IMG/VR virus record: IMGVR_UViG_3300042350_003801
Strand: one strand, 5' to 3'
DNA length: 64,000 bases
Origin: a virus
Taxonomy: Duplodnaviria > Caudoviricetes
Part shown: one piece after another, positions 1-64,000 of the stretch
Layout: every line of letters begins with the position of its first letter
How positions within the stretch are numbered: position 1 is the stretch's first letter
Made by a program: the position numbers and the translations under genes
The notes under the pieces: model-generated
What the model saw: the letters and a program-made list of their open reading frames with translations, nothing else
The model's database searches: none
What the model was told of the DNA's origin: nothing

Positions 1-86
1 TCATCTTCATCTAAGGTGTAGCTAAAGTGATATACTGGGAAATATCCAGTATCTGCTGATAGGTCTTTATAATAATCAAATTTCAT
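1..86 (-). CDS. hypothetical protein, 5' part only (MKFDYYKDLSADTGYFPVYHFSYTLDED..., runs off window)
   Basis: ATG at 86, open to window edge, preceded by a late-promoter-like ATAAATA. Confidence 0.5.
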   Translation of the reverse strand, partial: MKFDYYKDLSADTGYFPVYHFSYTLDED

Positions 87-111
87 TTTAGTTCCATTGG
101 TGACTTATTTA

Positions 112-143
112 TTAAAATGAATCCCCAACCGAAGTCGGGGATT
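112..143 (-). terminator. intrinsic terminator
   Basis: AATCCCC...GGGGATT stem around a CUUCGG loop followed by a U-rich tract on the minus strand. Confidence 0.75.
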
Positions 144-288
144 CTAAATGGTAATTCTCTAAGTTTTTCTAGAATTCTTAGAGAACGATGAATCTGATAC
201 TCAAAAGAGTAGAGCAGCGACGGTATGAAAGGGTTATCTCGCAAGGTGGCGATTTTAAATCACCGGGCGGGATACACTTTCCAATTCC
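112..288 (-). ncRNA. candidate structured small RNA
   Basis: AATAAATA late-promoter variant just upstream, several stems (GAAAG/CUUUC, GGUGAUU/AAUCGCC, UACUC/GAGUA, UUCUCUAAG/CUUAGAGAA), ends in a terminator, no ORF. Confidence 0.4.
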
Positions 289-355
289 TATTTATTATTA
301 AGACTTTCATCACAAAACAGGCAAAACTATGTGAAAGAATTTGGCTAAAAGCCAA

Positions 356-428
356 CGACCAATAGGAGATTTGAACTCCTGTAACCTACTAGACAGGTAG
401 GTGTCCTAGACCACTAGACGAATTGGCC
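356..428 (-). tRNA. trnD: tRNA-Asp(GUC)
   Basis: Cloverleaf GGCCAAT...ATTGGTC-G, anticodon arm CCTAC-CTGTCTA-GTAGG, T loop TTCAAAT; CCA not encoded. Confidence 0.95.
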
Positions 429-430
429 AT

Positions 431-479
431 ATCCAGACCGCCCCAAACGGTGCCGTCTACCGCTGACTTATTCCTGGAT
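431..479 (-). pseudogene. truncated tRNA-Pro(UGG)-like element (D arm and anticodon arm, no T arm)
   Basis: GTC-AGCGGTA-GAC D arm, ACCG-TTTGGGG-CGGT anticodon arm, closed by ATCCAG/CTGGAT; no TTC loop follows. Confidence 0.55.
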
Positions 480-499
480 GTGTCAACTATTTAGGTTGG

Positions 500-654
500 C
501 AGCGATGTGCTATTACGCCAAAAGAAACTGCATTTTTCCTCGCCACATCACTTACATATGCCACCTCTAAGGCCCGACATTACTAAGCATTTCGCAGTCT
601 TGGTGCATTTTCTACTCTTTAAAGGATGGCTGCTTCTAAGCCTACCTTTCGCTG
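500..654 (-). ncRNA. 23S rRNA GTPase-associated-centre (L11-binding, H42-H44) mimic RNA with 95-nt insertion
   Basis: GGCUUAGAAGCAGCCAUCCUUUAAAGAGU and GCGUAAUAGC match the recalled 23S 1062-1100 consensus; closing helix CAGCGA/UCGCUG; promoter upstream (TG-TATGAT overlapping GATAAATA, about 683-700). Confidence 0.8.
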
Positions 655-878
655 TTAATGAAAAGAAGTTTTGGGTATTTCCTTTCATTGCCTATTTATC
701 ATACACTAAAACTGGGGTTGCGGGAGAAGCGTGTGCCAGTTTGGGAGGTGTCTTAAATGTGGCTCCAATGTTTTTGAAACCTTGGTTACCTTAGGATATT
801 TAAGCGATTTTGTCAAGGGGTAGTGGACGGTTGGGGGAGTGTCTACTTTTTATTTTGATATTTTTTGATGGGACGTAT

Positions 879-1301
879 TCACTCTGGTATATTTAAATAA
901 TCTTCAGCCATATGTATTTTTACTTTTTGATTACTTTTCGGTTTGGATAATCTCAGTCCAAGCCATTTTTCACACTTGTTGGGGTTAACATAATAGCATT
1001 TATCCGTATCTGGACAATAAATGCACATTAAATCTAATTCATTTTTATCGTAATCTTTATGATGTGAGCCATTTCTGTCGGCCCAAGATGTTCCAAAACG
1101 TACATTAATTACGTTATTATTAGCCGCTCTATATTTAACTTGAACTCTTTTAAAAATGCCGTCTTTATACGCGACTAAATCAAAAGATTCGTGCTCTGTA
1201 TGCGGGGTAAGAATTAAATAACCCTTTTCATACAAATCAAGTTGGGCTTTTAACACACCAAGGTCGCCTTTATTTTTAGTATGGTGATACCTCATACTCA
1301 T
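879..1301 (-). CDS. free-standing PD-(D/E)XK homing endonuclease, I-Ssp6803I-like (PDDEXK_5)
   Basis: TKNKGDLGVLKAQLDL..GY, FDLVAYKDG..RVQVKY motifs; AAGGAG RBS. Confidence 0.8.
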   Translation of the reverse strand: MSMRYHHTKNKGDLGVLKAQLDLYEKGYLILTPHTEHESFDLVAYKDGIFKRVQVKYRAANNNVINVRFGTSWADRNGSHHKDYDKNELDLMCIYCPDTDKCYYVNPNKCEKWLGLRLSKPKSNQKVKIHMAEDYLNIPE

Positions 1302-1402
1302 ATTCTCCTTTATTAAGTTCGCATTTCTATTTATAAAAATGGGGAGGTTGAACCTCCCCGGAGCCTTAAAGGTGCGAACTTAATAAGGCATCTCTATTTA
1401 TA
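1302..1402 (-). promoter_or_regulatory. double late promoter with 14-bp complementary arms and an internal hairpin controlling the endonuclease
   Basis: TATAAATA at 1395-1402 and 1328-1335; inverted repeat 1310-1323/1373-1386; GGGGAGG/CCTCCCC hairpin 1341-1359. Confidence 0.7.
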
Positions 1403-1420
1403 GTAGAAGAATAATTTCAA

Positions 1421-1705
1421 CGAGAACGGCGTGACTCGAACACGCGACTTACTGCTTAGCTTACCACTACGGATTTCCCCGCCATTTCTGTTTGTGGTCT
1501 GGACCATCTCTTCATCTTATCTTACGACTTAGATGCTTCCCGTATGGCCTCTACACGTTCAGGATTTCTCCCGCTTCGCTCGGGATTGCCATAGTCTTAC
1601 GACTTTAGGGTTCCCCGAATTTGAGAAGTTACATTTATGAAGTTTCCCTCGTAAAGCTCCTATTTTCGAAGGCAGTTGTTCTAAATCCAACTGAACTACG
1701 TTCCC
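1421..1705 (-). tRNA. trnR: tRNA-Arg(UCU), intron-containing (exons 1669-1705 and 1421-1459)
   Basis: Joined exons give GGGAACG-TA-GTTC..GAAC-A-ACTGC-CTTCTAA-GCAGT-AAGTC-GCGTG-TTCGAGT-CACGC-CGTTCTC-G. Confidence 0.9.
1460..1668 (-). mobile_element. group I self-splicing intron, 209 nt, no ORF
   Basis: 5' splice after U, terminal G; P AAAUUCGGGGAA, Q GGCAAUCCCGAGC, R GUAGAGGCCAUACGG, S AAGAGAUGGUCC; P7 GGCCAU/AUGGUC; P1 CUU|C..GGAG with U-G pair; P10 UAG/CUA. Confidence 0.9.
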
Positions 1706-1837
1706 ATAATAAAACCCGAAATAACTCGGATTATGGTTTATTTAGTAAGAATCAAAAACACCCCAAATAACACAAAACGCTCCGGACGCTGAACCGGCAC
1801 AGTTAAGCACCTGAACACCTATTACAATAAGTCAGGC

Positions 1838-2101
1838 TTATTCATTCACTTCATCAGACAAATCAAAGGTTTTTCTAAACATATTGCGCCCATAAAAGAA
1901 AAGCTGTATCATTAAAACATCAAGAAGAACGGTAACAATGAATGCACCGGCAAGAGAGGATACATTATTATCGTTTACATAAACACTAACCGAGGAACTA
2001 ACTCCTTGGTCTAAAAAATAAAATAGTGGAATCCAAAGTAGAATAGCAAGAAATCGTTGTAGAATAATCATCGTTAAAATGCATAGGACGTGAATTTCCA
2101 T
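1838..2101 (-). CDS. small membrane protein (true start probably the ATG of MIILQR)
   Basis: ORF with two hydrophobic segments downstream of a promoter. Confidence 0.5.
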   Translation of the reverse strand: MEIHVLCILTMIILQRFLAILLWIPLFYFLDQGVSSSVSVYVNDNNVSSLAGAFIVTVLLDVLMIQLFFYGRNMFRKTFDLSDEVNE

Positions 2102-2168
2102 TCACCCGTTAAGAATAGCACAAAACCACAAGAACGGGGAAAACGTGTGTCAGTTCGTCAATTGTCAC

Positions 2169-2234
2169 AAAAAGAGCCCCGAAGGGCTCCAGTCAACTCA
2201 ACAACAGGAAACAGTTGGGCGCTTATCCCCAACT
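2169..2234 (-). ncRNA. candidate 66-nt small RNA
   Basis: -10 TATTCT at 2240-2245, hairpin AGUUGGG/CCCAACU, then terminator GGAGCCC-UUCG-GGGCUC-U5; no ORF. Confidence 0.55.
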
Positions 2235-2286
2235 CATTAAGAATAACACAAAACCACCAAAACGGGGAAAGCGTGTGCCAGTTTGA

Positions 2287-2727
2287 TTACTGGCTAATTT
2301 CTTCAAGATGTGGCGGAACAAAAGAAGCCCGAATACCCATAACGCCGCCCAACTCACTTTGAGCCTCGCTATTATCGGGTCTGAACTCATAATACACAGC
2401 ATTCTCAATAAGAACCCGCTCGGGTCTATACCGATACTCATCAAGTATCTGCTGGTTCTTCATTTTAGGTTTATGCATTCTCTTTTCTTCTCGTTCATAC
2501 TGCTCTATCGCAGAATCAACATCGTATTTTACTCTGCTGTTTAACAATTCAGGCGTTTTGATGATGTATTCATTTAACTCTTTCGGAGAGTATTTAGTGT
2601 TTCTTTGAATCTGGTCATTAAGAACCCAAACTTTCTCTTCAGATAAACCGGTGCAACGGGAAATACAGAAAACAATCGTTGTTAATGTCAGAGATATAAC
2701 TGTCCATCTAATAGCTTCTTTTTTCAC
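2287..2727 (-). CDS. hypothetical protein with N-terminal signal or TM segment
   Basis: 146-aa ORF in an operon. Confidence 0.65.
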   Translation of the reverse strand: MKKEAIRWTVISLTLTTIVFCISRCTGLSEEKVWVLNDQIQRNTKYSPKELNEYIIKTPELLNSRVKYDVDSAIEQYEREEKRMHKPKMKNQQILDEYRYRPERVLIENAVYYEFRPDNSEAQSELGGVMGIRASFVPPHLEEISQ

Positions 2728-2730
2728 CTA

Positions 2731-3261
2731 TCAATAAGAGCCAGGTTCTTGAAACACAGAGAGAAATACAGTTCCCTTCTTATAAAGTGGTAGAAGTTTA
2801 TCTCTTAGATCAATGTTATAAAGTCTTACACAACCTAGTGTGGGGTATAGTGGTTGTCTGGGTGCCCAGGCTCCTGGCCAAAATGCGGCAGATCCGCCAC
2901 CGTGAACCATAAGACCGGCTCTACCGTGACGAGCTTCCTGCCCTTCTAGTTCTACCATATCAAATGACATCCACCCATATGCCATTAGGGTGCGATCATA
3001 GCGGGGGTAATCGCCGTAAGTTGCATAATCATTGTAAAGCTGTCCTAGCTTATAAAGGCCAGGAACAGTATCACTTCCAGTTGCAGAAAATAGATAATCG
3101 CTACCTTGACCGCGAGCAAGAGCGGGGATTTCCCATAGAAGATTACCATAGAAATCGTATGCCTTTGCAGTCTCTACAATATCATTAACGACGATGTGAG
3201 TATCGCCAGGTTTAAATCCGAATTGTTTTGGACTTTTTCCAGGACCTACAGGTTTAGTCAT
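2731..3261 (-). CDS. L,D-transpeptidase (YkuD-like) domain protein
   Basis: MVHGGG...TLGCVRLYN His/Cys motif. Confidence 0.7.
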   Translation of the reverse strand: MTKPVGPGKSPKQFGFKPGDTHIVVNDIVETAKAYDFYGNLLWEIPALARGQGSDYLFSATGSDTVPGLYKLGQLYNDYATYGDYPRYDRTLMAYGWMSFDMVELEGQEARHGRAGLMVHGGGSAAFWPGAWAPRQPLYPTLGCVRLYNIDLRDKLLPLYKKGTVFLSVFQEPGSY

Positions 3262-3292
3262 AATTGCAGCATATTGAACTGTAATTATTTAT

Positions 3293-3790
3293 TTAATATG
3301 GATTGCCAGTGAAAACGACAAATAGAACAAAAAGAAAAACCGCAAATCCAATACCAGCAAAAATATTAAATTTAATTATTGGCACAAAAACAAATCCAAT
3401 AAAAAGAAAAATGCCACCCAAAGTGCCAGCAATTCCCAAAGTAATGCCCAATGCGATAAGAACTTTAGAGAAAAAAGGTTCCCATAGAAATTCAAGAATA
3501 TCCCAAATCTCTTTAAAAACAAAGACTATTCCGGTTCCACAAAAATTTAGGAATTTTTTACAAAGTCTAAGAAGGCCTTTACTTTTATCTCTAGGTGGAT
3601 TCTTATACTCACTAAAAATTCTAAAGTTTTCAATAGCAGTAGGATCAGCAGAATCTAGCCACTCTAAAAATTTCTCAGAGTCATAAGAGTTAATTTTTTG
3701 CCAATCTTCTTCAAACTCTTCAAAGTAGTCTGGATTATTTTTCAGGAATGCAGTTGTGATTGGTCTGGTGTGTTTCATTGGTGGTTTCAT
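3293..3790 (-). CDS. hypothetical membrane protein
   Basis: Hydrophobic C-terminal half. Confidence 0.6.
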   Translation of the reverse strand: MKPPMKHTRPITTAFLKNNPDYFEEFEEDWQKINSYDSEKFLEWLDSADPTAIENFRIFSEYKNPPRDKSKGLLRLCKKFLNFCGTGIVFVFKEIWDILEFLWEPFFSKVLIALGITLGIAGTLGGIFLFIGFVFVPIIKFNIFAGIGFAVFLFVLFVVFTGNPY

Positions 3791-3854
3791 AATAATACGG
3801 GCAAAGGGCTTCTCAAAAGAGAAACCCTTAACATTCCTAAATCAACCGTTTGAA

Positions 3855-4319
3855 TCAGTTAAGAACTTCAAGACGAACATCGGCAAGACCACTGGAGGTT
3901 ACTCCAAGATGACTTGCAATGCCTTGTCCAAGGTCTACAATACGGCCACCAACATAAGGTCCACGGTCATTTACTCTTGCAACGGCACTACGACCATTGT
4001 TAAGATTAGTGATGCGAACTCTCGTGCCAAATGGCAGGCTACGGTGAGCAACAGTAAAGGTTCCCGGTCGGTAAGTTTCACCATTAGCAGTGCGATTACC
4101 ATAGAATCCAGGACCATACCAACTTGCAACACCAGTGTATGCATAGGCAAGATTATGTTGAACCGAATGATTCTCCTCCATCATCCATTTATTCGTGTTA
4201 ATAGAAGTTTCAGGAGAAACATCTATAGAATAAGAACTAGAAGAAATTGCTCGTGCCTGAACTGGGGCTAGCAGAACTGCACCGGCAAAAAGGATTGAGA
4301 TAGTTTTGTTAATTTGCAT
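3855..4319 (-). CDS. rlpA: RlpA-like lytic transglycosylase (DPBB_1)
   Basis: GVASWYG..RTANGE..AHRSLPFGT.VRITNL.NG.S..RVNDRGPY..GRIVDL; signal peptide. Confidence 0.92.
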   Translation of the reverse strand: MQINKTISILFAGAVLLAPVQARAISSSSYSIDVSPETSINTNKWMMEENHSVQHNLAYAYTGVASWYGPGFYGNRTANGETYRPGTFTVAHRSLPFGTRVRITNLNNGRSAVARVNDRGPYVGGRIVDLGQGIASHLGVTSSGLADVRLEVLN

Positions 4320-4329
4320 TTAATTGAAT

Positions 4330-4398
4330 AGAACTCGACATCCAGGCTTGAGTACCGTCGCAACGCCCCCGTTCTAAAAGGCAGCACTCCCTGGCTCT
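4330..4398 (-). promoter_or_regulatory. structured 5' leader of rlpA
   Basis: Nested stems AGAGC/GUUCU, CAGG/CCUG, GAGUGC/GUACUC, GCC/GGC ending about 10 nt before ATG. Confidence 0.5.
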
Positions 4399-4476
4399 AG
4401 TAACACTTATTTCATTATGAAAAAGTATTTAGGATGAAATTAAACATCCTAATTAAGGATAACACAGTTTTAAGGC

Positions 4477-4623
4477 TTATGGGGCAGCAGTGGCCAGTTG
4501 TGGTTCCGACCACTCTTCCACGATTGCTTTTGTGTAATCAGGAAGATTTTTGTCCGTGAGATGTTTACAGCGTTCAGAAACCCACTTCTTGTTGGCTTCT
4601 TCAATTTTTTGTTCGTTGTTCAT
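4477..4623 (-). CDS. small hypothetical protein (48 aa, MNNEQKIEEANKKWV...)
   Basis: Translated by eye; below the ORF-track cut-off. Confidence 0.45.
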   Translation of the reverse strand: MNNEQKIEEANKKWVSERCKHLTDKNLPDYTKAIVEEWSEPQLATAAP

Positions 4624-4836
4624 AGTTATTTAAAATCTACAATGCAATCAAGAACGACGAAAATTTGGCAGTAACTACCAAACATAAACCGATTCCAAAA
4701 ATCAAGGCACTAACTCCTGCTGCAATTTTAATAAATTCCATCATTTGTGGTTAAAGGCATCACTAACATACATCATTTATTGGCCGATGGACCGTTCAGT
4801 GGACACTTCTTAAACTGTCCATAAATAGAAAGAAAA

Positions 4837-5295
4837 ATGTGGCTGTATAATAATCAAGTTCTTGAAACTGTTCCAGAAGGAATGGAGGGGTTTGTATATC
4901 TTATTGAGAACTTAACAAACAATAAGAAATACATCGGTAAAAAGCACTTCTGGGAAAGGAGAAAGGACCGTAAGACGGGTAGAAGAAAGACAAAAGAGAG
5001 CAGTTGGCAATCTTATATGGGGAGTTGCGATGAATTGATTGCCGATTATAAAGAACTAGGAAGGGTAAACTTCAGGAAAACTATTCTTTATCTTTGCCCG
5101 CATAAGAAATCAATGTCTTATTTTGAAACATTAGAGCAGTTCAAAAGAGATGTTATTATGCGCGAAGATTATTACAATACTAATGTTGAAGGCAAGTTTT
5201 TCACTTCAGAGAAAGACAACATTTACAGTAAGGTTTTAATATCTGAAACGGTTCAAGACCAATCTTCAAACATAAATCCACTTGCAGTTGAATAG
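4837..5295 (+). CDS. GIY-YIG nuclease family protein
   Basis: GFVYLIENLTNNKKYIGKK motif; CATAAATA late promoter upstream. Confidence 0.8.
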   Translation: MWLYNNQVLETVPEGMEGFVYLIENLTNNKKYIGKKHFWERRKDRKTGRRKTKESSWQSYMGSCDELIADYKELGRVNFRKTILYLCPHKKSMSYFETLEQFKRDVIMREDYYNTNVEGKFFTSEKDNIYSKVLISETVQDQSSNINPLAVE

Positions 5296-5696
5296 TGAAT
5301 CTTTGTTATTCCATTATGTTTAAGAAACAAAGTACATAGAGGACACGGGCGGGAGTTTCGGAGTTTATTACCACCGTGGCCTCCAACTCTTGCGATAATA
5401 ATTGTATCACCTTCCTCTTTCGCTCTTATTGTGGCCAAAATTTCGGAATGCAAAAACTGCTTTTTTGAATACACGTCATTATCGTGAATGCGACTTGCAA
5501 GAATAGCATACTTCTCTTGAATAGGATGAGTCTTTCTATCATAATTACAGGCAGCGGAGATAATTTTTCTTTTTTTAAGAAGTATACTTCCAACTCGTTT
5601 TTTAGAAGGAGATGCCATTGCAACCGAAATTGCACTATTAAGAATCTCCGGTTTCATTTGCGACGGGACTGCAATAATATCGCTCAAAAGATACAT
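5253..5696 (-). CDS. cytidine/dCMP deaminase-like zinc protein
   Basis: HSE and RPCPLC zinc-binding motifs. Confidence 0.8.
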   Translation of the reverse strand: MYLLSDIIAVPSQMKPEILNSAISVAMASPSKKRVGSILLKKRKIISAACNYDRKTHPIQEKYAILASRIHDNDVYSKKQFLHSEILATIRAKEEGDTIIIARVGGHGGNKLRNSRPCPLCTLFLKHNGITKIHYSTASGFMFEDWS

Positions 5697-5770
5697 CAGT
5701 TAGGCATTAAAAAAACACTCTAGCACAGTGTTGCGACCAGAGTGATTTAGGTGTGACAGTTTCTAAAGTG

Positions 5771-6940
5771 TCAGTCTTCTAGATAGTTGCTTGCAAACTC
5801 GGTTAAGGTTTCAGTGGACATATCCTCTAAGATAGACACTGCCTGACTTTCAGTTTCAGCATATCCTTCATTAATAAGATCTTCAATCATATATTGCGTT
5901 AGGAGATCGTAGTCTACTGACGCATTTACATTTTGCCGTTTCCTTGCACTACGAATTGCAGGGGCAACAGCCGAACCTTTAAGAGGATTACCGGCCTTAG
6001 ATGTAACTTGAACCCCCATTTTTGATCTAGTTCTTGATGGGAAGGCAGTAGGATTAACAGGAGCAGCGGGCCTATTGCTTAGACCCTGTAGACCCAATCT
6101 AGGCCGATTAGTTTCCGCAGAAGTAGCGGAACGAAGTCTTTGGGCAGCAGCGGAGGCTTTTGAAGTTGCAGGTTTTGCAAATACATCATCATTTGTGGCT
6201 CGGGCAGAAGCTCTGGCCTGCCGAGTTTGCTCCCTACCTGGAGTTCTGGGGGTTGGCTTGGTTAGAGGAGCCTTGTAGCCGCTTTTAGCGCCCTGATATG
6301 CGCCTCTAGCAGCATTGACTAGGCGTCTACCACCCCGGCCAACTCTTGCCAGAGCGGCTTGAGCTTTTCCTGCTACTTCACTACCAGTTTTCTTTAGTTG
6401 AGCCTTTCTATCTCTGATTTTCTTATTAGCGATTTCCATCGCACCTTTAACACTTCGCTTTGCACCACTAAGAGCGCCACGAATGGCAGCGGATCTAGAT
6501 GCACGCCGGGCTCTGGCGGCGGAATCTGAAGCAGAAGAAAGAGAACGTTTTGCAAGTTCAGAAGCAGATTCCAAATCTTTTGTGGCTTTTGCTCCAGATG
6601 CAGCTGCAGAAGTTTTAAAACGTGCGGCATCTTGGGCACTATAGCCACCCTTCAAGCCTCGCTGCGAAGATCTTCTTTGTGAAACTGACATTGCCTCATT
6701 AATCATCTCTAGAGATTCAGCGAGAATCTCATTATCAGAGAAAGTGGCTTCAAGAGTATCTACAGCCTCGTCTAGAGTATCACCATAATCCATAAATTCC
6801 CAAATTAGGGATTCCATTACCTCTTCAATTTCTTCTTGTTGAAGATAGTCTACGAAGCGAAGGTTATCGTAAAAACTGGCTTCAGTAAAACGGCTATTAT
6901 AAAGTTCACCGTAAGCCTCAGTTAGATGGTATCTAGACAT
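5771..6940 (-). CDS. probable virion internal/structural protein
   Basis: Acidic ends, basic Ala/Arg-rich middle, C-terminal DYD..LI.EGYA...A..I...MS motif shared with 17995-18399. Confidence 0.55.
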   Translation of the reverse strand: MSRYHLTEAYGELYNSRFTEASFYDNLRFVDYLQQEEIEEVMESLIWEFMDYGDTLDEAVDTLEATFSDNEILAESLEMINEAMSVSQRRSSQRGLKGGYSAQDAARFKTSAAASGAKATKDLESASELAKRSLSSASDSAARARRASRSAAIRGALSGAKRSVKGAMEIANKKIRDRKAQLKKTGSEVAGKAQAALARVGRGGRRLVNAARGAYQGAKSGYKAPLTKPTPRTPGREQTRQARASARATNDDVFAKPATSKASAAAQRLRSATSAETNRPRLGLQGLSNRPAAPVNPTAFPSRTRSKMGVQVTSKAGNPLKGSAVAPAIRSARKRQNVNASVDYDLLTQYMIEDLINEGYAETESQAVSILEDMSTETLTEFASNYLED

Positions 6941-6970
6941 ATTTTGTTTTAGGTTATATTCTCCTATTAT

Positions 6971-7138
6971 TTAGGAAACTTGTCCCAGCAACTTTTCCTC
7001 AAAGTCTTCCCAGTATTTGTCTGTTGCCTCTGTATTATCTTCGGGGCTTCCTAGATAATCAAACCAGAACTCTCCCGATTCGTGAAAGTTCTCCCAAAAG
7101 GCGGTTTTAATTTGGTCTAAAGTAAAAGTTTCTTCCAT
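6971..7138 (-). CDS. small hypothetical protein (55 aa, MEETFTLDQIKTAFW...)
   Basis: Translated by eye. Confidence 0.45.
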   Translation of the reverse strand: MEETFTLDQIKTAFWENFHESGEFWFDYLGSPEDNTEATDKYWEDFEEKLLGQVS

Positions 7139-7143
7139 TGTGT

Positions 7144-8334
7144 TTAAAGTTTAAAGTTTGCAAAGGCTGTAGGACTAACATCTTGTTTAATTCCACCAAC
7201 AACATAACTCGAGATATTCTCTTCTTGTGGTGGAACTTGTTCATTTCTACTATTTAACCATTTCTCGGTCCAGGGTAATGGATTATTCTTAGATGAAATA
7301 TCATACAGGGGTTTAAATCCAATGGCTCGCATTCTACGATTGGCAATCCATTCAATGTAATTGCAAAGTAGTTTTTCGCTGAGTCCGATCATTGATCCAT
7401 CTTTAAAAAGGTAATGAGCCCAATTTTTTTCTTCATTTACCGTATTTTCAAACATACGGTAACAAAGTGCTTCTTCTTCTCTGGCTATCTGAACCATATC
7501 TAGGTCATCGCCATTTCTCCATTTAGTGAGGATATTCTGAGTTAAGAATAGATGAAGTCTTTCATCAAGGGCAATTTTAGAAATAATTTTTGCCGAACCT
7601 TCCATTAGTTCGCGTTCGCCAAATGCGAAACTACAGGCAAAAGAGATATAAAAACGAATGCCTTCTAAAATGTTAACATTCATCACCGCCCGGTAAAGTT
7701 TCCGCTTTAGTTCATAAAGCTCTTGCTTTCCCAATGGAACTCCTTCATTATTAAATTTCCATAGTTCAGATGAACCATACTGTTGAGCAGAATTAATAAA
7801 ATCATCATAAGATGCAGTAACACTAGATGCTCGCTCTAGAATCTTCTCATCATCAATAATGTGGTCAAACACTTCTGACGGGTTGCTGGTATAGACATTC
7901 TTAATAATGTATGTATAAGAATAACTATGAACCATCTCCATAAACTGCCAGGCAATCATACAAGATTCTAGTTCTGGCAAAGAGCAATAAGGAATGAAAG
8001 CCATTCCTGGACCTCTTCCTTGAACTGAATCCAACATAATCTGATACTTCAGATTGGAAGTAAAAATATGCTTTTGATATGGAGAAAGTTTTAAATAATC
8101 AGTGCGATCTTTTTGAAGTGGAAACTCTTCTGGTCTCCAAAATGCACCCAGTTGATCCTGCGTAAGGCGATAAAATGCAGGATATTTATGGACATCATAT
8201 CTTTGAACTCCTAGGGGTTTCCCAAAGAACATTTTCTCTTTTGTTGTATCTACGTTTGTTGAATTAAAAACGGTCATTCCCGTAACCTCAGATGCTACAT
8301 CCTTCACAATAATCCTCTCCTTCACTTGTTTCAA
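7144..8334 (-). CDS. nrdB: ribonucleotide reductase class Ia beta subunit
   Basis: AFWRPEE, LDSVQGR, EMVHSYSY, EGIRFY, DERLH iron-centre motifs. Confidence 0.97.
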   Translation of the reverse strand: MKQVKERIIVKDVASEVTGMTVFNSTNVDTTKEKMFFGKPLGVQRYDVHKYPAFYRLTQDQLGAFWRPEEFPLQKDRTDYLKLSPYQKHIFTSNLKYQIMLDSVQGRGPGMAFIPYCSLPELESCMIAWQFMEMVHSYSYTYIIKNVYTSNPSEVFDHIIDDEKILERASSVTASYDDFINSAQQYGSSELWKFNNEGVPLGKQELYELKRKLYRAVMNVNILEGIRFYISFACSFAFGERELMEGSAKIISKIALDERLHLFLTQNILTKWRNGDDLDMVQIAREEEALCYRMFENTVNEEKNWAHYLFKDGSMIGLSEKLLCNYIEWIANRRMRAIGFKPLYDISSKNNPLPWTEKWLNSRNEQVPPQEENISSYVVGGIKQDVSPTAFANFKL

Positions 8335-11086
8335 TAGTATTAATCAAATTTTCTAGTTCGTTTACCTGTTCAAGTTCCACTTCAGCAGAATCAGAATCCT
8401 TCTTACTATCGTATGTATTATGATAATACAGCGTCTTGACCCCCATCTTGTATGCATAAAGAACTTCGCCGAGAATAAGACTCATTGGGACTTCCTTATC
8501 GGGGAACATCTCTGGATTGTATGCAGTATTGGCACTGATTGACTGGTCAATAAACTTTTGAAGAACCGCAACAATGTTAAGATAACCAATATTAGACGGG
8601 GCATCCCATAGTAGACTATAATTATTCTTTAAAGATGAATATTGTGGAACAATTTGCTTAAGTCTACGCTTAACCGATAGATGTTCTCTTGGCATTTCAA
8701 TACCATTTGGGGCATTTAACATCAGGCTTGATGATTCACCGGGCATCGCACAACTGAGAGTAGAATGTCTCAAGCCATATTGTATAATGTCTTGCCGCAG
8801 TTGTTCCCAATCGTGCTGTAGTGGAACCGAACAAATTTCATCAACATCTTTCTTGTAAGTATCAATAGGAAGAATACCATCTGCATACTTCGTTCTACCA
8901 AAGTATTCACAATGGCCGCGTTCTTGTGCAATCTTATTAGATGCCCTTAAAAGGAAGTATTGAATACTTTCACCCAGTCTATGGCAACTATCCCAGGCCG
9001 ATTGTTCGTGATAAGATTGACCAAGTTTAGCAAGATAGTGAGCCAGACCCATAATACCAATTCCTAGAGACCTTCTCGCCCTTGTTGAAATTTCCGCAGC
9101 CTTAACAAGATAATCTTGCCATTCAATCAACTCTTCAAGAGCCCTTACAATCAATTCACAGCACTCCTCTAGTTCCTTATCGTTTTTGATTGTTCCAACA
9201 TTCAGTCCTCCGAGAATACACAAAGAAATTTCTGCCAGTTCATCTTCAAGGCTTTGAATAGGATGAACCGGCAAAGTTACCTCGACACAGTTATGAACCA
9301 AAATTCCATTTGCAAAGAAGTTATGCGTTCCCTCTACTGTAATGTCATAGACTGGGATTTCTTCTTCTAGGTATTCAATAGTTCTATATTTATTTTTAAC
9401 TTTTTTAATTCCATCATCCCATAGAACAACTAGCTGATCTGTCCCCTGAATATCTTTTGCCTCAACATACCCACGATTTTCTGTGAAGACTTTATGCTCA
9501 GGTGTTAAAATAACCCGACCATCATTAAGAGACAATACTTTCGCGCTGGGAGATGTTTGAGCAAATGCTGTGATTGGACTCCAAACTCTTTCACCTTTTT
9601 CAGTATCGTAAGAAAGAACTTGAATTTTAGGAACATCGCTTTCTTTGCGAAATGAAACCTCTCTTTCTCTATCGAGAAAATAATCCTCCAACTCTCGAAT
9701 CTCAATTTCAGCACTGCATAGTTCCCAACAGGAACCAATGGATACTGGATACTCAATTCTAATTTTGGTGTCACCAGCAACACAGAGGTTGCTCATACTA
9801 ATATGGTCTTTAAAAGAACTATGAGTATTGCAATGGTCAATATTCATAATGTAAATGCGACCAGTTTCGCTTCTTTCTTTGAGAATATTCAAAATAAGTT
9901 CCTGGGCTTTTACTTTACGCTTAGGAATAGTCGGATCATTCTCATATTGAACATAAAGGTCATCAAAACGTTCAGTTCCAAACGATTCTTCTAGATTGGG
10001 AACGTGGTGAGGAGAAAATAGAGTAATTTCTCCATCTTGAATATAACGCTCATAGAATAGTTTTGAAATCTTGATTGCATAATCAATATTTCTCACTCTG
10101 TTTTCATCATTGCCCTTATTATTCTTAAGGACAATAATATCTTCAATCTCTTGATGCCAAATGCTAACGTATGCCGTCATACTCCCTTTTCTTACGCCAC
10201 CTTGATGGCAAGATTCAAGAGACGCCTGAAACTTTTTAAGATATGGAATCAAACCCGATGAAATAACTTTACCCTTACGAATTTTACTCCTAATGCCACG
10301 AATTTTACTAACGTCAATACCAACACCGGCTCCACCTGAAACGTATTTCATCATTGCTCCATCAGATGCAATGATGCTGTCAAGTGTATCATCTACATCA
10401 ATGAGACAACAAGATGCAGCCTGCTTATCTGGCGTTCTGACACTTGCCATTACGGGTGTGGGCAGATTAATCTTATGCTTACTTACAACCTCATAATAAC
10501 GCTTAACATATGATAGCCTTACATCTTTTGAATAATTTGCAAAGATTGTAAGAGCAATCATAATATACATAAACTGAGGCGTCTCGAAGACCTGTTTAGT
10601 ATCACGGTCTTGAACAAGATATTTATCTTCAGCCTGCTTAAGACCAGCATAGGTGAAAAGAAAATCTCGGTCGTGGTCAATGAAAGAATTTACGGTATCA
10701 ATTTCTTCTTTTGAATATTTGGTGTAAATATCTGCATCATAATATTCTCGGGCAATGCAAAAATTAATATGTTCTTCAAGATGTGGCATATCAATACGGC
10801 CACCGTATAAACGCTTACGAATAGAAAAAAGAAGCAATCTAGCCGCAACATATTGATAATTTGGATGGTCCAAACTGATTAAATCCGATGCAGACTTAAC
10901 AAGAATCTGCTGAATTTCATCAGTTGTAATTCCAGCATAAAACTGAAGACCAGAGTTCATTTCAATCTGCGAGGCAGATACATTGGCCAAACCAACGCAA
11001 GCACAATTCACCATATCGTGAATTTTTTCTAGCATCAATGGCTCAACATTGCCATTGCGCTTAACTACAGTAATACCATTGCTCAT
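8288..11086 (-). CDS. nrdA: ribonucleotide reductase class Ia alpha subunit with intein
   Basis: ATP cone, PTPV, SCCL, SNL-[intein]-CVE, C-terminal CEGC; ATG at 11086 overlaps the primase stop. Confidence 0.97.
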   Translation of the reverse strand: MSNGITVVKRNGNVEPLMLEKIHDMVNCACVGLANVSASQIEMNSGLQFYAGITTDEIQQILVKSASDLISLDHPNYQYVAARLLLFSIRKRLYGGRIDMPHLEEHINFCIAREYYDADIYTKYSKEEIDTVNSFIDHDRDFLFTYAGLKQAEDKYLVQDRDTKQVFETPQFMYIMIALTIFANYSKDVRLSYVKRYYEVVSKHKINLPTPVMASVRTPDKQAASCCLIDVDDTLDSIIASDGAMMKYVSGGAGVGIDVSKIRGIRSKIRKGKVISSGLIPYLKKFQASLESCHQGGVRKGSMTAYVSIWHQEIEDIIVLKNNKGNDENRVRNIDYAIKISKLFYERYIQDGEITLFSPHHVPNLEESFGTERFDDLYVQYENDPTIPKRKVKAQELILNILKERSETGRIYIMNIDHCNTHSSFKDHISMSNLCVAGDTKIRIEYPVSIGSCWELCSAEIEIRELEDYFLDREREVSFRKESDVPKIQVLSYDTEKGERVWSPITAFAQTSPSAKVLSLNDGRVILTPEHKVFTENRGYVEAKDIQGTDQLVVLWDDGIKKVKNKYRTIEYLEEEIPVYDITVEGTHNFFANGILVHNCVEVTLPVHPIQSLEDELAEISLCILGGLNVGTIKNDKELEECCELIVRALEELIEWQDYLVKAAEISTRARRSLGIGIMGLAHYLAKLGQSYHEQSAWDSCHRLGESIQYFLLRASNKIAQERGHCEYFGRTKYADGILPIDTYKKDVDEICSVPLQHDWEQLRQDIIQYGLRHSTLSCAMPGESSSLMLNAPNGIEMPREHLSVKRRLKQIVPQYSSLKNNYSLLWDAPSNIGYLNIVAVLQKFIDQSISANTAYNPEMFPDKEVPMSLILGEVLYAYKMGVKTLYYHNTYDSKKDSDSAEVELEQVNELENLINTIETSEGEDYCEGCSI
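9290..9784 (-). mobile_element. mini-intein in NrdA (165 aa, no endonuclease)
   Basis: CVAGDT...TPEHKVFT...VYDITVEGTHNFFANGILVHN/C. Confidence 0.93.
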
Positions 11087-12057
11087 TTTTTCTTCCATTC
11101 GTTAAAGTTGAGATTTGCTAAAAGACCAGTATAGATGTTTTCTTTAATTATCTGGTTTACATCCAAACCAGAAAGAACCATTAGATTAACGTCCTTTTGT
11201 TTTACGTTTTTGGGCCAGATTACTAATGGTAGATTTTGGGCAATGGTTCTTTCCATTCTATCAACAATCTCTTTATTTCTGGGTTCGTTATCGTAAATGT
11301 AAATTGGTTGTTTGATATTTAGTTTTGCTAGGTCTACATCCGCTCCACACATCGCAATGGAGTTACTGATAAAATAGGAATCAAATGGACCCTCAAGAAT
11401 GTAAACCGGTTCATTATTATCTATGCTATCATAATTGTATACCTTTGGGGCATTTTCATCTAGCATAATCGTGATATATTTAATTGTAGATTTACCCAAA
11501 GTTCTTCCCTGAATACCAATTAGCTCTTTATGGTAGTAAAGAGGAATGATTAGTCTTTCTTCTTCGTAAAACAATGCCCGTTTATTAAACGTTGGCTTTA
11601 AAGTGTTGACCCACTTTTTAAACTCTTTGGCATAATAAAACTTTGTTGCATCTATATTTCTAGATTCAAGATAAGACCTCGTTATTTCTTCTTCGGATGC
11701 TTTTGGTAGGTTTATTCTTGCTCTAAAAATTGGCTTGGGATTTTCAAACTTGGGTGCAGTTGTTACGAAGTTCTTACCGGTTAGTCCTTTCTTATATTTT
11801 GCTAAAGAATAGTCTTCATGTAGAGTGGGGTCTACTTGTTTTAGATAATTATTAAAAGAAACATTTATGCCACAGTTATGGCACTTATAGTTTGTGTTAT
11901 TTCCCTTTTCATAAAAGTAACCACGAGCTTTTGTTTTATTTTTCTGGGAATCTCCGCAGATATTACATCTACAATTATAGAGGCCGGGTTTTATCTTTTT
12001 AAATTTTTCTAAGCGTGTTGATAAGAGATTAATATAATAGTCGTCTATGGCATCCAT
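11083..12057 (-). CDS. 61: DNA primase gp61
   Basis: CRCNICGDS..CHNCG zinc finger, EGPFDS Toprim motif. Confidence 0.95.
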   Translation of the reverse strand: MDAIDDYYINLLSTRLEKFKKIKPGLYNCRCNICGDSQKNKTKARGYFYEKGNNTNYKCHNCGINVSFNNYLKQVDPTLHEDYSLAKYKKGLTGKNFVTTAPKFENPKPIFRARINLPKASEEEITRSYLESRNIDATKFYYAKEFKKWVNTLKPTFNKRALFYEEERLIIPLYYHKELIGIQGRTLGKSTIKYITIMLDENAPKVYNYDSIDNNEPVYILEGPFDSYFISNSIAMCGADVDLAKLNIKQPIYIYDNEPRNKEIVDRMERTIAQNLPLVIWPKNVKQKDVNLMVLSGLDVNQIIKENIYTGLLANLNFNEWKKK

Positions 12058-12468
12058 TCATCCCCTGTCAAGGACCCTTATCATAGCACGTTCCGCTGGT
12101 TTTGTCAAGTCCCCCTTAAAAAGGCCGATGATTGGAGGAAGGGCAATGAATAAAAAATTCAGGGCTAAAACGATACCAATGCCAATATTAACCTTATCCT
12201 GCAACCCTTTAATTACACCCAAAACCTCTTCTTTATCAGTATTCATTTTTGTAGTGAGCCCTCGTATCCCCTCTTCTACCTTTCGGTTAATATCATCTCC
12301 CCTTTGTTGCTGCTGTTCAATTTTTACTTGGTGGACAGCAAAAAGTTCACTGATTCTTACGTTTACCTTGCTAATTTCCGAGATTGCTTCTCTTAGCGTT
12401 GCCATCTCCTTTTCACTATTTTCCTGACTCCTTTCAAGTAGAGCCAAACGAACAGATTCTTCTTGCAT
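12058..12468 (-). CDS. hypothetical coiled-coil protein with C-terminal TM segment
   Basis: ORF track. Confidence 0.6.
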   Translation of the reverse strand: MQEESVRLALLERSQENSEKEMATLREAISEISKVNVRISELFAVHQVKIEQQQQRGDDINRKVEEGIRGLTTKMNTDKEEVLGVIKGLQDKVNIGIGIVLALNFLFIALPPIIGLFKGDLTKPAERAMIRVLDRG

Positions 12469-12529
12469 TGTGTGCTCCGTGGAGATGTTTATCTCACAAA
12501 AATATCCATAAAGTTATAACTATTTAGGG

Positions 12530-12763
12530 TCATAGTAACCCAGATGTGCGGAGCCATGCATCATAATGCCTCTTATAATTTTTACTTCTTCTATCAACTA
12601 AACCAGATTTTCTTTTCATTAAACCCATTACTGGGTCATATCCGGCTCTTGGGTCTTTTGAGTCTGCCCCAAATCCACCACCTTCTCCAGCAGAGTTAGC
12701 GGTCATTAAATCTTCTCGTATAATTACTATTACTCTATCTAGCGGTGTCATCTTCAATTCCAA
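12530..12763 (-). CDS. hypothetical protein
   Basis: ORF track; AGYDPVMG motif typical of T4-like cyanophage small proteins. Confidence 0.6.
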   Translation of the reverse strand: MELKMTPLDRVIVIIREDLMTANSAGEGGGFGADSKDPRAGYDPVMGLMKRKSGLVDRRSKNYKRHYDAWLRTSGLL

Positions 12764-13124
12764 GAAGTTCTCGTTTACAGTATTGGTCTTCTTCTAATTG
12801 GTGAATGTAACCTTTTGGATACTCTGGAAGACGGTTTAAAAATACAATAAATGTCTTAATCGTATTCCACATTTCAAAGTCGTTTTTAAATAATAACATT
12901 GGAGTCGTTGCCTCCCCAAAAATATTATAAAGTATCACAAAATGATTGAGTAGAAGATGAACTTTTAAATCCCCAGTTTTTTTATATTTTTTAAGAAGAC
13001 GTTTAACATACTTAAAGTGATTTAAGTCTTTATCAAAGTCTTCTTTTGTTATTGCCTGGGGATTTTCATAATTTTTTATGGCAAAAAGAAGAAAATTTTC
13101 TTCATTCAATTCATTAAATTGCAT
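12735..13124 (-). CDS. conserved T4-like hypothetical protein
   Basis: ELNEENFLLFAIKNYENPQ..HLLLNH..LYNIFG. Confidence 0.75.
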   Translation of the reverse strand: MQFNELNEENFLLFAIKNYENPQAITKEDFDKDLNHFKYVKRLLKKYKKTGDLKVHLLLNHFVILYNIFGEATTPMLLFKNDFEMWNTIKTFIVFLNRLPEYPKGYIHQLEEDQYCKRELLGIEDDTAR

Positions 13125-13131
13125 TTAGAGG

Positions 13132-13902
13132 TCAGGCAAAGATTGTAAGAGTTGTGGTGCCAATACCTACTCCAGAACCAAAAGCCCCCGCACCGCCAAC
13201 ATTGCGAATCATATCGGCAGTAAATGTGGAAGTTACTCCAACACCACCCGAGAAGTCTGTAATAACTCCAATAAAACCTCTACTGGTGTCAATCCTAAGA
13301 ACTGAACCAATACCAGTTGCAGGAGCAGTGAATGCAAAGGCAACACGATTGGTAATTTGGCCATTATAACTCGTGAATGTTCTAAATGATTGACCATTAA
13401 CAAAATTGGTTACGGTTGAACCGCTTGCAAATGAACGAGCAGTTGCAACAATTGGGGTGCCAGTTAGAGTGCCAGTAGCAGTAAATTGATTAATAAGCAC
13501 CGTTGCACCAGCAGAAACGTTTACAATTTCGTTAAAAACTAGATGCACAGAACCATTTCTACCGGTTCCAATACCAGAGGTGCCGCCAGCACCAATGGAA
13601 ATAGGCGAGGATAGGTTTGGGTCTTCAAAAAATACCGCTACAGGAGTTGCGAGACCAAGACCAGTAGTATTTGAACCAACACCAACGGTATTAAGACCTG
13701 CAACCGGCACTAGAATTTCATCATAATAAGAAGTGGAAAGGCCAGAATGATCGTTACTTCCATAGATACGATAAATCCAACCTCTTTCATCCGCAAAGCA
13801 GTTATGTGGTGTTTTGTTTTTGTCCACATCGCGCAGAAACTTAGGAATACCATACCGGTTGGCAGCGGTTTCAGTAGTTGTTGAAATTCCCCAGAGAGCC
13901 AT
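13132..13902 (-). CDS. probable virion structural protein
   Basis: MALWG start, Gly/Thr-rich beta-type sequence. Confidence 0.6.
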   Translation of the reverse strand: MALWGISTTTETAANRYGIPKFLRDVDKNKTPHNCFADERGWIYRIYGSNDHSGLSTSYYDEILVPVAGLNTVGVGSNTTGLGLATPVAVFFEDPNLSSPISIGAGGTSGIGTGRNGSVHLVFNEIVNVSAGATVLINQFTATGTLTGTPIVATARSFASGSTVTNFVNGQSFRTFTSYNGQITNRVAFAFTAPATGIGSVLRIDTSRGFIGVITDFSGGVGVTSTFTADMIRNVGGAGAFGSGVGIGTTTLTIFA

Positions 13903-13971
13903 TAATATTACCTTAAATAGTATTTGCTAAGAATTATTTATGCGAATTTTTTATTACAAAAAAGCGGAGAA

Positions 13972-14145
13972 TTAATCTCCGCTTTTGTTATTTTTAGTTG
14001 CTGCTATTAAAAAATTTCTGACAAATTGATAGACATTGTTTGCCTTAATTTTCTTGTTCTGGCCAAGAAATTCAGAGAAGGCAAAAAGCAACCCAAGAAG
14101 AAGCGTAATGCCAGAATTAAGAGCAATACAAGCGGCTAATGACAT
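13972..14145 (-). CDS. small membrane protein, possibly holin-like (57 aa)
   Basis: MSLAACIALNSGITLLLGLLFAFSEFLGQNKKIKANNVYQ; translated by eye. Confidence 0.45.
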   Translation of the reverse strand: MSLAACIALNSGITLLLGLLFAFSEFLGQNKKIKANNVYQFVRNFLIAATKNNKSGD

Positions 14146-14303
14146 CAGACTTTGAGTTCAGAACGAACGAATTGAACTAGAGCATTATCAATCTTGTTAT
14201 CAGTAGAAGCAGCATAACGCTCAAGAAGAGCAACTACTAGGGCACGGGCTTCCCTGGAATCCCAGAACCACTTAACAACAACGCCAGCGAATTTGGTGAG
14301 CAT
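14145..14303 (-). CDS. small hypothetical protein (52 aa, ...STDNKIDNALVQFV...)
   Basis: RBS AAGGAG; stop overlaps the next ATG. Confidence 0.55.
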   Translation of the reverse strand: MLTKFAGVVVKWFWDSREARALVVALLERYAASTDNKIDNALVQFVRSELKV

Positions 14304-14334
14304 AATTATATCTCCTTAGTTAGGGTATAATTAT

Positions 14335-14727
14335 TTAGGAGTTTTGCACTCTCCTCGCTGCCCGTTGCGCACTTCTTGCTCGGGCTTTTTCAGCTTTTTC
14401 TCTTTTCTCTTTCTGTGTAGGATCTTGTCGTTGGGCAGCTAGAATTTCGGCGGCTTTAGCTAATTTTGCATTTTTGTCTTGTTCAGCGGTTTGAGATGCT
14501 TGTTGGGCTTCTCTCTGTCTTTTAATGTCTAGCTGAGCCGCCGAGGCAGTAGTTCCGGTTCCAGCAGGTAGATTTGAAAGGCGTTGGGTTCTATCTTTCT
14601 CTTCTTTACTTCTTCTCGTTGAAGAGACATTTATTGTTCCGTGTGCTCCCCGTAGAAACCGCCCAGAGCCTTTAATATCTCTTTGAGATGCGTGAGCTTC
14701 ACCAAAAAACTGTTCAAATGTTTTCAT
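14335..14727 (-). CDS. probable head-internal protein with capsid-targeting sequence
   Basis: N-terminus MKTFEQFFGEA. Confidence 0.55.
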   Translation of the reverse strand: MKTFEQFFGEAHASQRDIKGSGRFLRGAHGTINVSSTRRSKEEKDRTQRLSNLPAGTGTTASAAQLDIKRQREAQQASQTAEQDKNAKLAKAAEILAAQRQDPTQKEKREKAEKARARSAQRAARRVQNS

Positions 14728-15971
14728 TCTTCTTTCTTATTAGGAAGACCTTTATGCTTAGTCGCGGCAAACTTACGAATTTCTGCCCCGGACATACCAT
14801 CAACAATTTCTAAAACTTTATCGCTGACTTTTGAGCGGGAAACTTCTCCGCGCTTAACGGAAAGTGCCAAGCCAAAGATTTTTTGCTGCTGCTCGCTTGT
14901 TGCTTTTTCTACAAGAAAGTCATATCTTTCAGTCAATTGGCCTAGAGTGCAATCAGAAAGGTCGTAGCCTTCATCCATTAACCGCTCAACCCATTCTCTA
15001 AATTCTGGCTTATAGAAAGCAGCCTTAAGAGCAGCCCCAATTTGTCCGCCAAATCCTTTACCAGAGGCTTTTGCTTTTTTGCTAGCTTCTCTTGCCCTAA
15101 TGTCTCTATCAATTCCTTCTCTTGCAGATTGGGCTAAAGTTGAAAATACTCCTCTTGTTACATTTTTAAGTTTCTCTTTATTTGCACCGGGAGCTTTCTT
15201 AGATTCAGGTTGCTGGCTTACTGCAGCTTTAACGGCTTCATCACCTTTACTTTGAGTCATCCTCTTAGCGAGGACTTCTTTATGTTTTTCCTTACTCTCA
15301 GCGTTTAGAGCTTTTCGTTTTGCCTCAAGAGCCTTAAGTTCAGCGGGAGTTCTTTTAGTCTTAGTTGCTTCAGTAAGAATACTATCTTCGGCAACATAGA
15401 GCACATACTCCAGAAACTTTTCTTCACCAAGATAATCAATAACCATTTCAAGGCCGTGTTCATTTAGACCTTTACTCGCAAAATATTCAGCAGCAAAGTT
15501 TGAGGTTTCTACAATAAATTCTTCAGATAATTCTTGAGTATCAATAATTGCGAACTTTTCAGTAACAGTGGGATTTATAGTAATCTTATTTTTAACTGGC
15601 TTTTCTGAAATTTGTTCCCGGCCAATATCTCTCACCTTTGGTTCTGGTTCAAGTTTTGAGATTACTTCATAGAGGTCATCTCTCCAGCTAGAAAATGACT
15701 CCGTTTTCATATCATCTTCTTTTTTACTCTTTTTCTTTTTATCTCCGTCTTCTGTTGCATCCCTAATTGCTCTATCTTTTACGCCAGCATATTCATCGGA
15801 TTCATCTTCAACTTCACCGTCGCCGTCATAATCTTTGCTTTTTTTACCAGTCTTTTTATATTTCTTTTCAAACTTTTCACCGTAATCTTTATCTTCTTTT
15901 TCTTCATTAAGAATCTGAGTAAGATAAATATTTTTCATTTCAGAAAAACCTTGAATAATGCGGTCAGACAT
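14724..15971 (-). CDS. probable virion internal/prohead-core-like protein
   Basis: Charged low-complexity protein; C-terminal QQKIFGLALSVKRG..KFAATKHKGLP. Confidence 0.5.
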   Translation of the reverse strand: MSDRIIQGFSEMKNIYLTQILNEEKEDKDYGEKFEKKYKKTGKKSKDYDGDGEVEDESDEYAGVKDRAIRDATEDGDKKKKSKKEDDMKTESFSSWRDDLYEVISKLEPEPKVRDIGREQISEKPVKNKITINPTVTEKFAIIDTQELSEEFIVETSNFAAEYFASKGLNEHGLEMVIDYLGEEKFLEYVLYVAEDSILTEATKTKRTPAELKALEAKRKALNAESKEKHKEVLAKRMTQSKGDEAVKAAVSQQPESKKAPGANKEKLKNVTRGVFSTLAQSAREGIDRDIRAREASKKAKASGKGFGGQIGAALKAAFYKPEFREWVERLMDEGYDLSDCTLGQLTERYDFLVEKATSEQQQKIFGLALSVKRGEVSRSKVSDKVLEIVDGMSGAEIRKFAATKHKGLPNKKEE

Positions 15972-15996
15972 ATTACGTTTATTAAGAACTTATGAA

Positions 15997-17223
15997 CTAT
16001 TTAGACTTTTTCTTGCTCTTTCTATAATTGGTCAAGAAATTTGTAATCTCTTTTGTATTCGTCATTTTCATTGCATACTTACGAAGAGAATCCGTTCCAA
16101 CTAAACGCTGGTCAGATGGAACACCAGAAACATCGGTCCACTCGGTAATGTCTTTAATCCAAGACTTAAACATTATATTATCTTCTGTGACACAAATAAC
16201 ATAATTTGGCCCACGTCTTGTAATTCTACCAACTAGACCTGTATTGAGATTCTCTACAATGTCTTCAATGTTAAAAATATTATTTTGGTAGTATTGCTCT
16301 TTTAGATTTTCATAATCAAGTTTAGGGGCGATTTTCCACATCTCTGCAACCGTTCCATCACCTTCAAGGCCACGTTGAACAGCGTGAAACAAATTCTCTA
16401 CTTCTTTAGGTGGCATTGTTCTGGGAATACCGGCCCGAAACTCAGTGAAGTCATCAGAAACTGCAGCTTTTCTTAATTTTGCAGATGACATACTTGTTAT
16501 ATCATCCGTTGAATCTGGATCTCTATTACCAGCAGAAATGACTTTAATTTCTTCAAAATTATAAATATCTTTTTCTTTATTGTGCTTATTTGCAAGTCGT
16601 TCAAATTCTGATACCCTATCGGCTCCTACAATAATATTAACTTTTTTAAAGCCATCTTCATAGATATTTCTTAGAACTTCATAAATGGTTGTTAATGAAC
16701 GGTCATTAACAATTTTCTTTTTAAATTCCGGGAACATCTTCCGCATATATTTAATCTTCTGCGGAGGATTCAAAGGATCTGTAGTGGTATTCTGCTGTCT
16801 TGAGGGATAGATTCTTAGTTCTCCCCCGGATGCAACCTGTTTTGCCTTATCAAAAACTTTTTTATGTCCAATTGTCGGTGGATTGAATCTTCCCAGGACG
16901 ATCGTGATTACCTTTTCGGTTTCCACTTCTGGTGCAGATTCCTGTTCTTTGGGGGCGGTAATGCCAGGGCGAATGCCGCCTTGAGCCGGTTTAACTTTCG
17001 GGGCTTCTCTTTCTGCTGCTGGATTTATTTTGGCTTCCGGTTTTTCAGGTGATGGAGACTTTTTCTGAACAAACTGAAGGTCACCACTTACTGTTTGGGC
17101 AATAAGTTTCCCGGCACGGTCAACCCAGCCACCATGCTTGTTTGAAATTAGGCCGAGTCTGGAGGCTTTTTCACTTGCTCGGCTTCCACGGTATTCTAGT
17201 AGAAATTCTAGAAATGTCTTCAT
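15997..17223 (-). CDS. cytidylyltransferase-like (HxGH) nucleotidyltransferase
   Basis: GRFNPPTIGH, VGADR, SAGNRD, MSSAKLR; N-terminus MKTFLEFLLE. Confidence 0.85.
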   Translation of the reverse strand: MKTFLEFLLEYRGSRASEKASRLGLISNKHGGWVDRAGKLIAQTVSGDLQFVQKKSPSPEKPEAKINPAAEREAPKVKPAQGGIRPGITAPKEQESAPEVETEKVITIVLGRFNPPTIGHKKVFDKAKQVASGGELRIYPSRQQNTTTDPLNPPQKIKYMRKMFPEFKKKIVNDRSLTTIYEVLRNIYEDGFKKVNIIVGADRVSEFERLANKHNKEKDIYNFEEIKVISAGNRDPDSTDDITSMSSAKLRKAAVSDDFTEFRAGIPRTMPPKEVENLFHAVQRGLEGDGTVAEMWKIAPKLDYENLKEQYYQNNIFNIEDIVENLNTGLVGRITRRGPNYVICVTEDNIMFKSWIKDITEWTDVSGVPSDQRLVGTDSLRKYAMKMTNTKEITNFLTNYRKSKKKSK

Positions 17224-17242
17224 TATATCTTATATTTACTCC

Positions 17243-17998
17243 TTATTTATTGGGGTTTTTAGGTTGAATACCAACAACTCTTTGTATCCTATTAGTTCCC
17301 GTTCTTAGTTGCCGTTGAGTTACGTTTGCTTCAGTTCTTGATGGGTTTCCTCTGGGACTAATTGAACGTTGCGAGGATTGATTATCCGCTTGAGATGGTA
17401 AACGTCTTACCGGTTTTACTGGGTTACCTGAGACTGATTCTGGCGGTTTAGTTGCTTGTTTGGATTTTTTCTTTTCAGTTGGAGCAGAATCTCTTCTAGA
17501 TAAATTATCAGACTCGTCTCTACTGTATCTCTGAGATGGGGTTCCACCCACTTTTGCACCAACATTAATAGTTGAACTAATGTTAGGATTGAAAACTTGT
17601 GAAGAGTTTTGACCGGGTTTCACTCCTTTAAAAGAAGTAGTTGTTGGGGAAAAATCAGATTGTGAGATAAGCGGTGAACCTCTCCCAGTTGTAACTTTAG
17701 AGTGAGGTTTATTTGGATTTTCTCCAGCCCTTGCTAGGATTTGATTAGCCGCTGCAGTTCTCCCCCTTTGACCCAATGTTGGTAGTTCTCCACCTCTAGG
17801 ATTCGGTCTATCTTTTTGAGCACCAGAAGTTGACCGATAAGGATCAACCGCTCTATTTTGTGCTCTTCTTGTTTCAATTTGTCCTCTGCGACTCGCTCGT
17901 TCTTCTGGAGATAGAGCCTCATTTAAAATATAATCAAAAAACCATCCCTGTTTTGTTGCGGCCCCCGCTTCGGTTAAGAAATCGTCAAAAGTTTTCAT
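17243..17998 (-). CDS. basic low-complexity probable head-internal protein
   Basis: N-terminus MKTFDDFLTEA. Confidence 0.55.
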   Translation of the reverse strand: MKTFDDFLTEAGAATKQGWFFDYILNEALSPEERASRRGQIETRRAQNRAVDPYRSTSGAQKDRPNPRGGELPTLGQRGRTAAANQILARAGENPNKPHSKVTTGRGSPLISQSDFSPTTTSFKGVKPGQNSSQVFNPNISSTINVGAKVGGTPSQRYSRDESDNLSRRDSAPTEKKKSKQATKPPESVSGNPVKPVRRLPSQADNQSSQRSISPRGNPSRTEANVTQRQLRTGTNRIQRVVGIQPKNPNK

Positions 17999-18399
17999 TT
18001 TTGCCTTTTAGTTTTTCCCTTTAATGCTGCACCAACCTTTGCTCTAGCTGAAGGCTGAATTTCAGCTAATCTCCGGGAAATAGACTGAATAGATGAATCA
18101 TCACCTTTCTGCATTGCAGTTCGCATTTGCCCGCGAAGTCTCGCAAGTTCTCCTGCAACTTCACTATCTTCAGATGCTTCAACGATAGAATCAATCCATT
18201 GCTCGCTCATATTAGCCATAAGAACCTGGGCATCTTCAATAGTATCGGCGAAACCTTCACCTAGTAGGTGTTCTAGAACTACGTCGTATAGGTCATATTC
18301 GTATGAGGTATTAAGTTCGCCCACTTCTTCACTAAGAACATCCTGGCGGTAAACATCACCATAAGATTGATATAGTTCCCAAAACTGACTGCCGTTCAT
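17995..18399 (-). CDS. probable virion internal protein
   Basis: YDVVLEHLLGEGFADTIEDAQVLMANMS motif. Confidence 0.55.
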   Translation of the reverse strand: MNGSQFWELYQSYGDVYRQDVLSEEVGELNTSYEYDLYDVVLEHLLGEGFADTIEDAQVLMANMSEQWIDSIVEASEDSEVAGELARLRGQMRTAMQKGDDSSIQSISRRLAEIQPSARAKVGAALKGKTKRQK

Positions 18400-18469
18400 T
18401 TGATTAGTTAAAATACTCTAACTATTTAGAATATTAAAAAAGGACAGCAATTTGCCGTCCTTTGGATTA

Positions 18470-18619
18470 TTATTGATTTGTTACAAATTTAAAAAATCTT
18501 TCCGCGACTGTAAGAATATCATCCACTGTGGCTTCATTATCTCCGTTTCTACCTTTTGCGATTTCTCTAGCCACGTAAATTATATCAAGTTTAAGTCTAT
18601 AGCGTTGTAGTTCGTCCAT
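18470..18619 (-). CDS. small hypothetical protein (49 aa)
   Basis: Translated by eye; GAGG RBS. Confidence 0.45.
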   Translation of the reverse strand: MDELQRYRLKLDIIYVAREIAKGRNGDNEATVDDILTVAERFFKFVTNQ

Positions 18620-18628
18620 TTTTTTACC

Positions 18629-18784
18629 TCAAAGATTTGTAAGTTGGTCAATTACTTTACGAATCCGAACAATCCGTTCAGGAGTGTGCTCGGTTCCATA
18701 GCCCCGTTGATGTTCAATAAGAACATCACGAATATCTGTTGCTTCTTCAGTTGTTAGATTCAGTTTGTGTGTTTGCGGTTTCAT
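18629..18784 (-). CDS. small hypothetical protein (51 aa, MKPQTHKLNLTTEEA...)
   Basis: Translated by eye. Confidence 0.45.
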   Translation of the reverse strand: MKPQTHKLNLTTEEATDIRDVLIEHQRGYGTEHTPERIVRIRKVIDQLTNL

Positions 18785-19427
18785 CTTCTACCTGTCCATA
18801 TCTTAGTTTATATTTATTGAATTTTTTATTTTTTAAAACACTGTATAGTACGCAATTTTTTAAATTTGAAAAATATTCTACCAATTCTTCCTTACTATCA
18901 AAAACGATACTATTAACCATATAAGGTTTATGATTATAAGAAAATGTTGAAGATTTTGAGAACCCAATAAAATAATCTTTGATGGCATCAATAATTTCTA
19001 ATGATTCTTCTCTAGAATACATCTCTTGATCCATAGAAGTTAAATCGCTCAAAAAAACTTCTAAATATTCTTCAAAATTTCTTGTGAAGTTATACTCTTT
19101 TTCCGGTAGGGGTTCATCTTCCCATTTTCCATCTAAAGTGGAATCGTTTCTAAGTGCTCGTTGTTTAATTTCTTCAAACTCTTTAAGGTCATTTGAAATC
19201 TTATCATTAATGACACACTGAATTTTGTAAACATTTGTAGAATAATCAATTGCAGTTTCATCCTCAAGAAGATGCTCAACAGTATTACCAATGTCACTAG
19301 CAAAATAACTATAAGCATCAAGAATAAGATTTGTAGTTAAACCATCTTTATTTTTTCTATCTAAAAATTCTTGTAGTCGTTTTTTAGACTCTTCTTCTAT
19401 ATGTTTTATGAATTCTTGAGCATTCAT
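18747..19427 (-). CDS. hypothetical protein
   Basis: ORF track, coupled to mazG. Confidence 0.65.
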   Translation of the reverse strand: MNAQEFIKHIEEESKKRLQEFLDRKNKDGLTTNLILDAYSYFASDIGNTVEHLLEDETAIDYSTNVYKIQCVINDKISNDLKEFEEIKQRALRNDSTLDGKWEDEPLPEKEYNFTRNFEEYLEVFLSDLTSMDQEMYSREESLEIIDAIKDYFIGFSKSSTFSYNHKPYMVNSIVFDSKEELVEYFSNLKNCVLYSVLKNKKFNKYKLRYGQVEDETANTQTESNN

Positions 19428-19834
19428 ACATCACATTCCTTACGGTTTTCAGAACGGCTTGCGACAAATGTTCCCTCGGGATAACGAGCCGATAGTTTTT
19501 CAAAGTTCATCTGAATTACCTCATCTAGAGATACACCTAATGCAGTACAGGCCATTTGAACGTAAAATTGCACATCTCCTAATTCTTTCTTCAATTTAGT
19601 AATATTCTCTTCGTTATATGGTTTGGATTGCCATAAAATCTTCTTTATAAGGTCGGTAAACTCCCCAGCCTCTGCAACAATACCGTGAGATGCGGTAAGA
19701 AGTTGTGGGACGCTTACACCTTGTTCTTGTAGTTCGTCAATTCTGGCCTTAAGAACTTCAACATCGGAAGAAGTCTTTGAAGTTACTTGAGTAACAAAAT
19801 TTGCATATTCAGTTGTGGTGATTTGTTGTGTCAT
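19424..19834 (-). CDS. mazG: MazG nucleotide pyrophosphohydrolase
   Basis: AEAGEFTDLIKK..KELGDVQFY..N.EKL..RYP. Confidence 0.92.
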   Translation of the reverse strand: MTQQITTTEYANFVTQVTSKTSSDVEVLKARIDELQEQGVSVPQLLTASHGIVAEAGEFTDLIKKILWQSKPYNEENITKLKKELGDVQFYVQMACTALGVSLDEVIQMNFEKLSARYPEGTFVASRSENRKECDV

Positions 19835-19845
19835 AATGTTTTCAA

Positions 19846-20307
19846 TCAGTTAGGATTAGTTGTTTCGGTATTAATAATTAAAAATTTATCTATAGAGATA
19901 TATTCAATTACGGGTGGTACTTCTAGTTTTTTTCCAGTATATTCGGAAATATCATTGAGTTCTTCTTGGGCCAAGAGTGATTTCAAAGTTCCCTCGCGCT
20001 CAGATTTTTCTTCAGGCGACAAAACGCGGCTATAATACCCAAAGAATCCATAATTATTGGAGCTATGGTTAGTATCACTATCGCAACGTAAAATTTGTTC
20101 TTCAATTCCAGACATAGTTGAGAACAAAAGTTTACTAGGTATCTCAATATTCAAATTATTTAATTTTTCGGCTAGATAATCTTTTTCTATTTCTTTTGTA
20201 GTTTTTGAATTTGGATGGTATTCAATTTCAAGATTTTCATTCTCATTGAAAGTGTCAAGAAGCATTTGTCGCGTTTTTTCAGAGATGGTATACATAATTT
20301 CAATCAA
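19846..20307 (-). CDS. hypothetical protein
   Basis: ORF track. Confidence 0.6.
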   Translation of the reverse strand: MIEIMYTISEKTRQMLLDTFNENENLEIEYHPNSKTTKEIEKDYLAEKLNNLNIEIPSKLLFSTMSGIEEQILRCDSDTNHSSNNYGFFGYYSRVLSPEEKSEREGTLKSLLAQEELNDISEYTGKKLEVPPVIEYISIDKFLIINTETTNPN

Positions 20308-20731
20308 AGTTAAAGTTTTTGAATTTGGATTTGAAGTCTTTCTTTTCTGGTTCTAAATCTACTATTTCTACAAGTGTGTCCTGGGCTTCTTGCTCTACAT
20401 CATACAGCCTCATCTTTGCCCTATCTATGCCAACCGTAAACCGACGATATGGGTCTAGTGCTCCGTAACGATTCTTGAGTTGTTTAACAAGAATCTGATT
20501 AAGACCTTCTAGTTCTTCGGTTGAAATAAGACCAAACATATAATCAACAGTATGTGTAATACCAATACTTTCAGATGTATCCGAGAGGTTTAAGTCTGAA
20601 CTGGAAATTGCACTATTATGAGTTAAAATATTATTAGCAAAAAATAAATTATCGCCAGATACCTCAATATCTATAGTTTCTTCAATTCCAATTTTCTCAA
20701 TAGAAACAATCTCATCTACAAAAATTTGCAT
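20300..20731 (-). CDS. 41: gp41 helicase C-terminal fragment with split-intein IntC (39 aa, 20615-20731)
   Basis: MQIF..IDIEVSGDNLFFANNILTHN/S then SDTSESIG..KQLKNRY..GIDRAKMRLYD. Confidence 0.93.
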   Translation of the reverse strand: MQIFVDEIVSIEKIGIEETIDIEVSGDNLFFANNILTHNSAISSSDLNLSDTSESIGITHTVDYMFGLISTEELEGLNQILVKQLKNRYGALDPYRRFTVGIDRAKMRLYDVEQEAQDTLVEIVDLEPEKKDFKSKFKNFNFD

Positions 20732-22047
20732 TTTTCATACTCCGTGAATTCCATTAAACTGAACATTTTTTCTAAGTCTTCTGTTATTTTCCAAGACCGA
20801 AGAATTAAAACATTGTAACCACGTTGCTCTGCTATCCATTTTTTAAAAAAATCTCTGTTATACTCAAAGTTGTTAATATTCTCTTTAGTGGCCATAAGTG
20901 TCGAATTGTAATCTATATCACTATGAAATTTAGCTCCATGATATTCTATTATTAAATTTGATTTTGGAATATAAAAATCATAGAAAAAGTATCTATTTTT
21001 GTTATATATTTTATGCTCATTTAAAGTTAGGAAAATTCCTATTTCGTCTTCTCTATAGAGACATTTTTTACCTCTTTTTTTTAAAATTTCATTTAATTTA
21101 TTAAAATAAAATAGAGATTCTTTTGAAAATTTAGAAATTTTTTTATTTCTTTCCCAGTGTATTTTTGATATGATTTCAAAAGATATATCTTCTGGGATAT
21201 TTCTTTTTTCATAGTATTCAATACACATCGGATTGGCTTCTTTATGTCTTTTAATGAATTCTTCGTATTTTATCCGGCCATCTTTTTCCCCATATCTTGC
21301 TATAAATGAATGAATTGAATTATTATCCCATCTATTGAGAATTTCTATTCTTATTTCATCGTAAGATGCTCCTTCATTTAACATTTTTTTAATAAGAGTT
21401 TCTTTATTTAAAGATTTGGATTTTTTGTCATTCAACTCTTTAAATTTTTTTAACCCTTCTTCCTCACCGTATTTTAAAATTTTGGCGTTTAATGTATTAT
21501 TTTCGCCCTGTTTTTTAGAAAAATCAATATAATGTTTTTCCCAGTCGTCACCATACCTTTTTTTAAATGCCCTTTTAGAAGTTCCGAATCCAGTAAAGTC
21601 CCAAAATTCTCTAAAAACTATGGGTCCTTCTATTTCACCGTGTCTTTTAATGCACATTTCAAGTGACATAGATTTTGATTTATTATATTCTTCATATTTT
21701 ATTTTTCCATCAATTTCCCCATATTTTGTAATAAATTTTTCCAGTGTTTGTTTGCAATTGTTATTTTTTTGTTCATATCTTCTTTTACCCTCTTCGTCAC
21801 CATACCTAAGTTTAGATGCTTCCAGAGATGAGGAATCTTTACTATATTTTAATAGTTCAATTGTTCTTCCGTAAATATTATCCAATCCGAGATTAATTTG
21901 TTTGGAAATTACTTTCATTCTAGAATGTATTGAAAATTCTCCTCTATTATGACATTCAACTAATTTTTTAAGGTCTTCTTCATACGAATCAATATTTTTC
22001 AGGCCGGACAAAATTTTTAATCTATCCATCAAATAAGGTAATTCCAT
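20716..22047 (-). CDS. free-standing Vsr/DUF559-like homing endonuclease between the split-intein halves
   Basis: Repeated (Y/H)GE..G motifs; C-terminal FYDFYIPK.NLIIEYHG..FH; ATG at 22047 follows late promoter CATAAATA. Confidence 0.75.
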   Translation of the reverse strand: MELPYLMDRLKILSGLKNIDSYEEDLKKLVECHNRGEFSIHSRMKVISKQINLGLDNIYGRTIELLKYSKDSSSLEASKLRYGDEEGKRRYEQKNNNCKQTLEKFITKYGEIDGKIKYEEYNKSKSMSLEMCIKRHGEIEGPIVFREFWDFTGFGTSKRAFKKRYGDDWEKHYIDFSKKQGENNTLNAKILKYGEEEGLKKFKELNDKKSKSLNKETLIKKMLNEGASYDEIRIEILNRWDNNSIHSFIARYGEKDGRIKYEEFIKRHKEANPMCIEYYEKRNIPEDISFEIISKIHWERNKKISKFSKESLFYFNKLNEILKKRGKKCLYREDEIGIFLTLNEHKIYNKNRYFFYDFYIPKSNLIIEYHGAKFHSDIDYNSTLMATKENINNFEYNRDFFKKWIAEQRGYNVLILRSWKITEDLEKMFSLMEFTEYEKCKFL

Positions 22048-22103
22048 TCTATTTTTATCGGCAACACAATTATTTATGTAAAACAATATTTGCGTCGCCG
22101 TAA

Positions 22104-23429
22104 TTATTGTTTTACAAACAATTTATCTCCAACCGATAAGCCACTGAGTATATTCCTTTCCCCCATAACAGTTGGAAAAATATGTTTATTTGAACAACGT
22201 ATCTTTTTACCAGATTTCGTTGTAATTTCGTAAACTTGTTGTTTCTCAACCGCAAAAACATTTTTAACTATAACCGGTTTTGTATGAGATTCAATAATGT
22301 CACCCACTCTAATGTCTTTTATTGTAACAATTTCTCCTGAAGATTTAGTGACGTTTGTGTTTAAACTCAAACACCTATTTGTTTGAGTTGCACTAATAAC
22401 CGGAACATCAAACTCCACGGCAATTGAACGCACTTCTTCTGCAATAGATTTTACGATTGTATAGCTATTTGCCTGGCCATTATTTTTATAACGGCTGGAA
22501 GCACAGATATTTAGATAGTCAACGATAATCACATCAGGAGTAAATGACTTCTTCAGTTTTAGTTCATTGATAAATGCCCTAAAGTGACCGGCGTGTGCCG
22601 ATACAGGAGGATACTCTTTAACAATTAATTTGCCTTGGGTTTTGGAAGATAGGCGCTTAACCTTTGAATCAAAATCAGATTTTGCAATCTTTGCGAAATC
22701 TTTAATGTCTACATCAAGAAGATTTGCATCAATTCTCTGAGCAATCTTTTTTTCCGACATTTCAAGAGTAATGTAAAGAACATTCTTACCTTGAAGAAGA
22801 TATGATGCAGCAAAGTGGCACATTACCAAACTTTTTCCTATACCCGTAGAAGCAATGAGAACCGTAAGTGTTTTAGCTAAAAGACCACCATCAGTAATCC
22901 TATTAAAATAAGACAAGTCAAACGGTAGTTTTTCTTCTTTTAGAATATAAGATTCATAACGAGCATCTGAATCTTCAAGATAATCGTGGCCAATATGACT
23001 ATCAAAACTTACGGCAAGAGCATCACTAAGAATTGATGGAATTGCTTCTTTTGTAAGTTTTGAGTCGCTACCATCCGCAATCTGAATACATTCACGAATG
23101 GCAAGATAAACTGCCCTATCTTTACACCATTGTTCAGTTGTTTTTAGTAGCCATTCTTTCTCTGCTGGTTCATCGGAGAGACCAGAAACAATCTCTACAA
23201 TATTTGCAAACGACTCCTCGTTTAAGTCGGTTCTTTTTTCCAACTCAATATAAAGAGATTCTTGAGTTGGAAGTGCATTGTATTCAACAACGAATGATGA
23301 AATTTCATCATAAAGGACCTTTTGCAAGGAGTCATTAAAGTATTCAGTTTTGATAAACGGAAGAACTTTTCTTGTGAAGTCTTCATTGTATATTAAGTTT
23401 CTAAGAATTAGTGCTTCAGTTGTTTCCAT
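22104..23429 (-). CDS. 41: gp41 helicase N-terminal fragment with split-intein IntN (89 aa, 22104-22373)
   Basis: ASTGIGKS Walker A, IIVDYLNI, SATQTNR/CLSLNT...CSNKHIFPT. Confidence 0.95.
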   Translation of the reverse strand: METTEALILRNLIYNEDFTRKVLPFIKTEYFNDSLQKVLYDEISSFVVEYNALPTQESLYIELEKRTDLNEESFANIVEIVSGLSDEPAEKEWLLKTTEQWCKDRAVYLAIRECIQIADGSDSKLTKEAIPSILSDALAVSFDSHIGHDYLEDSDARYESYILKEEKLPFDLSYFNRITDGGLLAKTLTVLIASTGIGKSLVMCHFAASYLLQGKNVLYITLEMSEKKIAQRIDANLLDVDIKDFAKIAKSDFDSKVKRLSSKTQGKLIVKEYPPVSAHAGHFRAFINELKLKKSFTPDVIIVDYLNICASSRYKNNGQANSYTIVKSIAEEVRSIAVEFDVPVISATQTNRCLSLNTNVTKSSGEIVTIKDIRVGDIIESHTKPVIVKNVFAVEKQQVYEITTKSGKKIRCSNKHIFPTVMGERNILSGLSVGDKLFVKQ

Positions 23430-23435
23430 TCATTA

Positions 23436-24476
23436 TCATTCTTCGGTTTCTTCTTCTTCGTTTTCTACATTTAAACTTGAGCCATACTTAAACTTTTTCT
23501 GGGCATAAACATCAATCTGTTCTAGAACATCTTGTGTGAAGAAAGTTTCAGGATTATTCATAATTTCTTTTTCCCAAAACTTCTTCTCACCAAAAACATA
23601 ACGATTTCCAACTCGTTCAATAATACCACCTTCTACTGCAAGAGGCAATAGTCCATAATAGCGGTCAAGACCACGTTCATCATAGAATAACCTTACCTCT
23701 ACATCACGATTTTCTCTGGATAGACGCGATTTTACTGTTTTAAATTTTAGAATAGCCCCAATAACTTCTGTTCCCTCTTTTTCCTTTGATTTTGAAATAA
23801 ACAAGATTGAAGATGCCGAAAATTTGAGACCTGAACCCCCCGACATATCTTTAGGGGAATACATTGACATTGAACTATAAAGGTGATTATTTACTATCAT
23901 AGGAACATTTGCTTCACCTAGCTTCAATGTTAACATCCTAAAAGCCCCTTTAATAAGTTGGGCCTTAGTCATATCCCTAGTATCCTTTTCATCTAAAGCA
24001 TCTCCAATCTCTTTATTGGTAGAGAGCATACCTAGGGAATCTAAAACAATAAAAAAGGGTTTTCGCTCCACTTCAGGTTTCTTCAAATACATATCAATAA
24101 TTTTAAGAGCCTTAGAGCGAAACTCTTCTACTGTTACAACATTACTGATAATCACTCTGTTAACATCAATTCCACGCTCTAATAGTAGAGTCTTATTGAT
24201 TCCAGATTCAGTATCAAAATATAGACAAATTCCTTCTTCATTTTTATTAAGGAACTCTTTAACTACATTTAGGGCAATAAATGTTTTACCACACGATTCA
24301 TCGGCAGCTAAGGCGGTAATTCTCTTTTGTGAAATCCCACCAAAAATACTACCAGAAATTAGGGCATTAAGAACATAGGAGCCGGTATCTAAGAAAGTCT
24401 CGGCTTCCTTAATTTCGGAAGCGAGTTGAGTATATTCACTTTTAATTTCTTTTAAAATATCTTTTAAAAAGTCCAT
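23436..24476 (-). CDS. uvsX: RecA-like recombinase UvsX
   Basis: ADESCGKT, YFDTE, DSLG, SGGSGLKF. Confidence 0.95.
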   Translation of the reverse strand: MDFLKDILKEIKSEYTQLASEIKEAETFLDTGSYVLNALISGSIFGGISQKRITALAADESCGKTFIALNVVKEFLNKNEEGICLYFDTESGINKTLLLERGIDVNRVIISNVVTVEEFRSKALKIIDMYLKKPEVERKPFFIVLDSLGMLSTNKEIGDALDEKDTRDMTKAQLIKGAFRMLTLKLGEANVPMIVNNHLYSSMSMYSPKDMSGGSGLKFSASSILFISKSKEKEGTEVIGAILKFKTVKSRLSRENRDVEVRLFYDERGLDRYYGLLPLAVEGGIIERVGNRYVFGEKKFWEKEIMNNPETFFTQDVLEQIDVYAQKKFKYGSSLNVENEEEETEE

Positions 24477-24483
24477 ACGTTAA

Positions 24484-26982
24484 TCATCCAAATAAAAAGT
24501 CTAGTGAACTTGTCTCTACTGTATTCCAACCGATAACATCCAAAATTGCCTTAAGAGGTGAAATGAATGTCTTTTCAAACTGTGTATTATAGTCTACAAA
24601 CTTATTTAACCCCAACTCGGTTGGAAATCTTTGAATGAATGCAATTGCATTTTCATTAATTGGGTTTGGCATTTTAAGATAACAGAACTTGATCTTTTCC
24701 CCGTCTTTAATCAAAGGGTATTTCATTTCTAGTTTCTTCTCTTTGATGTGTCTATTGTAAATCAGTGAGGCTCTAGATTGAATGGGTGTTCCTGATATGT
24801 AAGAGTTATTATGCGCTGCATATTTATTGACGTTGCTGACGCTTTTTGGGAATGATACCTCTTCTGGAGTAAGAGTAAAAAACTCTTTCTTGCAAACACT
24901 GATAAAATCAATAATGTCTTTATTGTCTCCATTAAGAATAAGTTTAATTCCTTCGCGGATTTTATTTCTGCAATAGGCCGGAGTTGAAGACTTAATTGCA
25001 GAGATTCCAGAGATAACAATCTTTGGTTCTGCAAATCTTAATCCTTCATTGTCCCAGACGTTCATTATGTAGTTCTTCTTTGCAACCCATAGCCCAGATG
25101 AGCAGAGTTTTTCTCTTTTCATACTGAGTTGTCTATCAAAAGATCCAAGGGTATCACAAATTTCATTAAATGAATTATCAATGCACTCTTGAACTTTAGT
25201 GGAGCAAACCTTATCCATAAAGTCAATGATTTTACTCATATCAACTTCTTTATCGCCAAAAATACGCTGAATTATCGGTTCAAAATTAACCATAATGGAA
25301 TCGGTATCCATTGCAATGGCAAAGTCAAAGTCTTGGGTTCCGGCAATCTTATTAAGAAAGGCATTCATCTTTTTCTCCAGCCAGCGAATAATTGCCTGAC
25401 CAGTGTAAGTGATTGCCTCTGCGTTTCTCAGGTCATAATATCTAAAATACTCACAACCTAGGGTGCCAAATGCCGAGTTAAGAACTGTTTTCTTTACGTT
25501 CTGATAATTGTTGTAAACGGTGATCTTTTTCTTGATTTCTTCTGATGGATTATTTTCATATTCAGCTTTGGCTGCTAACATCATCTTTTTATAGATAACA
25601 CGTTCATTATAAAGTTTTTCCATCAATTTTGGTAGAAAACCTTGTTGTGACTTATCATACATTGAACCATTAGCACATACGCTATATTCTGTATCATTTG
25701 TAAACTCCTCGGAAAGAATAGTGTCTACAGAAATATCAGTATTTCGTTGTCTTACAAGAGTCTCGGGACTGATGTTAAAGGTGCGAATAATTGAAGGATA
25801 TAGAGAATGAACGTCATATGTTACAACGTAATTAAACTTACCAACCTGGGTTTGTTTTACATATGCACCCTTGAACTTCTCGGTTTTTAGAGTTATCTCT
25901 TGCCTTTGTGGAATACATATATTCTCCTTTCTGAGGTAGTTGTAAATGATTGAATCCCACATTCTACTTTGAAAGAAAACATCTTCAAAGTTTACTCTTG
26001 TATCAAATGCCATTGCAAGTGATAATCCAATAAGACCCAAATGCTCTTCTAGTCTACTTACAAGTTCACAGTCTTTAATATTATAAAGCGTGAATGTTGT
26101 AAAGTCCTGAGTATAGAAATCAGCAAAAGTCTCATACTGTGTGTGGTCTAATTTTGAATCACCTAGAATCTCTTGGGCAACTGTATCTAGTCTATTATTC
26201 TCTAACTTAATTCCACTGAACTTTTTAAAGAGAGCAAGAAAGTCAAGGCAAGAAGTTCCAGAAATCTCATAAACATATTCTTCTCTATTTGAATTTTCAA
26301 CTCTTACTTTACGCTCTCTGATATACTTCCATACTGATAGCCTTTTTGCATCAGCCTCAGATAAAGTAACCGCAATCCTGCGAAGAAGATACGGCATATC
26401 AAAAAACTCGCAGTTAAACCCAGAGACAATATCTGGATAATCAGATTCCCAGAATTGGATGAACTGCTCTAGCAAGTCCATCTCATTTTTACACTCAAAG
26501 TAGATGTTATTTTCTACTTTTTCTGCAAACGGACGGCTACCCCAGGTATAGGTTTTCTTTGTTGCAAAATCTTGAATTGTAATAAGAAGAACTTCTTCTC
26601 TTACTTGCTCAACGTTAGGAAAACCATAAGTTGAAGTCGTCTCAATGTCAATGATGTAAATTTTCATCTTCTTGACATCAAACTCAATATTCTCTTCTGG
26701 ATAATTGTCCGAAATATATTGATTTATTGGAGAAATATCCCCATAGATTGAAAAGTTGTCAATGTCTTTATATTTGTTAATAAACTCTCTTGTATCCCTG
26801 ATGGTTCCAGGCCAAACTGGTTTTAGATAATCACCTTGTAGAGTTTTATATTTTGAGGGTTCTGGGCTTTTTAAAAATAAGGTAGGCTGATATTCAATTC
26901 TATTTTTAAAGGAAACTCCATCTTCATAACCCCGAACATAGATGTAGTTTCCTAGTTGCTTTACATTTGTATAAAATCTCAT
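24484..26982 (-). CDS. 43: family B DNA polymerase gp43
   Basis: DIET exonuclease, YDVHSLYPS, KTVLNSAFG, MDTDS motifs. Confidence 0.97.
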   Translation of the reverse strand: MRFYTNVKQLGNYIYVRGYEDGVSFKNRIEYQPTLFLKSPEPSKYKTLQGDYLKPVWPGTIRDTREFINKYKDIDNFSIYGDISPINQYISDNYPEENIEFDVKKMKIYIIDIETTSTYGFPNVEQVREEVLLITIQDFATKKTYTWGSRPFAEKVENNIYFECKNEMDLLEQFIQFWESDYPDIVSGFNCEFFDMPYLLRRIAVTLSEADAKRLSVWKYIRERKVRVENSNREEYVYEISGTSCLDFLALFKKFSGIKLENNRLDTVAQEILGDSKLDHTQYETFADFYTQDFTTFTLYNIKDCELVSRLEEHLGLIGLSLAMAFDTRVNFEDVFFQSRMWDSIIYNYLRKENICIPQRQEITLKTEKFKGAYVKQTQVGKFNYVVTYDVHSLYPSIIRTFNISPETLVRQRNTDISVDTILSEEFTNDTEYSVCANGSMYDKSQQGFLPKLMEKLYNERVIYKKMMLAAKAEYENNPSEEIKKKITVYNNYQNVKKTVLNSAFGTLGCEYFRYYDLRNAEAITYTGQAIIRWLEKKMNAFLNKIAGTQDFDFAIAMDTDSIMVNFEPIIQRIFGDKEVDMSKIIDFMDKVCSTKVQECIDNSFNEICDTLGSFDRQLSMKREKLCSSGLWVAKKNYIMNVWDNEGLRFAEPKIVISGISAIKSSTPAYCRNKIREGIKLILNGDNKDIIDFISVCKKEFFTLTPEEVSFPKSVSNVNKYAAHNNSYISGTPIQSRASLIYNRHIKEKKLEMKYPLIKDGEKIKFCYLKMPNPINENAIAFIQRFPTELGLNKFVDYNTQFEKTFISPLKAILDVIGWNTVETSSLDFLFG

Positions 26983-27347
26983 CCGTTAAGTAGTGCTTCG
27001 TATTTTGACTGTAGCACTGCATTTGGCTTAGCTAGTGTTAACATCTTATCAGAATTAATGACAAATCTATTTGAATCGGTATATTCTAATAGATATGGAG
27101 AAAGTGTAGAGAGATTTGCATCTTCTATAACAAATGGCTCAATCATAACCCATTCATTTTCTCCGTCTTCATCTACATTTTTAACTAGTTGAGTAATCAG
27201 AATAATATGTGGAAAAACTACAATCCAGGCTTCTACTTCTTTTTTTCTTTTTGGGAGTGTTATTTTCTTTTTCGCTTTTTCTCTTGTCGATTGCGGTGCC
27301 GGGGCAGCTTGTGGCATATTAACTTCAGTTAGCATTGTTTCAATCAT
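26979..27347 (-). CDS. conserved hypothetical protein
   Basis: ORF between hsp20 and gp43. Confidence 0.65.
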   Translation of the reverse strand: MIETMLTEVNMPQAAPAPQSTREKAKKKITLPKRKKEVEAWIVVFPHIILITQLVKNVDEDGENEWVMIEPFVIEDANLSTLSPYLLEYTDSNRFVINSDKMLTLAKPNAVLQSKYEALLNG

Positions 27348-27450
27348 TTCATTCTTGTAAAATAGTAAAAAAATAGCAGGGCGGTATCTGATATGTGCCA
27401 GATGCCCTGCTTTTAATTGGCAACGATAATTAGGGAGCAGCCCGTTCTAT

Positions 27451-27882
27451 TTAGAACCTATAGTCCTGTCTTTTTTCGTGCTCGGGCACGTGGCGATCAA
27501 TAGAAATGGTTAGAAGACCGTTAACAAAAGTTACAGTTTCAACTTTCCAGGTTTCTGGCAAAACTCTTGCCCATTTAAAGTTGCGAAGAGCAACTCCTCT
27601 TTCAATGTATGTATCGGTTGATTTTTCATTCTTGGCTCCTTCCACGACAAGTTTTCCACTTTCAGTGTAGACTTGGATTTCCGAACTATTGAAACCGGCA
27701 AGTGCAATTTCTACTCTACGTCGGGTATCAGATTCTTGAACAATATTAACTGGAGGGTAATTTGTATATGTCCCGGAAAGAGATGTTACTCTATCAAAGA
27801 AAGTATCAAATCCGAGAGAGTATCGGTCAATATCATCAAAAAATTTTGATAGATTGGCAGTTGCATAGCGCGTGATTGTCAT
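27451..27882 (-). CDS. hsp20: small heat-shock protein Hsp20
   Basis: NYPPVNI..EIALAGF..RGVALR.F..F.NGLLTI. Confidence 0.93.
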   Translation of the reverse strand: MTITRYATANLSKFFDDIDRYSLGFDTFFDRVTSLSGTYTNYPPVNIVQESDTRRRVEIALAGFNSSEIQVYTESGKLVVEGAKNEKSTDTYIERGVALRNFKWARVLPETWKVETVTFVNGLLTISIDRHVPEHEKRQDYRF

Positions 27883-27987
27883 TTGTTTCTCCTTTTAAGC
27901 GAGTGTTTTAATTGCAAGACCCCTAAGGCATCGTGCTACGCTTATTTAGCAGAAAATGATTGAAAAATAAAGTGAGGAAAGCCGCAT

Positions 27988-28440
27988 TCACCCGTTCGGT
28001 GTTTCCACCTTTGAGGTCTTCTTCTTTCCACCAATAGTGTATTTTGAAACCAATTCGTAATCCTGACGTTCTTTATATGTAAGAACCTTAATAAGGCTCA
28101 GAGGAGCCATATCTTCAATTTGTTCTGGTCTTACAATATTGATTAGTCCCCAATCACTTAAAAGTTTTGCAATCCTATTACGTCTCCGAACATCATCTTC
28201 AGATAGAGTGCAATACTTACCATCAAGAGCAAATAGTTCTTTATATGAAATGATATAGTATTTTCCTGACTTATGAAGAATGTGAGCACTCTGGTATAGT
28301 TTCTTTTCGTGCTTACTTGAAATACCTACACGCTGTAGGGTTTCTTTAACAACTAGAAAAGTATCTGGTTCATCAAGTGTTACTTCAATCATCAGAGAGG
28401 GATTCCAATCAACGTATCCCTCTTTATTCAATTCACTCAT
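27988..28440 (-). CDS. regA: translational repressor RegA
   Basis: DTFLVVKETLQRVGI..LYQSAHILHKSGKYYI..KELFALDG. Confidence 0.93.
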   Translation of the reverse strand: MSELNKEGYVDWNPSLMIEVTLDEPDTFLVVKETLQRVGISSKHEKKLYQSAHILHKSGKYYIISYKELFALDGKYCTLSEDDVRRRNRIAKLLSDWGLINIVRPEQIEDMAPLSLIKVLTYKERQDYELVSKYTIGGKKKTSKVETPNG

Positions 28441-28829
28441 TTTCTCATTCCACCTTTATTCAATCTTTGTTTGATAAAATTTATCTCTTCTCTATTTAGA
28501 AGTCTTAGGGCTTCTAATGCCCGTTTATCATTGTAACCATAATATTCTTTAATGGCGGCTAGATTCTCTGCATCTTCTTTTTTAACCCAAGGAGTGTATC
28601 TCTTTTTCTTTCTCAAAGAATGTAGATAAAAGGCATATTGCATATCCTTAGAGATATAAGGATATTGATTCAGTTCATTGGCAAACAGAATCGTATCAAG
28701 ATGCCCAGCAACACACTTATTGACAATATAAGGAGTATAGGAAGAAATATTTTCAGGAATCTCCTCAATAAGATTCTCTTTCGAGAAATTGATTGAAGTT
28801 AGCCACTGTCCTAAATCCGGTGCAGTCAT
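28437..28829 (-). CDS. 62: clamp loader small subunit gp62
   Basis: YTPYIVN..FANELN..YYGYN..ALEAL. Confidence 0.9.
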   Translation of the reverse strand: MTAPDLGQWLTSINFSKENLIEEIPENISSYTPYIVNKCVAGHLDTILFANELNQYPYISKDMQYAFYLHSLRKKKRYTPWVKKEDAENLAAIKEYYGYNDKRALEALRLLNREEINFIKQRLNKGGMRK

Positions 28830-29081
28830 TTAACCTAGATCTTGTAAAAAACCCGTTTCAAGAAATGCCTCTTGTTCCATATCAACAATAGGTGTTGCAA
28901 ACTCAATAGGAGGATTTGCAGTTTCAAACGTTTCAGTGCATAGACCAAAAAGTTCAATAAGGGTTAGAGTATCTGTTACATCAATTGCCTTTAGGTCTTT
29001 TTCAATTACCCAGTCTTGAAATAGGTCAATCTCTTTCCAGGGGTCTTCGGAATAACCCCACGGTGGTTTAATGTCATTCAT
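28830..29081 (-). CDS. hypothetical protein
   Basis: ORF track. Confidence 0.5.
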   Translation of the reverse strand: MNDIKPPWGYSEDPWKEIDLFQDWVIEKDLKAIDVTDTLTLIELFGLCTETFETANPPIEFATPIVDMEQEAFLETGFLQDLG

Positions 29082-29347
29082 TATGCAGCTCCAGTTTTTA
29101 GAAATTCGGGTAGACCCTTATAAAGGCTATAGGCATACTGCCGTTGCTCTTCGGTTAGTGAATCTTGATGCAGTTCACTAAACTCCCCGGCGGGCTCTTC
29201 TCCTAAAAGGTCCATAACAATGTTTGGCTTCCAGTTGTCATATGCAAAAGGATTCTGCCAAGTTGAGTCTTCGGTTAGATTGTTATAAAAAACTGTTGCA
29301 AGTGTAGCCAGGTCGTCGGTTTGATTTCGGTTCATAATTAACTCCAT
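29081..29347 (-). CDS. hypothetical protein
   Basis: ORF track. Confidence 0.5.
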   Translation of the reverse strand: MELIMNRNQTDDLATLATVFYNNLTEDSTWQNPFAYDNWKPNIVMDLLGEEPAGEFSELHQDSLTEEQRQYAYSLYKGLPEFLKTGAA

Positions 29348-29368
29348 TCGATTTCATAGTAAAAAACT

Positions 29369-30565
29369 CTATTGATTTTCTAGACGCTTCACAGCAGATG
29401 CTAAATGGTGAAAATCACCGCTCAGTCTTAATTCCGCTCCACGCCCGTAATCGGCGTACTCCGCCGATGAAATTTCTTTATCGGTTAGGCTGCGCCAACC
29501 TTCCTTTAAGATATTGATAGAGGCATTTAAGTCTCTATCATGTTTTGAGCCGCAAGACGGACAAGTCCATTCCCGAATGTTTAGAGGCATCTTGTCTTCC
29601 TTGTAACCACAAGAACTACAAGTCTTACTAGAGGGAAAGAAGCGGTTAATCTTAACCAAGACTTTTCCATACCAGTTGCATTTATACTCTAACATAGAAA
29701 CAAAAGTAGACCAGGCTGCATCAGAAATAGACTTCGCCAGTTTGCGGTTTTTCAGCATTCCAGAAACATTAAGGTCTTCAAGAACTATTAAATCAAATGT
29801 GTTCACTAAAGCGGTAGACACATTATGAAGAAAATAAATTCTTGAATTGGTAATGAATTCGTGTACTTTAGCAACTTTTATTCGTTGCCGGTTGTAACGA
29901 TTACTACCTTTAGTCTTACGACTTAAATGTTTCTGTGCTTTTTTGAGTTTCGCTTGGTTCTTGCGAAACCACTTGGGGTTGTTGATAACTTGACCATTTG
30001 AAAGAATGAACAAGTCTTTAATGCCCAAATCAATACCTACTACTTTACCCGTAGAGGGTATTGGATTGAGTTCTTGCTTAATCAAGATAGAGACAAAATA
30101 TTTTCCGGTTGGTGTTTTAGAAACAGTAATGCTCCTGAAGTCTGCTTCTTCGGGAATTTCGCGGTCAATAACAACTTTAACCCAACCAATTTTTTCAAGT
30201 CTAACTAAAGAGTTTTTTTGGTCAAGTTTAAACCTTTGATTATTGAGTCTAAAAGACTGCCTATTTGATTTCTTCTTGTATCTGGGTCTTCCGAGTTTAA
30301 CCTTTCGTTTCTTGTTGAAAAACTGTTTCTTAAATTCAATAAAGTCATCTCTTTTTTGTTGAAGGGTAGAAGCAGAAACCTCTTTAAGAAACTCAAATTC
30401 AGGAGTGTCTTTAAGCGTCTTCTCGGTAATAACTTCCTTGGAGTTGTTATTGAAGTTTTCAACAAGTTTATTCCAAACAAACCTGCAACAGCCGAAAGTC
30501 TTTGCTAGTAGAATTTCTTGCTCTTCAGACGGATAAATCCGAAACTTGTATGCTTTTAAGTGCAT
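29369..30565 (-). mobile_element. tnpB: TnpB RNA-guided endonuclease (IS200/IS605 family), solo
   Basis: [12 protein letters not shown], RuvC GIDLG / VLEDL / DRDLNASIN, CxxC-CxxC zinc finger. Confidence 0.93.
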
Positions 30566-30684
30566 CCGCTCTGTTTATTGGTTGGCAATACTATTTAGTA
30601 AAGTTTTATTTTATAAGGGGAGAATTGCTCCTCCCCACCTGAAAAGCGCCAACCAACCAGGCATCTTTATTTAGTGAAGTTTTA
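30566..30684 (-). promoter_or_regulatory. double late promoter with complementary arms and an internal hairpin upstream of tnpB
   Basis: ACTAAATA at 30668-30675 and 30592-30599; arms 30647-30657/30577-30587; GGGGAG/CTCCCC hairpin 30617-30636. Confidence 0.65.
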
Positions 30685-30729
30685 ACAACAAAAAACATAA
30701 TGCACAATATAATTTTCAAGTAAGTTAAG

Positions 30730-31677
30730 TTAACCAGAAAACTCCAATTCATACATAATTTCAGTTACACAAGACATCATATTGATTTCTTGGTCTGCAA
30801 CTTTCGTTGCTAAATCCTGGTATTTTGCCAGAATCACAATACAAGGAGGAATCGTTGCTTTAACGATTTCTTCATTTTTCCATAACTCATCAAAGATTTT
30901 TCTGATTGTAATGGATGGGTCGTTATCAATGTTCTGAATAACCCATTTTCGCACATTAGCATAGTTCTTGCTCTTGATGTGCTGAAATAATTCAATAACT
31001 GAAACATCGGATGTTGTTCCAAGAATACCAACATCAATGATACCGTTTCTTGCATATCCCTGAAGTTCTAGAAGTGTTCTCCTAAAATCAGGATAATATT
31101 TACCAACATAAGATGCAACAACTTTTTTGTCAAACTCAATATTCTCAGTTTCTAAAATCGTGCAAACACTCTTAAAGAATCGGGCAAGAATCTTTTGTTT
31201 TTCGTCAGACGGAAATGTGAAGTCCTTATTAATACACCTTGAGCACAGGGCTTTGTCAATTCGGTTCTTGTAATTACAAGTGAAGATGAAGACACAATTT
31301 GATTGAAAGTCTTCAATAAATGCCCGAAGTGCAAGTTGTGCATCGTGAGTGAGATTGTCGGCCTCGTCAATCAGTAGAAACTTCTTCCCGGTTGATAAAA
31401 GAGAAATCGTAGAAGCATATGATTTAACTTTATTGCGAATCACATCAATGCTTCTTTCTTCACTTCCATTAATCTTTATGAAGTCTCTACCTAGTTCATC
31501 TGCAAGCGCAAGCGTTACTGATGTTTTTCCAGTTCCAGACGGGCCAGAAAGGAGAAGATTTGGGACATTTCCAGAATCCCTCAGTTCAATAAAGTATGAC
31601 TTTAATTGTTCAGGAAGAATACATTCATCTACTGTTTTTGGCCTATGTTTTTCAGTGAAGAGGAACTCATTGTTCAT
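30730..31677 (-). CDS. 44: clamp loader large subunit gp44
   Basis: EKHRPK, GPSGTGKT, IDEAD, YPDFRR. Confidence 0.95.
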   Translation of the reverse strand: MNNEFLFTEKHRPKTVDECILPEQLKSYFIELRDSGNVPNLLLSGPSGTGKTSVTLALADELGRDFIKINGSEERSIDVIRNKVKSYASTISLLSTGKKFLLIDEADNLTHDAQLALRAFIEDFQSNCVFIFTCNYKNRIDKALCSRCINKDFTFPSDEKQKILARFFKSVCTILETENIEFDKKVVASYVGKYYPDFRRTLLELQGYARNGIIDVGILGTTSDVSVIELFQHIKSKNYANVRKWVIQNIDNDPSITIRKIFDELWKNEEIVKATIPPCIVILAKYQDLATKVADQEINMMSCVTEIMYELEFSG

Positions 31678-31693
31678 TATATAAATTGCGGGG

Positions 31694-32251
31694 TTAATCA
31701 AATAGTTCAACGTCTTCAATAAAGAATTTAAGGTCTTCTTCTGTCATAGAGACATCATTCTCCACCTTAACTTTAGGTCCAATAAAATCATTGATTCGTT
31801 GAATTCTTGTTTCAATGTCTTTTACATCAAGATTATGAAGTTCATAATTTCCGGTGAAGTCAAACAGTGGAACAAAGGTTAGAGAATCACCCCGTTCAAA
31901 GAGTTTGTGCATACCCATTAGTTCGTAAGTGGCAGCCCCGGCGGCGGCAACGACACGCCGATCGGAGGCGGCATACCCGGCGGCATACCAGGCGGCATTC
32001 CCGGCGGCAGCCCCGGCGGCATACCTGGCGGCATTCCCGGCGGCATTCCTGGCGGCATAGTAGGTGGCATAGTCGGGGGCATCATAACGGCGGGCAACTT
32101 CATCCCATTGGTTCTCGGTAAGACCATCCATAAACCACCAGAAGTTAAGGACGGTTTCGTAGTTTGGTCCTAGAAAATTCTGTGGATTTTTTAGGGCTTC
32201 AGGGTTTTGAAGTTCGTTGGAGAAGTTTTGATGTGCTTTGGAGTAGTTCAT
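31694..32251 (-). CDS. hypothetical protein with Ala-rich repeat
   Basis: [30 protein letters not shown]; locally GC-rich. Confidence 0.6.
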
Positions 32252-32940
32252 AAGTCGTTAAAAGAACTGTCAGGTTCTAGGGCAATAACATATTCAAGTT
32301 CTTGGTTTGCATTGCTGAACTTGGAAGCAAATCTACCGCCAGGAAAACGGGCGATATCCAGTTGATAAGAGCCAGGAAGAATCATAATGTTCTTCTCTAC
32401 GAAGTTAAGAGCGAACTCATTTTCAGTTGTTCCTAGAGTAATGTTGTAACTCTTTGATGTTGTTTCTTCTTTATTGTGAACAACAAGTTCTACTTGCCCT
32501 TCTGCACCAACAAGAGAAAGGTCAGTAAGAAAGTACATACTTGCAGCCTTACGAACACGTTCAATAACATCAGAATCAAGATTTACACTGAGAACAATAT
32601 CTTCAAAAGGAAAGTCTTGAGTAGGAATGTTAAGATTCTTAGTCAGTGAAAACAGGTCAGCATAATAAAACTTCATCTTAGTGTGTCCTTGGCTGACGAG
32701 AATATAATGTTCATCTGAAAAATCTACATCGGCGTCTTTATGGAGCGAGAAAATATTCAAAAATTGACGCAGTTCATAAATCGGAATATCACGGGGAAAT
32801 GTTTCGGCAACAGTAGTCTTGGCAAAAACATTACGCTCAGAGTTAATAGTTCGGATAACATTTCCAGGTGAAATAACAATAGAGTTATTAATTGTCGAAA
32901 AGTTTTTCAATAGTTCAATAGTTTCAGGAGAAAGTCTCAT
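32248..32940 (-). CDS. 45: sliding clamp gp45
   Basis: LS.ETI.LLKNFSTIN.S, IYEL..FL, Y.IALE. Confidence 0.93.
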   Translation of the reverse strand: MRLSPETIELLKNFSTINNSIVISPGNVIRTINSERNVFAKTTVAETFPRDIPIYELRQFLNIFSLHKDADVDFSDEHYILVSQGHTKMKFYYADLFSLTKNLNIPTQDFPFEDIVLSVNLDSDVIERVRKAASMYFLTDLSLVGAEGQVELVVHNKEETTSKSYNITLGTTENEFALNFVEKNIMILPGSYQLDIARFPGGRFASKFSNANQELEYVIALEPDSSFNDL

Positions 32941-33238
32941 ATTGTTCAGTAGTAGGTTTATCGTGATTTGAGAAATGAAATAGAAAGATGCCGAAATGAA
33001 TAATCTTTAGACAATCAGCCTTAGAAAGTCCGTTCTTCTTTCCATATCTGCTTGCATATTTGATAATGCTAGAGCGCGAAAATGGAATACCATCTCCAAT
33101 CGCTGAAATCAGGTCCATTGCCTGAACTCCATTTTCTCCAACATAATGAGCACCATATGTGCCAATTAAATATTCTTCAATCTGATTGAGGATTTCACCC
33201 TCGTTATATTTCCAAAAGTGCTGGTTTTTATCTGTCAT
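32924..33238 (-). CDS. conserved hypothetical protein
   Basis: WKYNEG..TY..HY..KYASRYGKKNG..D.LKIIH. Confidence 0.7.
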   Translation of the reverse strand: MTDKNQHFWKYNEGEILNQIEEYLIGTYGAHYVGENGVQAMDLISAIGDGIPFSRSSIIKYASRYGKKNGLSKADCLKIIHFGIFLFHFSNHDKPTTEQYETFS

Positions 33239-33306
33239 AAGTTTTCTTCCTTGAATAGTAATGTATCACTAAAAACACATTAGCGGTGCTTATGTGTGCC
33301 AGTTCG

Positions 33307-35028
33307 TCAAGTGGCACGGGCAATGCGGCTGAAGTTACCCTGCTTCTCAAATTCAATAACGTGCTCAAACTTTTCTGTCACTCCTTCTCGATGAGAAATA
33401 ATGAACGTATTAGTATCAGTAAAGACATACTTGATAATTTTAATGAATTCTTCCATACCAGATTCATCAAGTGAACTGTCTAAAATCTCATCAAAGATGA
33501 GCAGATTTGTATTAGTTGAGTTCTTGATTTTTACAAGTTCTCTAAACGTCCAAAGAATGCTAAGATTAATTCGTTGTTTCTGTCCTTCTGAGAATGAACT
33601 ATAAGAAAAATTATCATATAAAGGCGAGTTAATTGTTTCATTGAACTCTTCATCAAAGTTGAAGTTGATGAACATATCCATCGTATTGAGATACTTGTTA
33701 ATCAGCTGATTGATTACTGGTAGATACTTCCGAATAATTCTAGTCTTAACTCCGCCATCTTTAAGAAGACCACTCATATACTCATAATACTGCAGTGAAT
33801 CCTTCTTCTTAATAAAGTCAGATTGAATTTGCAGTAAATCGGTCTCAAGTTGAGATAGCTTTTCATTTTCGCTATTGCGATTTTGAATACTTTCTTGAAT
33901 GGATTCAATCTCCTGATTCAATTCAGAAATCTGCTTTTGAGCATGAGTGATTTGAATATTATGAGACTGAATCCTCTGATTAAGTTGTATAATTTGTTGA
34001 GATAGTTTTGTGAAAGTTCCTTGTTTTTCATCTTCTTTTTCAATTGCATCAGTTAGTTCTTTAAATGCAACAGTTAATTCCTCTGATGATTTTTGATACT
34101 CCCCGATTTTGGAGTGTTTGAAACCTTCGTCAATTTCTTGAGTGCAAGTTGGACAAACTGAATTTTCGGTAAAGAACTTAAGGTCTTTATTAATTGTTCC
34201 AATTCTCTGGGATAGTTTACCCTTTAAGGTTCCAAGTTTCTTAAGTTTTTCTCCAGACGAAGAAACATCAACGATTGTTTGGTTAAGTTCTTCTACTTTC
34301 TCTTCAATCTTTGTGTTATTTTCTAGGGTTTTATCAATGAAGTTTGTTAACTCTTCAATTCGTGATTGCTTTTCGTTGATTCTGTTGTTGCCTTCTTTTT
34401 CAATCCCTTCAATGAAACTTCTTTGCATTACTGCTTTTTCGTGAAGATGAGTCTCTGAAACGTTTAGTTGCTTCAGTTCATCTTTGATTGTCTTTAGTTT
34501 ATCTTTAAGAATAACATTCATTGAAGAGAAGATACGAATATCTAACAAGTCTTCAATAATTTCCCGTCTTGATGCAAGGGGCAATTGCATAAATGGCACA
34601 TAGTTACTGCTACCAAGAATAACAATTTGAATGAACGTCTTATAGTTCATCTTTAGAACATTTTGCTCAAACCACTTTTGTTGATCTACGGCAGAGGCAT
34701 CTTGCTCAATTAATTGCCCATTTCTATACAGTTCAAAAATATTTGGTTTAAGACCTCTTCTCACCATCCATTGCGTTTGGTTTGCTGAAAACTCTAGTTC
34801 AACTACACAGTCTTTTTCATTAATTGAGTTAATCAGTTGTGGAAGATTAACTGGTCTATATGCTTTCTTGAATAGGGCAAATGTAATAGATTCAATAACC
34901 GTTGACTTTGAACTTCCGTTTTTACCAATAAGAAGTGTTGTTGGGTTTTTATTCAGTTCAATCTCAACAAAATTATTACCAACGGAAAGGAGGTTCTTAT
35001 AGCGTACTTTCTCTAAGGTTATCATCAA
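33307..35028 (-). CDS. 46: SbcC-like recombination nuclease ATPase gp46
   Basis: GKNGSSKS, FSEGQKQRI, IFDE. Confidence 0.95.
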   Translation of the reverse strand: MMITLEKVRYKNLLSVGNNFVEIELNKNPTTLLIGKNGSSKSTVIESITFALFKKAYRPVNLPQLINSINEKDCVVELEFSANQTQWMVRRGLKPNIFELYRNGQLIEQDASAVDQQKWFEQNVLKMNYKTFIQIVILGSSNYVPFMQLPLASRREIIEDLLDIRIFSSMNVILKDKLKTIKDELKQLNVSETHLHEKAVMQRSFIEGIEKEGNNRINEKQSRIEELTNFIDKTLENNTKIEEKVEELNQTIVDVSSSGEKLKKLGTLKGKLSQRIGTINKDLKFFTENSVCPTCTQEIDEGFKHSKIGEYQKSSEELTVAFKELTDAIEKEDEKQGTFTKLSQQIIQLNQRIQSHNIQITHAQKQISELNQEIESIQESIQNRNSENEKLSQLETDLLQIQSDFIKKKDSLQYYEYMSGLLKDGGVKTRIIRKYLPVINQLINKYLNTMDMFINFNFDEEFNETINSPLYDNFSYSSFSEGQKQRINLSILWTFRELVKIKNSTNTNLLIFDEILDSSLDESGMEEFIKIIKYVFTDTNTFIISHREGVTEKFEHVIEFEKQGNFSRIARAT

Positions 35029-35284
35029 AAATCACAGGAGGGACAACAATATCGTCTGGTCTAATAATCGTATATTTTGTATTTGTTAATTCACAAGTTA
35101 TAAGAAGTTGCTTATCTTCATATTCAAAAATTTCAGTTTTAGGGTATCCACTTTCTTCAAGTTGCATTGCGAATCTTGAAACATCATCCTCTTCTTGAAA
35201 CAAATAGATTACCTTTTCTCCTTTTTCATTGATAACGGAAAAGGCACCTTTTTCTTCAGAACCTTTCATTGAAATTAAAAACAT
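34997..35284 (-). CDS. conserved hypothetical protein
   Basis: Between gp47 and gp46; DDIVVPP C-terminus. Confidence 0.65.
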   Translation of the reverse strand: MFLISMKGSEEKGAFSVINEKGEKVIYLFQEEDDVSRFAMQLEESGYPKTEIFEYEDKQLLITCELTNTKYTIIRPDDIVVPPVIFDDNLRESTL

Positions 35285-36330
35285 TAGACTAACTCACAAG
35301 CTTCTTTATGTATTTCGGAGAGAATAAGTTTGAGTTTTTCTTTATTTAAATCAATTTCACTTTCCTCAACGAATCGTTGAATTAATGTAAAGGTATCCTC
35401 ATTCTCTAAAGAAACATCAAACTCTTGTTCTACTTCTTGAGAATAGTTCTCAATAATTTTTAGGTCTGCAACTCCAACTGAATAGAAACTAGTAATAAAC
35501 TGGTCAAATAAAACATTATCGGATTTCTTTCTTACGATGACTTTAATGATTTTACCGGCATAAGAATCAAAGTCAAAATCTTCAATATCAGTATCTTCGT
35601 AATAAACGTAATCAAACAGCGAGTAAGGATTGTTTACATATGCGTGTTTAAGGGTTTCAGTATCAAAAACAACAAATCCTCTCTGGTCTCCTGCATCATT
35701 GAAGAACATTTCATAAGGGTTTCCGATATAGTAGACTGTTCCGTTATCTGAGCGAGTATGATAATGTCCAGTAAACACCTTTTTAAATCTTGAGAAAATA
35801 TCTGGGTCTCGTCCATCTTCCATTGCGGTTCCACGATTGACATAGAATCCGTTAAGTTCAAGATGGCCCATTACAACTTTTGCCTTAGTTGTCTCAATAA
35901 GTTTTAGCGTTTCCGCCTCGTTTTCTTGATTAATCCAAGGAACAAAAAGAACCGGGAGTTTATCAAGATTTACAATAGTCGGAGACGAGTAAGTTTGAAT
36001 GTTTGGATATTGATTGAGAAGTAGTTCAGGTGTATTAATCCTGTTTGTATTGCGGTAATAAGACGTATGATTTCCAACAATTGTATGAACCCGGCAGTTT
36101 AGGGCTTCTAGCCTATCATAAAAGTTAGTCTTTGCCCATTCAACAGTTGTAAGATCCAAGGTCTTTCGGTTATCAAATGTATCCCCCATATCAACAATGG
36201 TTGTGATATTGTTCTCTTCAATGAAGGGAAAGAACACATCATTATAGAACTTCAAGAAGTAATCGTGAAAGACTGTTGATTGTCTTTTGAATCCGAAGTG
36301 AGAATCAGAGAAGATAATGACACGGCTCAT
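35284..36330 (-). CDS. 47: SbcD-like recombination nuclease gp47
   Basis: SDSHFG, GDTFD, GNH, GHYH metallophosphoesterase motifs. Confidence 0.95.
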   Translation of the reverse strand: MSRVIIFSDSHFGFKRQSTVFHDYFLKFYNDVFFPFIEENNITTIVDMGDTFDNRKTLDLTTVEWAKTNFYDRLEALNCRVHTIVGNHTSYYRNTNRINTPELLLNQYPNIQTYSSPTIVNLDKLPVLFVPWINQENEAETLKLIETTKAKVVMGHLELNGFYVNRGTAMEDGRDPDIFSRFKKVFTGHYHTRSDNGTVYYIGNPYEMFFNDAGDQRGFVVFDTETLKHAYVNNPYSLFDYVYYEDTDIEDFDFDSYAGKIIKVIVRKKSDNVLFDQFITSFYSVGVADLKIIENYSQEVEQEFDVSLENEDTFTLIQRFVEESEIDLNKEKLKLILSEIHKEACELV

Positions 36331-36830
36331 CAGTAACGCATCCTTGAATGAACTGCATCTTTAATGCTATTGTAATCAGAATAGTTTGAATTATCTGAAT
36401 TACCATTGTCTTCAGTGAAGACCTGTTCGTAACCATTTCTTTCAAGTAATCTATCATACAGTTCTAGATTTCTTTTCTCTTGCTTGATTCTACGAACAAA
36501 TGCCCAGTAACAAATTTGTGTAAAATATGCAAATGGATTTTTGGTTACGTCTGGATTGAAGTTTAGAACATACTTTACACAATCAGTATAGCCATCTGAA
36601 ATCATTGAGTCTTTACTTGGGTAGTTCACGAAGTTTGGCTTGAAACTCAAGTGAGTAGCAATCTTCAGGAAACATTCACCAATATAGTTTGGAATACGAG
36701 GCTTTGGTCGGTTTTCACTTTCTGCTTCCCTAACTTGATCTTTGTATATAATCAGGGCATCATAGAAGTCGGAATTATTAACATAATGTACGACTCTCTT
36801 CTTTTTTCTCATTACTGATGTAGTAATCAT
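36330..36830 (-). CDS. 55: late sigma factor gp55
   Basis: HYVNN, NYIGECFLKIA.HLS.KPNF, NPFAYFTQI..AF.RRI..EK. Confidence 0.95.
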   Translation of the reverse strand: MITTSVMRKKKRVVHYVNNSDFYDALIIYKDQVREAESENRPKPRIPNYIGECFLKIATHLSFKPNFVNYPSKDSMISDGYTDCVKYVLNFNPDVTKNPFAYFTQICYWAFVRRIKQEKRNLELYDRLLERNGYEQVFTEDNGNSDNSNYSDYNSIKDAVHSRMRY

Positions 36831-37030
36831 TCATTCCTCTTTCGTTTTCTAATATTTTCAAGTAGTTCTTCTAGAGCGCGATTTTGTTCTCTCAATTTCT
36901 CGGTTTCTTCTCTTATCTTGATTTCTTCTTCTCTTAATCGTTTTGTTTCTTCTCTTAGCCTGATTTCTTCTTCTCTTAACGATAACGTCTTTTCTCTAAG
37001 AGCCCGTATGATTCTATTTGATTCAAACAT
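36827..37030 (-). CDS. small coiled-coil protein with LREE repeats
   Basis: ORF track; stop overlaps the gp55 start. Confidence 0.55.
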   Translation of the reverse strand: MFESNRIIRALREKTLSLREEEIRLREETKRLREEEIKIREETEKLREQNRALEELLENIRKRKRNE

Positions 37031-37068
37031 TTATCCGTCTTTTTATCTCATAGGAGACTAGCATACTA

Positions 37069-37205
37069 TCTTGATTTTGTCAAGCCCCCTATGGTATTGT
37101 CAGCATTTACTCACGTAGTATTTCTACCTATTGACAAACTCTTTAAAGTCTGCTACGCTCCGCTTTGTCAAAAGTGATAAACCAGTAGTATTCAATAATA
37201 TTAAA
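37069..37205 (-). repeat. 137-bp multi-TTGACA promoter block, copy 1
   Basis: Near-identical inverted copy at 40333-40470. Confidence 0.9.
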
Positions 37206-37219
37206 GAGTATTAAAGTCA

Positions 37220-37606
37220 TCAAGAACCATTGAAGATTCGTTCAAGTTTGTTCTTTGCCTCAGATACAGTGCCAACGTAACCCATAGTTGAACTAATCTT
37301 CTCCTCGTTATATCGGGTGTTCTCACGAGAAGCAACATATTTATTGTGCATTTTAATAAGTTCAGCATCCTCTAATTCGGACATAGTAAGAACATCCTCT
37401 TTATTAATAACGAAAATACCTTCATTACCAATCTTAATCCAAGGTTCTACTGAATATGCAGGACCACGTTTGGACTTAACAAATGAAATAGTAACAGGAT
37501 GGTATAAAAGGATAACTTCCTTACCATTTTCTTCTGTTGGACTTACTTGAGCAAAGAATTCTTCACCATTCTTTAACTTTACAACTGCATAAAATTCTTC
37601 TTCCAT
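37220..37606 (-). CDS. conserved hypothetical protein
   Basis: FYAVVKLKNGEE.FA. Confidence 0.7.
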   Translation of the reverse strand: MEEEFYAVVKLKNGEEFFAQVSPTEENGKEVILLYHPVTISFVKSKRGPAYSVEPWIKIGNEGIFVINKEDVLTMSELEDAELIKMHNKYVASRENTRYNEEKISSTMGYVGTVSEAKNKLERIFNGS

Positions 37607-39079
37607 TTAATCTCCTAACTTGATTGTTTTAATGTCATATTCAAATTCTTCTTCATTATAGTTTTTAACTCTATCCATAAAGTGTTTTAAGGTATAATTC
37701 GCTCTATTGTTGATGCTAATGTCATCGGCAATATCATATACCTTTGCTATTTTCTTATTGTGATTAAGTCTCAAAAGTCGTCCAATGCTTTGCATATTGC
37801 GAATACGTGACTTAAATGGTGAAGCAAAAATTAGATTGTGAAGATTCTTAATTGAAATACCTGTGCTAAAGACTCCGTAAGATGCAACAATAATGGCATT
37901 GTTTTCTCGCTCTGCGATGTTTCGGATTTCTTCTCTTTCGTCAGTATTTACTCCACCGTGAACAAAGAAGACTTTGTGGGTGGTTGTAGCGCTATTTATG
38001 GAATCAAAAAGAATCTTCCCGTGGGTCTCTACTCTTGCAAAAAGAATCAAGGTATTACCCTTAAGGTCTAAGGCCAGGTTTTTGATGAAGTTATTTCTCT
38101 TATCGTGTGAGATAAGATACTTTATTTCATCCTCGTATGTTTCAAAATACTTTGGTTGATGTTTTAGAACAAGACATTGAATATCAAGTTGTGATGCTCG
38201 TCCTTTTTCAATAAGTTCCTTCGTTCCAATTGCCTTATATGCTGGACCAAACAAACCAGAAATAACCCACTCGTGAGTCTTAGAGTCTTCTCCACCATTA
38301 GTTAGAGTACCAGTAAAACCGTAACGATACTTTGCCTGATGACAATTTTTCATTATAGAAGTAAGACTTGTTGCCTTACAACCGTGACACTCATCAACCA
38401 TTACACAATCAAAGTCTTCAAAGAAAGACTTCTGACAATTAATTAGTGATTGCCAAGTTGAAAGAGTGACTTCTGAATCATTATTTTTTTCGGCGCCATC
38501 GTAAATCATATGGCAGTGTTCTTCGGGGTTCCAGCCGTAAGATTGCCAATCGGAATACATCTGCCTTACAAGACCAGTTGTTGGAAAGATAACAAGACAC
38601 TTTCTTCCTTTACCAACGTGATATCTAATGATGGAGTATATGATATAACTCTTACCAGAAGACGTTGCAGAGACGATAGTTTTCCTATTATACCTCAGAC
38701 ACTCATATACGGCATTGACTTGGTAATCATAGGGTTCTAGGGCCGTACAGACGGCACTCATAAAGCCTTTGACACCCTCTACCGTGATTGCCTCATTGAC
38801 CTCAAAAGGGCTTCCATAGAACTTACTATGTTCAAAATCGTAAGTGTAACCGAGTGCTTTTAGTTTGGCAATAACCCTATCCAAAAGACCAGCATAAACC
38901 TCACCAGTTGCAACACTGAGTAATGTAACTTGACCATTCCATCCTTTACGATGCTTCTTCATAAACTTTGCACCACTTACTTCAAAGGTGAAATAGGGGT
39001 GAAGTTCATATAAAATATGAGGGTCACATTTTAATTTAATGTAAACTTCGTTTTTCTTGACTATTGTTACGTCGGCCAT
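37607..39079 (-). CDS. uvsW: UvsW helicase
   Basis: SATSSGKS, DECH, TGT, QSIGR.LR. Confidence 0.95.
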   Translation of the reverse strand: MADVTIVKKNEVYIKLKCDPHILYELHPYFTFEVSGAKFMKKHRKGWNGQVTLLSVATGEVYAGLLDRVIAKLKALGYTYDFEHSKFYGSPFEVNEAITVEGVKGFMSAVCTALEPYDYQVNAVYECLRYNRKTIVSATSSGKSYIIYSIIRYHVGKGRKCLVIFPTTGLVRQMYSDWQSYGWNPEEHCHMIYDGAEKNNDSEVTLSTWQSLINCQKSFFEDFDCVMVDECHGCKATSLTSIMKNCHQAKYRYGFTGTLTNGGEDSKTHEWVISGLFGPAYKAIGTKELIEKGRASQLDIQCLVLKHQPKYFETYEDEIKYLISHDKRNNFIKNLALDLKGNTLILFARVETHGKILFDSINSATTTHKVFFVHGGVNTDEREEIRNIAERENNAIIVASYGVFSTGISIKNLHNLIFASPFKSRIRNMQSIGRLLRLNHNKKIAKVYDIADDISINNRANYTLKHFMDRVKNYNEEEFEYDIKTIKLGD

Positions 39080-39516
39080 TATTGCCCACTCAGAAACTTT
39101 TGGTAATCTAAACTATTTTTAATTTGGTATGTTCTACTATGGAGCATCTTAATAATGTCCTGCAGAAAGGTAAGACTTACATCATAAATCTCACTCTTGA
39201 TGTTGATTTTAGAAACCTCTTCATCTGAATTGAGACAACTTACTAGGTGCTCTTTGTCCCTTACTTTTTTGTCTAAAGGATTTTCAATATAAACGTCTGG
39301 TTCTGCTTTTCCGGTGTAGTATTCATATTTTCTATGCCTGATTTGTTTTTTATCCTCTTCACACTTTTTCTTCAGTAAAAGTAGATTTGAATAAATTTCG
39401 TAATACTTGGCGTGTAGTTCTGGAATTCTCAGTGATTCGTTATGTAAATCATCTGGGTCAATTTTTGCATCTTCTTTCCACATTTCTTGAATCGCATAGA
39501 TATCAAGAATTTTCAT
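39079..39516 (-). CDS. uvsY: recombination mediator UvsY
   Basis: W..DAKID..SL.IP.LH.KY..YYTGKA..R.YQIKN. Confidence 0.9.
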   Translation of the reverse strand: MKILDIYAIQEMWKEDAKIDPDDLHNESLRIPELHAKYYEIYSNLLLLKKKCEEDKKQIRHRKYEYYTGKAEPDVYIENPLDKKVRDKEHLVSCLNSDEEVSKINIKSEIYDVSLTFLQDIIKMLHSRTYQIKNSLDYQKFLSGQ

Positions 39517-40067
39517 ATTAGTTCTCCCCTTGCATTTCTAATATCATAGTATGTATACTTCATTTTTACTTCGGCTGTGAAGTATTGTGAGTCTCCACTA
39601 GTGGCATCAAAAAGCAAGGAAGTTAAATCATAAGGCCACATATCATAAAATCTGACCTGTATATTTAATTTATTGTTACTTGAAAGAATAAATAAGGTTC
39701 CATCTGAAAATATGTTCAGTTGATTGGTAATATTTGTTTTCAGTTCCGGCCTTTCTTTCTGTAGATCATAAATTTGTTGTAAACTATAAGGAAAACCTAG
39801 ACCTCTTATCCAATTCTGAATTTCTGTATAGTTTGTCATATCCTCGTCAACCATAAACTTGAATGAGAAGTCTTGAAAGTCAATCATATCTCCGGGCTGT
39901 TTTATTGCCTTCAAGTAGTTCGGTTGATTAGCAACTCCAAGTGTTAATGATGGAATATTTCCGCTATTAGAAAAAAATGCTGCTTTAGGTGCTCGTTTAA
40001 GGGTAAACTTGAACTGATTAGGCGATAGAAAATTTCTATTTTCAATTGGTGAACACAAGTCAGACAT
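39513..40067 (-). CDS. 3: tail completion protein gp3
   Basis: NRNFLSP..FKF..VDEDMTNY.EI.NW..D.TL. Confidence 0.85.
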   Translation of the reverse strand: MSDLCSPIENRNFLSPNQFKFTLKRAPKAAFFSNSGNIPSLTLGVANQPNYLKAIKQPGDMIDFQDFSFKFMVDEDMTNYTEIQNWIRGLGFPYSLQQIYDLQKERPELKTNITNQLNIFSDGTLFILSSNNKLNIQVRFYDMWPYDLTSLLFDATSGDSQYFTAEVKMKYTYYDIRNARGELI

Positions 40068-40088
40068 TTTAATGTTCTTATACTGACT

Positions 40089-40307
40089 CTATTTATTTTC
40101 ACTCATATATGTTTGATATTTTTTCAGGATTTCTTCATCCACTGATTCTAAATTGCCTAATGGTGGTAGCCAATTTGTTGAGGTAATATAATCAGTAAAC
40201 TCATAGATGCTCACGGTGAGAGTCATCTTTTGCCTTGTAAATGAACTTAGGATGAATGCTCTTTGTTTAAGTTTTTCTGTTGAATACTTTTTAGAGTGGT
40301 AGTCCAT
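40089..40307 (-). CDS. hypothetical protein
   Basis: ORF track. Confidence 0.5.
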   Translation of the reverse strand: MDYHSKKYSTEKLKQRAFILSSFTRQKMTLTVSIYEFTDYITSTNWLPPLGNLESVDEEILKKYQTYMSENK

Positions 40308-40332
40308 TCGTTTTAGTTCGTCTTATATACTA

Positions 40333-40470
40333 TTTAATATTATTGAATAATAGTGGTTTATCACTTTTGACAAAGCGGAGCGTAGCAGACTTTAAAGAGT
40401 TTGTCAATAAGTAGAAATACTAAGTCAGCAAACATTGACAATACCATACAAGGGCTTGACAAAATCAAGA
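40333..40470 (+). repeat. 137-bp promoter block, copy 2 (inverted), upstream of the plus-strand island
   Basis: Matches the reverse complement of 37069-37205, including the core ACTTTTGACAAAGCGGAGCGTAGCAGACTTTAAAGAGTTTGTCAATA. Confidence 0.9.
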
Positions 40471-40599
40471 AGGTGTGGTAAGGTTACAGGAGTTAAATTT
40501 CTTCTCTTAACTATGGCCACCCTTTCGTCACTAGACCACTAACAAATTCTTCACGATGCCTTATTTTATAAGCCAACTCAAAAGAACCTTTTTCTGAGA

Positions 40600-40806
40600 G
40601 TGATGGCTCGTTTAACTGGCGGGAGAGTCGTTTTACATCAAAATCTTTGGGGAGAAGTTGGACAGACCATTGCATATAAAATGAACAACCTTCCAGAAGA
40701 CAACCTGTTTGCTTATGTGTATTTTTCAACTTCTGTTGGGCCAATGGCTCTATTACCTGACGGCAGTTGCACAAAGAGCTACATTAAACGTTGGAGGTTT
40801 ATGTGA
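40600..40806 (+). CDS. hypothetical protein
   Basis: ORF track; first ORF after the promoter block. Confidence 0.45.
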   Translation: MMARLTGGRVVLHQNLWGEVGQTIAYKMNNLPEDNLFAYVYFSTSVGPMALLPDGSCTKSYIKRWRFM

Positions 40807-40842
40807 TGAATTTATTATTGTAACATTGATGAATTTTAAATT

Positions 40843-41574
40843 ATGATTAACCTATACGCAACAAACGGTTTAATGTTCTGGTCTGGACGAGAAATTAAAT
40901 ACCGTAATTTTATTAAACAAACCTTTACCGATGAAATAGAAGCATTGCTTCGTTCAGAAAATCGTGCCTGGCAATTCTTTGAGATAGAAGCGCCTTTATT
41001 GATTCCCAGAGAATTGATAAATTCAAATTATACAAATGAGGATATTTGGGTTCAAGAGAATAACGAAGAAGAATTGGTTCTTCGTCCTGAAACCACGCCT
41101 TCTTCATATGCTTATGCTTGTCATATGCTTAATAGCAATATGATACTACCTCCATTCTGCGTTCTACAATCTGGTAAATCATTTCGCAGAGAACAAGATC
41201 AAGTTAGTAAGAATATGCGATTAAAGGAATTTTATCAACAAGAGTTTCAGTGCATTTATGCTGCTGACACTCTTAATGACTATCAAGAAAAAGTTCTCGA
41301 ACCTTTGAGAAAAATTTTTGAGAAAATAATTGGTAAGTCAACAAGAATTGTTGAATCGGATAGACTTCCTTCATATTCCGTGAAAACTATGGATATTGAA
41401 GTTGATAATGGTGATAATGGTGATAAATGGATGGAATTATGCTCCATATCAAAAAGAACAGATTTTCCTCAAAAAGTTAAATTCAATACGAAAAATGGCT
41501 CCAATGAAAAAGAAATGCTTGTATTGGAAATTGCCATTGGTTTAGATAGATGTGTTTACAATTATTTTAAATGA
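40843..41574 (+). CDS. minimal class II aminoacyl-tRNA synthetase catalytic domain, GlyRS-like
   Basis: LRPET, GKSFRRE..RLKEF.Q.EFQ (motif 2), WMEL.SIS.RTDF, EIAIGLDR (motif 3); no anticodon-binding domain. Confidence 0.8.
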   Translation: MINLYATNGLMFWSGREIKYRNFIKQTFTDEIEALLRSENRAWQFFEIEAPLLIPRELINSNYTNEDIWVQENNEEELVLRPETTPSSYAYACHMLNSNMILPPFCVLQSGKSFRREQDQVSKNMRLKEFYQQEFQCIYAADTLNDYQEKVLEPLRKIFEKIIGKSTRIVESDRLPSYSVKTMDIEVDNGDNGDKWMELCSISKRTDFPQKVKFNTKNGSNEKEMLVLEIAIGLDRCVYNYFK

Positions 41575-41927
41575 TGGACCTACAACACTTTTATCATTAC
41601 CTAACACCAGAAAAAATCTTATCCGAAAAATCTTTCAGCGATAGCGTATGGTTACACGCTAGCTCGGGGATTTTTTCCGTATCGTATAGCGATTATCTGA
41701 AGGCTTGGTCAGAACACGATTCCATTCATTACCTATTAAACCTTCCTTTTAACTTGAACGGCGAAAGAAAAGTCGCCTTTGTTGAAGCACATTGCGGAGT
41801 TGGATGGGCTCCTTATGGTGATGAATGTAGTCTCAATGTGCGCGATAAAATCAATTTTTTAATGCCAAAGAAATTTGGTAGATTAAAAATTCTTGAAACC
41901 GCTGAACAATTACGAGAACTTTATTAA
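41571..41927 (+). CDS. hypothetical protein
   Basis: ORF track. Confidence 0.55.
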   Translation: MMDLQHFYHYLTPEKILSEKSFSDSVWLHASSGIFSVSYSDYLKAWSEHDSIHYLLNLPFNLNGERKVAFVEAHCGVGWAPYGDECSLNVRDKINFLMPKKFGRLKILETAEQLRELY

Positions 41928-41928
41928 A

Positions 41929-42801
41929 ATGACACAAATTCAAAAGCCAATGCTTGCCGGGAACTATGATGCTTCTAAAGCAACGTTCCCGTATATTGCC
42001 ACACCAAAGATTGATGGCATTCGTTTTCTTATGGTTAATGGTGTTGCCGTCTCCCGCACATTTAAGCCTATTCGGAACAATTATCTGCAAAAAGCCTTAA
42101 GCGAAACTCTTCCCGATGGAGTGGATGGAGAAATCACAGTTGGAGATACCTTTCAATCTTCTACTAGTGGTGTAATGAGTATTGAAGGTGAGCCAGATTT
42201 TAAGGTTTGGCTTTTTGACTATGTTGACCCAAGTCAAGATGAAATTCTTCCATATTACTTAAGAATTCTTAACTTTCCAACGTTTCCCAATACTGGGCAG
42301 TATATTCTCTTATCTGGAACAACAATTAATAGTCAAGAAGAACTTGATGATTACGAAGAAATTTGTCTTGAAGATGGCTATGAAGGCATAATGCTCCGAG
42401 ACCCAATGGGAACTTATAAGTTTGGTCGTTCTACCGTAAGAGATAACATTCTTCTTAAGGTTAAACGGTTTCTAGACGATGAAGCAGTTGTTATTGATAT
42501 TGAAGAAAAGATGCACAATGAAAATGAGGCTCAAAAAGATGCCTTTGGTAGAACGAAAAGGTCTTCTTCAATTCTTGGTCTAGTTGGGGCAAACACAACG
42601 GGAACCCTTATTGTAGAAAATAAAGAGGGGCAAGTGTTTGGTATTGGTTCGGGTTTAAATGATCTAATGCGTGATGAAATTTGGAACAATAGAGAGAACT
42701 ACCTAGGCCGTCTTGTTAAGTATAAGTATTTTCCCCAAGGGGTTAAAGAATTACCAAGGCATCCTGTTTTTCTTGGCTTTCGTGACGAGGATGATTTATG
42801 A
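41929..42801 (+). CDS. ATP-dependent DNA ligase (compact form)
   Basis: PKIDGIR, YEGIMLR, LLKVK, F.IGSG, PRHPVF. Confidence 0.92.
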   Translation: MTQIQKPMLAGNYDASKATFPYIATPKIDGIRFLMVNGVAVSRTFKPIRNNYLQKALSETLPDGVDGEITVGDTFQSSTSGVMSIEGEPDFKVWLFDYVDPSQDEILPYYLRILNFPTFPNTGQYILLSGTTINSQEELDDYEEICLEDGYEGIMLRDPMGTYKFGRSTVRDNILLKVKRFLDDEAVVIDIEEKMHNENEAQKDAFGRTKRSSSILGLVGANTTGTLIVENKEGQVFGIGSGLNDLMRDEIWNNRENYLGRLVKYKYFPQGVKELPRHPVFLGFRDEDDL

Positions 42802-43819
42802 AATTTTATGATTTTGTTGTTAACTTACCGCCATCTATAGGGCATTTAAAAATTATTTTAGATAATAGAAAACGTGGGATAAACCGAAAAGACTTTCAAT
42901 ACTTTATTGCTTTTAGTGAACACGATGCGATTCATTACTTATGTGATCTTGGATTCAGTAAAGATGAAGAACTTATTGTGGCTAGGATTGAAGATGTTCT
43001 AGAGTGTGGATTTGGAATTTGGAGAAACAATACAGTTAAAGAAAGTTTGAGAGAAGTTGAATATAAAATTCCAGATTGGTTGACACATTCTATAATAAAT
43101 GAAGTTTCCAATAAAATTAGGAAATATTACTATGAAAAAGCCTAAAGAAAAAATCAAAGTCCAAAAGTCTCAAATTTATTATCTACACACTGAATTTTAT
43201 AAACTTGAAGATCTTAAATCTACTATTGAAACTTTGCTTTATGAAGGGTGGTATGGTTTAACAATTGGAAAAGACTATCACGATGACCCCGAAAATTTTG
43301 ATCCTTATGTTACCATTTATTGTGATAGGGATGAAACGGAACAAGAGTTCAACCAAAGAGTTAAACTTTATGAGATTCATAGAGATAATTTAAAAAAAAG
43401 TAAAATAAAAAGAGAAAGAGAAAAAGTTGAGCTAGAAAAAAGAGAACGACAACTTTTAGAAAAATTAAAATTAAAATACGAACCTATAAATAGCGTTAAA
43501 AATGACTATGACATTTAACGGCACTATGAATTTTGATGAATAATTTGAACTACCAGATTATTCTTATTATGGCCTCACTTTGAAAAATACTTGCTCTGCT
43601 TGTCCTGAGCAGTATGATGTATATTATGAAGATATTCTATGTGGTTATATGAGACTTCGGCACGGTTACTTTAGAGCCGAATATTATAAGACTCCAGATG
43701 ACTATGGTAAAATTGTCTATGATTGTGAACCAAATGGTGATGGTATATTTTTGGGTGAAGAACGAGAAGAACATCTAAAGAAAGGTGCCGAGGCAATTAT
43801 AAAACAAATGAGGTGGTGA
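42798..43819 (+). CDS. three hypothetical proteins (42798-43145, 43099-43518, 43580-43819)
   Basis: ORF track, co-oriented. Confidence 0.55.
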
Positions 43820-43830
43820 GAAGCTGTTTA

Positions 43831-43888
43831 GGACACTTCAACAACTGGCACAGAGGCCTTGACAGAACTGGTTGAGCCGTGTATTATT
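43831..43888 (+). promoter_or_regulatory. sigma70-type promoter with upstream palindromic element
   Basis: GGACACTT-N4-AACTGGCA, TTGACA, 17 bp, TATTAT. Confidence 0.8.
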
Positions 43889-46061
43889 AATTCAAATCGC
43901 GCATACCTTATGGGAAAAACTGAACAACATTCAATTACTCCGCCCCCAGAGTTGCGGTGCCAGTGGCAATCAGAATCGCCATTCAAAGTCATAAGCGTTG
44001 AGCGCGAAGACCATATGATTGACCGAGCAGCCCGTTGGGGGGCAGACCAAGAGTTGGAAGCGTGCTGTGAGTGGTTGGATTCGCAATCCTTGCACCTGGA
44101 TGGAAGTTATTTACGCACTGCCCGCCGACCTAAACCACCTTCGCTGAAGGAGCAAGCAATTACGAAACTACAAACTATCAGAGATAGTCCGTATCCGTGC
44201 AATTATCAAGAAGACTCCGACTGGGATACCATTCTCATCGCACTGGAGGCACTTCCTAATGACTGACAAACTTACCCCCGCAAAGAAAATATTGAACTCC
44301 GCCAATGGGGCTAGCTCGTGGAGTCCAGACGATTGCCTTAATGATGCTCCGTATATTACAATAGCTCTTCTTCGGGCTCTAGTAGAACAAGCAGGGTCAA
44401 CCAAACATTGGCACATAGACCAACTTAATGCAATGGCCACTGAATTAGAGGCACTTGTTGATGGCTGACCACACTCCCCTAAGCCCCGCCGCGCAGGCGG
44501 TGAAAGACCACTTCTTAGCCAACGTTCCAATCAGCCTGGAGCAAGGACTCGCCGCCGCCATCCGCACCGCTGCAGATAGAGCGGAATCTCTGATAGGCGA
44601 CATTGAACATCCGAAGTTTATAGAAGGCGTTCTAGCTGCATCATACTTTTTGGAGCATATCTCCTCCGAATTAGAGGCACTTACCAATGACTAAAGAACT
44701 TTCTCTTGCCTTAGATATTCTAAAAGACGCACAAAGTAAATCACCTTACATTATTCCTAGTGTAAACAAAAGAATTGTTGTCGCTACTCTTCGCTCTGCG
44801 GCTAAGCAACTTGTAGAAATTCCAGTAAACGATGCTTGCTTAAAAAATAGAAACGATAAACTTATCTATGAATTGGCTTTAAATGAATGTGCATTACATC
44901 TCCAAAGTATTGCTATTGAATTAATTAATTATGAACAACCTTAAATTATTTAAAGTTAATGTTACACAAGAATGGTCTGCAAAAGCAGAAGCATTTGTAT
45001 GGGCAACTTCGCACGTAGAAGCAGAATTTATAGCAAAAAAGAATATCGATTTAGACTCTTGTGATGCGGAGACATATGGTTTAGATGCACAAGCAGAAGA
45101 AAAATCTCCAATTCTTTTAAAAGAATTGAGAAATACTGTATATGTTTACTTTTATGCTCCCAATAATGCTGGTCAATACTGTGATGTCGATTATGAAACT
45201 TTCAAATCTTATATTACTCCAGAAGATCTTGAAAGAATAAGAATTGAAAAAATTGAAAAAGACAATGGCCAACTTTCCTTGATATTAAAACAATGACTTT
45301 TATTTTAAGACTTCTACTACAGATACCTTTGACTATCGTTCTTTTTTCGGGAGTTCAAGATGTTTTTGGAAGGACCGAATGGTGAATAACTTTTCCGATT
45401 GGTATGGTTCTTTTATTTCTTTATGATTTTGGTGAACTTATTAAAAACGAGGAAAAAAATGAAGACTGATTTCCGTGCTTTGTGTGTTGAGCTTGTTGCC
45501 GCACTGTGCAAGTACGATTTAGACACCGAGGAAGAAGTGGTGTTACTCGACCGAGCCCGAACCGCCTTGGCTGATGGGGTTGTGAGAGCGGAACCTACAG
45601 ACGAAGAAATTCTCCACTTTGTATACAATCAAGAGCCTGAGCCAATTCCTATGACTCGCCACGCCCGCAAGAATGAAACTTGCGGGGTAGTAGATGGATT
45701 GGTCACTTATAATTATTACCCCGAGAGTTGTATTAAAGGTAGTTTACAAACAACTGAAGATGGTAGTCTTCGCTGGGTTTTTACTGAATATCTTAATAGA
45801 TTTGATGGGGATGACCGAAGCATAGAAGTAGATGCAACTTCGGAAATTTTAGAACTGGCTAGATATTGTAATAGGGTAACGACTTCTGTAAAACCTGAGG
45901 GGCCAACAGATGAGGAGTGGGACGCACTGGTAGAGCGTGTCTGGGACCAATACGAGACAATCGGATATCAGGGAGAACGGATAATGCATTGCAGTGACTA
46001 TGGTAATGCCTTAGATATTATTCGCAAGGAACTTACCCGTTATAGTAGAGGAGAAAAGTGA
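43859..46061 (+). CDS. cluster of small hypothetical proteins (43859-44266, 44259-44468, 44455-44694, 44687-44944, 44931-45296, 45459-46061)
   Basis: ORF track, translationally coupled; WGADQELEACCEWL and DFRALC.EL motifs; locally higher GC. Confidence 0.6.
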
Positions 46062-47137
46062 TGTGTAGTAATTCTCAAGGATATTATGGTTCTAACAATA
46101 CACCCGAAGTTGATATTGACGATAGCAAATCTATCTTAGAACGTATTGCAATTATTTCTCACGGTGGAGGTTTGATTGGAATTGCAGATGAATTGTCAGC
46201 ACTTAACGAGATTCGCCGCCTTTCTCAGCCTTTTCTTGGCAATCAAGTGATCGAGGCACAGTTTTTAAATGCACCAATTGATAACAGAGGCTATATCGAT
46301 TTACGCCAAGTGCGCGAAAAAAGTCTCCCTGTGGCCACCCCTCCAGCCCCGCCAGTTGCCGAAGAGGTAGAAAAACTTGTAAAATGGCTGGAAAAATACT
46401 CAAATTCTGCTTGGCCACGTCCAGATTATGAAGAGCAGACTATTATTTACTGCCAAGAAAGGGAGGTCTTTGATAGACTTACTATGGCAGCTCATCTTTT
46501 GAAGCAAAATATTGTAGTAATTCAGCCAGCCGCAGTCTCTCCAAGAGAATTCGTTCTTGAGGAAATGACAGCGGAAGATGGAAGCTCTCTTGGTTGGTAT
46601 GTCAATCATTCTGACTTCTATTGTGATATTGTGAAAGAAGATGGTGTTTGGGGTATTTACTTTAGGGATAAGAATACTGAACAAGAAGTATTCGAGGAAC
46701 AAAGTAATACTTCGCTCGCCTCACGTGTATTGGCAATGTGTAAAAAGCGGGATTGGTCTCTTCATTGGACTGCCCGAGGTGCATACTTACATCTTGAGGC
46801 ATCCGAGTTAATTGAGTCGCTTCGCGGAAAGCGTGGAGATCCAAAATCTGAGGCAGCCGATGTATTGTTAGTTTTAATGAGCATTACCGAAAATGCTGGA
46901 ATCGCTTGGTCGGATGTTTTGAAACAAGTAGAAGAAACTTGTTCGCGGTTAGAGGTTTGTGATCAATATGCCAGTGAAGAGAGACTTACTCAAGCTGGGG
47001 AAATAGATCATTTAATAGGTTGGTTGAGAGAAAATGCAAACGATGAACGTGATATTGATAACGGTGGCAATGCTGCTGCCGCCAATATTCTTGACCGTAT
47101 TGCTGATATTCTTGAACAGCGAGGGATGCATAGATGA
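46058..47137 (+). CDS. multidomain protein with MazG-like NTP pyrophosphatase domain
   Basis: LHLEASELIE..SEAADVLLVL. Confidence 0.55.
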   Translation: MMCSNSQGYYGSNNTPEVDIDDSKSILERIAIISHGGGLIGIADELSALNEIRRLSQPFLGNQVIEAQFLNAPIDNRGYIDLRQVREKSLPVATPPAPPVAEEVEKLVKWLEKYSNSAWPRPDYEEQTIIYCQEREVFDRLTMAAHLLKQNIVVIQPAAVSPREFVLEEMTAEDGSSLGWYVNHSDFYCDIVKEDGVWGIYFRDKNTEQEVFEEQSNTSLASRVLAMCKKRDWSLHWTARGAYLHLEASELIESLRGKRGDPKSEAADVLLVLMSITENAGIAWSDVLKQVEETCSRLEVCDQYASEERLTQAGEIDHLIGWLRENANDERDIDNGGNAAAANILDRIADILEQRGMHR

Positions 47138-49602
47138 AAATTTCTTATATTTTTCAAAAGACAGATTTTGATGGAGGGTTGCAGACTTGGAAATATTCTG
47201 GCTGCAACAAATATGATGCAATAGATAGTGCCCTCCAGACTGGCTGGAGTTATCCTCGCTGGTGGCAGTGGTGGCGGAGGAATGACTGCTATCCCGTCCT
47301 AGAGCCAGTAGAGTTTGAAGAGAATTTTAGTTCCTGTATTCCTTCTACTCAAACACCAATATCAGTAAATGATAGACTACCAGGGCCAGATGATTTTGAT
47401 ATGGATGGGCGGTGCTGGTGGTTTGATTCTTACTATGAAATGTGGAAACTTGATTCAAGATGGACCTATTGTAACGGAGAATTAATGTATACTCACTGGC
47501 TACCTCACTACGCTATTCAAAATCCATCTTCTAATAAAAACAAATGAAACCTGATTATCGCGCTCTGTGTGAAGAACTTATTAAGGCCTGGGATGAACAC
47601 GGTGGCTGTGCAATTCCTTATCACGAGGCTTGCTGGAGTCTAGCTATAGACCGTGTGCGTAAAGTTCTTATTGATAAGGATGCAGCACCAGGAGAAGTAA
47701 AACCGTGAATCTTCCGCCGTGGATTGAGTATAAAAATTGGTTCTTAATCGCTTTGATTTCCGCCAGCGAGAGGCTATATCCAGAAAAATTATTTCAGACA
47801 GTATAGAAAGTAAAGTCGAGTTTCGGGAATACGTTGATCATATAAAAGACTGTATGGTATACGATCTTAGTTCTTATCTATACGGCAGGGTTGTAGATGG
47901 CTTTATTGTTCAGAGACCCGCTTCTTGGTTTGAGTCCTGGAAGGAAAATGCTTACAAACGGGGATATCTAGGTCCGTGGGCAAAGAGCTTATGGCCCGTT
48001 AGTTATGAACGTGAAGAAATTAAAGTTATTGAGGCATTTCCAGACATTATACAGAACGAAAAATATAAGACTGTAGTTATGCGTTATATTGAACCTCATC
48101 CATTTTATTAATATGAACAACAACCGCGTTTTCCAAAAACAACCGATGAAACCTGATTATCGCGCTCTGTGTGAAGAACTTCTCAAACATCTTGAATGGT
48201 ATATTGAAGAAGATGAAACTAATGAAAATGAAGAAAATGCTTATTGGTTAAAGGGTAAGCAAGATGCAATGAAAGTTGTTTCTAAAACTAAGAAAGTATT
48301 TTTGGAGAACCAGTAATGACAACACAAGAAGAAAAAGAATTCCAATACGAATCTGAATGGTTTGGCCCAGAGTGGGACGAGTGGTATAAAGAGCATACTC
48401 CTTATAAACAATATTTAGAAAAAGAATTATTGAGAAAAACGAATGACAACACAAGAAGAGTTTTTTGATTGTCTTATTGATTATATTGATGCTGCTATTG
48501 ATGAAAAAGTTGGCAGTTCTTACTATCCAGAGCACGATATAGCAAAGAAAGAGTGGACTAAGAAAGATTTAAAAGAATCTTTATTAAAATTTTCTACAGA
48601 GTTACCTCACGGAAGCTAAAAATTATGACTAAATTTTCGCCTTTCAACATTGAAGTTCTACTTCATTGTTATTATTCACCTAAAGTACATCCAAGAGAAG
48701 ACACACCAGCAGTGCAAACATCTTATAGATTTTTAGAGTGTTATGGTCTTATTGAATCGCAATGTTATATGATCGGTACTGATACAACAAATTTAAGTAA
48801 ATATAAAACAACTGAAAGAGGAAGAGCGCACATTAAACAATTGTGTAATCTCCCTTTACCAATTTCTGTCTGGGCTGATGGTAATGGTAAACTTATTGAG
48901 TTGAACTGATTATGGATAAATTAGATAGATGGGAGTTCCTATTGCAAAAATGGGACTACAAAAATGGCCCGCCTCCTGGATCTTATTGGTCAAGAGTTGA
49001 AAAAGTTATTAAAAAGAGGCGGAAACAAAAGCAAAAATCTATAGATGATATCAAACTAGAACTTAACGAAAATTTTGACCAGATTGAAAAGAATTATAAA
49101 GAGAAGTGTATTTTATCTAAGGCACGAGCAGACAGAGAGTTTGAATGGTTTTGTAATCAACAAACACGAGATTTTGAAACTGCAAAAACTACTGGGAGGT
49201 TTCCGGTAAGAATAAGTTTAAATTGCGGTGAAAGCCTTACTGGTTCATTTTTAGTGACTTCCGGTACTGGTGCTACTTGGACATACTCACACTTATACAA
49301 TATAAACAAGACTAGTAAATCAAAAGGATATTGGTTGATTAAACCAGAATTGAGAGTCTATTCCGAAAAGAAACCAAACGTTCTGATTCGTCGGTTTGCT
49401 AAACTATTTGATTTTGAGTGGGTCAATGGATGAGCAAACTTTTTGTAAACAATGTGGCTCTGAACTTGACCCAGATTGTTGTTGGTGCGGTAATTTAATT
49501 GAAGGCCATCATTGGTCTGATGGCCATTTTCCAGTCCCTTGGGGCTGCACTTGCTATTATGTTAATCTGAGCGATTCTTTTAATATTGATTTAAAAGATT
49601 AA
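47134..49602 (+). CDS. cluster of hypothetical proteins (47134-47547, 47544-47708, 47737-48111, 48089-48316, 48625-48909, 48912-49433, 49396-49602)
   Basis: ORF track plus one ORF read by eye. Confidence 0.55.
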
Positions 49603-50457
49603 TCATTTACGGTATTTATCAAATAGGTGTTTAAAAAAATTTAAACGATATTTACCACCACCAATAATACATCTTAATAAACCTTTAATACTTTTTTTAG
49701 TTTTATAATCTTCTTCGTTCTGCTTTCTTTCTTCCTGCACTACTTTTTTAGAGCAAAACTTTTCGGTTGTTCTACCCCTCCAATTAAGACCAATTCCTGC
49801 CTCACTTTCAAGATGAATTAATACAATTTCAGGTAGAAGTTCTCTTTTTTCTCTGGGCCATTTTTTGCAATGAAGAACGTCAGTTCTATCTGCAAATCCG
49901 TGTTTATCTGGATATGCAGTTACTCCTGATGCTCCAGGGTTCCAGAGTTGAAAATAACCAATAGGTTCATAACCACCGTGATAAGTTTTATATTCACAGA
50001 CTCTAACTCCAACTGGAAAACGAGTTAGATGCACGAATATCCAGGCATCTTGAATGGGGCTAGGTGAGCTTTCAAATTCCTTCCATTCATCATAACTTGG
50101 ACACATTAATCTATCCGCGCCATAAATCTTACTAGAATCTAAAGGGAGAGCCTCTAAAATAGACCTTGTTTGGGGTGGTAAATAAATATCAGCATCTAGA
50201 TGAACAACCCAACCATCTAAATTTAGATGTTTAAGACCTTCATTAATTCCTTTTCCTTTATTAAACTTGTCTTCATTTTCGTAAAAAGCGTTAGTTTGAA
50301 TGCATTTAACATTGTAATACTCGCAAAGTCTTTTTGTTTCCAGGTCTTCATAATCGGTAACGACTACTAATTGGTCAAATTGATTTTTAGTGCTGGGTAA
50401 AGTATGAGCCAAAAAATCGGAATAATTAACACAAACAATAACTGCTTCTAATTTCAT
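49603..50457 (-). CDS. glycosyltransferase family 2-like protein
   Basis: VIVCVNY.DFL..TLP, FNKGKGIN.GL, HLDADI; start at MKLEAV after GATAAATA. Confidence 0.8.
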   Translation of the reverse strand: MKLEAVIVCVNYSDFLAHTLPSTKNQFDQLVVVTDYEDLETKRLCEYYNVKCIQTNAFYENEDKFNKGKGINEGLKHLNLDGWVVHLDADIYLPPQTRSILEALPLDSSKIYGADRLMCPSYDEWKEFESSPSPIQDAWIFVHLTRFPVGVRVCEYKTYHGGYEPIGYFQLWNPGASGVTAYPDKHGFADRTDVLHCKKWPREKRELLPEIVLIHLESEAGIGLNWRGRTTEKFCSKKVVQEERKQNEEDYKTKKSIKGLLRCIIGGGKYRLNFFKHLFDKYRK

Positions 50458-50491
50458 CTTAATACAACAGACTACAAGATTATTTATCTTA

Positions 50492-51994
50492 ATGTCACTT
50501 CTTAAACGGGTAATACAAGACAATTGGATTGGCAGACAATTTATTAAGATTGCAACAAATGCCAGTCTTAAAACTCAGATTGAACATCAAACATCTTTTC
50601 TTGATGGATATTATCCAAATATAAAACTAAAACAACGGGCATTTGTTCTTCTGAATGATTTAACAGAGGAGCAACTGCCTTATTGTCGTTGTGGTTGCGG
50701 CAGAAGGGCCAGTCTTAATAGAGAACCCGATAAAGGGTTCAGTAAGTATTTTAACGAGGATTGTCACAGAAGAGCACCAAAGATTTCTGATAATGCCCTT
50801 GAAAAACTTTCCAATAAAGATTGGCTATTTGAGCAGAGAATAACGCTCAAGAAAGCCATTGGGACTATTGGAGATGAACTGGGTGTCTCACACGTTTCCG
50901 TTGATAAGTGGTTAAAAAAGCACGGGATTAAACAACTTAAAATTTCAAGAATACGCAATTTAGAAGGTTATAGTGTTATTGATGATAAAGAAAAACTTGT
51001 AAATCTTTACGATTCTGGTTTAACGTGTCAACAAATAGCCGAGCCTTTAAATGTAACAAGGGGCGCTATTGCCAGAACTTTAAAAAGTTATGGGGTTAAA
51101 TTGAGACCCTCAAACTCTTACGAAAGAACTGTTAAGAAAGTCAGTGGAGAAGAGCAAGAACTTATTGATTTTATTGGGGAAATATACAAAGATGAGATTT
51201 TAACTTCTAATCGTTCTGTTCTTAATGGACGAGAACTTGATATTTATCTACCCAAACATAATCTTGCAATTGAATATAATGGCCTCTATAGTCATTCTTA
51301 TAAACCTTGGGAAGAAAGGGAAAGTCTTATTAAGGGACCAAACTACCACTTATCTAAAACCGTTGATTGTGAAAAATTAGGTATTCAACTAATTCACATT
51401 TTTAGCGATGAGTGGAACTACCGGCAGGCAATCGTTAAGTCTATTTTAAAAAGTAAGTTGGGTATCAATGAACGGATTTATGCCCGAAAATGTTCTATTG
51501 TTGAAGTTGATATTGATAGCAAGAATAAATTCTTAAATGATAATCATATTCAAGGTGAAGATAAATCCAGTATTAAACTTGGCCTGGAATATGAAAGAGT
51601 TCTTGTATGTTTAATGACTTTTAATAAGTCAAGATTTAATAAAAAATATGAGTGGGAATTGGTGAGATTTTGTAATACTAGTGGTATTAATGTTGTTGGT
51701 GGGTTTAGTAGATTGTTGTCTTATTTTAGAACTAATTTTGGGGGTTCTATTATTTCTTATGCTGATAGGCGTTATTCTGATGGTGGGGTGTACTTTAAGA
51801 ATGGATTTGAGTTGATACGTGTTAATAAGCCTGGGTATTATTATGTTGATAAGAACTATTTGATTCGTCATAATAGAATGAAGTTTCAGAAGAAACTTAT
51901 CGGAGCTTATGATTGTACTGAGTATGAAAAAGCCAGGGAAATGGGATTCAATAAGATATTTGATTGTGGTAGTTTGAGTTTTGGGGTGAATTAA
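50492..51994 (+). CDS. Hef-like/DUF559 homing endonuclease
   Basis: CRCGCG, HTH-like repeats, ELDIY.P..NLAIEYNG, IHIFSDEW, IYARKC, SYADRRYS.G, IFDCG. Confidence 0.8.
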   Translation: MSLLKRVIQDNWIGRQFIKIATNASLKTQIEHQTSFLDGYYPNIKLKQRAFVLLNDLTEEQLPYCRCGCGRRASLNREPDKGFSKYFNEDCHRRAPKISDNALEKLSNKDWLFEQRITLKKAIGTIGDELGVSHVSVDKWLKKHGIKQLKISRIRNLEGYSVIDDKEKLVNLYDSGLTCQQIAEPLNVTRGAIARTLKSYGVKLRPSNSYERTVKKVSGEEQELIDFIGEIYKDEILTSNRSVLNGRELDIYLPKHNLAIEYNGLYSHSYKPWEERESLIKGPNYHLSKTVDCEKLGIQLIHIFSDEWNYRQAIVKSILKSKLGINERIYARKCSIVEVDIDSKNKFLNDNHIQGEDKSSIKLGLEYERVLVCLMTFNKSRFNKKYEWELVRFCNTSGINVVGGFSRLLSYFRTNFGGSIISYADRRYSDGGVYFKNGFELIRVNKPGYYYVDKNYLIRHNRMKFQKKLIGAYDCTEYEKAREMGFNKIFDCGSLSFGVN

Positions 51995-52755
51995 TCTTCT
52001 ACCTTGAAGACTTTGTAGCCCTTATATTGCCGCAATTTACCGTGTGCAACATTTGTCATATTACCTTGGTCCAGTCCGTTTTCCTTGCAATATTTCGTCA
52101 AATTAATTACAATTTCTTCTTTTCCTTCTGGAGTTATAACTAACCATTTTTTCTGATTGGCCTCTCTAACTCTCTGCTTTTGGAAATCTGTTTGGGGTTT
52201 TCCTAAACGTGCCTGTCTTGTTTTTTCTATTGCTTCTTGTGTACGCTTTTTTCCAGTTTTTGCTTTACTTAATTTTGCCTTTGTTTCTTCTGATAATGGT
52301 TTTCCTTTTTGGGGGTGTACGAACATTTCTGTGGCATACATTTTCTTTTTGGTTTCACTCATTTTCTTTTTAGATTTTTCTGAGTGTTTTTTCCCCCACC
52401 AAGGATGGTTCTCGCCTTTTAATGAAGGTGGCCGCCCTGATTCTAAAATATTTAATAAAATTCCATTTTCATCAAAACCAACTCTTCCATATTTTTTTAT
52501 TTGACTTTCTTCTATTAAGTATGCTTCTTCTTCGTTTAAATTTTCTGCAACTTTTGTGATAATTGGTATATTATTATCGTCAATTAAATTTCTAATATAT
52601 CCATTTAGTCTCTTATTAAAGGCGTATTCTTTTTTGTCAGTCAGGTGTTGTTTACATCTAGAACCACAACCCTTTCCGATGTAAAATATTCTATTTGTGA
52701 TTGGATTTATAATGTGATAAACATAATATTTGGCTTCGTCTTCGTCTGGCTTCAT
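51991..52755 (-). CDS. GIY-YIG (Seg-like) homing endonuclease with NUMOD3 repeats
   Basis: YYVYHI..IFYIGKG..R; GKKHSEKSKKKMSE, SEETKAKLS. Confidence 0.85.
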   Translation of the reverse strand: MKPDEDEAKYYVYHIINPITNRIFYIGKGCGSRCKQHLTDKKEYAFNKRLNGYIRNLIDDNNIPIITKVAENLNEEEAYLIEESQIKKYGRVGFDENGILLNILESGRPPSLKGENHPWWGKKHSEKSKKKMSETKKKMYATEMFVHPQKGKPLSEETKAKLSKAKTGKKRTQEAIEKTRQARLGKPQTDFQKQRVREANQKKWLVITPEGKEEIVINLTKYCKENGLDQGNMTNVAHGKLRQYKGYKVFKVED

Positions 52756-52798
52756 TGTTAAAAATTTAATGTGGCGTACTATATAGGTCTGCCGCCAA

Positions 52799-52826
52799 TA
52801 AAAAAGAGGGCCATTGAGGCCCTCTT
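52799..52826 (-). terminator. gp23 terminator
   Basis: AAGAGGGCC-TCAAT-GGCCCTCTT followed by T tract. Confidence 0.85.
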
Positions 52827-52847
52827 AGGATAAATGTCAGCGTTTGC

Positions 52848-54263
52848 TCACATCAAGTTGGCGACGCGAACCCGGCGGTAGTAACGATTAGAGTTAATCA
52901 GTAGTCTACCTAGACCTTGGTTAGTACCTTCAGCGAAGGGGTTAGCAACTAGACCGTAGCGCGTCTTAAAGCCGATCCTCGGGACAAAATTATCCTGACC
53001 AACGGCGCGAACCATTTGGAGTGGCACATATGGAGCATAAAAAATTCCACAGTCGTAAGGAGAATTGCCCTTATAACCAACCACATAATACTGGTTGGAA
53101 TCTACGTTAGCAGAATAAGGGTCAATATAAACGCGGAACTTACCCATTAGAACACCAGCAAAAGTATTACCGGTATCATCAACGTTAAGGTTAGCGTTTA
53201 GGGCAGGAGTGTAATCAAGTACACCAGCCATAGTTAGCGCAGAGGCTACGTCGGCTGAGCACATAATCACGTTACCCTTCCCACGACGAGTACGCTGAGC
53301 GATAGCGTTAGCATCACGCTCAATCTGGAATAGAAGACCTTTGAACTTCTCAACGGACCAACGGCCATTTGAGTCAACATCAAGGTCAAAAATACCTTGC
53401 GTAGCAACGTTAGTTGCAGCACCCTGTTCAGCCACCTTATAGATGGTGCGGATTACTTCGCAGTTGATTTCAGATAGAATCTCAGTAGAGAGAATATTAG
53501 CAAGTTCGGCTTCGGCACTTAGACCGTGAATAGCCTTAAGGTCTTGAGCAAGTTCAAGAGTGTATTCAGCCTTTAGAGCGCGGCTCTTGGCTTCTACTAG
53601 AACTTTCTCAATAGAGAAGCTCATCTCGTTGAATTGGTCACCGGTAGCATAGCCTAGGGCTTCTGCATCACCAGTTCTCATACCTTGACCGGTCTGATAT
53701 GCGAGTGAAGAAGCAGTACCAACTGGGTTAAGTAGACCAGGGTTAGAACCACTGTTACGATTGTTGGTAGTACCCATACCAACGTTACCATCGGTGAAAC
53801 CGGCATTAACGTTGAAGCCGCTATCTTGGCCAGAGAAGGTGGTGTCTACTTCATCAAAGAAGGTTTCAGCACCGCGCTGGTCAGTATAACGTGAGCGCAT
53901 TGCAAAGATTAGTCCGGTAGGACCAGTCATAGGCTGTACGCCAGCGAGGTCATAGGCAACCAGATTAGGCATTGACCGACGAATCAGTGAGATTAGTACG
54001 GGGTCAAAACCGGCAACTGGGCCGCCAGCAGTGGCGCTGCCGCTGAAACCGCCACTAGTACCGGCAGCATTGCCAATAGTGGGGGCTTCAAATAGCATAC
54101 CACGAGAAAAGTCTTGCTCTTCGCGGAGGTATTTTTCTTGGTTTTCTAGCAGTTGAGCGGTTACTTGTCTGCGGTGAGAATCCTTGATTGGATCAAGGCC
54201 ATCATAGTTGAGAAGGGGTGACCACTTTTCCTGCAATTGTTCCGATGATTCGTTTAGAAACAT
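52848..54263 (-). CDS. 23: major capsid protein gp23
   Basis: EKWSPLL, FDPVLISLIRRSMPNL.AYD.AGVQPM.GPTGLIFAMR, GIFYAPYVPLQ. Confidence 0.98.
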   Translation of the reverse strand: MFLNESSEQLQEKWSPLLNYDGLDPIKDSHRRQVTAQLLENQEKYLREEQDFSRGMLFEAPTIGNAAGTSGGFSGSATAGGPVAGFDPVLISLIRRSMPNLVAYDLAGVQPMTGPTGLIFAMRSRYTDQRGAETFFDEVDTTFSGQDSGFNVNAGFTDGNVGMGTTNNRNSGSNPGLLNPVGTASSLAYQTGQGMRTGDAEALGYATGDQFNEMSFSIEKVLVEAKSRALKAEYTLELAQDLKAIHGLSAEAELANILSTEILSEINCEVIRTIYKVAEQGAATNVATQGIFDLDVDSNGRWSVEKFKGLLFQIERDANAIAQRTRRGKGNVIMCSADVASALTMAGVLDYTPALNANLNVDDTGNTFAGVLMGKFRVYIDPYSANVDSNQYYVVGYKGNSPYDCGIFYAPYVPLQMVRAVGQDNFVPRIGFKTRYGLVANPFAEGTNQGLGRLLINSNRYYRRVRVANLM

Positions 54264-54306
54264 TTGCTTTTACCTTTTGTAGTTTTGAATTTGATTAATG
54301 TTAAAA

Positions 54307-55461
54307 TCAGTTTTTGCGGAACATATCGGCCGCTCTGAGATATTGTGACATTGAATCTGAGACGGACTCAGGTGAATAGTCATAACCTTCAGATAGGGTT
54401 TCCGTTACCACATGCTGGGCTACTCTACGAATTGGGAAATAAGATTCCCTTAGAGTTTCCAACTTACCTCTATAAGTTTGCTCACCTTCAAACTCAACAC
54501 TTTCAGCAAGTGTGGCGAGCTTCTCTTTCTGAGTGGCCGCTAGACCTTCAGATACTTCATCAAGGATTCTATCTGCAACCGACTCGGAGAGTCTTTGGTT
54601 TAGGCGGATATTCTTCTCAATTTGCTCGTTGAGTTTTTCTTCCATTTCATCTAGTTTTTCTACCATGCCTTCCAGCACATCATACTTTTCTTCAGGCATT
54701 TGCACATAATGTTGTTCACAAAGTCCCTTAAGACCTTCCAGGAAGGACTCGGTAACCTTAACTTTAATACCAGTCTCAACTTGGAGACGGTTTTCTTCTA
54801 GCCATTCTTCGGCTACATACTCTAGATAAGCATCTACACGCTCTTCTAGTTCTTCTTTGATCGTTTCTACTTCTTCAAGAAGTGCCTGCTCGTATTGGAC
54901 TTCTAGAGCCTCTTTAAGTTGAGCAGCGCGAGTCTTAAGAGCGGCTTCAAAGATGGTGCGAGCTTTTTCTTGAAACTCTTCAGAAAGTTCTTCACCTTCG
55001 ATTAGAGCATTGACATCTTCATCAACATTGAACTCTTCTTCGTAGACTTCCTCTTCTTCTACTTCGTCTTCACCTTCTTCTAGTTCTTCTACCTCTTCGT
55101 CTTCAAGTTCCTCTTCGGATTCTTCATCTTCTAGAAGTTCTTCATCTTCGTCATCTAGTGATTCTTTTACTGCACCACTAGCAAGATGAGGAGTAGATTC
55201 AGCGGCTTTTGCGCCACGAGTAACTACATCGCTAACTTTAGAAATACGACCAGCTGGGTCTTTAAACTTTGCCGAATCGTCGTCGTTTTTATAGTTTTCT
55301 GGGGTGGGACCACCTAAATCTTCCCAACCCGCAGATTGCCCATCTGGAATACCAGTGGTTAGCTTTGGCATCGGTTCAGCTGGCTTTGCACCACTGTTTA
55401 CTGCAGTTCTTGACTGAGGATTCTTTGCGTCCATTTCTTGTAGATTCTTACCACGAGGCAT
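54307..55461 (-). CDS. 22: prohead core scaffold gp22
   Basis: Acidic; KARTIFEAA, YLEYVAEEW, L.ESVEF. Confidence 0.92.
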   Translation of the reverse strand: MPRGKNLQEMDAKNPQSRTAVNSGAKPAEPMPKLTTGIPDGQSAGWEDLGGPTPENYKNDDDSAKFKDPAGRISKVSDVVTRGAKAAESTPHLASGAVKESLDDEDEELLEDEESEEELEDEEVEELEEGEDEVEEEEVYEEEFNVDEDVNALIEGEELSEEFQEKARTIFEAALKTRAAQLKEALEVQYEQALLEEVETIKEELEERVDAYLEYVAEEWLEENRLQVETGIKVKVTESFLEGLKGLCEQHYVQMPEEKYDVLEGMVEKLDEMEEKLNEQIEKNIRLNQRLSESVADRILDEVSEGLAATQKEKLATLAESVEFEGEQTYRGKLETLRESYFPIRRVAQHVVTETLSEGYDYSPESVSDSMSQYLRAADMFRKN

Positions 55462-55536
55462 TTTAATCTCTCCTTTTGAAACCTTGTAATTTGTTTATTC
55501 TATACTTATTTAGTAAAGTATTGCTTTTCAGCGCAC

Positions 55537-56184
55537 TCAAATACTATTTAGAAAACTATTAAATAGTTCTAGTTTTTTCTCTTCAAGTTGACGAGATTCT
55601 ACTAGTTTGTTAATATTTTTCTTAGTATCTTCAATAAGCCATTCATTTTTGGTCACATCGTAATACCATTCTCTACCTTCCATAATACCTTCTACAAATG
55701 CAGAAGTACAAGAAGGATCGTGAACAATATCGGCAACGGTTGAGAACATAAGGTCATCGCCAACAATATTCACCCCTTCATTAGTTGCTCTTAAAGAACC
55801 AACGGCTCTTGAAGAGACTCCAAAAACGACACCTTCCTCGTGGAGGTTTTTTACAATATTGCCCATTGGGGTATTTGTAATAGATGCTCTACCATAGAAG
55901 CAGTTACCCTTTCTAGTGATAGATTCAATTATGTGTGACACTCTTTCATAGTTAATTGCAGGCGAGGCCGGATGACCAAGTTCTCCTACAGCCCTCTTCT
56001 TATTAACAAAGTTTTCAACATAGAAGTTAATGGCATTATTAAGAGTTTGAATGGGATAAACTCGTCCATTTCTGTTTTTTGTTTCGGCTTCACAAAATAC
56101 CCCTTCAATGTATAGTTTCTTCTTACCGTTTACACTTTCGGTGAGCATTTTCACATTTTGAGCTTCTTCCGTAAAAAGTTTCAT
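55537..56184 (-). CDS. 21: prohead protease gp21
   Basis: LYIEGVF..NRNGRVYP, GELGHP, GVSSRA.GS, D.V.DPS. Confidence 0.95.
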   Translation of the reverse strand: MKLFTEEAQNVKMLTESVNGKKKLYIEGVFCEAETKNRNGRVYPIQTLNNAINFYVENFVNKKRAVGELGHPASPAINYERVSHIIESITRKGNCFYGRASITNTPMGNIVKNLHEEGVVFGVSSRAVGSLRATNEGVNIVGDDLMFSTVADIVHDPSCTSAFVEGIMEGREWYYDVTKNEWLIEDTKKNINKLVESRQLEEKKLELFNSFLNSI

Positions 56185-56217
56185 TAATTGTGCTTATTAG
56201 TATGAATTATTTATTGT

Positions 56218-56571
56218 TCAACAACGTTTGAACTTAAAAAACTTATAAATTCTTACTATTTCCAATGCGCAATAACAAATGTATGCCTTATAGAGTTCAA
56301 TTTTATCTAATTCAATGGAGTTTTTAAAAAAATTTTTATTTCCATCTAAAAAACTATATTTACCTAAATCCGCCATTTCCCATTCATAATCGTGAATGAT
56401 GCTAGAATATGTAATATCATTTGGATGTAGAAACCACCAAAAAGACCTCGGAACGCTTCCAAGGTCTGATTCGTAACCACAAGGAATTACTAAACCTTTT
56501 CTTATTTGCCAATCCTTTAACAGGCGAACCTTATTATTTGGTAATATTTGAAAGACTGGCAGTTCTGACAT
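56218..56571 (-). CDS. DUF1353-like protein
   Basis: IP.GYESDLGSVPR.FW..IIHDY. Confidence 0.7.
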   Translation of the reverse strand: MSELPVFQILPNNKVRLLKDWQIRKGLVIPCGYESDLGSVPRSFWWFLHPNDITYSSIIHDYEWEMADLGKYSFLDGNKNFFKNSIELDKIELYKAYICYCALEIVRIYKFFKFKRC

Positions 56572-57194
56572 TAATCTGGTCTAGGTAAATAATCCGCAAT
56601 AATGTTAATAAACTCCTGGGGGAGATGACAACCTATTGCGAGACTAATTGTATCTTCTACTACGCTAGGATAAACCTCAACAAACCGCATCAGTTCTCTC
56701 CAGACAATTCTAAAACTACCAAAGTCTCCTATTTTAGTCATATAAAATGATGCCGGAAATGCCGATGCAACCAACGGATTTATTTGTGCAGCGGCAACGA
56801 GAAGATTAATAATAGCAGTATTTCTTAAAACAACTTTCTCGAAAAGATCCCATTTGGGTTCTGGAATTGGAGGAGGCTCCGGGGCTGGAGGGGGTCGTCG
56901 TGACTTTAAATATGCAATTTCATCTTCATCCATATCAACGATGTGGAACTTGAGTTCTACGCTATCCCAAATAAACTTTTGAATTTCTGGGTCGTAATCA
57001 AAAAGTTGGGTTGGATCTTCAGGATTTTTAGCAACCGGATATATATAAGGCCCCGTCCATCCTAGTTCATTAATCTGACTGGTATTCAGAATTTTCATAT
57101 CTGTGCGAACTACACCGTTATCAAATCTCCAATAGTCAGGAAGACCTTGTGGAAAATCCCCACCGGGGGGGCTATAAAGTTTGTTATTTTGCAT
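56571..57194 (-). CDS. hypothetical protein, possibly fibre-associated
   Basis: ORF track; Pro-rich linker. Confidence 0.55.
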   Translation of the reverse strand: MQNNKLYSPPGGDFPQGLPDYWRFDNGVVRTDMKILNTSQINELGWTGPYIYPVAKNPEDPTQLFDYDPEIQKFIWDSVELKFHIVDMDEDEIAYLKSRRPPPAPEPPPIPEPKWDLFEKVVLRNTAIINLLVAAAQINPLVASAFPASFYMTKIGDFGSFRIVWRELMRFVEVYPSVVEDTISLAIGCHLPQEFINIIADYLPRPD

Positions 57195-57227
57195 ATTAAT
57201 TTATTTCTTTATGTGACTATTTAGCAA

Positions 57228-58208
57228 TTAAGAATAGCATAAACCTTTACAGGTTTTTTCTGGAGCAAAAGTCGCTAGAGATTTCTTTGTATTTTTCTCT
57301 ATTCTTTCAATAATTTCACCGCAGGCAGTTTCAATTTCTTCTTCTGTGAACTTAACTCTTGGTTCATTCAGACGAGTTGCCAGTTGTGAATCCATTCCAC
57401 AGATTCTCATTGGAGAGGGGTAAAACGGAACATCCCGCTCAATGATATGAAACACATCTGGATAAGAAATATTAACTTTATGGGTTCCAGTAATAAAGAC
57501 TGATGCATCTTGATTTACTGCTCTTGCAATATGCTGACCACAACTATCACAACCGATAAAATAATCTGCTGCCTTAATGACCCCCGCCCATTCTCTTAGA
57601 TTTGGGTCTGGCAATGGAATGAATGTCTTACCATCATAGAAATCTTTTTCTCCCATAAAGATGATGTTGTAATTTTTTGAAAGAATGGATATAATCTGCT
57701 CAAATGACTTATCTGAAAGTGAGCGATAAGTTGGGTCAAAGACACCCATCGGACAACGATTGGCACTTCTACCATAAGGCTGAATAACGATTGTTTTTGA
57801 CTTTTTTTGATGCTCCTTTGCCTGGTAAACAACTTCGTGACCTTTAACAATCTCTAAATCTGAAAGATTTAGAGATAATTCTGGTAGGTCAGAATGGTCG
57901 GTTGTTCCATTGATCTCTTGGTCAAATGCTTCCATCAAAGAGATTTCTTGACGGTAATATGCCGGAATTTTATAAGGTTCTGGCGTGATAATATTTGTGG
58001 CATCCCAGAAATATCTTTCAAATGTTCCTTTTGTTTCAGGATTGAAGGTTCTATTTTGAAGTTCTGAAATGCCCCAGGTCATAAAGTCCCAACCGTGAAC
58101 CATTACATACCATTCTTTGTTTGAGTGAAGTTGATGATATTTTAGTAGGGCCGGAATTGCAGTGATTGCTCTCCCCAATCCTCCGTCAATAATGATAATC
58201 GTGCTCAT
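57228..58208 (-). CDS. GT9 (heptosyltransferase-like) glycosyltransferase
   Basis: DGGLG..I.A.PA, IVIQPYG, FIGCDS..QH.A.A. Confidence 0.7.
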   Translation of the reverse strand: MSTIIIIDGGLGRAITAIPALLKYHQLHSNKEWYVMVHGWDFMTWGISELQNRTFNPETKGTFERYFWDATNIITPEPYKIPAYYRQEISLMEAFDQEINGTTDHSDLPELSLNLSDLEIVKGHEVVYQAKEHQKKSKTIVIQPYGRSANRCPMGVFDPTYRSLSDKSFEQIISILSKNYNIIFMGEKDFYDGKTFIPLPDPNLREWAGVIKAADYFIGCDSCGQHIARAVNQDASVFITGTHKVNISYPDVFHIIERDVPFYPSPMRICGMDSQLATRLNEPRVKFTEEEIETACGEIIERIEKNTKKSLATFAPEKTCKGLCYS

Positions 58209-59923
58209 TGATATAGAACTCTAAATGATTTTTTAATTTTTTTCTTTTGAACGATATAATTTCCAATCACGAGATAGTCAATATCTAAATTTAAAAATGA
58301 CTCAACTGCGTGTTTTGGTGATTCAACAATAGGTTCGCCATTATCATTGAATGATGTATTTAGAACTACAGGAATACCTGTTTTTTCTTTAAGTTTTTGA
58401 AGTAAAAGATTTGTCTGAGGATGAAGTTCTTGATTGACTGTTTGAATTCTACAAGTATAATCAACGTGTGTAATTGCCGGAATAATGTGTGCCTTGTCTC
58501 CTCTTACTGTCAATGAATACAACATATAAGGAGACTTATAATCTTCATAAAAGTATTCATTGAGATGTTCTTCCAGAATGATACCAGCAAAAGGTCTCCA
58601 ATATTCCCGGTGCTTCACTCTTGAATTGAGAATGTCTTTGTTTTCTTTTCTGGTTGGGCTCATTAAGATTGAACGAGATCCCAGTGCTCTTGCGCCAAAT
58701 TCAGAACGATTTTGAAACCAAGCGATGATTTTATTTTGTGCAATATAATCAGCGGCTAAAGAACATAGTTCCTCAAAGTCTTCATATTTTGTGAATGTGA
58801 CTTTATGTTGGGTAAGTTCTTCTTCTATTTCTTCATTAGAGTATTCTTTACTTAGAAGTGCAATATTTTCGGGAAGTTCAATAGTTTCATTATTTTGAAA
58901 TGCTCCAAAAAGGGCGGCACCAAAATGAAGTCCAGTATCACTCGGGTATGGAGGAATGTGCATATTTTGCGCGAATTGATTATTACGAACTGCACTATTT
59001 CCAAGAACATTCAAAAATGACCCACCGGCAAGACATAGATTGTCTTCAAGATAAGACTTTGTTTTAAGTTCACCGACATAATCAACAAGAGCAGTTTCAA
59101 AGTTTTTTTGGAGAATATATGCCTGTTCGTCTGCGGTTTTTAGAATGGAGTGGGACTTGGAATCAAATACAACATAAGGAACCTCATTGTAATGAATGTC
59201 TGATGAAAGTTGATATTCTTTATACTCTTCTTTGTATGGAAGATTTCCATAGGCGGAAAGACCCATTATCTTGCCGTCCCAACTTTCTCTATACTTTTCA
59301 TCAAAGGCATCAATGGTTTTTCTGACTTTCTTGCAGTATATTTTATGTGATGCATGGTGATAATATGAACCAAAATTATTAGTTCCTGGAATACCATTGA
59401 AGAATCTAAAGATTCCTTTTTCTTTGTTAAAGTATCCAATTGAATTAGTTTCTGCCGTTAGGGAATCTTCTTGATTATAAGAATATATTACCGAACCTGC
59501 ACCATCTAGAGTTATAAATGTTCCTTCATTAAAATCCGATGAAAAAACTGATGAGGCAGCGTGAGATAGATGATGCGAAATTATTTTGAAGGTAGCATTA
59601 GGAAACAGAGATTTGATTTTATCCTCAATGATTCCTTCTTTGAGTTGACAGTAAAAGTATTCCAGGCACATTGATGGAATACAAATCAGATGGATATCTT
59701 CTGCAGTGATATTACCCTCTTGGAGGCAGTATTCAATGGAGTTGATGGGGAAGTTGCCATCGTGCTTGATGCGGGTTAAACGCTCTTCAGAGATGCTACA
59801 GATGTGCTTCCCGTTGATGAGAAGCGTTGCCCCGGCATCGTGAACCCAAGTTAGATTTTGATGGTCATCATATGATTGGTTTGCATCCCAATCAAAGGCA
59901 CCATAAAGACCAAGAATAATCAT
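58205..59923 (-). CDS. carbamoyltransferase (NodU/CmcH family)
   Basis: HDAGA, SEERLTR.KH, HH.SHA, LDGAG, GK.MGLSAYG, E.GARALG.RS, LNTSFN..GEPIVE. Confidence 0.93.
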   Translation of the reverse strand: MIILGLYGAFDWDANQSYDDHQNLTWVHDAGATLLINGKHICSISEERLTRIKHDGNFPINSIEYCLQEGNITAEDIHLICIPSMCLEYFYCQLKEGIIEDKIKSLFPNATFKIISHHLSHAASSVFSSDFNEGTFITLDGAGSVIYSYNQEDSLTAETNSIGYFNKEKGIFRFFNGIPGTNNFGSYYHHASHKIYCKKVRKTIDAFDEKYRESWDGKIMGLSAYGNLPYKEEYKEYQLSSDIHYNEVPYVVFDSKSHSILKTADEQAYILQKNFETALVDYVGELKTKSYLEDNLCLAGGSFLNVLGNSAVRNNQFAQNMHIPPYPSDTGLHFGAALFGAFQNNETIELPENIALLSKEYSNEEIEEELTQHKVTFTKYEDFEELCSLAADYIAQNKIIAWFQNRSEFGARALGSRSILMSPTRKENKDILNSRVKHREYWRPFAGIILEEHLNEYFYEDYKSPYMLYSLTVRGDKAHIIPAITHVDYTCRIQTVNQELHPQTNLLLQKLKEKTGIPVVLNTSFNDNGEPIVESPKHAVESFLNLDIDYLVIGNYIVQKKKIKKSFRVLYQ

Positions 59924-60531
59924 AAAGTTGGGAAATTCATTTTGCCTTTGGGGAGGGCAATAATATTGAAGGATATTGAAATTCGCTCTTCGTCGTGATT
60001 ATTGGTTTCCACTGAATGAGGAAGGTATGCGGGCCATAGAAGAACGGCTCCTTCTTGTGGTTCAATGCGGAGCATATCACCAGTGAATTCATTTTTGGTT
60101 TGCGTTAATGCACAACCACTCCAAAGACGATTTAGACCCGGATTAAAGACTACTAGACGACCACTTTCGGGTGGTGCAGAAAGATAGAAGACGCCAGAGA
60201 ATGTTTGGTCGTGAATGTGCTCATTATTCATTGCCTGGCGAGTATTATTAAAGTTTACCCAGGCAGAAGTTAGAAATACATCACACTCAATGAAGTTGAG
60301 GTCTTCTACTGCTTGAAGTGCCATTGAGCATATGAACTCCAATAGAGGGCGAAGTTCTGGAACTCCTTGAAGTGTATCAGGGGAGTGGTAACCCGCAATA
60401 TTTGATTTTGCGATGGATGGATTATTTTCTTTGAAAGCTCTTACTGCTTGAAGAAAGGTTTCTTTTTGTTCTTTAAATTCAGGTAGCTCAGAACTCCAGA
60501 AAGGAGTTGAATAAATTGGCAACACTGTCAT
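59920..60531 (-). CDS. 2OG-Fe(II) oxygenase (TIGR02466-like)
   Basis: W.NFN, H.H..FSGVFY, P.YL.HSV, RISISFN. Confidence 0.88.
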   Translation of the reverse strand: MTVLPIYSTPFWSSELPEFKEQKETFLQAVRAFKENNPSIAKSNIAGYHSPDTLQGVPELRPLLEFICSMALQAVEDLNFIECDVFLTSAWVNFNNTRQAMNNEHIHDQTFSGVFYLSAPPESGRLVVFNPGLNRLWSGCALTQTKNEFTGDMLRIEPQEGAVLLWPAYLPHSVETNNHDEERISISFNIIALPKGKMNFPTL

Positions 60532-60732
60532 AATATGGATTTTGTAAAGACTTTTTATTTAGGGGATTAGTTTTGCGTAGTGAGACATCTTTAAATTGTT
60601 TTTAATTACAAGTCTTTCTTTAGAAAAGAGTGTTTTGGTAAACATTTAGTTATTAAAAACTCTGAAAATCGTGTGGAAGGAGTCTCTGTTCAGTTGCTAG
60701 AACTGACCATTCTGCTCATTATGAATGACGAA

Positions 60733-61066
60733 CTATTTAGTTGACCTCAACCAACCTGATGCCTGTTTAATGCACGGTTGACTTACTTCAATAAAAAGAG
60801 AAAATTGTTTTCGGTAACGATATTAATATCTTTGCTCATTCTTACTAAAAAACATAAAAATCTAGACTAGAAACTAATTCATCTAAATCCTGCCTCTTGT
60901 CTTTATGTCTTGCTGCACGGCAGAGCAAAGCAGCACAATCTAAACAAACATTTTGAATTCTTGTTCCTAGAGTGAATTTGTATTCTCTAGGAAAATTTTT
61001 AACTATTATAAAAACTCTTTTATTTAATTCCGAAATATCTCTGTAGATTTGCAAACTTTCAATCAT
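60733..61066 (-). pseudogene. avd: Avd-like four-helix-bundle DGR accessory protein, disrupted by two 1-nt deletions
   Basis: LQIY..V.NFPREYKFTLG.RIQ; adding one T and one A restores ..FLVRMSKDINIVTEKQF..IKQASGWLRSTK (111 aa). Confidence 0.75.
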
Positions 61067-61107
61067 TTTAAAAACTCCAGCAAAATACAAATTTCAAAAT
61101 TCAAAAT

Positions 61108-61605
61108 TCAAAGAAAAACACACCGGACGGAACGCACACACCAAGCGTTGGTTTTGCCGAGGCTGCTCTGGATACCATTAGTGAAGCTGAGGCTACAAGC
61201 GCCGGCCGCATTGCTCTCGCTAGAACTCCAATAGATCGTAGACGAATAAGTATCCCAAAAGGCGCGATTATTATATGCAGTAAACAATATATTCTGATCC
61301 GGTATAAACCAGTCGCAGGGATTAAACCCACAACAAATCAAACGATTACACACGTTAGGCCAACTGGAAATGCAACACAGTGAGTTCCCTCCGCCAACAA
61401 TTAAAGTGTTATTCCAACACCCACTTGCCCATTGGTCTCCTATTTGAGTATAAGCGGGGGCAACAATCCACGCTTGTCCACCCGCACGACGATAAACCGC
61501 TGAACCGTCGCCCAAAATGGTCCCCAAAGGACAGATACGAGCATAATAATCTGCCGCTTCTTTTGATCTTAACCACCAAGTTGTTGGTCCGATTACTACT
61601 GACAT
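61108..61605 (-). CDS. C-type-lectin-fold (DUF1566-like) putative DGR target protein
   Basis: WFIP..L, YWSSSE..A..F..G..K..CVRSVR C-terminus; 15 of 25 codons in the variable stretch end in C. Confidence 0.75.
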   Translation of the reverse strand: MSVVIGPTTWWLRSKEAADYYARICPLGTILGDGSAVYRRAGGQAWIVAPAYTQIGDQWASGCWNNTLIVGGGNSLCCISSWPNVCNRLICCGFNPCDWFIPDQNILFTAYNNRAFWDTYSSTIYWSSSESNAAGACSLSFTNGIQSSLGKTNAWCVRSVRCVFL

Positions 61606-61616
61606 TTTTATTCTCC

Positions 61617-64000
61617 TTAGGGAACTAGTGCTATGATTCCGGTTCTTACTAAACCGTCTGTTCCTCTTACTCTTACCGTAAGAGTGTTGTTGTTTGTAAG
61701 TTCAAAACTCATTGTTCTATTTATTGTCGGTGCCGATGTTGCTTCTAAACCAAACGTTGTAATACCCGTAATTGTGGCATTACCTTGAACGTGAAGAGTT
61801 GATGTAGGAACTGATGTTCCAACCCCAACGTTACCATTTCCGTTAACTTCAAAAATTGCAGTAATAGTTGAGCCTATAGATAAGTTAGTGGTAGAACCAA
61901 ATCCAACAACTGGGCTATTTACGCTAAAAAGACTACCAGAGACATTATTAGTAAGACTTAAAATCTGGTCAGGTATGCGCGTAGTGCTTGCGGTTCCAGT
62001 ATAAAAGTTAAGAGAACCTGTATCTCCAGTTGTAGGCGATACTATAATATGGTTTGTGGTTGGTGAGTTTGATAAATCACTAAATGGCTGCCTCGGTCTA
62101 ATCGGACCAAAGATTGTTACATCCCCATTAATTCTTTGTGGTGATACTGCTAGGACATTAAACGGCGTGGTAATGGCAGTATGTGCAACCCCTAAAATAA
62201 CACTACCTCTTACATCAAGTTTTGCACGAATTGATGTACCTATACCGACAATAGTATTACCTGCTCTGTCTATCCTAAATGATTGTTCTATAAATTCTGT
62301 GGGTCTGAATCCGCCATATTCTATAAAAGAATATGGTTTTGGAGTATAGTTTGAAACTACGAATAAATCGTCATCAAAGTTATCATTTAAGGTTAAAATT
62401 TGATTACCATAGCCATTAAAAATTAAAGTTCCATTATCTCTTGCATATGCCTTTATTTCTACTGCATTAGTGTTTGCTACACCAGAATAATTAAATTGAG
62501 TAGCAATTCCAATAAAAGTTAAAGATGGTCCAGCACTTGTTGTTGTTCCAATTCCAGAACCTGCCGAGAGTTTTAAATTGCCGATAACGTCAATTTTGCT
62601 GGTTGGATTTGTAGTTCCCAATCCAACAAAACCTGTGGATGGGATAAATACAAAACTGTTTGTTCCCGATGTAGTAATACCTATACTAGAAACTCCAATA
62701 TTGCTAGCAAATGTTGGATATGTTGGATATGTTGGATTTGATGTTAGAATTTGAGTTACTACTGAAAATGCCCCAACATCCGTTAATTTACTACCATCTC
62801 CATAATAGGTTACAATTCCAGAAGCAGCGGTGATAATACCTGTAGAGATTTGAACTAATCCCAGAGTAGAAATACCAGATACCCTTAAAGAAGATACGGA
62901 TGCGATACCCCCTATTACGTTTGTTGAAATGCCGGAATTTTGAGCATAGGTTGCAATTCCTGCAATTGTAGAGTAACCCGATACTGAAACATAATCAGCA
63001 ATTGTAACTGTTGCTATACCATTTGAACCTGGATTAGCAAAAGCGACTACATTGGGGCCTGTAAAATTTACTGAAGTAATGCTGGATGCAGTTCCTACTA
63101 CGTTTCCTTCATCTCTAATTGTAATGCCGATGAGATCAACCGCCGCTGCTGAGGTTAATGGTGCCCAATAGGGGTCCAGGCCAGTACCATTTGTAATAAG
63201 AACTTGACCAGTTAAACCTGGGGCTAAAGATGTAGTTATCCCTGGACTCTTTTGAAACAGAATAGAACCCTGAACGCCCCCTATAATATTTCTTGCGGTT
63301 ATCGCAGTACCACTTAGATTGCCGACAAAATTTGTGGCGGTGACAATACCCCCCGAAATTTGAGCGCCACTAATAGATGAAAGACCGGTTACATTTAAGG
63401 ATGTTACGGCGGCAATTCCACCGATTACATCTGTTGATGTATCAGAAATTACTGCATATGTTGCAGCATTTGCGTTTCCCGTTAAATTTCCAACAAAACT
63501 AGTTGCCGTTACTATTCCCGCTGTAATATTAGGAGTTCCGGTGAGGCTCTCAGCAGCCGCTGAGGTGCCAGCCGTTTGAGCATAGTTCGCAGTTGTTGCG
63601 CTATTTGCAAACCCAGCATTTTCAGCATAAGTTATTGTTCCAGCAATACCACCAGCGCTAATGCCAGTCAACCCTGAACCATCCCCGATGAACCTAGTTG
63701 CAGTGACAATACCACCTGAAATTTGAGCGCCACTAATAGTTGAAGGACCGGTTACATTTAAGGATGTTACAGCTGCAATTCCACCAATTACATTATATGC
63801 AACCCCAGCATTTTCAGCATAAGTTATTGTTCCAGCAATACCTCCAGCGGAAATGCCAGTCAACCCTGAACCATCCCCGATGAACCTAGTTGCAGTGACA
63901 ATACCACCTGAAATTTGAGCGCCACTAATAGTTGAAGGACCGGTTACATTTAAGGATGTTACAGCTGCAATTCCACCAATTACATTATATGCAACCCCAG
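61617..64000 (-). CDS. tail fibre-like protein, 5' end outside the window
   Basis: GIVTAT.F.G.. and YA..AG repeats, VGVGT..PT..L.V.G; frame open to the window edge. Confidence 0.85.
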   Translation of the reverse strand, partial: GVAYNVIGGIAAVTSLNVTGPSTISGAQISGGIVTATRFIGDGSGLTGISAGGIAGTITYAENAGVAYNVIGGIAAVTSLNVTGPSTISGAQISGGIVTATRFIGDGSGLTGISAGGIAGTITYAENAGFANSATTANYAQTAGTSAAAESLTGTPNITAGIVTATSFVGNLTGNANAATYAVISDTSTDVIGGIAAVTSLNVTGLSSISGAQISGGIVTATNFVGNLSGTAITARNIIGGVQGSILFQKSPGITTSLAPGLTGQVLITNGTGLDPYWAPLTSAAAVDLIGITIRDEGNVVGTASSITSVNFTGPNVVAFANPGSNGIATVTIADYVSVSGYSTIAGIATYAQNSGISTNVIGGIASVSSLRVSGISTLGLVQISTGIITAASGIVTYYGDGSKLTDVGAFSVVTQILTSNPTYPTYPTFASNIGVSSIGITTSGTNSFVFIPSTGFVGLGTTNPTSKIDVIGNLKLSAGSGIGTTTSAGPSLTFIGIATQFNYSGVANTNAVEIKAYARDNGTLIFNGYGNQILTLNDNFDDDLFVVSNYTPKPYSFIEYGGFRPTEFIEQSFRIDRAGNTIVGIGTSIRAKLDVRGSVILGVAHTAITTPFNVLAVSPQRINGDVTIFGPIRPRQPFSDLSNSPTTNHIIVSPTTGDTGSLNFYTGTASTTRIPDQILSLTNNVSGSLFSVNSPVVGFGSTTNLSIGSTITAIFEVNGNGNVGVGTSVPTSTLHVQGNATITGITTFGLEATSAPTINRTMSFELTNNNTLTVRVRGTDGLVRTGIIALVP
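63612..64000. repeat. 192-bp tandem repeat (64 aa), at least two near-identical units
   Basis: CCCAG recurs at 63612, 63804 and 63996 with matching intervening sequence. Confidence 0.9.

What the first reader, a model, noticed from the sequence alone, without database searches (positions are those of the whole stretch)
500..654. Phage RNA mimicking the 23S rRNA GTPase-associated centre (L11/thiostrepton site)
Read on the minus strand, 60 nt map onto E. coli 23S 1050-1109 as I recall it. The A1067 loop (GGCUUAGAAGCAGCC), UUUAAAG and the A1095 loop (GCGUAAUAGC) are kept. Helices are preserved by compensatory changes: 1058-1080 G-C, 1055-1104 A-U, 1090-1101 U-A, and the closing helix CAGCGA/UCGCUG. 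A 95-nt insertion (519-613), closed by its own helix AGAAAAUGCA/UGCAGUUUCU, sits between positions 1090 and 1091. It lies in the tRNA cluster behind overlapping sigma70-type and late promoters. Covariation argues for a selected fold rather than an rRNA scrap. Hypotheses: it sequesters uL11/uL10, dampens RelA-dependent stringent response (the phage also has mazG), or decoys GAC-targeting toxins or antibiotics.
Basis: partly seen in the sequence, partly recalled or inferred. Interest (0 to 1): 0.9.

Follow-up and report, generated by a model that had tools for sequence, protein, structure and literature searches.

The report
Phage RNA copying ribosome's uL11-binding centre
A lake phage carries, among its tRNA genes, a 155-nt non-coding RNA whose two ends fold into a faithful copy of the ribosome's uL11-binding GTPase-associated centre; hundreds of unrelated large phages have the same device, and I found no description of it.

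Summary
On the minus strand, 654..614 and 518..500 correspond to 23S rRNA positions 1050-1090 and 1091-1109. A 95-nt insert (613..519) sits exactly between 1090 and 1091.

This is not a chance match or an rRNA scrap. Three sequence-pattern scans of viral contigs found 26, 83 and more than 119 loci with the same split architecture, and cultured Pseudomonas, Xanthomonas, Cronobacter and other phages carry it too. Only one of the 83 hits was a true 23S gene.

Covariation is strong: 94% of cells are paired against 71% in shuffles, and 15 of 23 pairs show changes on both sides. The 1082-1086 junction pair also covaries. Fold-core nucleotides are invariant, whereas A1067 is A in only 78% of members.

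The element lies on the tRNA strand, often abutting tRNA genes. No Rfam 15 family matches and I found no paper describing it. Earlier follow-ups of this scan found the same family on other DNA.

Function is inferred, not shown. The most likely reading is a stable decoy that binds host uL11 or another ligand of this centre. No expression data could be obtained.

The parts
500..654 (-). Whole element (155 nt): a split copy of 23S rRNA 1050-1109 with a 95-nt insert.
   Evidence: Model R1 matches 660..494 at 128.7 bits and this is the only copy in the window. The window was in the seed alignment, so that score is partly by construction.
649..654 (-). Closing helix, 5' strand CAGCGA (positions 1050-1055).
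   Evidence: It pairs with 505..500. In the family all 9 closing-helix pairs show changes on both sides.
500..505 (-). Closing helix, 3' strand UCGCUG (positions 1104-1109).
623..647 (-). H43 copy (A1057-U1081) with the 1067 loop; A1067 is base 637.
   Evidence: cmscan LSU alignment. The 1058-1080 pair occurs as GC, UA, AU and CG in the family.
614..622 (-). Junction UUAAAGAGU (U1082-U1090).
   Evidence: The 1082-1086 pair covaries in the set fished with the 3' half, as U-A, C-G and A-U. A1084, A1085 and G1087 to U1090 are invariant or nearly so.
519..613 (-). 95-nt inserted domain between U1090 and G1091.
   Evidence: Insert lengths run from 45 to 338 nt in the family, always at this junction. 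The window's insert matches the L058/L035 type but lacks a 35-nt module.
604..613 (-). Insert-closing helix, 5' strand AGAAAAUGCA.
   Evidence: All 4 modelled pairs of this helix show changes on both sides in the family.
523..532 (-). Insert-closing helix, 3' strand UGCAGUUUCU.
519..522 (-). Linker UUUG, which has no counterpart in rRNA.
   Evidence: UUU is 94-98% conserved in the set fished with the 5' half; the fourth base is G or A. Its role is unexplained.
506..518 (-). H44 copy GCGUAAUAGC (G1091-C1100; A1095 is base 514) plus A1101, C1102 and A1103.
   Evidence: In the set fished with the 5' half, G1091 to U1094 are 98-100% conserved, A1095 97%, A1098 100% and A1101 94%.
788..816 (-). Promoter-like TTGACA-17 nt-TAAGGT upstream of the element.
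   Evidence: Read. It lies in a 64-nt block that is 96.9% identical to relative L014. The promoter scan did not list it.
431..479 (-). Truncated tRNA-Pro(UGG) without a T arm, directly downstream.
   Evidence: 26 nt are missing relative to the intact tRNA-Pro at L014 6105-6178.
355..429 (-). tRNA-Asp(GUC) on the same strand, the next gene downstream.

Best explanation
The element is the gene of a stable non-coding RNA. It is transcribed on the tRNA strand and probably cut out by the tRNA-processing enzymes. Its 5' 41 nt and 3' 19 nt come together to form a copy of the H43/H44 domain of 23S rRNA, the 58-nt uL11-binding GTPase-associated centre. The copy is held shut by a helix of free sequence, and a 95-nt extra domain hangs from the 1090/1091 junction.

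Shown here: the fold, its conservation and its position in tRNA arrays.

Inferred: because every nucleotide that builds the tertiary core of the real domain is kept, the RNA most likely binds host uL11 away from the ribosome. No carrier phage examined encodes its own uL11. The RNA would then act as a decoy of the ribosomal stalk base for uL11 itself or for other molecules that recognise that site. Which ligand matters, and what the phage gains, is not known.
For: - Exact mapping onto 23S 1050-1109, with seven pairs that differ from E. coli-like 23S all standard in the window.
- The same split architecture in 26, 83 and more than 119 IMG/VR loci, in 44 loci of prokaryote assemblies and in cultured phages pf16, UNO-G1W1, XacN1, Astolliot and GAP32, whose copies I read; blastn also hit CBB, Aeromonas 4_4572, Vibrio 2.275.O and Paenibacillus Pd_22F.
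- 82 of 83 hits to the 5' pattern are split copies and only one is a true 23S gene.
- Covariation: 94.1% of cells paired against 70.9% in shuffles; score 0.511 against 0.142 in shuffles and at most 0.13 in slid controls; 15 of 23 pairs changed on both sides.
- In the half of each set that was not used as bait, U1060, G1071, A1084, G1091, A1098 and C1100 never vary. C1072, A1085, G1087-U1090, C1092 and G1099 each show one or two exceptions. The 1082-1086 pair covaries.
- All 927 tRNA genes in 185 distinct loci lie on the element's strand. 66 loci have a tRNA within about 30 nt, for example L006, L007, L058 and L077.
- The only open frame across the element, on the opposite strand, matches no protein family.
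- uL11 (PF00298) is encoded in 0 of 40 carrier genomes, so any uL11 partner must be the host's.
- Established knowledge, not tested here: the isolated 58-nt rRNA fragment binds L11 on its own (Draper laboratory; crystal structures 1HC8 and 1MMS).
Against: - No binding, expression or phenotype data exist.
- The metatranscriptome contigs that touch 614-647 are true bacterial 23S rRNA, not this RNA.
- The insert interrupts H44 between the 1090-1101 and 1091-1100 pairs. Whether the native tertiary fold and the uL11 surface survive this could not be modelled here.
- A1067 (78% A), G1068 (70%), A1070 (79%) and A1096 (79%) vary more than I recall for rRNA; I made no rRNA comparison. The family is therefore not under the full constraints of the real centre.
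- The conserved UUU linker allows an alternative pairing with 1088-1090.
- The single-sequence fold energy is not unusual (z = -0.30).
- The alignments used for pair counts were fitted to the model.
Confidence: 0.5

Rival explanations
1. uL11 sponge that blunts the host stringent response. The RNA titrates uL11, so ribosomes lacking it cannot activate RelA and ppGpp stays low during infection.
For: The fold-core nucleotides needed for the uL11-binding shape are invariant. The RNA sits with translation-related genes (tRNAs, and tmRNA in L043 and L061). From general knowledge, uL11 is needed for RelA activation and is among the exchangeable ribosomal proteins.
Against: No genomic coupling to alarmone genes was found: RelA_SpoT in 0 of 40 carrier genomes and MazG over its cut-off in 5 of 40. 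In the window's relative L014, mazG lies 21 kb from the element. No control set of phages without the RNA was available. Stripping uL11 would also slow the translation the phage itself needs.
Confidence: 0.15
2. Decoy for molecules that attack the real centre: toxins or defence effectors that modify or cut H43/H44, or thiopeptide antibiotics. The free copy soaks them up, much as phage tRNAs replace or shield host tRNAs.
For: A toxin with exactly this target exists. Tre23 ADP-ribosylates helix 44 at positions 1095-1098 (PMC8661411). In the phage copies A1095 is 97% and A1098 100% conserved. tRNA arrays of phages are described as counter-measures to tRNA-targeting immunity (abstract of bioRxiv 10.1101/2025.02.04.636281), and the element sits inside those arrays.
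Against: No anti-phage system aimed at this centre is known to me. A decoy would have to compete with tens of thousands of ribosomes. A1067, which is needed for thiostrepton binding, varies in 22% of members. No conserved partner gene lies nearby.
Confidence: 0.2
3. The rRNA-like module is only a handle. It recruits abundant uL11, or simply folds very stably, to protect and present the variable inserted domain, and the insert carries the real activity.
For: Inserts are large (45-338 nt) and fall into classes. They carry conserved motifs of their own, such as the CACC-hairpin-GGUAAGG module in at least 39 of 182 members and the window's class with GCGAAAUGC and GUGAUGUG. Relatives of the window's class show a covarying pairing between a loop and the 3' tail.
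Against: The only part common to all members is the rRNA-like core. The inserts are not homologous across classes, the smallest is 45 nt, and the window has lost the commonest module.
Confidence: 0.13
4. Functionless rRNA debris: a captured piece of host 23S, or exon remnants carried along by a mobile intron that forms the insert.
For: Homing endonucleases and a group I intron lie within 1.2 kb. The insert sits at one fixed rRNA position.
Against: Pairs are kept through changes on both sides in hundreds of copies. The flanking helix is not H42 sequence. The 1058-1080 pair differs from E. coli-like 23S, so the window is not a fresh capture of such an rRNA. Inserts as short as 45 nt are too small to be a self-splicing intron, and no intron model matches them.
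Confidence: 0.02

Closest known systems
GTPase-associated centre of 23S rRNA (H43/H44, E. coli 1051-1108), the 58-nt uL11- and thiostrepton-binding domain
   Same: The helices, both loops and the junction sequence are the same. The window is 44/60 identical to an E. coli-like copy and all tested pairs are kept. The core tertiary nucleotides are invariant across the family.
   Different: It is not part of an rRNA gene. It is split by an insert at 1090/1091 and closed by a helix of free sequence instead of H42. It has an extra UUUR linker and A instead of U at 1101. Constraint on A1067, G1068, A1070 and A1096 is looser.
Ribosomal-protein mRNA leaders that imitate rRNA binding sites, such as the rplJ leader bound by L10(L12)4 (Rfam L10_leader)
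   Same: Both imitate an rRNA protein-binding site with another RNA.
   Different: The leaders are cis-regulatory, lie in bacterial mRNAs upstream of ribosomal-protein genes and resemble the rRNA only loosely. This element is a near-exact copy in a phage, flanked by tRNA genes with no ribosomal-protein gene nearby. No leader family matches it.
Non-coding RNAs of phage tRNA regions: tmRNA, GOLLD, ROOL and the T4 species 1 and 2 stable RNAs (own knowledge)
   Same: They share the location among phage tRNA genes and probable release by tRNA-processing enzymes.
   Different: There is no sequence or structure match. None of those RNAs is known to copy an rRNA domain.
Phage-encoded tRNAs as counter-defence spare parts (abstract of bioRxiv 10.1101/2025.02.04.636281)
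   Same: Both are phage copies of a host translation RNA, in the same gene arrays.
   Different: A tRNA can replace its host counterpart. A 155-nt domain cannot replace part of a ribosome, so it can act only as a binder or decoy.

Membership tests
Bacterial LSU rRNA (RF02541) | Sequence and secondary structure of H43/H44 | tested here: met
   647..601 aligns to model positions 1098-1144 at 23.9 bits, E 2e-5. All 17 tested pairs are kept.
Bacterial LSU rRNA (RF02541) | Part of a full-length rRNA gene, scoring above the gathering cut-off | tested here: not met
   23.9 bits against a cut-off of 50. There is no other rRNA match in 64 kb, and the flanks are tRNA and phage genes.
Bacterial LSU rRNA (RF02541) | Contiguous 58-nt domain continuing into H42 | tested here: not met
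   There is a 95-nt insert at 1090/1091, and the closing helix differs from the true 23S copy L076 on both strands.
Split-GAC phage RNA family (model R1 built here; no published name found) | Covarying closing helix, then H43 copy, then insert-closing helix after U1090, then UUUR linker, then H44 copy followed by ACAC or ACAU | tested here: met
   128.7 bits over the full model length, although the window was in the seed. Non-seed members score 50-150 bits. All features can be read directly.
Split-GAC phage RNA family (model R1 built here; no published name found) | Located on the tRNA strand of a phage tRNA region | tested here: met
   tRNA-Asp, a truncated tRNA-Pro and an intron-split tRNA-Arg lie on the same strand. 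In the family, 927 tRNAs lie on the element's strand and none on the other.
uL11-binding RNAs | Binds uL11 | not testable with these tools
   Inferred only, from conserved core nucleotides. Needs a gel-shift or filter-binding assay.
Ribosomal-protein leaders (L10_leader and others) | Match to the family model and a position upstream of a ribosomal-protein gene | tested here: not met
   No such Rfam match even at E up to 10. The downstream genes are tRNAs.
GOLLD, ROOL and other described phage ncRNAs | Match to the Rfam model | tested here: not met
   No match in the window or in 14 other member loci.

The most novel reading that the evidence does not exclude
Large phages of many hosts make a free-standing imitation of the ribosome's stalk base. 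It captures host uL11, or molecules aimed at that site, and so reprogrammes or protects translation during infection. This would be the first virus-encoded mimic of an rRNA functional centre and a new class of counter-defence or takeover RNA.
Probability: 0.4. Interest if true: 0.95.

Novelty: categorically new. Interest (0 to 1): 0.86.

Why it matters
Mimicry of tRNA, of promoter DNA and of rRNA sites in mRNA leaders is known. A virus gene that reproduces a functional centre of the ribosome as a separate RNA has, as far as I could find, not been described.

The family is large, with hundreds of phage genomes of 86 to over 500 kb infecting Gram-negative and Gram-positive hosts. It usually occurs once per genome. 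It would therefore point to a widespread and unrecognised interaction between phages and the host translation apparatus.

It is directly testable in culturable phages: pf16 on Pseudomonas putida, UNO-G1W1, GAP32 and XacN1. It also supplies a natural series of variants of the uL11 domain, with insertions at 1090/1091 and after A1077 and changes at A1067, for structural work.

Tried and rejected
- **Rfam.** Searched at gathering score on the whole window and at E up to 10 on 430-900. Also searched 14 other member loci at E up to 0.01. Only a sub-threshold LSU rRNA match, tRNAs and a group I intron were found.
- **Literature.** Eight full-text searches found no description. A catalogue of more than ten thousand candidate viral RNAs (PMC10690425) reports that no rRNA predictions overlapped its candidates and does not mention 23S. 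The family could still be among its unnamed entries.
- **Expression.** Two metatranscriptome runs hold only 614-647, and their loose ends read as true 23S rRNA. They give no evidence either way.
- **Partner genes.** No protein family recurs within 4 kb of the element; the maximum was 7 of 185 loci. uL11 is in 0 of 40 carrier genomes, RelA_SpoT in 0 of 40 and MazG over its cut-off in 5 of 40.
The core word occurs in only 2 of 182 members and not in the window. The pf16-type motif is not a conserved sarcin-ricin loop.
- **Pairing between a hairpin loop and the 3' tail in the window's insert.** It is supported in relatives but is no better than shuffles in the window.
- **Protein-coding reading.** The 95-aa frame at 507-794 on the plus strand has no family match, and relative L014 lacks about 110 nt inside it.
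- **Single-sequence folding energy.** Not informative (z = -0.30), although the minimum-energy fold recovers the same helices.
- **Whole genome of the window.** Not held.

Full report
**1.

On the minus strand, 654..614 reads CAGCGAAAGGUAGGCUUAGAAGCAGCCAUCCUUUAAAGAGU and 518..500 reads GCGUAAUAGCACAUCGCUG. Joined, these 60 nt are 44/60 identical to positions 1050-1109 of a true E. coli-like 23S copy that happened to be fetched (L076). Thirteen of the 16 differences fall in seven base pairs, and all seven are standard pairs in the window.

cmscan aligns 647..601 to LSU_rRNA_bacteria at 23.9 bits, E 2e-5, below the gathering score of 50. Nothing else in Rfam 15 matches.

The 95 nt between U1090 (base 614) and G1091 (base 518) are closed by AGAAAAUGCA/UGCAGUUUCU, as stated.

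**2. It is one member of a large family**

blastn with the element found the same 5' half, unannotated, in Pseudomonas phages pf16, UNO-G1W1, Astolliot and Milchi, and in Xanthomonas XacN1, Cronobacter GAP32, Pectobacterium CBB, Aeromonas 4_4572, a Vibrio jumbo phage and a Paenibacillus phage.

Reading five of these showed the same plan each time:
- a covarying closing helix;
- the H43 copy, ending in AAAGAGU (AAAGAAU in XacN1);
- a variable insert;
- UUUG followed by GCGUAAYAGC or a one-base variant;
- the other strand of the closing helix.

Three pattern scans of IMG/VR gave the following:
- 26 loci for a 26-mer of the 5' half;
- 83 loci for a looser 5' pattern;

Of the 83 loci, only L076 is a contiguous true 23S. 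The others for which both halves lie on the fetched DNA carry inserts of 45 to 338 nt at the same junction; two are cut off by a contig end.

The 3' signature also occurs in 44 loci of species-representative prokaryote assemblies. These are mostly metagenome-assembled contigs plus a few isolates. 30 of the 44 loci have a full-length model match.

The window's own phage comes from lake water. It has a relative about 91% identical in IMG/VR (L014), with a nearly identical element.

**3. The fold is under selection**

RNAalifold on 25 members predicts the closing helix, H43, the insert-closing helix and H44. Fourteen of its 23 pairs have changes on both sides.

I built a covariance model, R1, from that alignment. 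On 70 matches to it, pair counting gave the following:

| Measure | Observed | Shuffled | Slid controls |
|---|---|---|---|
| Cells paired | 94.1% | 70.9% | 31-50% |
| Covariation score | 0.511 | 0.142 | 0.13 or less |

- All 9 closing-helix pairs and all 4 insert-helix pairs change on both sides.
- The 1058-1080 pair occurs in all four Watson-Crick forms.

Caveats: this alignment was fitted to the model, and the sequences are related to one another.

Each bait pattern leaves the other half of the molecule unbiased, which allows a fair look at conservation.

In the set fished with the 3' half:
- U1060, G1071 and A1084 never vary; C1072, A1085 and G1087 to U1090 each show one exception among about 75 sequences.
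- The junction pair 1082-1086 covaries as U-A (about 32), C-G (about 28) and A-U (about 15).
- A1067 is A in only 78% of members (G in 16%), G1068 is kept in 70% and A1070 in 79%.

In the set fished with the 5' half:
- G1091, A1098 and C1100 never vary; C1092, G1093, U1094 and G1099 each show one exception.
- A1095 is 97% conserved, A1096 79%, position 1097 is U or C, and A1101 is 94%.

So the nucleotides that build the compact tertiary core of the real domain are fixed. The loop adenine best known for factor and thiostrepton contact is relaxed.

**4. Context**

ARAGORN on 185 distinct loci finds 927 tRNA genes on the element's strand and none on the other. In 66 loci a tRNA lies within about 30 nt. 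In L006, L007, L058 and L077 the element is wedged between two tRNAs with gaps of 1 to 8 nt. Some arrays also hold tmRNA (L043, L061).

Release by RNase P and the 3' tRNA-processing enzymes is therefore the natural inference.

In the window the order on the minus strand is:
- tRNA-Arg(UCU) split by a group I intron;
- a PD-(D/E)XK endonuclease gene;
- a 225-nt spacer with a conserved TTGACA-17-TAAGGT site;
- the element;
- a T-arm-less tRNA-Pro remnant;
- tRNA-Asp.

There is one copy in the 64 kb and, as a rule, one per carrier genome.

**5. The insert**

The window's 95 nt are homologous to the inserts of L058 and L035. They share the GCGAAAUGC and GUGAUGUG motifs and a long hairpin with compensatory changes. 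The window lacks a 35-nt module, CACC followed by a tetraloop hairpin and GGUAAGG, which is present in at least 39 of 182 members.

Relatives show a pairing between a hairpin loop and the 3' tail. The window itself does not.

Other members carry a second hairpin inserted after A1077.

**6. What it does is inferred**

No protein family recurs near the element. Across 40 carrier genomes, 22 of them at least 90% complete, none encodes uL11 or a RelA/SpoT domain, and MazG passes its cut-off in five. Any uL11 partner must therefore be the host's, and the stringent-response idea has no genomic backing.

Public RNA data were uninformative.

The isolated rRNA domain is known to bind L11 (textbook knowledge, not tested here), and its fold-defining residues are all retained. 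The most likely mechanism is therefore an off-ribosome particle of this RNA with host uL11, acting as a decoy of the stalk base.

A precedent for enzymes aimed at this site exists. Tre23 ADP-ribosylates H44 at positions 1095-1098 (PMC8661411). I put about 0.5 on uL11 or ligand capture in general, and at most 0.2 on any one purpose.

**7. Novelty**

The family is not in Rfam 15 and was not found in eight full-text searches. Earlier follow-ups of this same scan reached the same family on other DNA (e1-4016152 and e1-4820275). That is not independent evidence.

Noticed in passing
window 1421-1705 (minus): A tRNA-Arg(UCU) gene is interrupted in its anticodon loop by a group I intron (RF00028, 66.2 bits). 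By eye the intron runs 1668..1460 and ends in G. The related phage L014 has an intact, different tRNA-Arg(UCU) at the same place.
   Followed up: partly
window 879-1301 (minus); L014 5029-5465: A free-standing PD-(D/E)XK endonuclease (PF11645, E 3.3e-36) lies between the intron-bearing tRNA and the element. L014 has an unrelated open frame there that looks HNH-like by eye, so this appears to be a homing-endonuclease hot spot.
   Followed up: partly
window 431-479 (minus): This tRNA-Pro(UGG) has lost 26 nt (variable loop and T arm) relative to the intact gene at L014 6105-6178, yet it keeps a closed acceptor stem. ARAGORN does not call it.
   Followed up: partly
window 4837-5295 (plus): SegE-like GIY-YIG endonuclease (PF19835, E 1.5e-33), a third mobile nuclease within 5 kb.
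   Followed up: no
L092, L104, L110, L122, L140, L153, L157: Some family members carry a second hairpin inserted in H43 just after A1077, in addition to the insert at 1090/1091.
   Followed up: no
L207, L224, L209 and other loci: Split copies lie on contigs binned as Saccharibacteria, Parcubacteria, Thermoplasmatales and many other metagenome-assembled genomes. Whether these are phage contigs or cellular genes was not examined.
   Followed up: no
window 525-611, runs X14 and X18: One freshwater-sediment contig joins 525 to 611, skipping 85 nt. This suggests a relative with a different or shorter insert in that sample. It is seen in both the RNA and the DNA library of the same sample, so it is not evidence of expression.
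   Followed up: no
L002 1359-1466 (UNO-G1W1) and the Milchi hit H8: In GenBank, 'hypothetical protein' genes are annotated over the element in these two phages, on the opposite strand in UNO-G1W1. They are probably miscalls.
   Followed up: no

Follow-up and report, generated by a model that had tools for sequence, protein, structure and literature searches.

A tRNA-Arg(UCU) gene in a 64,000-nt stretch of phage DNA (hereafter the window) was found to be split by a group I intron, and the gene of a free-standing nuclease of the I-Ssp6803I family lay downstream of the tRNA. The best reading of this arrangement, which we hold with somewhat more confidence than doubt, is collaborative (trans) homing of the intron and the nuclease. 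This reading was favored because relatives of the nuclease are encoded within introns at the same site, because the layout recurs elsewhere, and because nuclease genes are enriched beside intron-bearing alleles. The features of the locus are listed in Table 1.

Table 1. Features of the interrupted tRNA-Arg(UCU) locus and the adjoining nuclease gene, in window coordinates
Feature	Position	Strand	Remarks
tRNA-Arg(UCU) 5' exon, 37 nt	1705..1669	minus	Acceptor, D arm, anticodon-stem 5' strand, loop C32 U33 U34; ends CCUU
Group I intron, ORF-less, 209 nt	1668..1460	minus	Terminal G at 1460; inserted U34/C35
Internal guide 5'-UAGGAG-3'	1662..1657	minus	Complementary to ligated CUU|CUA
P7 strands	about 1549..1546 and 1505..1502	minus	Pseudoknot
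tRNA-Arg(UCU) 3' exon, 39 nt	1459..1421	minus	C35 U36 A37 A38, anticodon-stem 3' strand, variable loop, T arm, acceptor
Nuclease-gene leader, 119 nt	1420..1302	minus	Between tRNA and ORF
TATAAATA motifs in leader	1402..1395 and 1335..1328	minus	
Leader long-range stem arms	1388..1373 and 1323..1307	minus	
Leader GC hairpin and U run	1359..1335	minus	Terminator-like
Shine-Dalgarno AAGGAG	1310..1305	minus	
PD-(D/E)XK homing-endonuclease gene, 140 aa, free-standing	1301..879	minus	I-Ssp6803I / PDDEXK_5 family

The major head protein encoded in the window showed 79.6% identity with those of Synechococcus phages B3 and B23; a T4-type DNA polymerase, helicases, and ribonucleotide reductase were encoded as well. 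The DNA belongs to an uncultured T4-like phage of fresh water, of the cyanophage type, and no close DNA relative of the window was found among the GenBank phages. The locus was contained in lake-water metagenomes from several studies, and the intron was present wherever contigs spanned it. In 19 large genes of the phage, AGA was the commonest arginine codon and accounted for 45% of all arginine codons, so that a tRNA-Arg(UCU) should matter to the phage.

The split tRNA-Arg(UCU) was not called by ARAGORN with default settings; when the exons were ligated, a canonical 76-nt tRNA-Arg(UCU) with the anticodon tct and an intact cloverleaf was obtained. Interrupted tRNA genes of this kind escape standard tRNA finders. 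The pre-tRNA has the order GGGAACG...ACUGC-CUU / 209 nt / CUAA-GCAGU...CGUUCUC-G, in which the 3' exon carries a discriminator G and CCA is not encoded. The Rfam model RF00028 matched positions 1678..1478 over its full length with 66.2 bits (gathering score 50; E = 1.4e-14). Within the internal guide, GAG pairs with the exon CUU (P1) and UAG with CUA of the 3' exon (P10), which places a U.G pair at the 5' splice site, and a scan of the intron for ORFs gave nothing meaningful. In the alignment fold of 15 Arg introns, compensatory changes were seen in 38 of the 58 predicted pairs of the tRNA stems and intron helices, including those of the split anticodon stem, P2, P3, P5, P6, P8, and P9; the acceptor, D, and anticodon stems of the tRNA showed covariation in 15 homologues. 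The pairing of P7 was kept through a U-A to C-G exchange that is specific to the window and one relative (L007), and an A-U to U-A exchange in P7 was also seen in the comparison of Arg introns. In lake variants, a change at position 1651 turned the C.A mismatch of P2 into a U-A pair. In a sister intron class inserted at U33|U34, the guide is GGG and matches the exon CCU. Introns of the IC3 type, such as those in Azoarcus tRNA-Ile and Anabaena tRNA-Leu, are approximately 200 nt long, form three-base P1 and P10 pairings with bases of the anticodon loop, and depend on the exon anticodon stem, and the tRNA-Leu(UAA) intron occupies the same U34|N35 position. Judged by the Rfam alignment, the intron of the window resembles these small tRNA introns. 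The coordinates, the Rfam score, and the ARAGORN result agreed with the initial annotation, which had placed an ORF-less intron of 209 nt after U34 of this tRNA. By its sequence, the intron is a conserved group I ribozyme, and it presumably splices from tRNA-Arg(UCU) in vivo.

A 16-mer from the P7 region matched at least 119 IMG/VR loci, which were mostly group I introns in phage tRNA genes; such introns are common among uncultured phages. The commonest tRNA host among these loci was tRNA-Leu(UAA), and tRNA-Arg(UCU) was represented by 18 loci with insertion at U34|C35 and six at U33|U34. Exactly this U34|C35 insertion site was shared by the 18 viral loci and by more than 60 bacterial ones, and the introns at this site were homologous. 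The closest pre-tRNAs showed 81.7% (L034), 81.4% (L007), and approximately 77% (L032, L037, L122, and others) identity with that of the window, and L034, L032, L122, and L094 were syntenic with it. Four lake runs, including one of RNA, yielded neither spliced nor intronless contigs; the contig from the RNA library spanned only positions 843-1059 and may represent DNA carry-over. An exact 28-mer search of IMG/VR found no intronless allele identical to the exons of the window.

The nuclease ORF began 119 nt downstream of the tRNA and was therefore outside the intron. Its product matched Pfam PF11645 (PDDEXK_5) with an E-value of 3.3e-36, and since this was the sole Pfam match, the protein has no GIY-YIG domain. 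A profile of the nuclease matched I-Ssp6803I (PDB 2OST) with an E-value of 2.2e-14, and 2OST was also the best Foldseek match (TM 0.71, E = 1.3e-9) of an AlphaFold model with a pLDDT of 84.9. The residues K11-G12-D13, D41, and Q54-x-K56 were invariant in the homologue alignment and aligned to 2OST; the window's ORF was full-length and retained every invariant motif residue. By sequence and predicted fold, the nuclease is a genuine member of the I-Ssp6803I family, as had been proposed from the outset for an ORF about 120 nt downstream of the tRNA.

The leader of the nuclease gene was predicted to fold with -39.1 kcal/mol (z = -4.5) with the Shine-Dalgarno sequence paired, and its long stem enclosed the terminator-like hairpin and a TATAAATA motif. 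A homologous leader was present in L007, in which the changes in the stem compensate each other. In T4, the I-TevI, segB, and mobE genes follow a hairpin logic by which only late transcripts are translated (PMC2988022). By analogy, TATAAATA may be the late promoter of the window's nuclease gene, and translation of the nuclease is probably confined to the late phase of infection: transcription from a late TATAAATA promoter inside the hairpin would free a ribosome-binding site that is otherwise hidden. The leader sequence TGCCTTATTAAG is similar to the ligated junction, but the resemblance was not significant, with 0.64 matches expected per window.

Relatives of the nuclease were found in three arrangements with respect to tRNA-Arg(UCU). 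The 18 closest relatives, comprising 17 from IMG/VR (71-88% identity) and one from the cultured Synechococcus phage Sf-FR1 (72%), were free-standing, and all 18 started 56-67 nt after an intronless tRNA-Arg(UCU), of which there were three or four alleles. They shared a common leader that began exactly at the tRNA 3' end. Near-identical nucleases adjoined three different tRNA-Arg alleles, and the boundary of identity coincided with the tRNA 3' end, a pattern suggestive of cleavage close to the 3' flank of the tRNA. Two intronless, nuclease-bearing loci (L130 and L134) had the same 13-bp anticodon-arm core as the ligated exons of the window; the anticodon-arm DNA of tRNA-Arg(UCU) is a natural near-palindrome. 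Sf-FR1 was the only Synechococcus phage record with this PD-(D/E)XK nuclease in the GenBank phage collection. When, as a polymorphism test of target-site immunity, the nuclease-free S-8S53, S-8S55, and S-PRM1 were compared with the Sf-FR1 type, differences were seen in the anticodon-stem pairs 27:43 and 28:42 and also elsewhere, in a comparison of too few sequences for a conclusion. In some of the intronless nuclease-bearing alleles, the anticodon loop was unusual or the 30:40 pair was flipped, with L342 as a counter-example.

In the second arrangement, homologues with 47-62% identity were encoded within introns at CTT|CTAA of tRNA-Arg(UCU), in about 60 bacterial and two viral cases (the viral contigs L003/L142 and L143). 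About 18-20 metagenome contigs had this form, and among the best 80 of 147 species genomes of bacteria, 42 loci and a further 14 probable ones were found, which belonged to many phyla; isolates of Exiguobacterium and Lysinibacillus have this form. Since these relatives are encoded within introns at U34|C35, their target must span that insertion site. The third arrangement, an ORF-less intron with the nuclease downstream as in the window, recurred in three other, independent lineages, namely in L076/L148, in L169/L191, and in isolates of Rossellomorea, Paenibacillus, and Cytobacillus. A 91%-identical sister of L076 (L150) lay behind an intronless tRNA with the loop UUUCUAC. Relatives in the Bacillus cereus group were far from any tRNA.

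In the phylogenetic tree, the nucleases at tRNA-Arg(UCU) formed a clade apart from a tRNA-Thr-linked clade (support 100/96), and this clade is specialized on tRNA-Arg(UCU) genes. The three arrangements were interspersed in the tree, and the base was a polytomy. The only clear nesting was that of the free-standing L176 group within an intron-encoded clade (97/86), which indicated that escape of the nuclease from the intron happens. In a smaller tree, the window's nuclease was sister to a marine free-standing clade (98/92).

A second, unrelated endonuclease was found in the same position. In eight of the relatives with the closest pre-tRNAs (for example L034 and L122), the gene of an HNH endonuclease of 156 aa (Pfam HNH_2, 2e-8 to 8e-8) started 48 nt after the intron-bearing tRNA and was preceded by a hairpin enclosing TATAAATA. 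Among the 31 HNH loci with at least 83% identity in IMG/VR, 26 followed the intron-bearing allele; among the others, two lay behind an intronless allele and two behind an allele with a 47-nt intron remnant (L242 and L243); more distant HNH copies and remnants lay behind intronless tRNA-Arg(UCU). The HNH endonuclease was not found in GenBank cyanophage records. Most copies of the window's intron lineage were without the PD-(D/E)XK nuclease and had either the HNH endonuclease or none, as in the intron-bearing L094 and L007, which were without a nuclease. The intron lineage and the nuclease lineage of the window had different nearest relatives, which indicated that their pairing arose by recombination. 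When intron-bearing U34|C35 alleles were collected by the intron-motif search alone, a nuclease lay inside or adjoining the intron-bearing gene in 10 of 18, although these counts are not phylogenetically independent. For comparison, the Synechococcus phage records of the GenBank collection contained the PD-(D/E)XK nuclease in Sf-FR1 alone, and the cyanophage records contained no HNH endonuclease.

If homing is collaborative, the self-splicing group I intron and the free-standing homing endonuclease would form a two-part selfish module. The intron would have to splice out to give a tRNA reading AGA. In a mixed infection, the enzyme would most likely cut an intron-less and nuclease-less tRNA-Arg(UCU) in or near the anticodon-arm DNA; when the break is repaired from the present genome, the nuclease gene would be acquired, along with the intron through a co-conversion tract of about 120-330 nt. 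The genome that encodes the enzyme has its presumed target split by the intron. The cut site and a protective effect of the intron are putative. The initial annotation had regarded the layout as fitting collaborative homing in which the intron would immunize this allele. The layout was supported in that the nuclease clade is linked to the site and the arrangement recurs; the immunizing role found no support, in that an intron is not needed for self-protection when these 18 nucleases sit behind an intronless tRNA-Arg(UCU). Immunity through the intron is further weakened because some of these loci have the same 13-bp core. Either recognition would extend beyond the core, as is possible because I-Ssp6803I recognizes 23 bp (PMC3384342), or the enzymes would cut elsewhere, as does T4 SegB, which cuts a tRNA intergenic region (PMC2988022).

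Among the alternatives, the strongest, though in our view less likely than collaborative homing, is that the intron and the nuclease are independent of each other and have only a hot spot in common. In that case, the nuclease would home in the manner of SegB, without an intron and with its target in the 3' flank of tRNA-Arg or in traits of the tRNA allele that have nothing to do with the intron insertion point, and the intron would give no immunity and be a separate resident, at most a hitch-hiker by co-conversion. The free-standing position of the closest 18 relatives by intronless tRNA-Arg(UCU), the start of their conserved leader exactly at the 3' end of divergent tRNA alleles, and the different nearest relatives of the two lineages are as expected for such elements. 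The T4 tRNA-Arg beside SegB is presumably also the UCU species, and the occurrence of the PD-(D/E)XK, HNH, and GIY-YIG (SegB) enzymes after tRNA-Arg means that three unrelated families use one slot, as a hot spot would predict. However, dozens of members of the nuclease clade are intron-encoded exactly at U34|C35, linking the ancestral specificity to this position, and nucleases are strongly enriched by intron-bearing alleles (10/18; 26/31 for HNH). The odd anticodon loops or flipped 30:40 pairs of several intronless nuclease-bearing alleles also look as if they had escaped a cut in the anticodon arm.

We consider it improbable that the nuclease is inactive, or has been recruited for other work such as cutting of host or rival-phage DNA or junction resolution, and is merely kept at its ancestral place. 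Its fold is common to Holliday-junction resolvases and SPARDA nuclease domains, and the relatives in the Bacillus cereus group are distant from tRNAs; however, an ORF of full length with the invariant motif residues kept, a patchy distribution in related phages that resembles that of a selfish gene, and a dedicated leader of the T4 homing-endonuclease type would not be expected of such a protein. That the interrupted tRNA is dead, with a non-splicing intron in a decaying remnant of a module, is highly improbable, since the lack of spliced contigs in the four lake runs and the 47-nt remnant that replaces the intron in L242/L243 are outweighed by intact P1, P10, terminal G, P3-P9, and P7 with compensatory changes, an intact cloverleaf, a P2 mismatch that is repaired in a population variant, and the use of AGA as the main arginine codon of the phage.

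The components of the proposed collaborative homing were compared with those of known systems. The I-Ssp6803I system in the tRNA-fMet intron of Synechocystis PCC 6803 (Bonocora and Shub 2001 and Zhao et al. 2007, as cited in PMC3384342 and PMC3984707) has the same nuclease family and fold, and likewise an anticodon loop interrupted by a group I intron and pseudo-palindromic anticodon-arm DNA. The window differs from it in having tRNA-Arg(UCU) in place of tRNA-fMet, the nuclease outside the intron, and a phage as the carrier, and the identity of the nuclease with 2OST is approximately 20%. Trans homing has been described for the psbA intron of S-PM2 with the free-standing F-CphI and for T4 mobE with the nrdB intron (PMC3984707; PMC2790892). 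The window shares with both an ORF-less intron and an adjacent free-standing endonuclease gene, and the intron-encoded relatives of its nuclease fit the route to mobile introns proposed in the trans-homing model; unlike these systems, the interrupted gene is that of a tRNA, the nuclease is of the PD-(D/E)XK type, and the cut at the insertion site is putative. T4 SegB is a free-standing GIY-YIG endonuclease encoded between tRNA-Arg and tRNA-Ile (PMC2988022; PMC2330249). Its gene lies in the equivalent place, directly behind tRNA-Arg in the tRNA cluster of a T4-like phage, and has a hairpin with an internal late promoter, the latter being a candidate feature in the window; the nuclease families are unrelated, and in T4 there is no intron at this place.

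Group I introns in tRNA-Arg(UCU) of Beggiatoaceae have been reported (MacGregor 2013, as cited in Flood 2016, PMC4853749), in the same tRNA and likewise inserted after the third base of the anticodon loop, and these are bacterial only. The suggestion that Arg(UCU) is a new intron host therefore fails, because bacterial cases had already been described. Interrupted bacterial tRNA types were widened from four to 21 in a preprint (Williams 2020, bioRxiv 10.1101/2020.01.27.920355), which mentions neither phages nor endonucleases, and a 2014 review placed all known phage introns in protein-coding genes. A search of full-text literature for group I introns of phage tRNAs and for nucleases at Arg(UCU) gave no reports other than the works cited here, and the literature outside subscription journals held no account of the phage module, of a nuclease clade in three states, or of an exchange of HNH and PD-(D/E)XK enzymes.

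The assembly of a mobile intron from an ORF-less ribozyme and a free-standing nuclease has so far been argued from two phage systems in protein-coding genes. Here, all three configurations were found for a single nuclease clade at a single insertion site of one tRNA, and a second nuclease family was found in the slot. The stages, namely a nuclease with an intronless target, a nuclease with an ORF-less intron, and a nuclease within the intron, are present in living genomes. We tentatively suggest that the tRNA-Arg(UCU) locus may preserve every stage in the birth (or break-up) of a mobile intron, and that the unrelated PD-(D/E)XK, HNH, and GIY-YIG (SegB) enzymes may have converged on its slot independently in T4-like phages. 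The model is testable because Sf-FR1, Bacillota with the layout of the window, and the Exiguobacterium and Lysinibacillus isolates can be cultured. Should cleavage at CTT|CTAA hold for both the nuclease of the window and the HNH endonuclease, the locus would be a case of collaborative homing at a tRNA gene, and introns would have regular hosts in the tRNA genes of phages, contrary to the reviews.

In the sister phages with the closest introns, the HNH endonuclease gene occupied the slot that the PD-(D/E)XK gene has in the window. Further HNH endonuclease loci were found (L216-L246), and when the close copies of this gene were counted (IMG/VR loci at 83% identity or more), an intron-bearing tRNA-Arg(UCU) allele preceded it in 26 of the 31. 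The tRNA-Arg of two phage loci, L242 and L243, lacked two bases of the anticodon loop; the remnant at its intron position is probably a decayed intron and the tRNA probably dead. Six further loci (L027, L051, L062, L070, L071, and L113) had group I introns of a second class, which interrupted tRNA-Arg(UCU) one base earlier, between U33 and U34, with the exon CCU matched by the guide sequence GGG.

Relatives of the window nuclease were associated with tRNA-Arg(UCU) introns in five cultured bacteria. The nuclease lay inside the intron in Exiguobacterium mexicanum MM and Lysinibacillus sphaericus OT4b.31, and directly downstream of an ORF-less intron in Rossellomorea oryzaecorticis ZC255, Paenibacillus sp. 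BSR1-1, and Cytobacillus gottheilii CCUG 59876 (loci L299, L340, L325, L338, and L347). Another PDDEXK_5 gene was carried by a phage tRNA-Asn, and a group I core was not detected in the insert containing it.

Features of the window and of the compared loci
Feature	Position	Strand	Remarks
Free-standing HNH endonuclease, 156 aa	L034:11049-11519	-	48 nt after intron-bearing tRNA-Arg(UCU)
Free-standing HNH endonuclease, 156 aa	L122:8616-9086	-	48 nt after intron-bearing tRNA-Arg(UCU)
tRNA-Arg resembling that of the window, with 47-nt remnant	L242:~1035-1150, also L243		Remnant at intron position; HNH gene next
PDDEXK_5 gene, 41% identity	L004/L147:1272-1760		Fills 415-nt insert in anticodon loop of phage tRNA-Asn
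SegE-like GIY-YIG endonuclease ORF	window 4837-5295	+	Pfam SegE_GIY-YIG, 1.5e-33
Homing-endonuclease-like ORF, 500 aa	window 50492-51994	+	phrog_3339, 4.6e-104; HTH motifs
Repeated motif, ~45 nt, minus-strand AAACTGGCACACGC...CCCCGTT...	window ~707-745, 2108-2155, 2236-2285	-	Intergenic DNA around tRNA region
TGCCTTATTAAG	window 1379-1390	-	In nuclease leader; similar to ligated exon junction TGCCTT|CTAAG

Two other endonuclease-like ORFs were present in the window. The SegE-like ORF was kept in the sister phage L034, and the 500-aa ORF adjoined the major head gene on the opposite strand, a placement reminiscent of T4 segD, which lies antisense between genes 23 and 24.

Window 500-654 contained a core (614-648) with 23S rRNA identity over 35 nt, which Pseudomonas phage pf16 matched at 100%; the 23S-like stretch showed huge read depth, with contigs continuing into rRNA sequence. 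Window 1733-2231, including a small ORF (1838-2101), was replaced by approximately 30 nt in variants from other lakes and is an insertion/deletion polymorphism immediately upstream of the tRNA. The repeated motif might act as a promoter of the phage or represent a small family of repeats.

The sequence TGCCTTATTAAG in the nuclease leader was the sole junction-like match within the window, where 0.64 were expected, and was spotted post hoc. It could serve as an operator, as in I-TevI.

Follow-up and report, generated by a model that had tools for sequence, protein, structure and literature searches.

Homing endonucleases and TnpB proteins must stay at a low level if the phage that carries them is to be spared, and the T4 way of achieving this is a hairpin combined with a late promoter. 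Just upstream of an endonuclease gene on the minus strand of the 64,000-nucleotide stretch of viral DNA analysed here (IMG/VR record IMGVR_UViG_3300042350_003801, referred to as the window), such a combination is joined by a second promoter-like box and a terminator-like hairpin. The question raised by this locus (site 1) is whether the added elements release a small RNA that represses the nuclease in trans, as a preliminary description of the sequence had proposed, or whether the whole arrangement works within a single transcript.

A composite leader upstream of an endonuclease gene

Pfam matches to the Gp23 capsid protein, a family B polymerase, the gp44 clamp loader and an intein-containing ribonucleotide reductase identify the window as part of a T4-like phage. 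Its sequence occurs in lake-water metagenomes and its nearest named relatives are freshwater Synechococcus phages; a megablast search of 20 kb against named phages gave no match. The gene behind site 1 (879-1301, minus strand) encodes a PD-(D/E)XK homing-type endonuclease of the I-Ssp6803I family (Pfam PF11645, E 3e-36). Contigs from RNA libraries (two runs) cover 843-1059 along with a foreign intron, the cassette lying outside them, and the 843-1059 contig may be DNA carry-over. Upstream of site 1 is a tRNA-Arg(UCU) gene (1420-1706, minus strand) split by an ORF-less group I intron of 209 nt (1668-1460; Rfam RF00028, 66 bits), which ARAGORN calls as tRNA-Arg(tct) once the intron is removed and which ends about 18 nt upstream of the cassette. 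A split tRNA gene next to a free-standing endonuclease gene is reminiscent of "collaborative homing", in which an intron and an endonuclease encoded nearby take part. On four other contigs (L001-L004) relatives of the PD-(D/E)XK protein also adjoin tRNA genes, yet lack the cassette, which indicates that the latter was not inherited with this protein family. In L001 an intron-less tRNA-Arg(UCU) gene lies just upstream of the endonuclease homologue, and in L002 the tRNA is interrupted after CTT.

The window is rich in selfish elements. Pfam detects intein-splicing domains in two minus-strand ORFs: that for the large subunit of ribonucleotide reductase (8288-11098) and, at its end, one for a DnaB-like helicase (22104-23429). 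In each of the four runs, contigs of very high abundance match about 34 nt at 614-647, and their flanks resemble 23S rRNA (GCGTAATAGCTC). The segment falls in the non-coding gap of 450 nt that separates the endonuclease gene from tRNA-Asp; it is probably a fragment of an rRNA exon and may be the remnant of a homing site.

The exact promoter box of site 1, TATAAATA, is present only four times in the window. The looser [A/C]TAAATA is the common box, enriched in non-coding DNA (22 of 53 motifs in the 13% of window bases that are non-coding) and found 16 times at no more than 150 nt upstream of a gene on the same strand. As a motif it agrees with the late promoter reported for cyanomyoviruses, NATAAATA (PMC2984593); in T4 the late promoter consists of nothing more than a TATA box, placed roughly one helical turn ahead of the start (PMC2988020). 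Elsewhere in the window, a CTAAATA box, a hairpin and a U-rich run (1713-1744, minus strand) stand just before the 5' end of tRNA-Arg, and a similar box (about 487-493) precedes tRNA-Asp. A SegE-like GIY-YIG gene at 4837 (region 4819-5295, plus strand) has a CATAAATA box 8 nt ahead of its leader, with neither a significant hairpin (z = +1.0) nor a cassette.

Read along the minus strand from 1402 to 1299, the cassette contains every part named in the preliminary description, in the order given there. It begins with a late-promoter box (P1, TATAAATA, 1402-1395) whose predicted start, G1389, lies 6 nt past the box. GAGAU separates P1 from a GCCU at 1389-1386, which leads into arm 1 (UUAUUAAGUUCGCA, 14 nt, 1386-1373), a perfect complement of 1323-1310; arm 1 is followed by CCUU and then by UAAGGC at 1368-1363. 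In the minimum free energy (MFE) structure of the predicted 55-nt RNA, the 5' end of the P1 transcript forms a stem-loop (SL1, 1389-1363) in which GCCUUA (1389-1384) pairs with UAAGGC (1368-1363) over 6 bp, the loop holding most of arm 1. Next comes the hairpin GGGGAGGU/ACCUCCCC (stem 1359-1341, whole feature 1359-1335), with 8 pairs, 6 of them GC, a UCA loop and an AUUUUU tail. It was described earlier as terminator-like, and a terminator scan agrees, the GC-rich stem-loop being directly followed by a U run as in Rho-independent terminators.

A second late-promoter box (P2, again TATAAATA, 1335-1328) is nested between the arms. Its predicted start is G1322, base 2 of arm 2, and GAAA lies between the box and this arm (UGCGAACUUAAUAA, 14 nt, 1323-1310), which by sequence and fold would be the 5' end of the late mRNA. 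The Shine-Dalgarno sequence AAGGAG (1310-1305) comes next: the 14-bp helix formed by the arms ends at it, and its AAGG can pair with CCUU at 1388-1385, leaving one bulged A, in the MFE structures of both the read-through transcript and the RNA dimer. The ATG at 1301 is 3 nt from the Shine-Dalgarno sequence and a second ATG, at 1295, is 9 nt from it. Since the latter has the better spacing, and since the first ATG is missing from a lake variant of site 1, the true endonuclease start is probably at 1295. The 131-nt stretch as a whole folds at -39.1 kcal/mol (z = -4.5), and none of 200 shuffled sequences folded as well. No match to a sigma70-type early promoter was found within 1299-1402, both boxes being of the late type.

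A portable module with covarying arms

The motif GATGCCT-N-GGGGAG is found twice in the window, where 0.01 occurrences would be expected. Among viral contigs, a pattern covering the 5' half of the cassette matched at least 115, and a second pattern that did not require P1 matched at least 119. At least 100 distinct copies stand ahead of nuclease genes, in contigs of lake T4-like phages and in the cultured Synechococcus phage S-SRM01 (NC_070963), which has a single copy, at about 192.42 kb, ahead of an HNH gene. Among the matches listed, 102 copies were parsed after removal of duplicates; as the search patterns demanded CYUUUNAGG, the conservation of that motif is built in by the search. The genes behind the cassette encode GIY-YIG, HNH, TnpB and PD-(D/E)XK proteins and members of other "homing endonuclease" families, including, among the matches listed, six tnpB genes and one PD-(D/E)XK gene, that of site 1. 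The cassette had been put forward as a possible dedicated repressor of one nuclease; judged by its distribution, it is instead a generic portable module common to at least five nuclease families.

The parsed copies carry at least 37 distinct arm pairs, with a median contiguous duplex of 13-14 bp between cognate arms versus 6 bp between non-cognate ones. Their geometry is nearly constant, arm 2 beginning 4-5 nt past the P2 box in 96 of the 102 copies and ending 6-15 nt before the ATG. One copy (L219) has arms and a Shine-Dalgarno sequence identical to those of site 1, together with a different hairpin and an HNH gene, a combination which implies that the module has been exchanged between unrelated genes. 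Only 4-5 contigs have two or more copies, always with different arms, and five large contigs have one copy each. In S-SRM01 the annotated start of the "homing endonuclease" CDS falls inside the cassette hairpin (L305, 1545-1600), and the ATG that follows arm 2 and the Shine-Dalgarno sequence, at about position 1600 of L305, fits better as the predicted start.

In L167 and L189 only the 5' half remains: the copy breaks off within the terminator hairpin and unrelated sequence follows, as if a gene had been lost or exchanged at the cassette. These and the other solo 5' halves (L160/L233) appear to be remnants of deletions or copies in decay. The contigs carrying them have no second arm that matches, arm 1 itself being the one hit, nor do they contain a solo small-RNA gene with a distant target.

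To follow the arms through the family, pairs were counted in 43 copies aligned in one register (alignment A4), the first MAFFT alignments (A2 and A3) having mixed arm registers. All ten pairs of the arm helix have changed on both sides and 97.9% of the cells are paired, against 26-41% when the partners are slid; none of 500 shuffles reached the observed score, and RNAalifold returned the same helix unaided. Site 1 itself has a variant, on a contig from another lake data set, which differs by A1381C with U1315G and by G1379A with C1317U, two exact compensatory double changes within the arm helix; on the same contig the tail AUUUUU has become UUUUUU, a longer U run. Covariation throughout the family and compensatory changes at site 1 together show that the arm pairing is under selection. 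Covariation is, however, blind to whether the arms pair in cis or in trans.

SL1 and the terminator hairpin are maintained as well. In the 43 copies, SL1 has 95.7% of its cells paired, and 29 copies have G.U as its first pair. Across the family, the fifth stem pair is G-C in 65 copies, A-U in 8 and U-A in 2. The stems of the terminator hairpin covary across copies. When the sense duplex is compared with its antisense counterpart, it is longer in 58 copies and shorter in 28. The G.U pairs favour the sense RNA, over DNA or the opposite strand, as the molecule on which selection acts.

The second copy in the window (30674-30563, minus strand), located by motif search and sequence, lies ahead of a tnpB gene (29369-30565, minus strand) with HTH, OrfB_IS605 and Cas12f1-like TNB domains (Pfam). 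It consists of a P1 box CTAAATA (30674-30668), SL1 (30662-30637) with arm 1 (30656-30647), a hairpin (30636-30617), a P2 box CTAAATA (30598-30592) and arm 2 (30587-30578), followed by the ATG at 30565. The arms differ from those of site 1 and are still complementary. The earlier remark that the same design recurs before tnpB thus holds for the cassette as such, but the hairpin has no U run after it and, unlike that of site 1, does not have the form of a Rho-independent terminator.

The insertion of this tnpB gene separates the clamp-loader gene gp44 from the gene that follows it. The unit (29346-30752, minus strand) sits at the very end of gp44, of which some 15 nt are found on both sides of the insert, and a relative (L035, 3430-3460) shows the empty site; the right end of the unit, TTACTAT, is kept in six other copies. 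All tnpB orthologues with 80-96% identity, at six other insertion sites, have the cassette, with covarying arms, and the more distant tnpB relatives (about 53% identity) have none. In this tnpB lineage P1 is kept and an A-rich tract replaces the U run after the hairpin. P1 can therefore persist without an obvious terminator and, because the U tract is absent, the production of a discrete RNA at the tnpB copies is doubtful.

One lock or two

The case for a functional upstream unit begins with P1. Among 95 copies located with a search pattern that left P1 out, 88 have an [A/C]TAAATA box at -13 to -7 from CCTG, each position of the box being 96-99% conserved while the adjoining spacer varies. The flank upstream of P1 is at background composition, so that conservation begins abruptly at the box. 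Under the T4 late-promoter spacing rule the predicted P1 start is, across copies, a purine which is also the first base of SL1. At the other end of the unit, a GC stem runs into UUUU or UUUC in most copies. About a third have only UU ahead of the P2 box, so that termination is probably partial and read-through would be common. Taken together, P1, SL1 and the terminator plausibly fit an antisense RNA, about 55 nt long, that is closed at its 5' end and presents the arm in a loop. Its predicted target appears accessible, the first 24 nt of the P2 mRNA being predicted unpaired, and the predicted pairing between the two RNAs reaches the Shine-Dalgarno sequence. This pairing would also be specific: the two cognate combinations gain -14.4 and -12.4 kcal/mol, the crossed ones -1.8 and -3.6 kcal/mol.

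We tentatively favour, at somewhat short of an even chance, a reading of the cassette as a two-level portable 5' control element of mobile nuclease genes in freshwater T4-like cyanophages. Its first level, a lock in cis on the established principle, is very probably real. Any transcript containing arm 1, whether read through from the upstream tRNA or begun at P1, would fold arm 1 onto arm 2, the adjacent 5' CCU would pair with the Shine-Dalgarno sequence, and the nuclease would stay untranslated. P2 would start within the first bases of arm 2, leaving only the late mRNA with a free ribosome site. For the second level, P1, SL1 and the terminator would form a tiny late transcription unit releasing an RNA of about 55 nt, with SL1 closing its 5' end and the loop displaying arm 1. 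This RNA would bind the P2 mRNA at its single-stranded 5' end, beside the Shine-Dalgarno sequence, re-impose the lock and so cap nuclease synthesis late in infection.

The steps of this second level are not equally secure. That P1 is active and a discrete short RNA made at site 1 has, in our estimate, slightly better than even odds; that the RNA represses in trans is a more tentative proposition, falling a little under even. Also somewhat below even odds is the fullest version of the proposal, a self-contained riboregulator in which a covarying pair of 10-14-nt arms, in at least 37 variants, would set specificity and limit nuclease or TnpB synthesis in trans. The trans-acting RNA of about 55 nt envisaged in the preliminary description survives in part. 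In its favour are the P1 spacing (88 of 95), SL1 placed at the predicted start, the terminator and a cognate pairing gain of 12-14 kcal/mol; on the other side stand the tnpB copies, which lack the terminator U tract, and the weight that has to be given to the cis lock acting by itself.

Under that last reading, the arms would pair only inside a single transcript, P1 would serve as a further late promoter and no RNA would act in trans. The T4 precedent works without any trans factor (PMC2988022), the tnpB copies keep P1 in spite of having no U run, and many of the terminators look weak. Moreover, the MFE structure of P1 read-through transcripts is the full lock, and the terminator tail abuts or overlaps the P2 box, where a terminating polymerase would sit on P2. 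P1 could then serve to make read-through RNA that is deliberately untranslatable and that, for tnpB, could feed guide-RNA production or downstream genes; alternatively, its firing, with termination just before P2, could dampen P2 by transcriptional interference. What such a scheme leaves unexplained is why SL1 should covary, have the predicted P1 start as its very first base and hold the arm in its loop. It also offers no reason for having a terminator and a mask together, and a masked late transcript would add nothing beyond the P2 transcripts, except at tnpB. We regard it as a genuine but minority possibility, roughly one to be backed in a third of such cases.

A short RNA could also act positively, its pairing at the 5' end shielding the late mRNA from 5'-end-dependent decay by RNase E. 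Arm 2 is indeed the extreme 5' end of the predicted mRNA, and RNA duplexes are reported to protect mRNAs from RNase E in cyanophage infection (PMC3113571). The duplex, however, extends into the Shine-Dalgarno sequence, which predicts repression, and within one transcript this pairing is what makes up the known repressive lock; a protective role is improbable. Selection might instead act on the DNA, the cassette being a recombination repeat like the PeSL elements of T4-type phages (discussed below), the left end of an IS200/IS605 element or an invertible promoter with inverted repeats. Such readings draw on the portability of the cassette, which joins unrelated genes, on the abrupt onset of conservation at the P1 box, on the truncated copies broken inside the hairpin (L167 and L189) and on the fact that the cassette constitutes the whole left flank of tnpB. 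Yet the G.U pairs favour a sense RNA, the geometry is tied to promoter boxes, Shine-Dalgarno sequence and ATG, and the cassette contains no sigma70-type early promoter. As to the particular candidates, an IS605 left end, with GCCU as cleavage site and AGGU as guide, was rejected because homology runs upstream through P1 at six insertion sites and because the right end of the tnpB unit has no related hairpin; an invertible promoter was rejected because the metagenome contigs show no strand-switch joint at the cassette and there is no evident recombinase. It may well be recombination that moves the cassette, but this would leave the covarying arms unexplained, and we consider selection at the DNA level very unlikely to account for them.

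Relation to known systems and implications

Ribosome-site masks with a nested late promoter are documented in the T4 family, as the preliminary description had stated for T4 endonucleases, for I-TevI, I-TevII, I-TevIII, segB and Aeh1 mobE, and also for T4 e, soc and 49 (PMC2988022). As in those cases, a hairpin would hide the ribosome site of a homing endonuclease on upstream transcripts, and a late promoter inside the hairpin would yield a late mRNA without the 5' arm, in a T4-like host phage. The features recognizable here are the T4-like host, a helix abutting the Shine-Dalgarno sequence and, as a motif only, a late-promoter box between the arms. The cis part of the cassette, a masking helix plus a nested late promoter, accordingly appears to be the established T4 mechanism. 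The cassette differs from the T4 masks in that its 5' arm has a conserved late-promoter box of its own, a covarying 5' stem-loop and a terminator, and in being a sequence-conserved portable unit shared by at least 100 genes from at least five nuclease families.

The proposed action in trans has its closest parallel in RNA-OUT of IS10, a small stem-loop RNA whose loop pairs with the extreme 5' end of RNA-IN and blocks ribosome binding. In both systems the loop of a small stem-loop RNA targets the 5' end of a mobile-element mRNA, although for the cassette this is predicted. RNA-OUT, however, is made from the opposite strand and overlaps its target, whereas the candidate RNA of the cassette is encoded upstream on the same strand, is a prediction, and owes its complementarity to an inverted repeat. 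The cassette would thus work like the opposite-strand antisense systems yet not be a member of them. The left end of IS200 combines a terminator hairpin, a stem-loop that sequesters the Shine-Dalgarno sequence and the antisense RNA art200. Here too a terminator would block incoming transcription and RNA structure would hide the Shine-Dalgarno sequence of a mobile gene, and the cassette likewise flanks tnpB on the left; IS200, in contrast, has no late promoters, and art200 is antisense. Ends of IS200/IS605 elements carry similar subterminal hairpins on both sides, while the right end of the tnpB unit has no GGGGAG-type hairpin. That the cassette also heads genes outside insertion sequences likewise argues against its being such an end.

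Two phage systems invite comparison as well. The PeSL of T4-type phages is a cassette made of an early (sigma70) promoter and a stem-loop (PMC2839356, PMC4122927). Like it, the element described here is a short, conserved composite of promoter and stem-loop that lies beside variable genes and marks points of exchange; it differs in having two late boxes, complementary arms and a Shine-Dalgarno sequence, with no sigma70-like promoter, and so does not belong to the PeSL class. CfrI of cyanophage S-PM2, an RNA of about 225 nt, is reported to be antisense to an endonuclease gene and psbA, its function being given as unknown (Millard et al. 2010, as cited in PMC2984593). It too is a small RNA of a T4-like cyanophage tied to a free-standing homing-endonuclease gene, and it has no relation to the cassette in sequence or architecture. 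A literature search found no description of the cassette. What is new is that a conserved P1, a covarying SL1 and a terminator have been added to the known T4 mask, the whole being packaged as a portable module.

The T4 logic for keeping mobile nucleases in check has thus been made into an exchangeable module that serves unrelated nuclease families, including an RNA-guided one. In practice, the cassette offers a simple sequence tag by which mobile nuclease genes can be spotted in metagenomes, and its presence in the cultured phage S-SRM01 makes the small-RNA idea directly testable. If the predicted RNA is made, it would give T4-like phages their first dedicated small RNA for regulating homing endonucleases, and the family of cassettes would constitute a natural set of matched RNA/leader pairs. 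Should the riboregulator reading prove true, a phage could also shut off the nuclease of another phage infecting the same cell, provided that the two share an arm.

Follow-up and report, generated by a model that had tools for sequence, protein, structure and literature searches.

A transposase-free TnpB-omegaRNA cassette in the gp44 gene of a T4-like phage, a probable RNA-guided homing endonuclease

Introduction

For bacterial elements of the IS605 and IS607 families, RNA-guided homing by TnpB has been demonstrated (PMC8612924, PMC10690162); there it acts as a transposon back-up in cells and plasmids. The TnpB of ISDra2, an IS200/IS605 element (PMC8612924; PDB 8BF8, 8EXA, 8H1J), draws its guide from the right flank and cuts 15-21 bp past its TAM, and homing into empty alleles has been proposed for it. 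IS607 elements such as CboIStron (PMC10690162) encode a right-end omegaRNA with a nexus hairpin and a 3' pseudoknot, the latter being a general omegaRNA feature; the last scaffold bases equal the last TAM bases, and terminal inverted repeats and target duplications are absent. The free-standing homing endonucleases of T4-like phages (Seg, Mob) are solo genes beside or within a conserved gene, whose target lies in the cognate gene of nuclease-free related phages and whose own copy is immune by sequence difference. Their late promoter lies inside a hairpin that hides the ribosome-binding site (RBS), a control known for I-TevI, segB and mobE (PMC2988022) and for environmental phage endonucleases (PMC2677866).

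In this study, we analyse a stretch of 64,000 nucleotides from a T4-like phage (the window), in which a solo tnpB gene follows the clamp-loader gene gp44. The cassette shares with IS607 elements the right-end features described above and a close relative that carries a serine recombinase. It differs in that it lacks tnpA and an intron, has lost the end repeats, and bears a patch of its host gene together with a phage late leader. Whereas IS607 elements have a G-rich TAM and a GG core, neither was found here; the shared bases are TAT/AT, and the predicted TAM is (N)GTAT (xGTAT) with an AT/TA core. Domain order, RuvC triad, zinc finger and the flank-derived guide are like those of ISDra2, but there is no Y1 TnpA or subterminal end hairpin, the right end is not TCAA, and the setting is a phage rather than a cell. 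The likeness to Seg and Mob extends from gene position, target and immunity to the leader, which belongs to the same family as those of GIY-YIG-like and HNH-like genes. Unlike in Seg and Mob, specificity comes from an RNA guide and not from a protein (GIY-YIG, HNH, PD-(D/E)XK or LAGLIDADG), the nuclease is a RuvC TnpB, and the guide is a displaced gene end that varies between alleles. The window TnpB would work like protein-specified homing endonucleases and is not a member of those families.

Phages also encode CRISPR mini-arrays, TIGR-Tas, VIPR and TldR, the last a phage TnpB derivative, and these are likewise RNA-guided and aimed at related elements. In contrast to them, the cassette has no array, a single flank-derived guide, intact RuvC residues and a target that is its own insertion site. 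Our search of the openly accessible literature turned up no description of a TnpB acting as a free-standing homing endonuclease in phages, and the accessible part of a 2026 review of homing and OMEGA systems (PMC13565253) contains no such case. TnpB homing, solo tnpB genes and patched, late-controlled phage homing endonucleases are each already known; for their union we found no published precedent.

Results

The carrier is a freshwater T4-like phage. The window spans its replication region, with gp45, gp44, tnpB, two small open reading frames (ORFs), gp62, regA, hsp20 and gp43 all on the minus strand. The nearest GenBank phage matches of the window are cyanophages, distant at about 65%, and from these the host is probably a cyanobacterium. 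A preliminary description of the sequence had placed tnpB between gp44 and gp62 with two small ORFs, and the order is indeed gp44, tnpB, 88-aa ORF, 83-aa ORF, gp62, regA. The interval that it gave for the gene, 29348-30565, contains tnpB, but the ORF starts at 29369, so that 29348 adds 21 nt of 3' flank. The features of the locus are as follows.

30730..31677, minus: gp44, clamp-loader large subunit (Pfam AAA and Gp44_lid), both host gene and target gene
30767..30771, minus: site 1, TGTGT in the window and TGTAT in most empty alleles
30751..30755, minus: site 2, predicted TAM and insertion site TGTAT in gp44
30750..29356, minus: the element
30730..30750, minus: replacement gp44 tail at the cassette left end (E-L-E-F-S-G-stop)
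30566..30684, minus: homing-endonuclease-type leader
29369..30565, minus: tnpB, 398 aa, RuvC and zinc finger intact
30031-30029, 29779-29777 and 29533-29531, minus: RuvC D179, E263 and D345
29620-29552, minus: zinc finger, C316/319/335/338
29356..29470, minus: omegaRNA scaffold and right end, covering the last ~34 tnpB codons and ending in TTACTAT at 29356
29450..29468, minus: 5' nexus hairpin, whose loop AGTA can pair with TACT at 29361-29358 in a predicted pseudoknot
29336..29355, minus: predicted guide, 16-20 nt, the displaced original gp44 3' end (E-I-E-W-S-stop)
28830..29347, minus: the two small ORFs of 88 and 83 aa, both resident genes of the phage and placed directly after gp44 in empty alleles
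28437..28829, minus: gp62, clamp-loader small subunit (Pfam Phage_clamp_A)

The 88-aa and 83-aa ORFs have no Pfam or PHROG match. They were ruled out as cargo of the element, since both occur in cassette-free alleles. Between gp45 and gp44 lies a 185-aa ORF with an Ala/Tyr-rich repeat (31694-32251, minus); it belongs to a multi-copy family with several paralogs around L106/L186 and before the L005 element. The uvsX gene is continuous in the window, and in the relative L238 about 1.1 kb interrupts it at residue ~213.

The TnpB protein matches Pfam HTH_OrfB_IS605, OrfB_IS605 and TNB, scores above the cut-off for NCBIfam guided_TnpB and below that for IS607_TnpB, and has ISDra2 TnpB as its closest natural solved structure (E 9e-73). 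The three RuvC acidic residues and the zinc finger reported earlier were found as D179, E263, D345 and four cysteines. D179 and E263 are conserved in 120/120 homologs each and D345 in 119/120, the one exception being a gap. The protein falls far below the cut-off of Cas12 models and its triad is intact, so it is neither a Cas12 nor an inactivated TldR, and a search for a CRISPR array found no repeats next to the gene. Judged from sequence, namely the HTH, OrfB_IS605 and zinc-finger domains with a RuvC D-E-D triad, it is a TnpB/OMEGA nuclease. About 100 homologs lie at 74-96% identity, and those fetched were all in phage contigs; a search of GTDB genomes, sensitive to close relatives only, returned no relative above 42% and hence no host copy. 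Against eight relatives, gp44-site alleles included, the solo tnpB is under purifying selection (dN/dS 0.05-0.09).

At unrelated sites, family members remain alike beyond TCAA and the stop codon as far as TTACTAT, where their similarity ends. The consensus fold of the scaffold comprises the 5' hairpin and a long stem with three doubly compensated pairs; the window scaffold is about 20 nt shorter than most, and no Rfam family matches scaffold or leader. The four or five bases that precede the final AT of the scaffold are complementary to the nexus loop, and loop and end covary in distant homologs (AATCA/TGATT, AGTTA/TAACT, AATTA/TAATT, AGTTG/CAACT). On average the loop forms 4.3 pairs with its own scaffold end versus 2.6 with the ends of others; in L006 the pairing is broken. 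Because conservation runs past TCAA and because loop and end covary, we place the scaffold end at 29356 and the guide at 29355-29336. The TCAA formerly proposed as the right end is therefore internal, and the first 16 of the 23 bases quoted for the guide are scaffold. That no second copy lies in the window is true of the quoted string and of the corrected guide alike; the target lies in other phages.

No tnpA adjoins tnpB, as had been observed before, and the family's own serine TnpA has no match in the window. A Resolvase-family serine TnpA lies directly upstream of tnpB in L005 (83% identical), L010, L011 and L021, and is the only transposase seen beside relatives; a Y1 (HUH) TnpA was not seen there. 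The lineage is IS607-like, because these four relatives carry the serine enzyme. An element of the IS200/IS605 type had been implied earlier; no TCAA/TCAC-type end was found, nor a right-end hairpin in the consensus fold. The preliminary description had also taken a tnpA elsewhere as a sign of ordinary transposition, and such a gene does exist in L005, though not within the window. Its remark that no left-end hairpin is visible holds for IS200/IS605-type ends, but a strongly structured leader with two late promoters stands upstream of tnpB. L005 nests among leader-bearing copies in the tree with moderate support; therefore exchange of tnpA and leader would have occurred more than once or through recombination. 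In L006, L007 and L013, the left end carries CAATAAA-like words whose complement lies at the right end; these may be inferred to be TnpA sites. Neither end of the gp44-site copies, the window included, retains these subterminal repeats. A serine recombinase of 36% identity occurs in related complete phages.

Alleles without the cassette were found in which gp44 is directly followed by the 88-aa gene. In three of these (L211-L213) TGTAT is followed by the window guide at 20/20, with flanks 89-93% identical to the window; in four others (L207-L210) the match behind TGTAT is 19/20. Such empty gp44-gp62 alleles had been proposed as a check, and they are recovered only with the corrected guide. The window's own gp44 has TGTAT among its last codons, followed by the replacement tail, and matches the guide at 9/20; the carrier would be spared because its tail mismatches from position 4 on. 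At the unrelated site of L006, 5/5 empty alleles carry TGTAT or GGTAT before the guide match, and the left flanks of L013 and L205 suggest AGTAT and CGTAT; the predicted TAM is (N)GTAT. Empty alleles for the L013 and L205 guides were searched for and none was found, and a metagenome scan for the junction returned one locus. Many empty alleles mismatch the window guide in the seed and some carry TGTAC or TGTTT, and therefore the target range may be narrow. L214/L215 and L207-L210 are not excision products, because their left flanks are unlike those of any filled allele; L211-L213 may be excision products or recombinants. In L228 (3440-3475) a cassette-free gp44 ends in ELEFVN; after it comes a short stretch that resembles the right end plus the old gp44 tail and may be the scar of a lost cassette.

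The leader upstream of tnpB contains two late-promoter-like words, CTAAATA, of a kind that precedes many window genes. Its parts, all on the minus strand, are as follows.

30674-30668: first CTAAATA
30659-30648: arm
30636-30617: GNRA hairpin
30598-30592: second CTAAATA
30586-30578: complementary arm, just before the RBS and ATG

A degenerate pattern search recovered the leader in 76 viral stretches. Among 63 distinct copies, seven stand before TnpB and about 48 before GIY-YIG-like or HNH-like genes, the genes having been sorted by N-terminal motif and samples checked by Pfam and PHROG. An exact complement of the leader's own arm follows the second box in 58/62 leaders, over 15 arm sequences, as compared to 529/3276 (16%) of cross pairs. 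In the predicted fold, the start region and RBS are hidden only in the long transcript and are largely freed in the second-box transcript, and the leader is thus modelled as a late promoter within an RBS-sequestering hairpin. On these sequence relationships the tnpB leader is borrowed from homing-endonuclease genes. A second, diverged double-promoter leader (window 879-1402, minus) precedes a 140-aa ORF that resembles a PD-(D/E)XK endonuclease (PHROG 5018, unknown function).

Five different in-frame guides occur at the gp44 locus among filled alleles. The junction falls at site 2 in the window, L202 and L008, and 16 nt upstream, at site 1, in L198 and L238; the right junction of L198 lies 16 nt away from its left junction. 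Most of the other guides also match natural empty alleles: that of L202 matches L214/L215 (20/20), that of L008 matches L188 (19/20) and that of L238 matches L193 (19/20), while the best TAM-bearing match for L198 is 17/20. The right end of L008 finishes in TAC, as in TGTAC alleles. All four filled alleles with a left flank carry the same replacement tail and vary at a single base across patch plus leader (30771-30568); divergence among their tnpB genes is 8-9%. Filled and empty alleles sit in mosaic backgrounds. Site 1 is TGTGT, a non-TAM, in every filled allele and in some empty ones, and would therefore protect site-1 carriers. The Ile-to-Val change at site 1, by which the TAM there is lost, was dropped as a carrier-only mark, as Val also occurs in some empty alleles.

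Discussion

We propose that the cassette is an IS607-derived TnpB-omegaRNA module acting as a free-standing, RNA-guided homing endonuclease, a reading to which we assign a probability of about 0.7. The long replication-operon transcript would fold and hide the tnpB ribosome site, which a late transcript from the second promoter would free. TnpB would then load the 3' RNA and, when a phage without the cassette co-infects, recognise (N)GTAT followed by the guide sequence in that phage's gp44; by analogy to ISDra2, it would cut about 15-21 bp downstream of the TAM. The break would be repaired from the carrier genome, with gp44 on the left and the guide and 88-aa gene on the right, copying in the cassette together with the replacement tail (co-conversion of the patch). 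A near-identical patch and leader in diverse backgrounds may be an indirect sign of biased inheritance. The preliminary description had already suggested an RNA-guided homing nuclease directed at competing phages; for action on related phages this idea is well supported, but its TCAA end and 20-mer were wrong, and it lacked the replacement tail, the TAM and the borrowed leader. Against homing, any TnpB insertion should show such a match between guide and empty allele after a TAM, and the match alone does not distinguish homing from transposition.

That limitation gives room to a reading that we consider unlikely though serious, in which the cassette is a non-autonomous IS607 derivative of IS1341-like, solo-tnpB architecture. 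It would be moved by a serine TnpA in trans, TnpB would only restore the element after excision, and the gp44 tail and leader would be historical accidents. The clean TAM/element/guide junction against L211-L213 fits it, as do the right end's last bases, which equal those of the TAM as in IS607 (PMC10690162), the TnpA(S)-tnpB arrangement of L005, the many unrelated insertion sites, the serine recombinase of related complete phages and the fact that solo TnpBs are common and mobile (PMC10691335). It accounts poorly for a left end that is gp44 coding sequence without the family end repeats, for the loss of ~20 nt at the right end and for a leader derived from homing-endonuclease genes. The gp44-tailed form, moreover, is seen only at gp44, with five guide variants and two junction positions but one left end. 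The family occupies at least eight unrelated sites, and therefore something moves it to new places; homing and transposition are compatible at that level, in that TnpA in trans may seed sites which homing maintains.

The purifying selection on tnpB would also suit a domesticated exclusion weapon that cuts the essential gp44 of competitors without net copying of the cassette, with the carrier protected by guide mismatch and the target being a replication gene of close relatives. Such a role is improbable. With a guide that is the adjacent flank and a cut at the insertion site, the geometry is that of homing; the leader points to expression that is late and restrained; the backgrounds of filled and empty alleles are mosaic; and exclusion and homing in T4 are two aspects of a single event (PMC2988022). 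A recently stranded relic that has lost activity could explain the shortened right end, and L228 resembles a decayed scar at the same site. We give this very little credence, as dN/dS stays at 0.05-0.09 even among gp44-site alleles, and triad, scaffold, pseudoknot pairing, leader and guide are all intact.

If the homing reading is true, an essential gene here harbours a natural cut-and-rescue drive that is guided by RNA. TnpB appears to have parted from its transposase and to have adopted the niche and leader of phage homing endonucleases as well as their habit of patching genes. The proposal can be tested directly, since donor and recipient alleles are named, a new TAM (GTAT) is predicted and several guides occur naturally, and it bears on the selection that keeps solo tnpB genes, on the mosaicism of T4-like phage genomes and on the evolution of fixed flank guides toward renewable ones.

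More tentatively, and with considerable doubt, the gp44 cassette could be a self-updating gene drive: whenever it meets an allele, its right end would be joined anew, through the shared TA(T), to the gp44 end found there. A new guide would thereby be picked up from resistant alleles while one immune left patch is kept. This would explain why five in-frame guides occur at one locus, most of them matching different natural gp44 alleles, why L008 ends in TAC, and why junction 2 coincides with the cut expected of a junction-1 guide, 15-16 nt from the TAM. If true, it would amount to guide acquisition without Cas1/Cas2 or an array. Guide change by drift with selection is also possible.

The layout of a recoded own copy with the displaced end as guide recurs elsewhere in the family, in L205 and L013. 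In a small region near gp25/gp6, L203 and L205 each bear a different insertion of this TnpB family: the L203 guide is the end of the gene that its element replaced, and the L205 guide runs antisense to the first part of a 46-aa gene, of which L205's own copy is synonymously recoded. For three family TnpBs (P0010, P0017 and P0025) the longest contig is the same 243,166-bp one (the L203/L234 contig), with an empty gp44 site; these are probably several copies in one genome. In L204 (3697-3760) and L237 the right end runs into CTAAATA, the promoter of the large terminase gene (ACTA then AATA), and therefore the guide would begin inside a late promoter.

Follow-up and report, generated by a model that had tools for sequence, protein, structure and literature searches.

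The leader of the tnpB gene in the DNA analysed here, a stretch of 64,000 nucleotides referred to as the window, raises the question why a TnpB nuclease of a phage is preceded by two promoter-like boxes interleaved with two complementary arms, and why the same arrangement stands, 29 kb away, in front of an unrelated gene for a PD-(D/E)XK endonuclease. The original prediction had described for both sites the order of upstream promoter, scaffold, arm, GC-rich hairpin, second promoter, complementary leader and ATG, and both copies indeed possess, one after the other, an upstream [C/A]TAAATA box (P1), a stem-loop (SL1), a terminator-type hairpin (SL2), a downstream box (P2), a leader complementary to SL1 and the start codon (Table 1). 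The arrangement is probably a transferable module of ~110 nt that controls the expression of selfish nucleases in T4-like lake phages; it would combine control in cis with control in trans and, as judged from its sequence, would most likely limit the translation of the nuclease.

Table 1. Features of the tnpB and PD-(D/E)XK cassettes and of their adjoining genes, in window coordinates
Feature	Position	Strand	Remark
gp44 (clamp loader) 3' end, ACTGAAATTATGTATGAATTGGAGTT	30765-30740	-	remnant repeated 3' of tnpB, 29360-29340
tnpB cassette, whole	30563-30683	-	
P1, tnpB cassette, late-type box CTAAATA	30674-30668	-	predicted start G30662, 6th nt past the box
GAUGCC, tnpB cassette	30665-30660	-	
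SL1, tnpB cassette, GCCUGGUUGGUUGGCGCUUUUCAGGU	30662-30637	-	begins five bases past the P1 box
SL2, tnpB cassette, GC-rich terminator-type hairpin GGGGAGGA-GCAA-UUCUCCCC	30636-30617	-	predicted fold
U/A-rich tail after SL2, tnpB cassette	30616-30599	-	
P2, tnpB cassette, late-type box CTAAATA	30598-30592	-	predicted start G30586; ATG 32 nt downstream
tnpB leader, GCCAACCAAUAAACAGAGCGG	30586-30566	-	starts five bases past P2; ATG at 30565
tnpB, 398 aa	30565-29369	-	Pfam HTH_OrfB_IS605, OrfB_IS605, Cas12f1-like_TNB
Right-end motif TTACTAT of the tnpB element	29362-29356	-	conserved among relatives; flanks beyond are locus-specific
PD-(D/E)XK cassette, whole	1299-1410	-	
P1, PD-(D/E)XK cassette, TATAAATA	1402-1395	-	predicted start G1389
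SL1, PD-(D/E)XK cassette, stem GCCUUA/UAAGGC, loop arm UUAAGUUCGCA	1389-1363	-	predicted fold
SL2, PD-(D/E)XK cassette, GGGGAGGU-UCA-ACCUCCCC, then AUUUU(U)	1359-1341	-	predicted fold
P2, PD-(D/E)XK cassette, TATAAATA	1335-1328	-	predicted start G1322; ATG 32 nt downstream
Leader of the PD-(D/E)XK gene	1322-1302	-	ATG at 1301
PD-(D/E)XK endonuclease gene, 140 aa	1301-879	-	PF11645, E 3e-36

The window is the DNA of a T4-like myovirus and encodes the clamp loader gp44, the clamp gp45, a gp46-like ATPase and gp62. Its gp44 is ~52% identical to cyanomyovirus gp44, its DNA occurs in lake-water metagenomes, and a near DNA match was not found among deposited phages. The sequence CTAAATA is strongly biased in orientation, with 23 occurrences on the coding strand versus 1 on the other strand of the window, and [C/A]TAAATA precedes many start codons by 28-34 nt, including those of the head maturation protease and the tail tube; no late-type box is present before gp44, gp45 and gp46. 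Both boxes of the cassettes match the T4 late-promoter class (TATAAATA) and are thereby putative late promoters, while no sigma-70-like site was found to coincide with P1 or P2. Transcription from T4 late promoters starts at the sixth nucleotide past the box, and the starts of P1 and P2 were set in the same way; the first base of the predicted P2 transcripts is also that of the complementary arm. Elsewhere in the window, two late-type boxes 38 nt apart (55512-55556, minus strand) flank a short hairpin, AGTATTT.../...AATACT, upstream of a 384-aa ORF (54307-55461) beside the head protease gene, without the nuclease scaffold. An ordinary late leader, CTAAATA...ACCCUAACUAAGGAG...AUG (14301-14347, minus strand), weakly matches both ends of the covariance model of the cassette (E 0.56), and the ends of the module resemble the normal late leaders of this phage.

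In the tnpB cassette, situated in a region where all genes lie on the minus strand, SL1 is predicted to fold into a 6-bp stem, GCCUGG/UCAGGU, with the anti-leader arm GUUGGUUGGCG in its loop. The leader of tnpB reads GCCAACCAAU ... CAGAGC (30586-30568), of which GCCAACCAAU pairs with the loop of SL1 and CAGAGC (30573-30568), adjoining the tnpB start codon, with the 5' strand of that stem-loop (GC-CUG), the cognate duplex of arm and leader amounting to -22.3 kcal/mol. In the PD-(D/E)XK cassette at least 14 nt of the leader GCGAACUUAAUAA-AGG are paired with SL1, reaching the GGAG ribosome site, and the cognate duplex of -20.3 kcal/mol compares with -6.0 kcal/mol one way and -11.2 kcal/mol the other when the two cassettes are crossed. 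That the arms differ between the two copies, each being complementary to its own leader, had been predicted and holds true, as the cognate duplexes are strong and arm and leader covary family-wide. The 17-bp direct repeat proposed for the tnpB cassette does surround its two promoters, but its identity is 16/17 (AAAACTT[C/T]ACTAAATA). The U tract of this copy, UUAUAAAAU, is weak, and a simple terminator scan made no call there.

Within the window, the pattern GATGCC-N(10-40)-GGGGAG is matched twice versus a chance expectation of 0.02, and in the predicted folds of both regions, with z-scores of -2.4 and -4.3, the arms are paired and the hairpin is nested between them. A third cassette was not found in the window, neither by a scan for exact arms nor by the covariance model with its filters off, so that there are two only. 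The scaffold had been taken to be constant; it is reused with variable arms, but GAUGCCU is not invariant, the family being described by (A/G)(A/U)U(G/A)CCU. A leader peptide translated from the AUG of GAUGCC was considered as well and ruled out because the family does not preserve this AUG (AAUACC, AGUGCC and others occur).

Further copies were collected by three pattern scans and a covariance model. The scan of viral contigs required P1 and GATGCC, the scan of metagenome contigs used the same kind of pattern, and a third scan, again of viral contigs, asked for the hairpin, P2 and the beginning of the leader but not for P1. The covariance model (R1), built from 14 copies, yielded 80 matches, 78 of them distinct, from 67 sources, and the family comprises at least 29 arm classes in viral and metagenome contigs; no Rfam family matches the module. 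Whole records can carry several copies, with four in a complete 250-kb genome, five in a 127-kb record and seven in a 19-kb contig. The cargo downstream of the module consists of GIY-YIG/NUMOD3, HNH, HNH_3/NUMOD4, PD-(D/E)XK and TnpB proteins and of a few unknowns. While P2 is found in 78/78 cassettes, P1 is found in 77/78 and in every arm-bearing match of the P1-free scan, and it keeps a fixed 5-nt spacing from the predicted start and SL1, which puts the predicted start at the foot of the SL1 stem. SL2 is followed by 3-6 U within 9 nt, except in two copies with 2 and 7 U; as this U tract is short in some copies, including that of tnpB, termination may be partial.

Two helices of the module covary. 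The long-range helix, in which the 5' strand and the loop of SL1 pair with the leader, is paired in 93.6% of the cells of the model alignment compared with 71.5% in shuffles and 41-47% with the partner slid, pair counts that are inflated since the covariance alignment was fitted to this very helix. Compensatory changes occur in 16/16 long-range pairs and reach the AGAG/GGAG ribosome site. Free of the alignment bias are the energies calculated with RNAduplex, which amount to a mean of -21.1 +/- 1.6 kcal/mol for cognate P1 RNA and leader and to -9.1 +/- 3.4 kcal/mol between the 29 arm classes. Among 35 distinct combinations of arm and leader, leader positions 1-7 are without any non-canonical pair and positions 3-10 show three or four pair types each. 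Cassettes residing in the same genome are orthogonal to each other, with -18 to -25 kcal/mol for cognate versus -3 to -16 kcal/mol for non-cognate combinations. G-U pairs are frequent, which speaks for selection of the structure in the RNA of this strand and not in the DNA.

The second covarying helix is the stem of SL1. In the predicted P1 RNA, SL1, SL2 and the U tract fold in 58/58 cassettes, the stem of SL1 comprising 5-8 bp from nucleotide 1 or 2 and the arm lying in a loop of 13-17 nt. This stem is paired in 84.9% of the cells versus 19-57% when slid, in an alignment that was not fitted to SL1, and double changes are found in 7/7 stem pairs. As SL1 and the long-range helix both covary, the 5' strand of SL1 has two conserved and mutually exclusive partners, either the 3' strand of SL1 or the ribosome-site region of the leader. 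The helix of SL2 covaries likewise and is paired in 94.5% of the cells of the model alignment. The covariance-model alignment was used as MAFFT with RNAalifold on 44 copies gave 4 pairs only, with the arms out of register. Arm positions are only modestly more variable in entropy than the unpaired linker, and diversifying selection for specificity is therefore not claimed. With 78 distinct cassettes, four or more nuclease families and covariation at each of the 16 arm/leader pairs, the suggestion of a reusable phage module is nevertheless borne out, and the covariance-model search proposed along with it has recovered many further cassettes; since arm/leader covariation holds across these new copies, the objection that there might be no further examples fails.

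Arms and nuclease genes occur in different combinations. Behind a given arm class at a given locus stand unrelated ORFs, such as HNH-type and GIY-like ones in the case of the arm GCGACCC, and a single arm class is also found at different loci. It seems that the nuclease ORF is swapped while the leader stays the same, with the putative junction near the conserved AGAGNAGAA..AUG. The contigs on which these combinations were observed are L133, L146, L173, L174 and L208 as well as L128, L140, L171 and L150. A dense homing-endonuclease array is present in L122 and its record G005 (19 kb), where seven cassettes each have their own arm and nuclease ORF; in one of the seven cassettes in 19 kb (L335) P1 is lost and the arm has decayed. 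A solo unit of P1, SL1 and terminator, without P2 and without a nuclease gene, is located on contig L044 (1076-1137, plus strand) directly after gene 32, facing a convergent gene, and the same arm is accompanied at the same locus of L132 by P2 and a nuclease gene with NUMOD3 motifs. Among the solo sRNA halves sought, L044 is the only one found.

The PD-(D/E)XK endonuclease of the window also shows a weak match to PDB chain 2OST. Its cassette begins a few bases past a tRNA-Arg(UCG)-like gene (1404-1706, minus strand) whose anticodon loop is apparently interrupted by a group I intron (RF00028 in Rfam, 1478-1678, 66 bits). The tRNA sequence reads GGGAACGTAGTTCAGTTGG...CTTCGAA in its 5' half and GCAGT...GTTCGAGTCACGCCGTTCTCG in its 3' half; ARAGORN made no call for this split gene. 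The endonuclease could be a free-standing nuclease that partners the ORF-less intron.

The tnpB product aligns with ISDra2 TnpB (8EXA) over 354 residues (E 9e-73), and in this alignment the RuvC D/E/D residues and the zinc finger are intact and HDRDLNA is conserved. A tnpA gene was not found in the window. The gene lies in an insertion flanked by the repeated 3' end of gp44 (Table 1), and in the nearest relative (L209, gp44 83% identical) gp44 overlaps the next gene directly and thus presents the empty site, which identifies the 1.4 kb from ~55 nt upstream of P1 to the right end of tnpB as the insertion. The joint of the empty site was not found in four lake-metagenome runs, in which all relatives carry tnpB, and no convincing duplicated target flank was detected in five other tnpB loci. 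Directly after TTACTAT, contig L290 and two lake runs possess 16 nt, TACTGAAATTATGTAT, that are a copy of the gp44 3' end, and the window and L296 are without exactly these 16 nt. Such a sequence could be an omega-RNA guide matching the uninterrupted site, or its deletion could avoid self-targeting; a search of Rfam gave no match for an omega RNA.

In viral contigs, the closest relatives of this TnpB (80-96% identity) are all equipped with the module, displaying seven different compensated arms. On contig L293 (1923-3697, plus strand) an 83%-identical TnpB is overlapped by a serine-recombinase TnpA (PF00239) in an IS607-type unit, and the same TnpA C-terminal motif, as read from the sequence only, is located upstream of the 53% identical TnpB of L298 and L299. 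These loci likely represent the source type of the phage tnpB, which we infer to have been taken from an IS607-type unit; ahead of tnpB, the module holds the place that tnpA has in the IS607-type relatives. The domestication of TnpB that had been suggested is not what these findings argue for. With its catalytic residues and zinc finger intact, its right end conserved, its ~1.4-kb insertion absent from the closest relative and an 83%-identical TnpB standing behind a serine-recombinase TnpA, the protein looks like a selfish nuclease which has taken over the expression module of homing endonucleases, and would fit a still-selfish RNA-guided nuclease whose guide matches the uninterrupted site.

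How the module might operate can be outlined from its parts. The sequences establish its anatomy, the covariation of both helices, the reuse with different genes, the orthogonality of the arms and the insertion; promoter activity, termination and an effect on translation are predictions. SL1 starts where transcription from P1 is predicted to begin and carries an arm of 10-13 nt in its loop. Between the predicted start at P2 and the weak ribosome site (AGAG/GGAG), the leader is complementary over its first 10-19 nt to the loop and the 5' strand of SL1. RNA started at P2 alone is without the anti-leader and is therefore proposed to be the only translatable form. In cis, RNAs with both halves, produced by read-through from upstream genes or from P1, would fold the leader into a helix of ~16 bp that masks the ribosome site, and the nested terminator would impose an extra transcriptional block. 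In trans, P1 and SL2 may release an RNA of ~45-65 nt consisting of SL1 and SL2, whose loop would pair with the P2 mRNA at its free 5' end, the duplex then extending into the ribosome site, such that translation of the nuclease would be damped in step with promoter activity. As P1 and P2 belong to the same class, repressor and target would be made together, the benefit of which is an argument and not an observation. It is highly likely that pairing with the leader controls translation at all. That the RNA made from P1 acts in trans is put forward tentatively, at slightly less than an even balance. The conserved P1 with its fixed spacing, the conserved 3' strand of SL1 and the terminator exceed what control in cis explains, and the upstream half, as a predicted RNA of 45-65 nt, resembles classical antisense regulators. 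A more far-reaching version, which we regard as possible but somewhat more doubtful still, is that P1 makes a programmable antisense RNA acting in trans, so that ~30 or more orthogonal pairs of sRNA and leader would exist, endonucleases and TnpB would cap their own dose, and a solo sRNA half such as that of L044 could silence the nuclease of a co-infecting phage.

The module might alternatively be an insulator that works exclusively in cis, its terminator and leader-masking helix shielding the nuclease gene from upstream early and middle transcription as in T4 I-TevI. The cis principle has been experimentally established in T4 and Aeh1 (PMC2988022), the full-length folds bring the arms together, and the U tracts are weak in some copies. 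P1 would then give rise to no RNA of consequence and would be retained, for instance, for late read-through or as the direct-repeat partner of P2, although insulation needs neither a P1 that is kept in 77/78 cassettes at 5-nt spacing nor the 3' strand of SL1, which covaries despite competing with the cis helix; we consider this explanation rather unlikely, though far from negligible. Considerably less probable is a cassette for recombination at the DNA level, a kind of PeSL-like 'landing pad' for the swapping of nuclease ORFs with only incidental RNA folds. The same arm class does precede unrelated ORFs and recur at different loci, and T4-type PeSLs have been proposed to mediate such shuffling (PMC2839356, PMC4122927). 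However, two helices are maintained by compensatory changes which include G-U pairs, and pairing extends to the ribosome site, which indicates selection on RNA. A conserved module can give rise to shuffling as a side effect, and PeSLs carry early sigma-70-type promoters instead of late boxes.

Proteins have been considered as the readers of the cassette in two further explanations. The constant scaffold could be an operator bound by a RegA-like repressor or by the nuclease itself, with the arms as a structural frame, an arrangement for which I-TevI, autorepressing at an operator that overlaps its late promoter (PMC2988022), provides a precedent and for which conserved unpaired stretches are available in the scaffold. 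Yet the cargo proteins are unrelated, which does not suit one common autoregulator; the module is not accompanied by any protein partner, nothing points to RegA or another protein as a binder of the scaffold, and it is precisely the leader-pairing parts that vary. We give an operator a small probability, lower even than that of the recombination cassette. The transposon origin of tnpB would be compatible with hairpins that form the left end of an IS200/IS605/IS607-type element recognised by TnpA. The distribution of the module contradicts this reading, as it also precedes GIY-YIG, HNH and PD-(D/E)XK genes, which are not of IS type, covaries with the leader of each gene and is replaced by tnpA in the IS607-type relative L293; we consider it very improbable indeed.

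If the combined control in cis and trans is correct, the module shows how large lytic phages come to tolerate selfish nucleases. As a leader it is compact and transferable, with its specificity residing in an arm of 10-13 nt that changes together with its target. Should the small RNA be real, the family would constitute a natural and ready-made set of orthogonal riboregulators and a case of antisense control encoded on the same strand, and the RNA could serve as a weapon or a shield between co-infecting phages; a genome that contains the sRNA half only and silences the nuclease of a co-infector would, if true, possess an RNA-based immunity to homing. By carrying the module, TnpB shares the ecological and regulatory niche of the classical homing endonucleases in T4-like phages, in support of the idea that, outside transposons, TnpB is a homing nuclease guided by RNA.

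Among known regulators, RNA-OUT of IS10 is a stem-loop RNA, made from the opposite strand of the same DNA, the loop of which pairs with the 5' end of the transposase mRNA and covers the ribosome site, with dose-dependent inhibition. As in the RNA-OUT/RNA-IN pair, a small stem-loop RNA, here a predicted one, would direct its loop against the 5' end of a mobile-element mRNA; unlike in IS10, the complementarity stems from a same-strand inverted repeat that is provided with tandem promoters, and action in cis is also possible. With IS607/IS605-family TnpB (ISDra2, PDB 8EXA/8H1J) the phage protein has in common the RuvC D/E/D residues, the zinc finger and a right end conserved among relatives, whereas tnpA is missing here and a leader module of homing-endonuclease type stands in its place. 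PeSL cassettes (PMC2839356, PMC4122927) are likewise short and conserved composites of promoter and terminator, repeated in variable regions of T4-like genomes and connected with modular gene swapping, but a PeSL joins a stem-loop to an early sigma-70-type promoter and is without a leader-matched arm, in contrast to the two late-type boxes and the covarying anti-leader of the module.

The closest resemblance in layout is to the endonuclease genes of T4 and Aeh1, namely I-TevI, I-TevII, I-TevIII, segB and mobE, where a hairpin hides the ribosome site on long transcripts and a late promoter inside the hairpin yields a translatable RNA (PMC2988022). In the searchable literature, neither the tandem-promoter, sRNA-like architecture nor the reuse of one scaffold with many arms nor its use by TnpB was found. 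Shared with the T4-type hairpins are a late promoter of the TATAAATA type between complementary arms, a 3' arm over the ribosome site and a selfish nuclease as cargo, and Aeh1 mobE has an upstream terminator as well. Different from them, a second late-type promoter is positioned here exactly before the 5' arm, a conserved stem-loop presents this arm in its loop, the terminator is nested between the arms, and one scaffold is reused with at least 29 arm variants and four nuclease families including TnpB. The principle of translational control is already known for T4-type homing endonucleases, and the module extends this T4 control.
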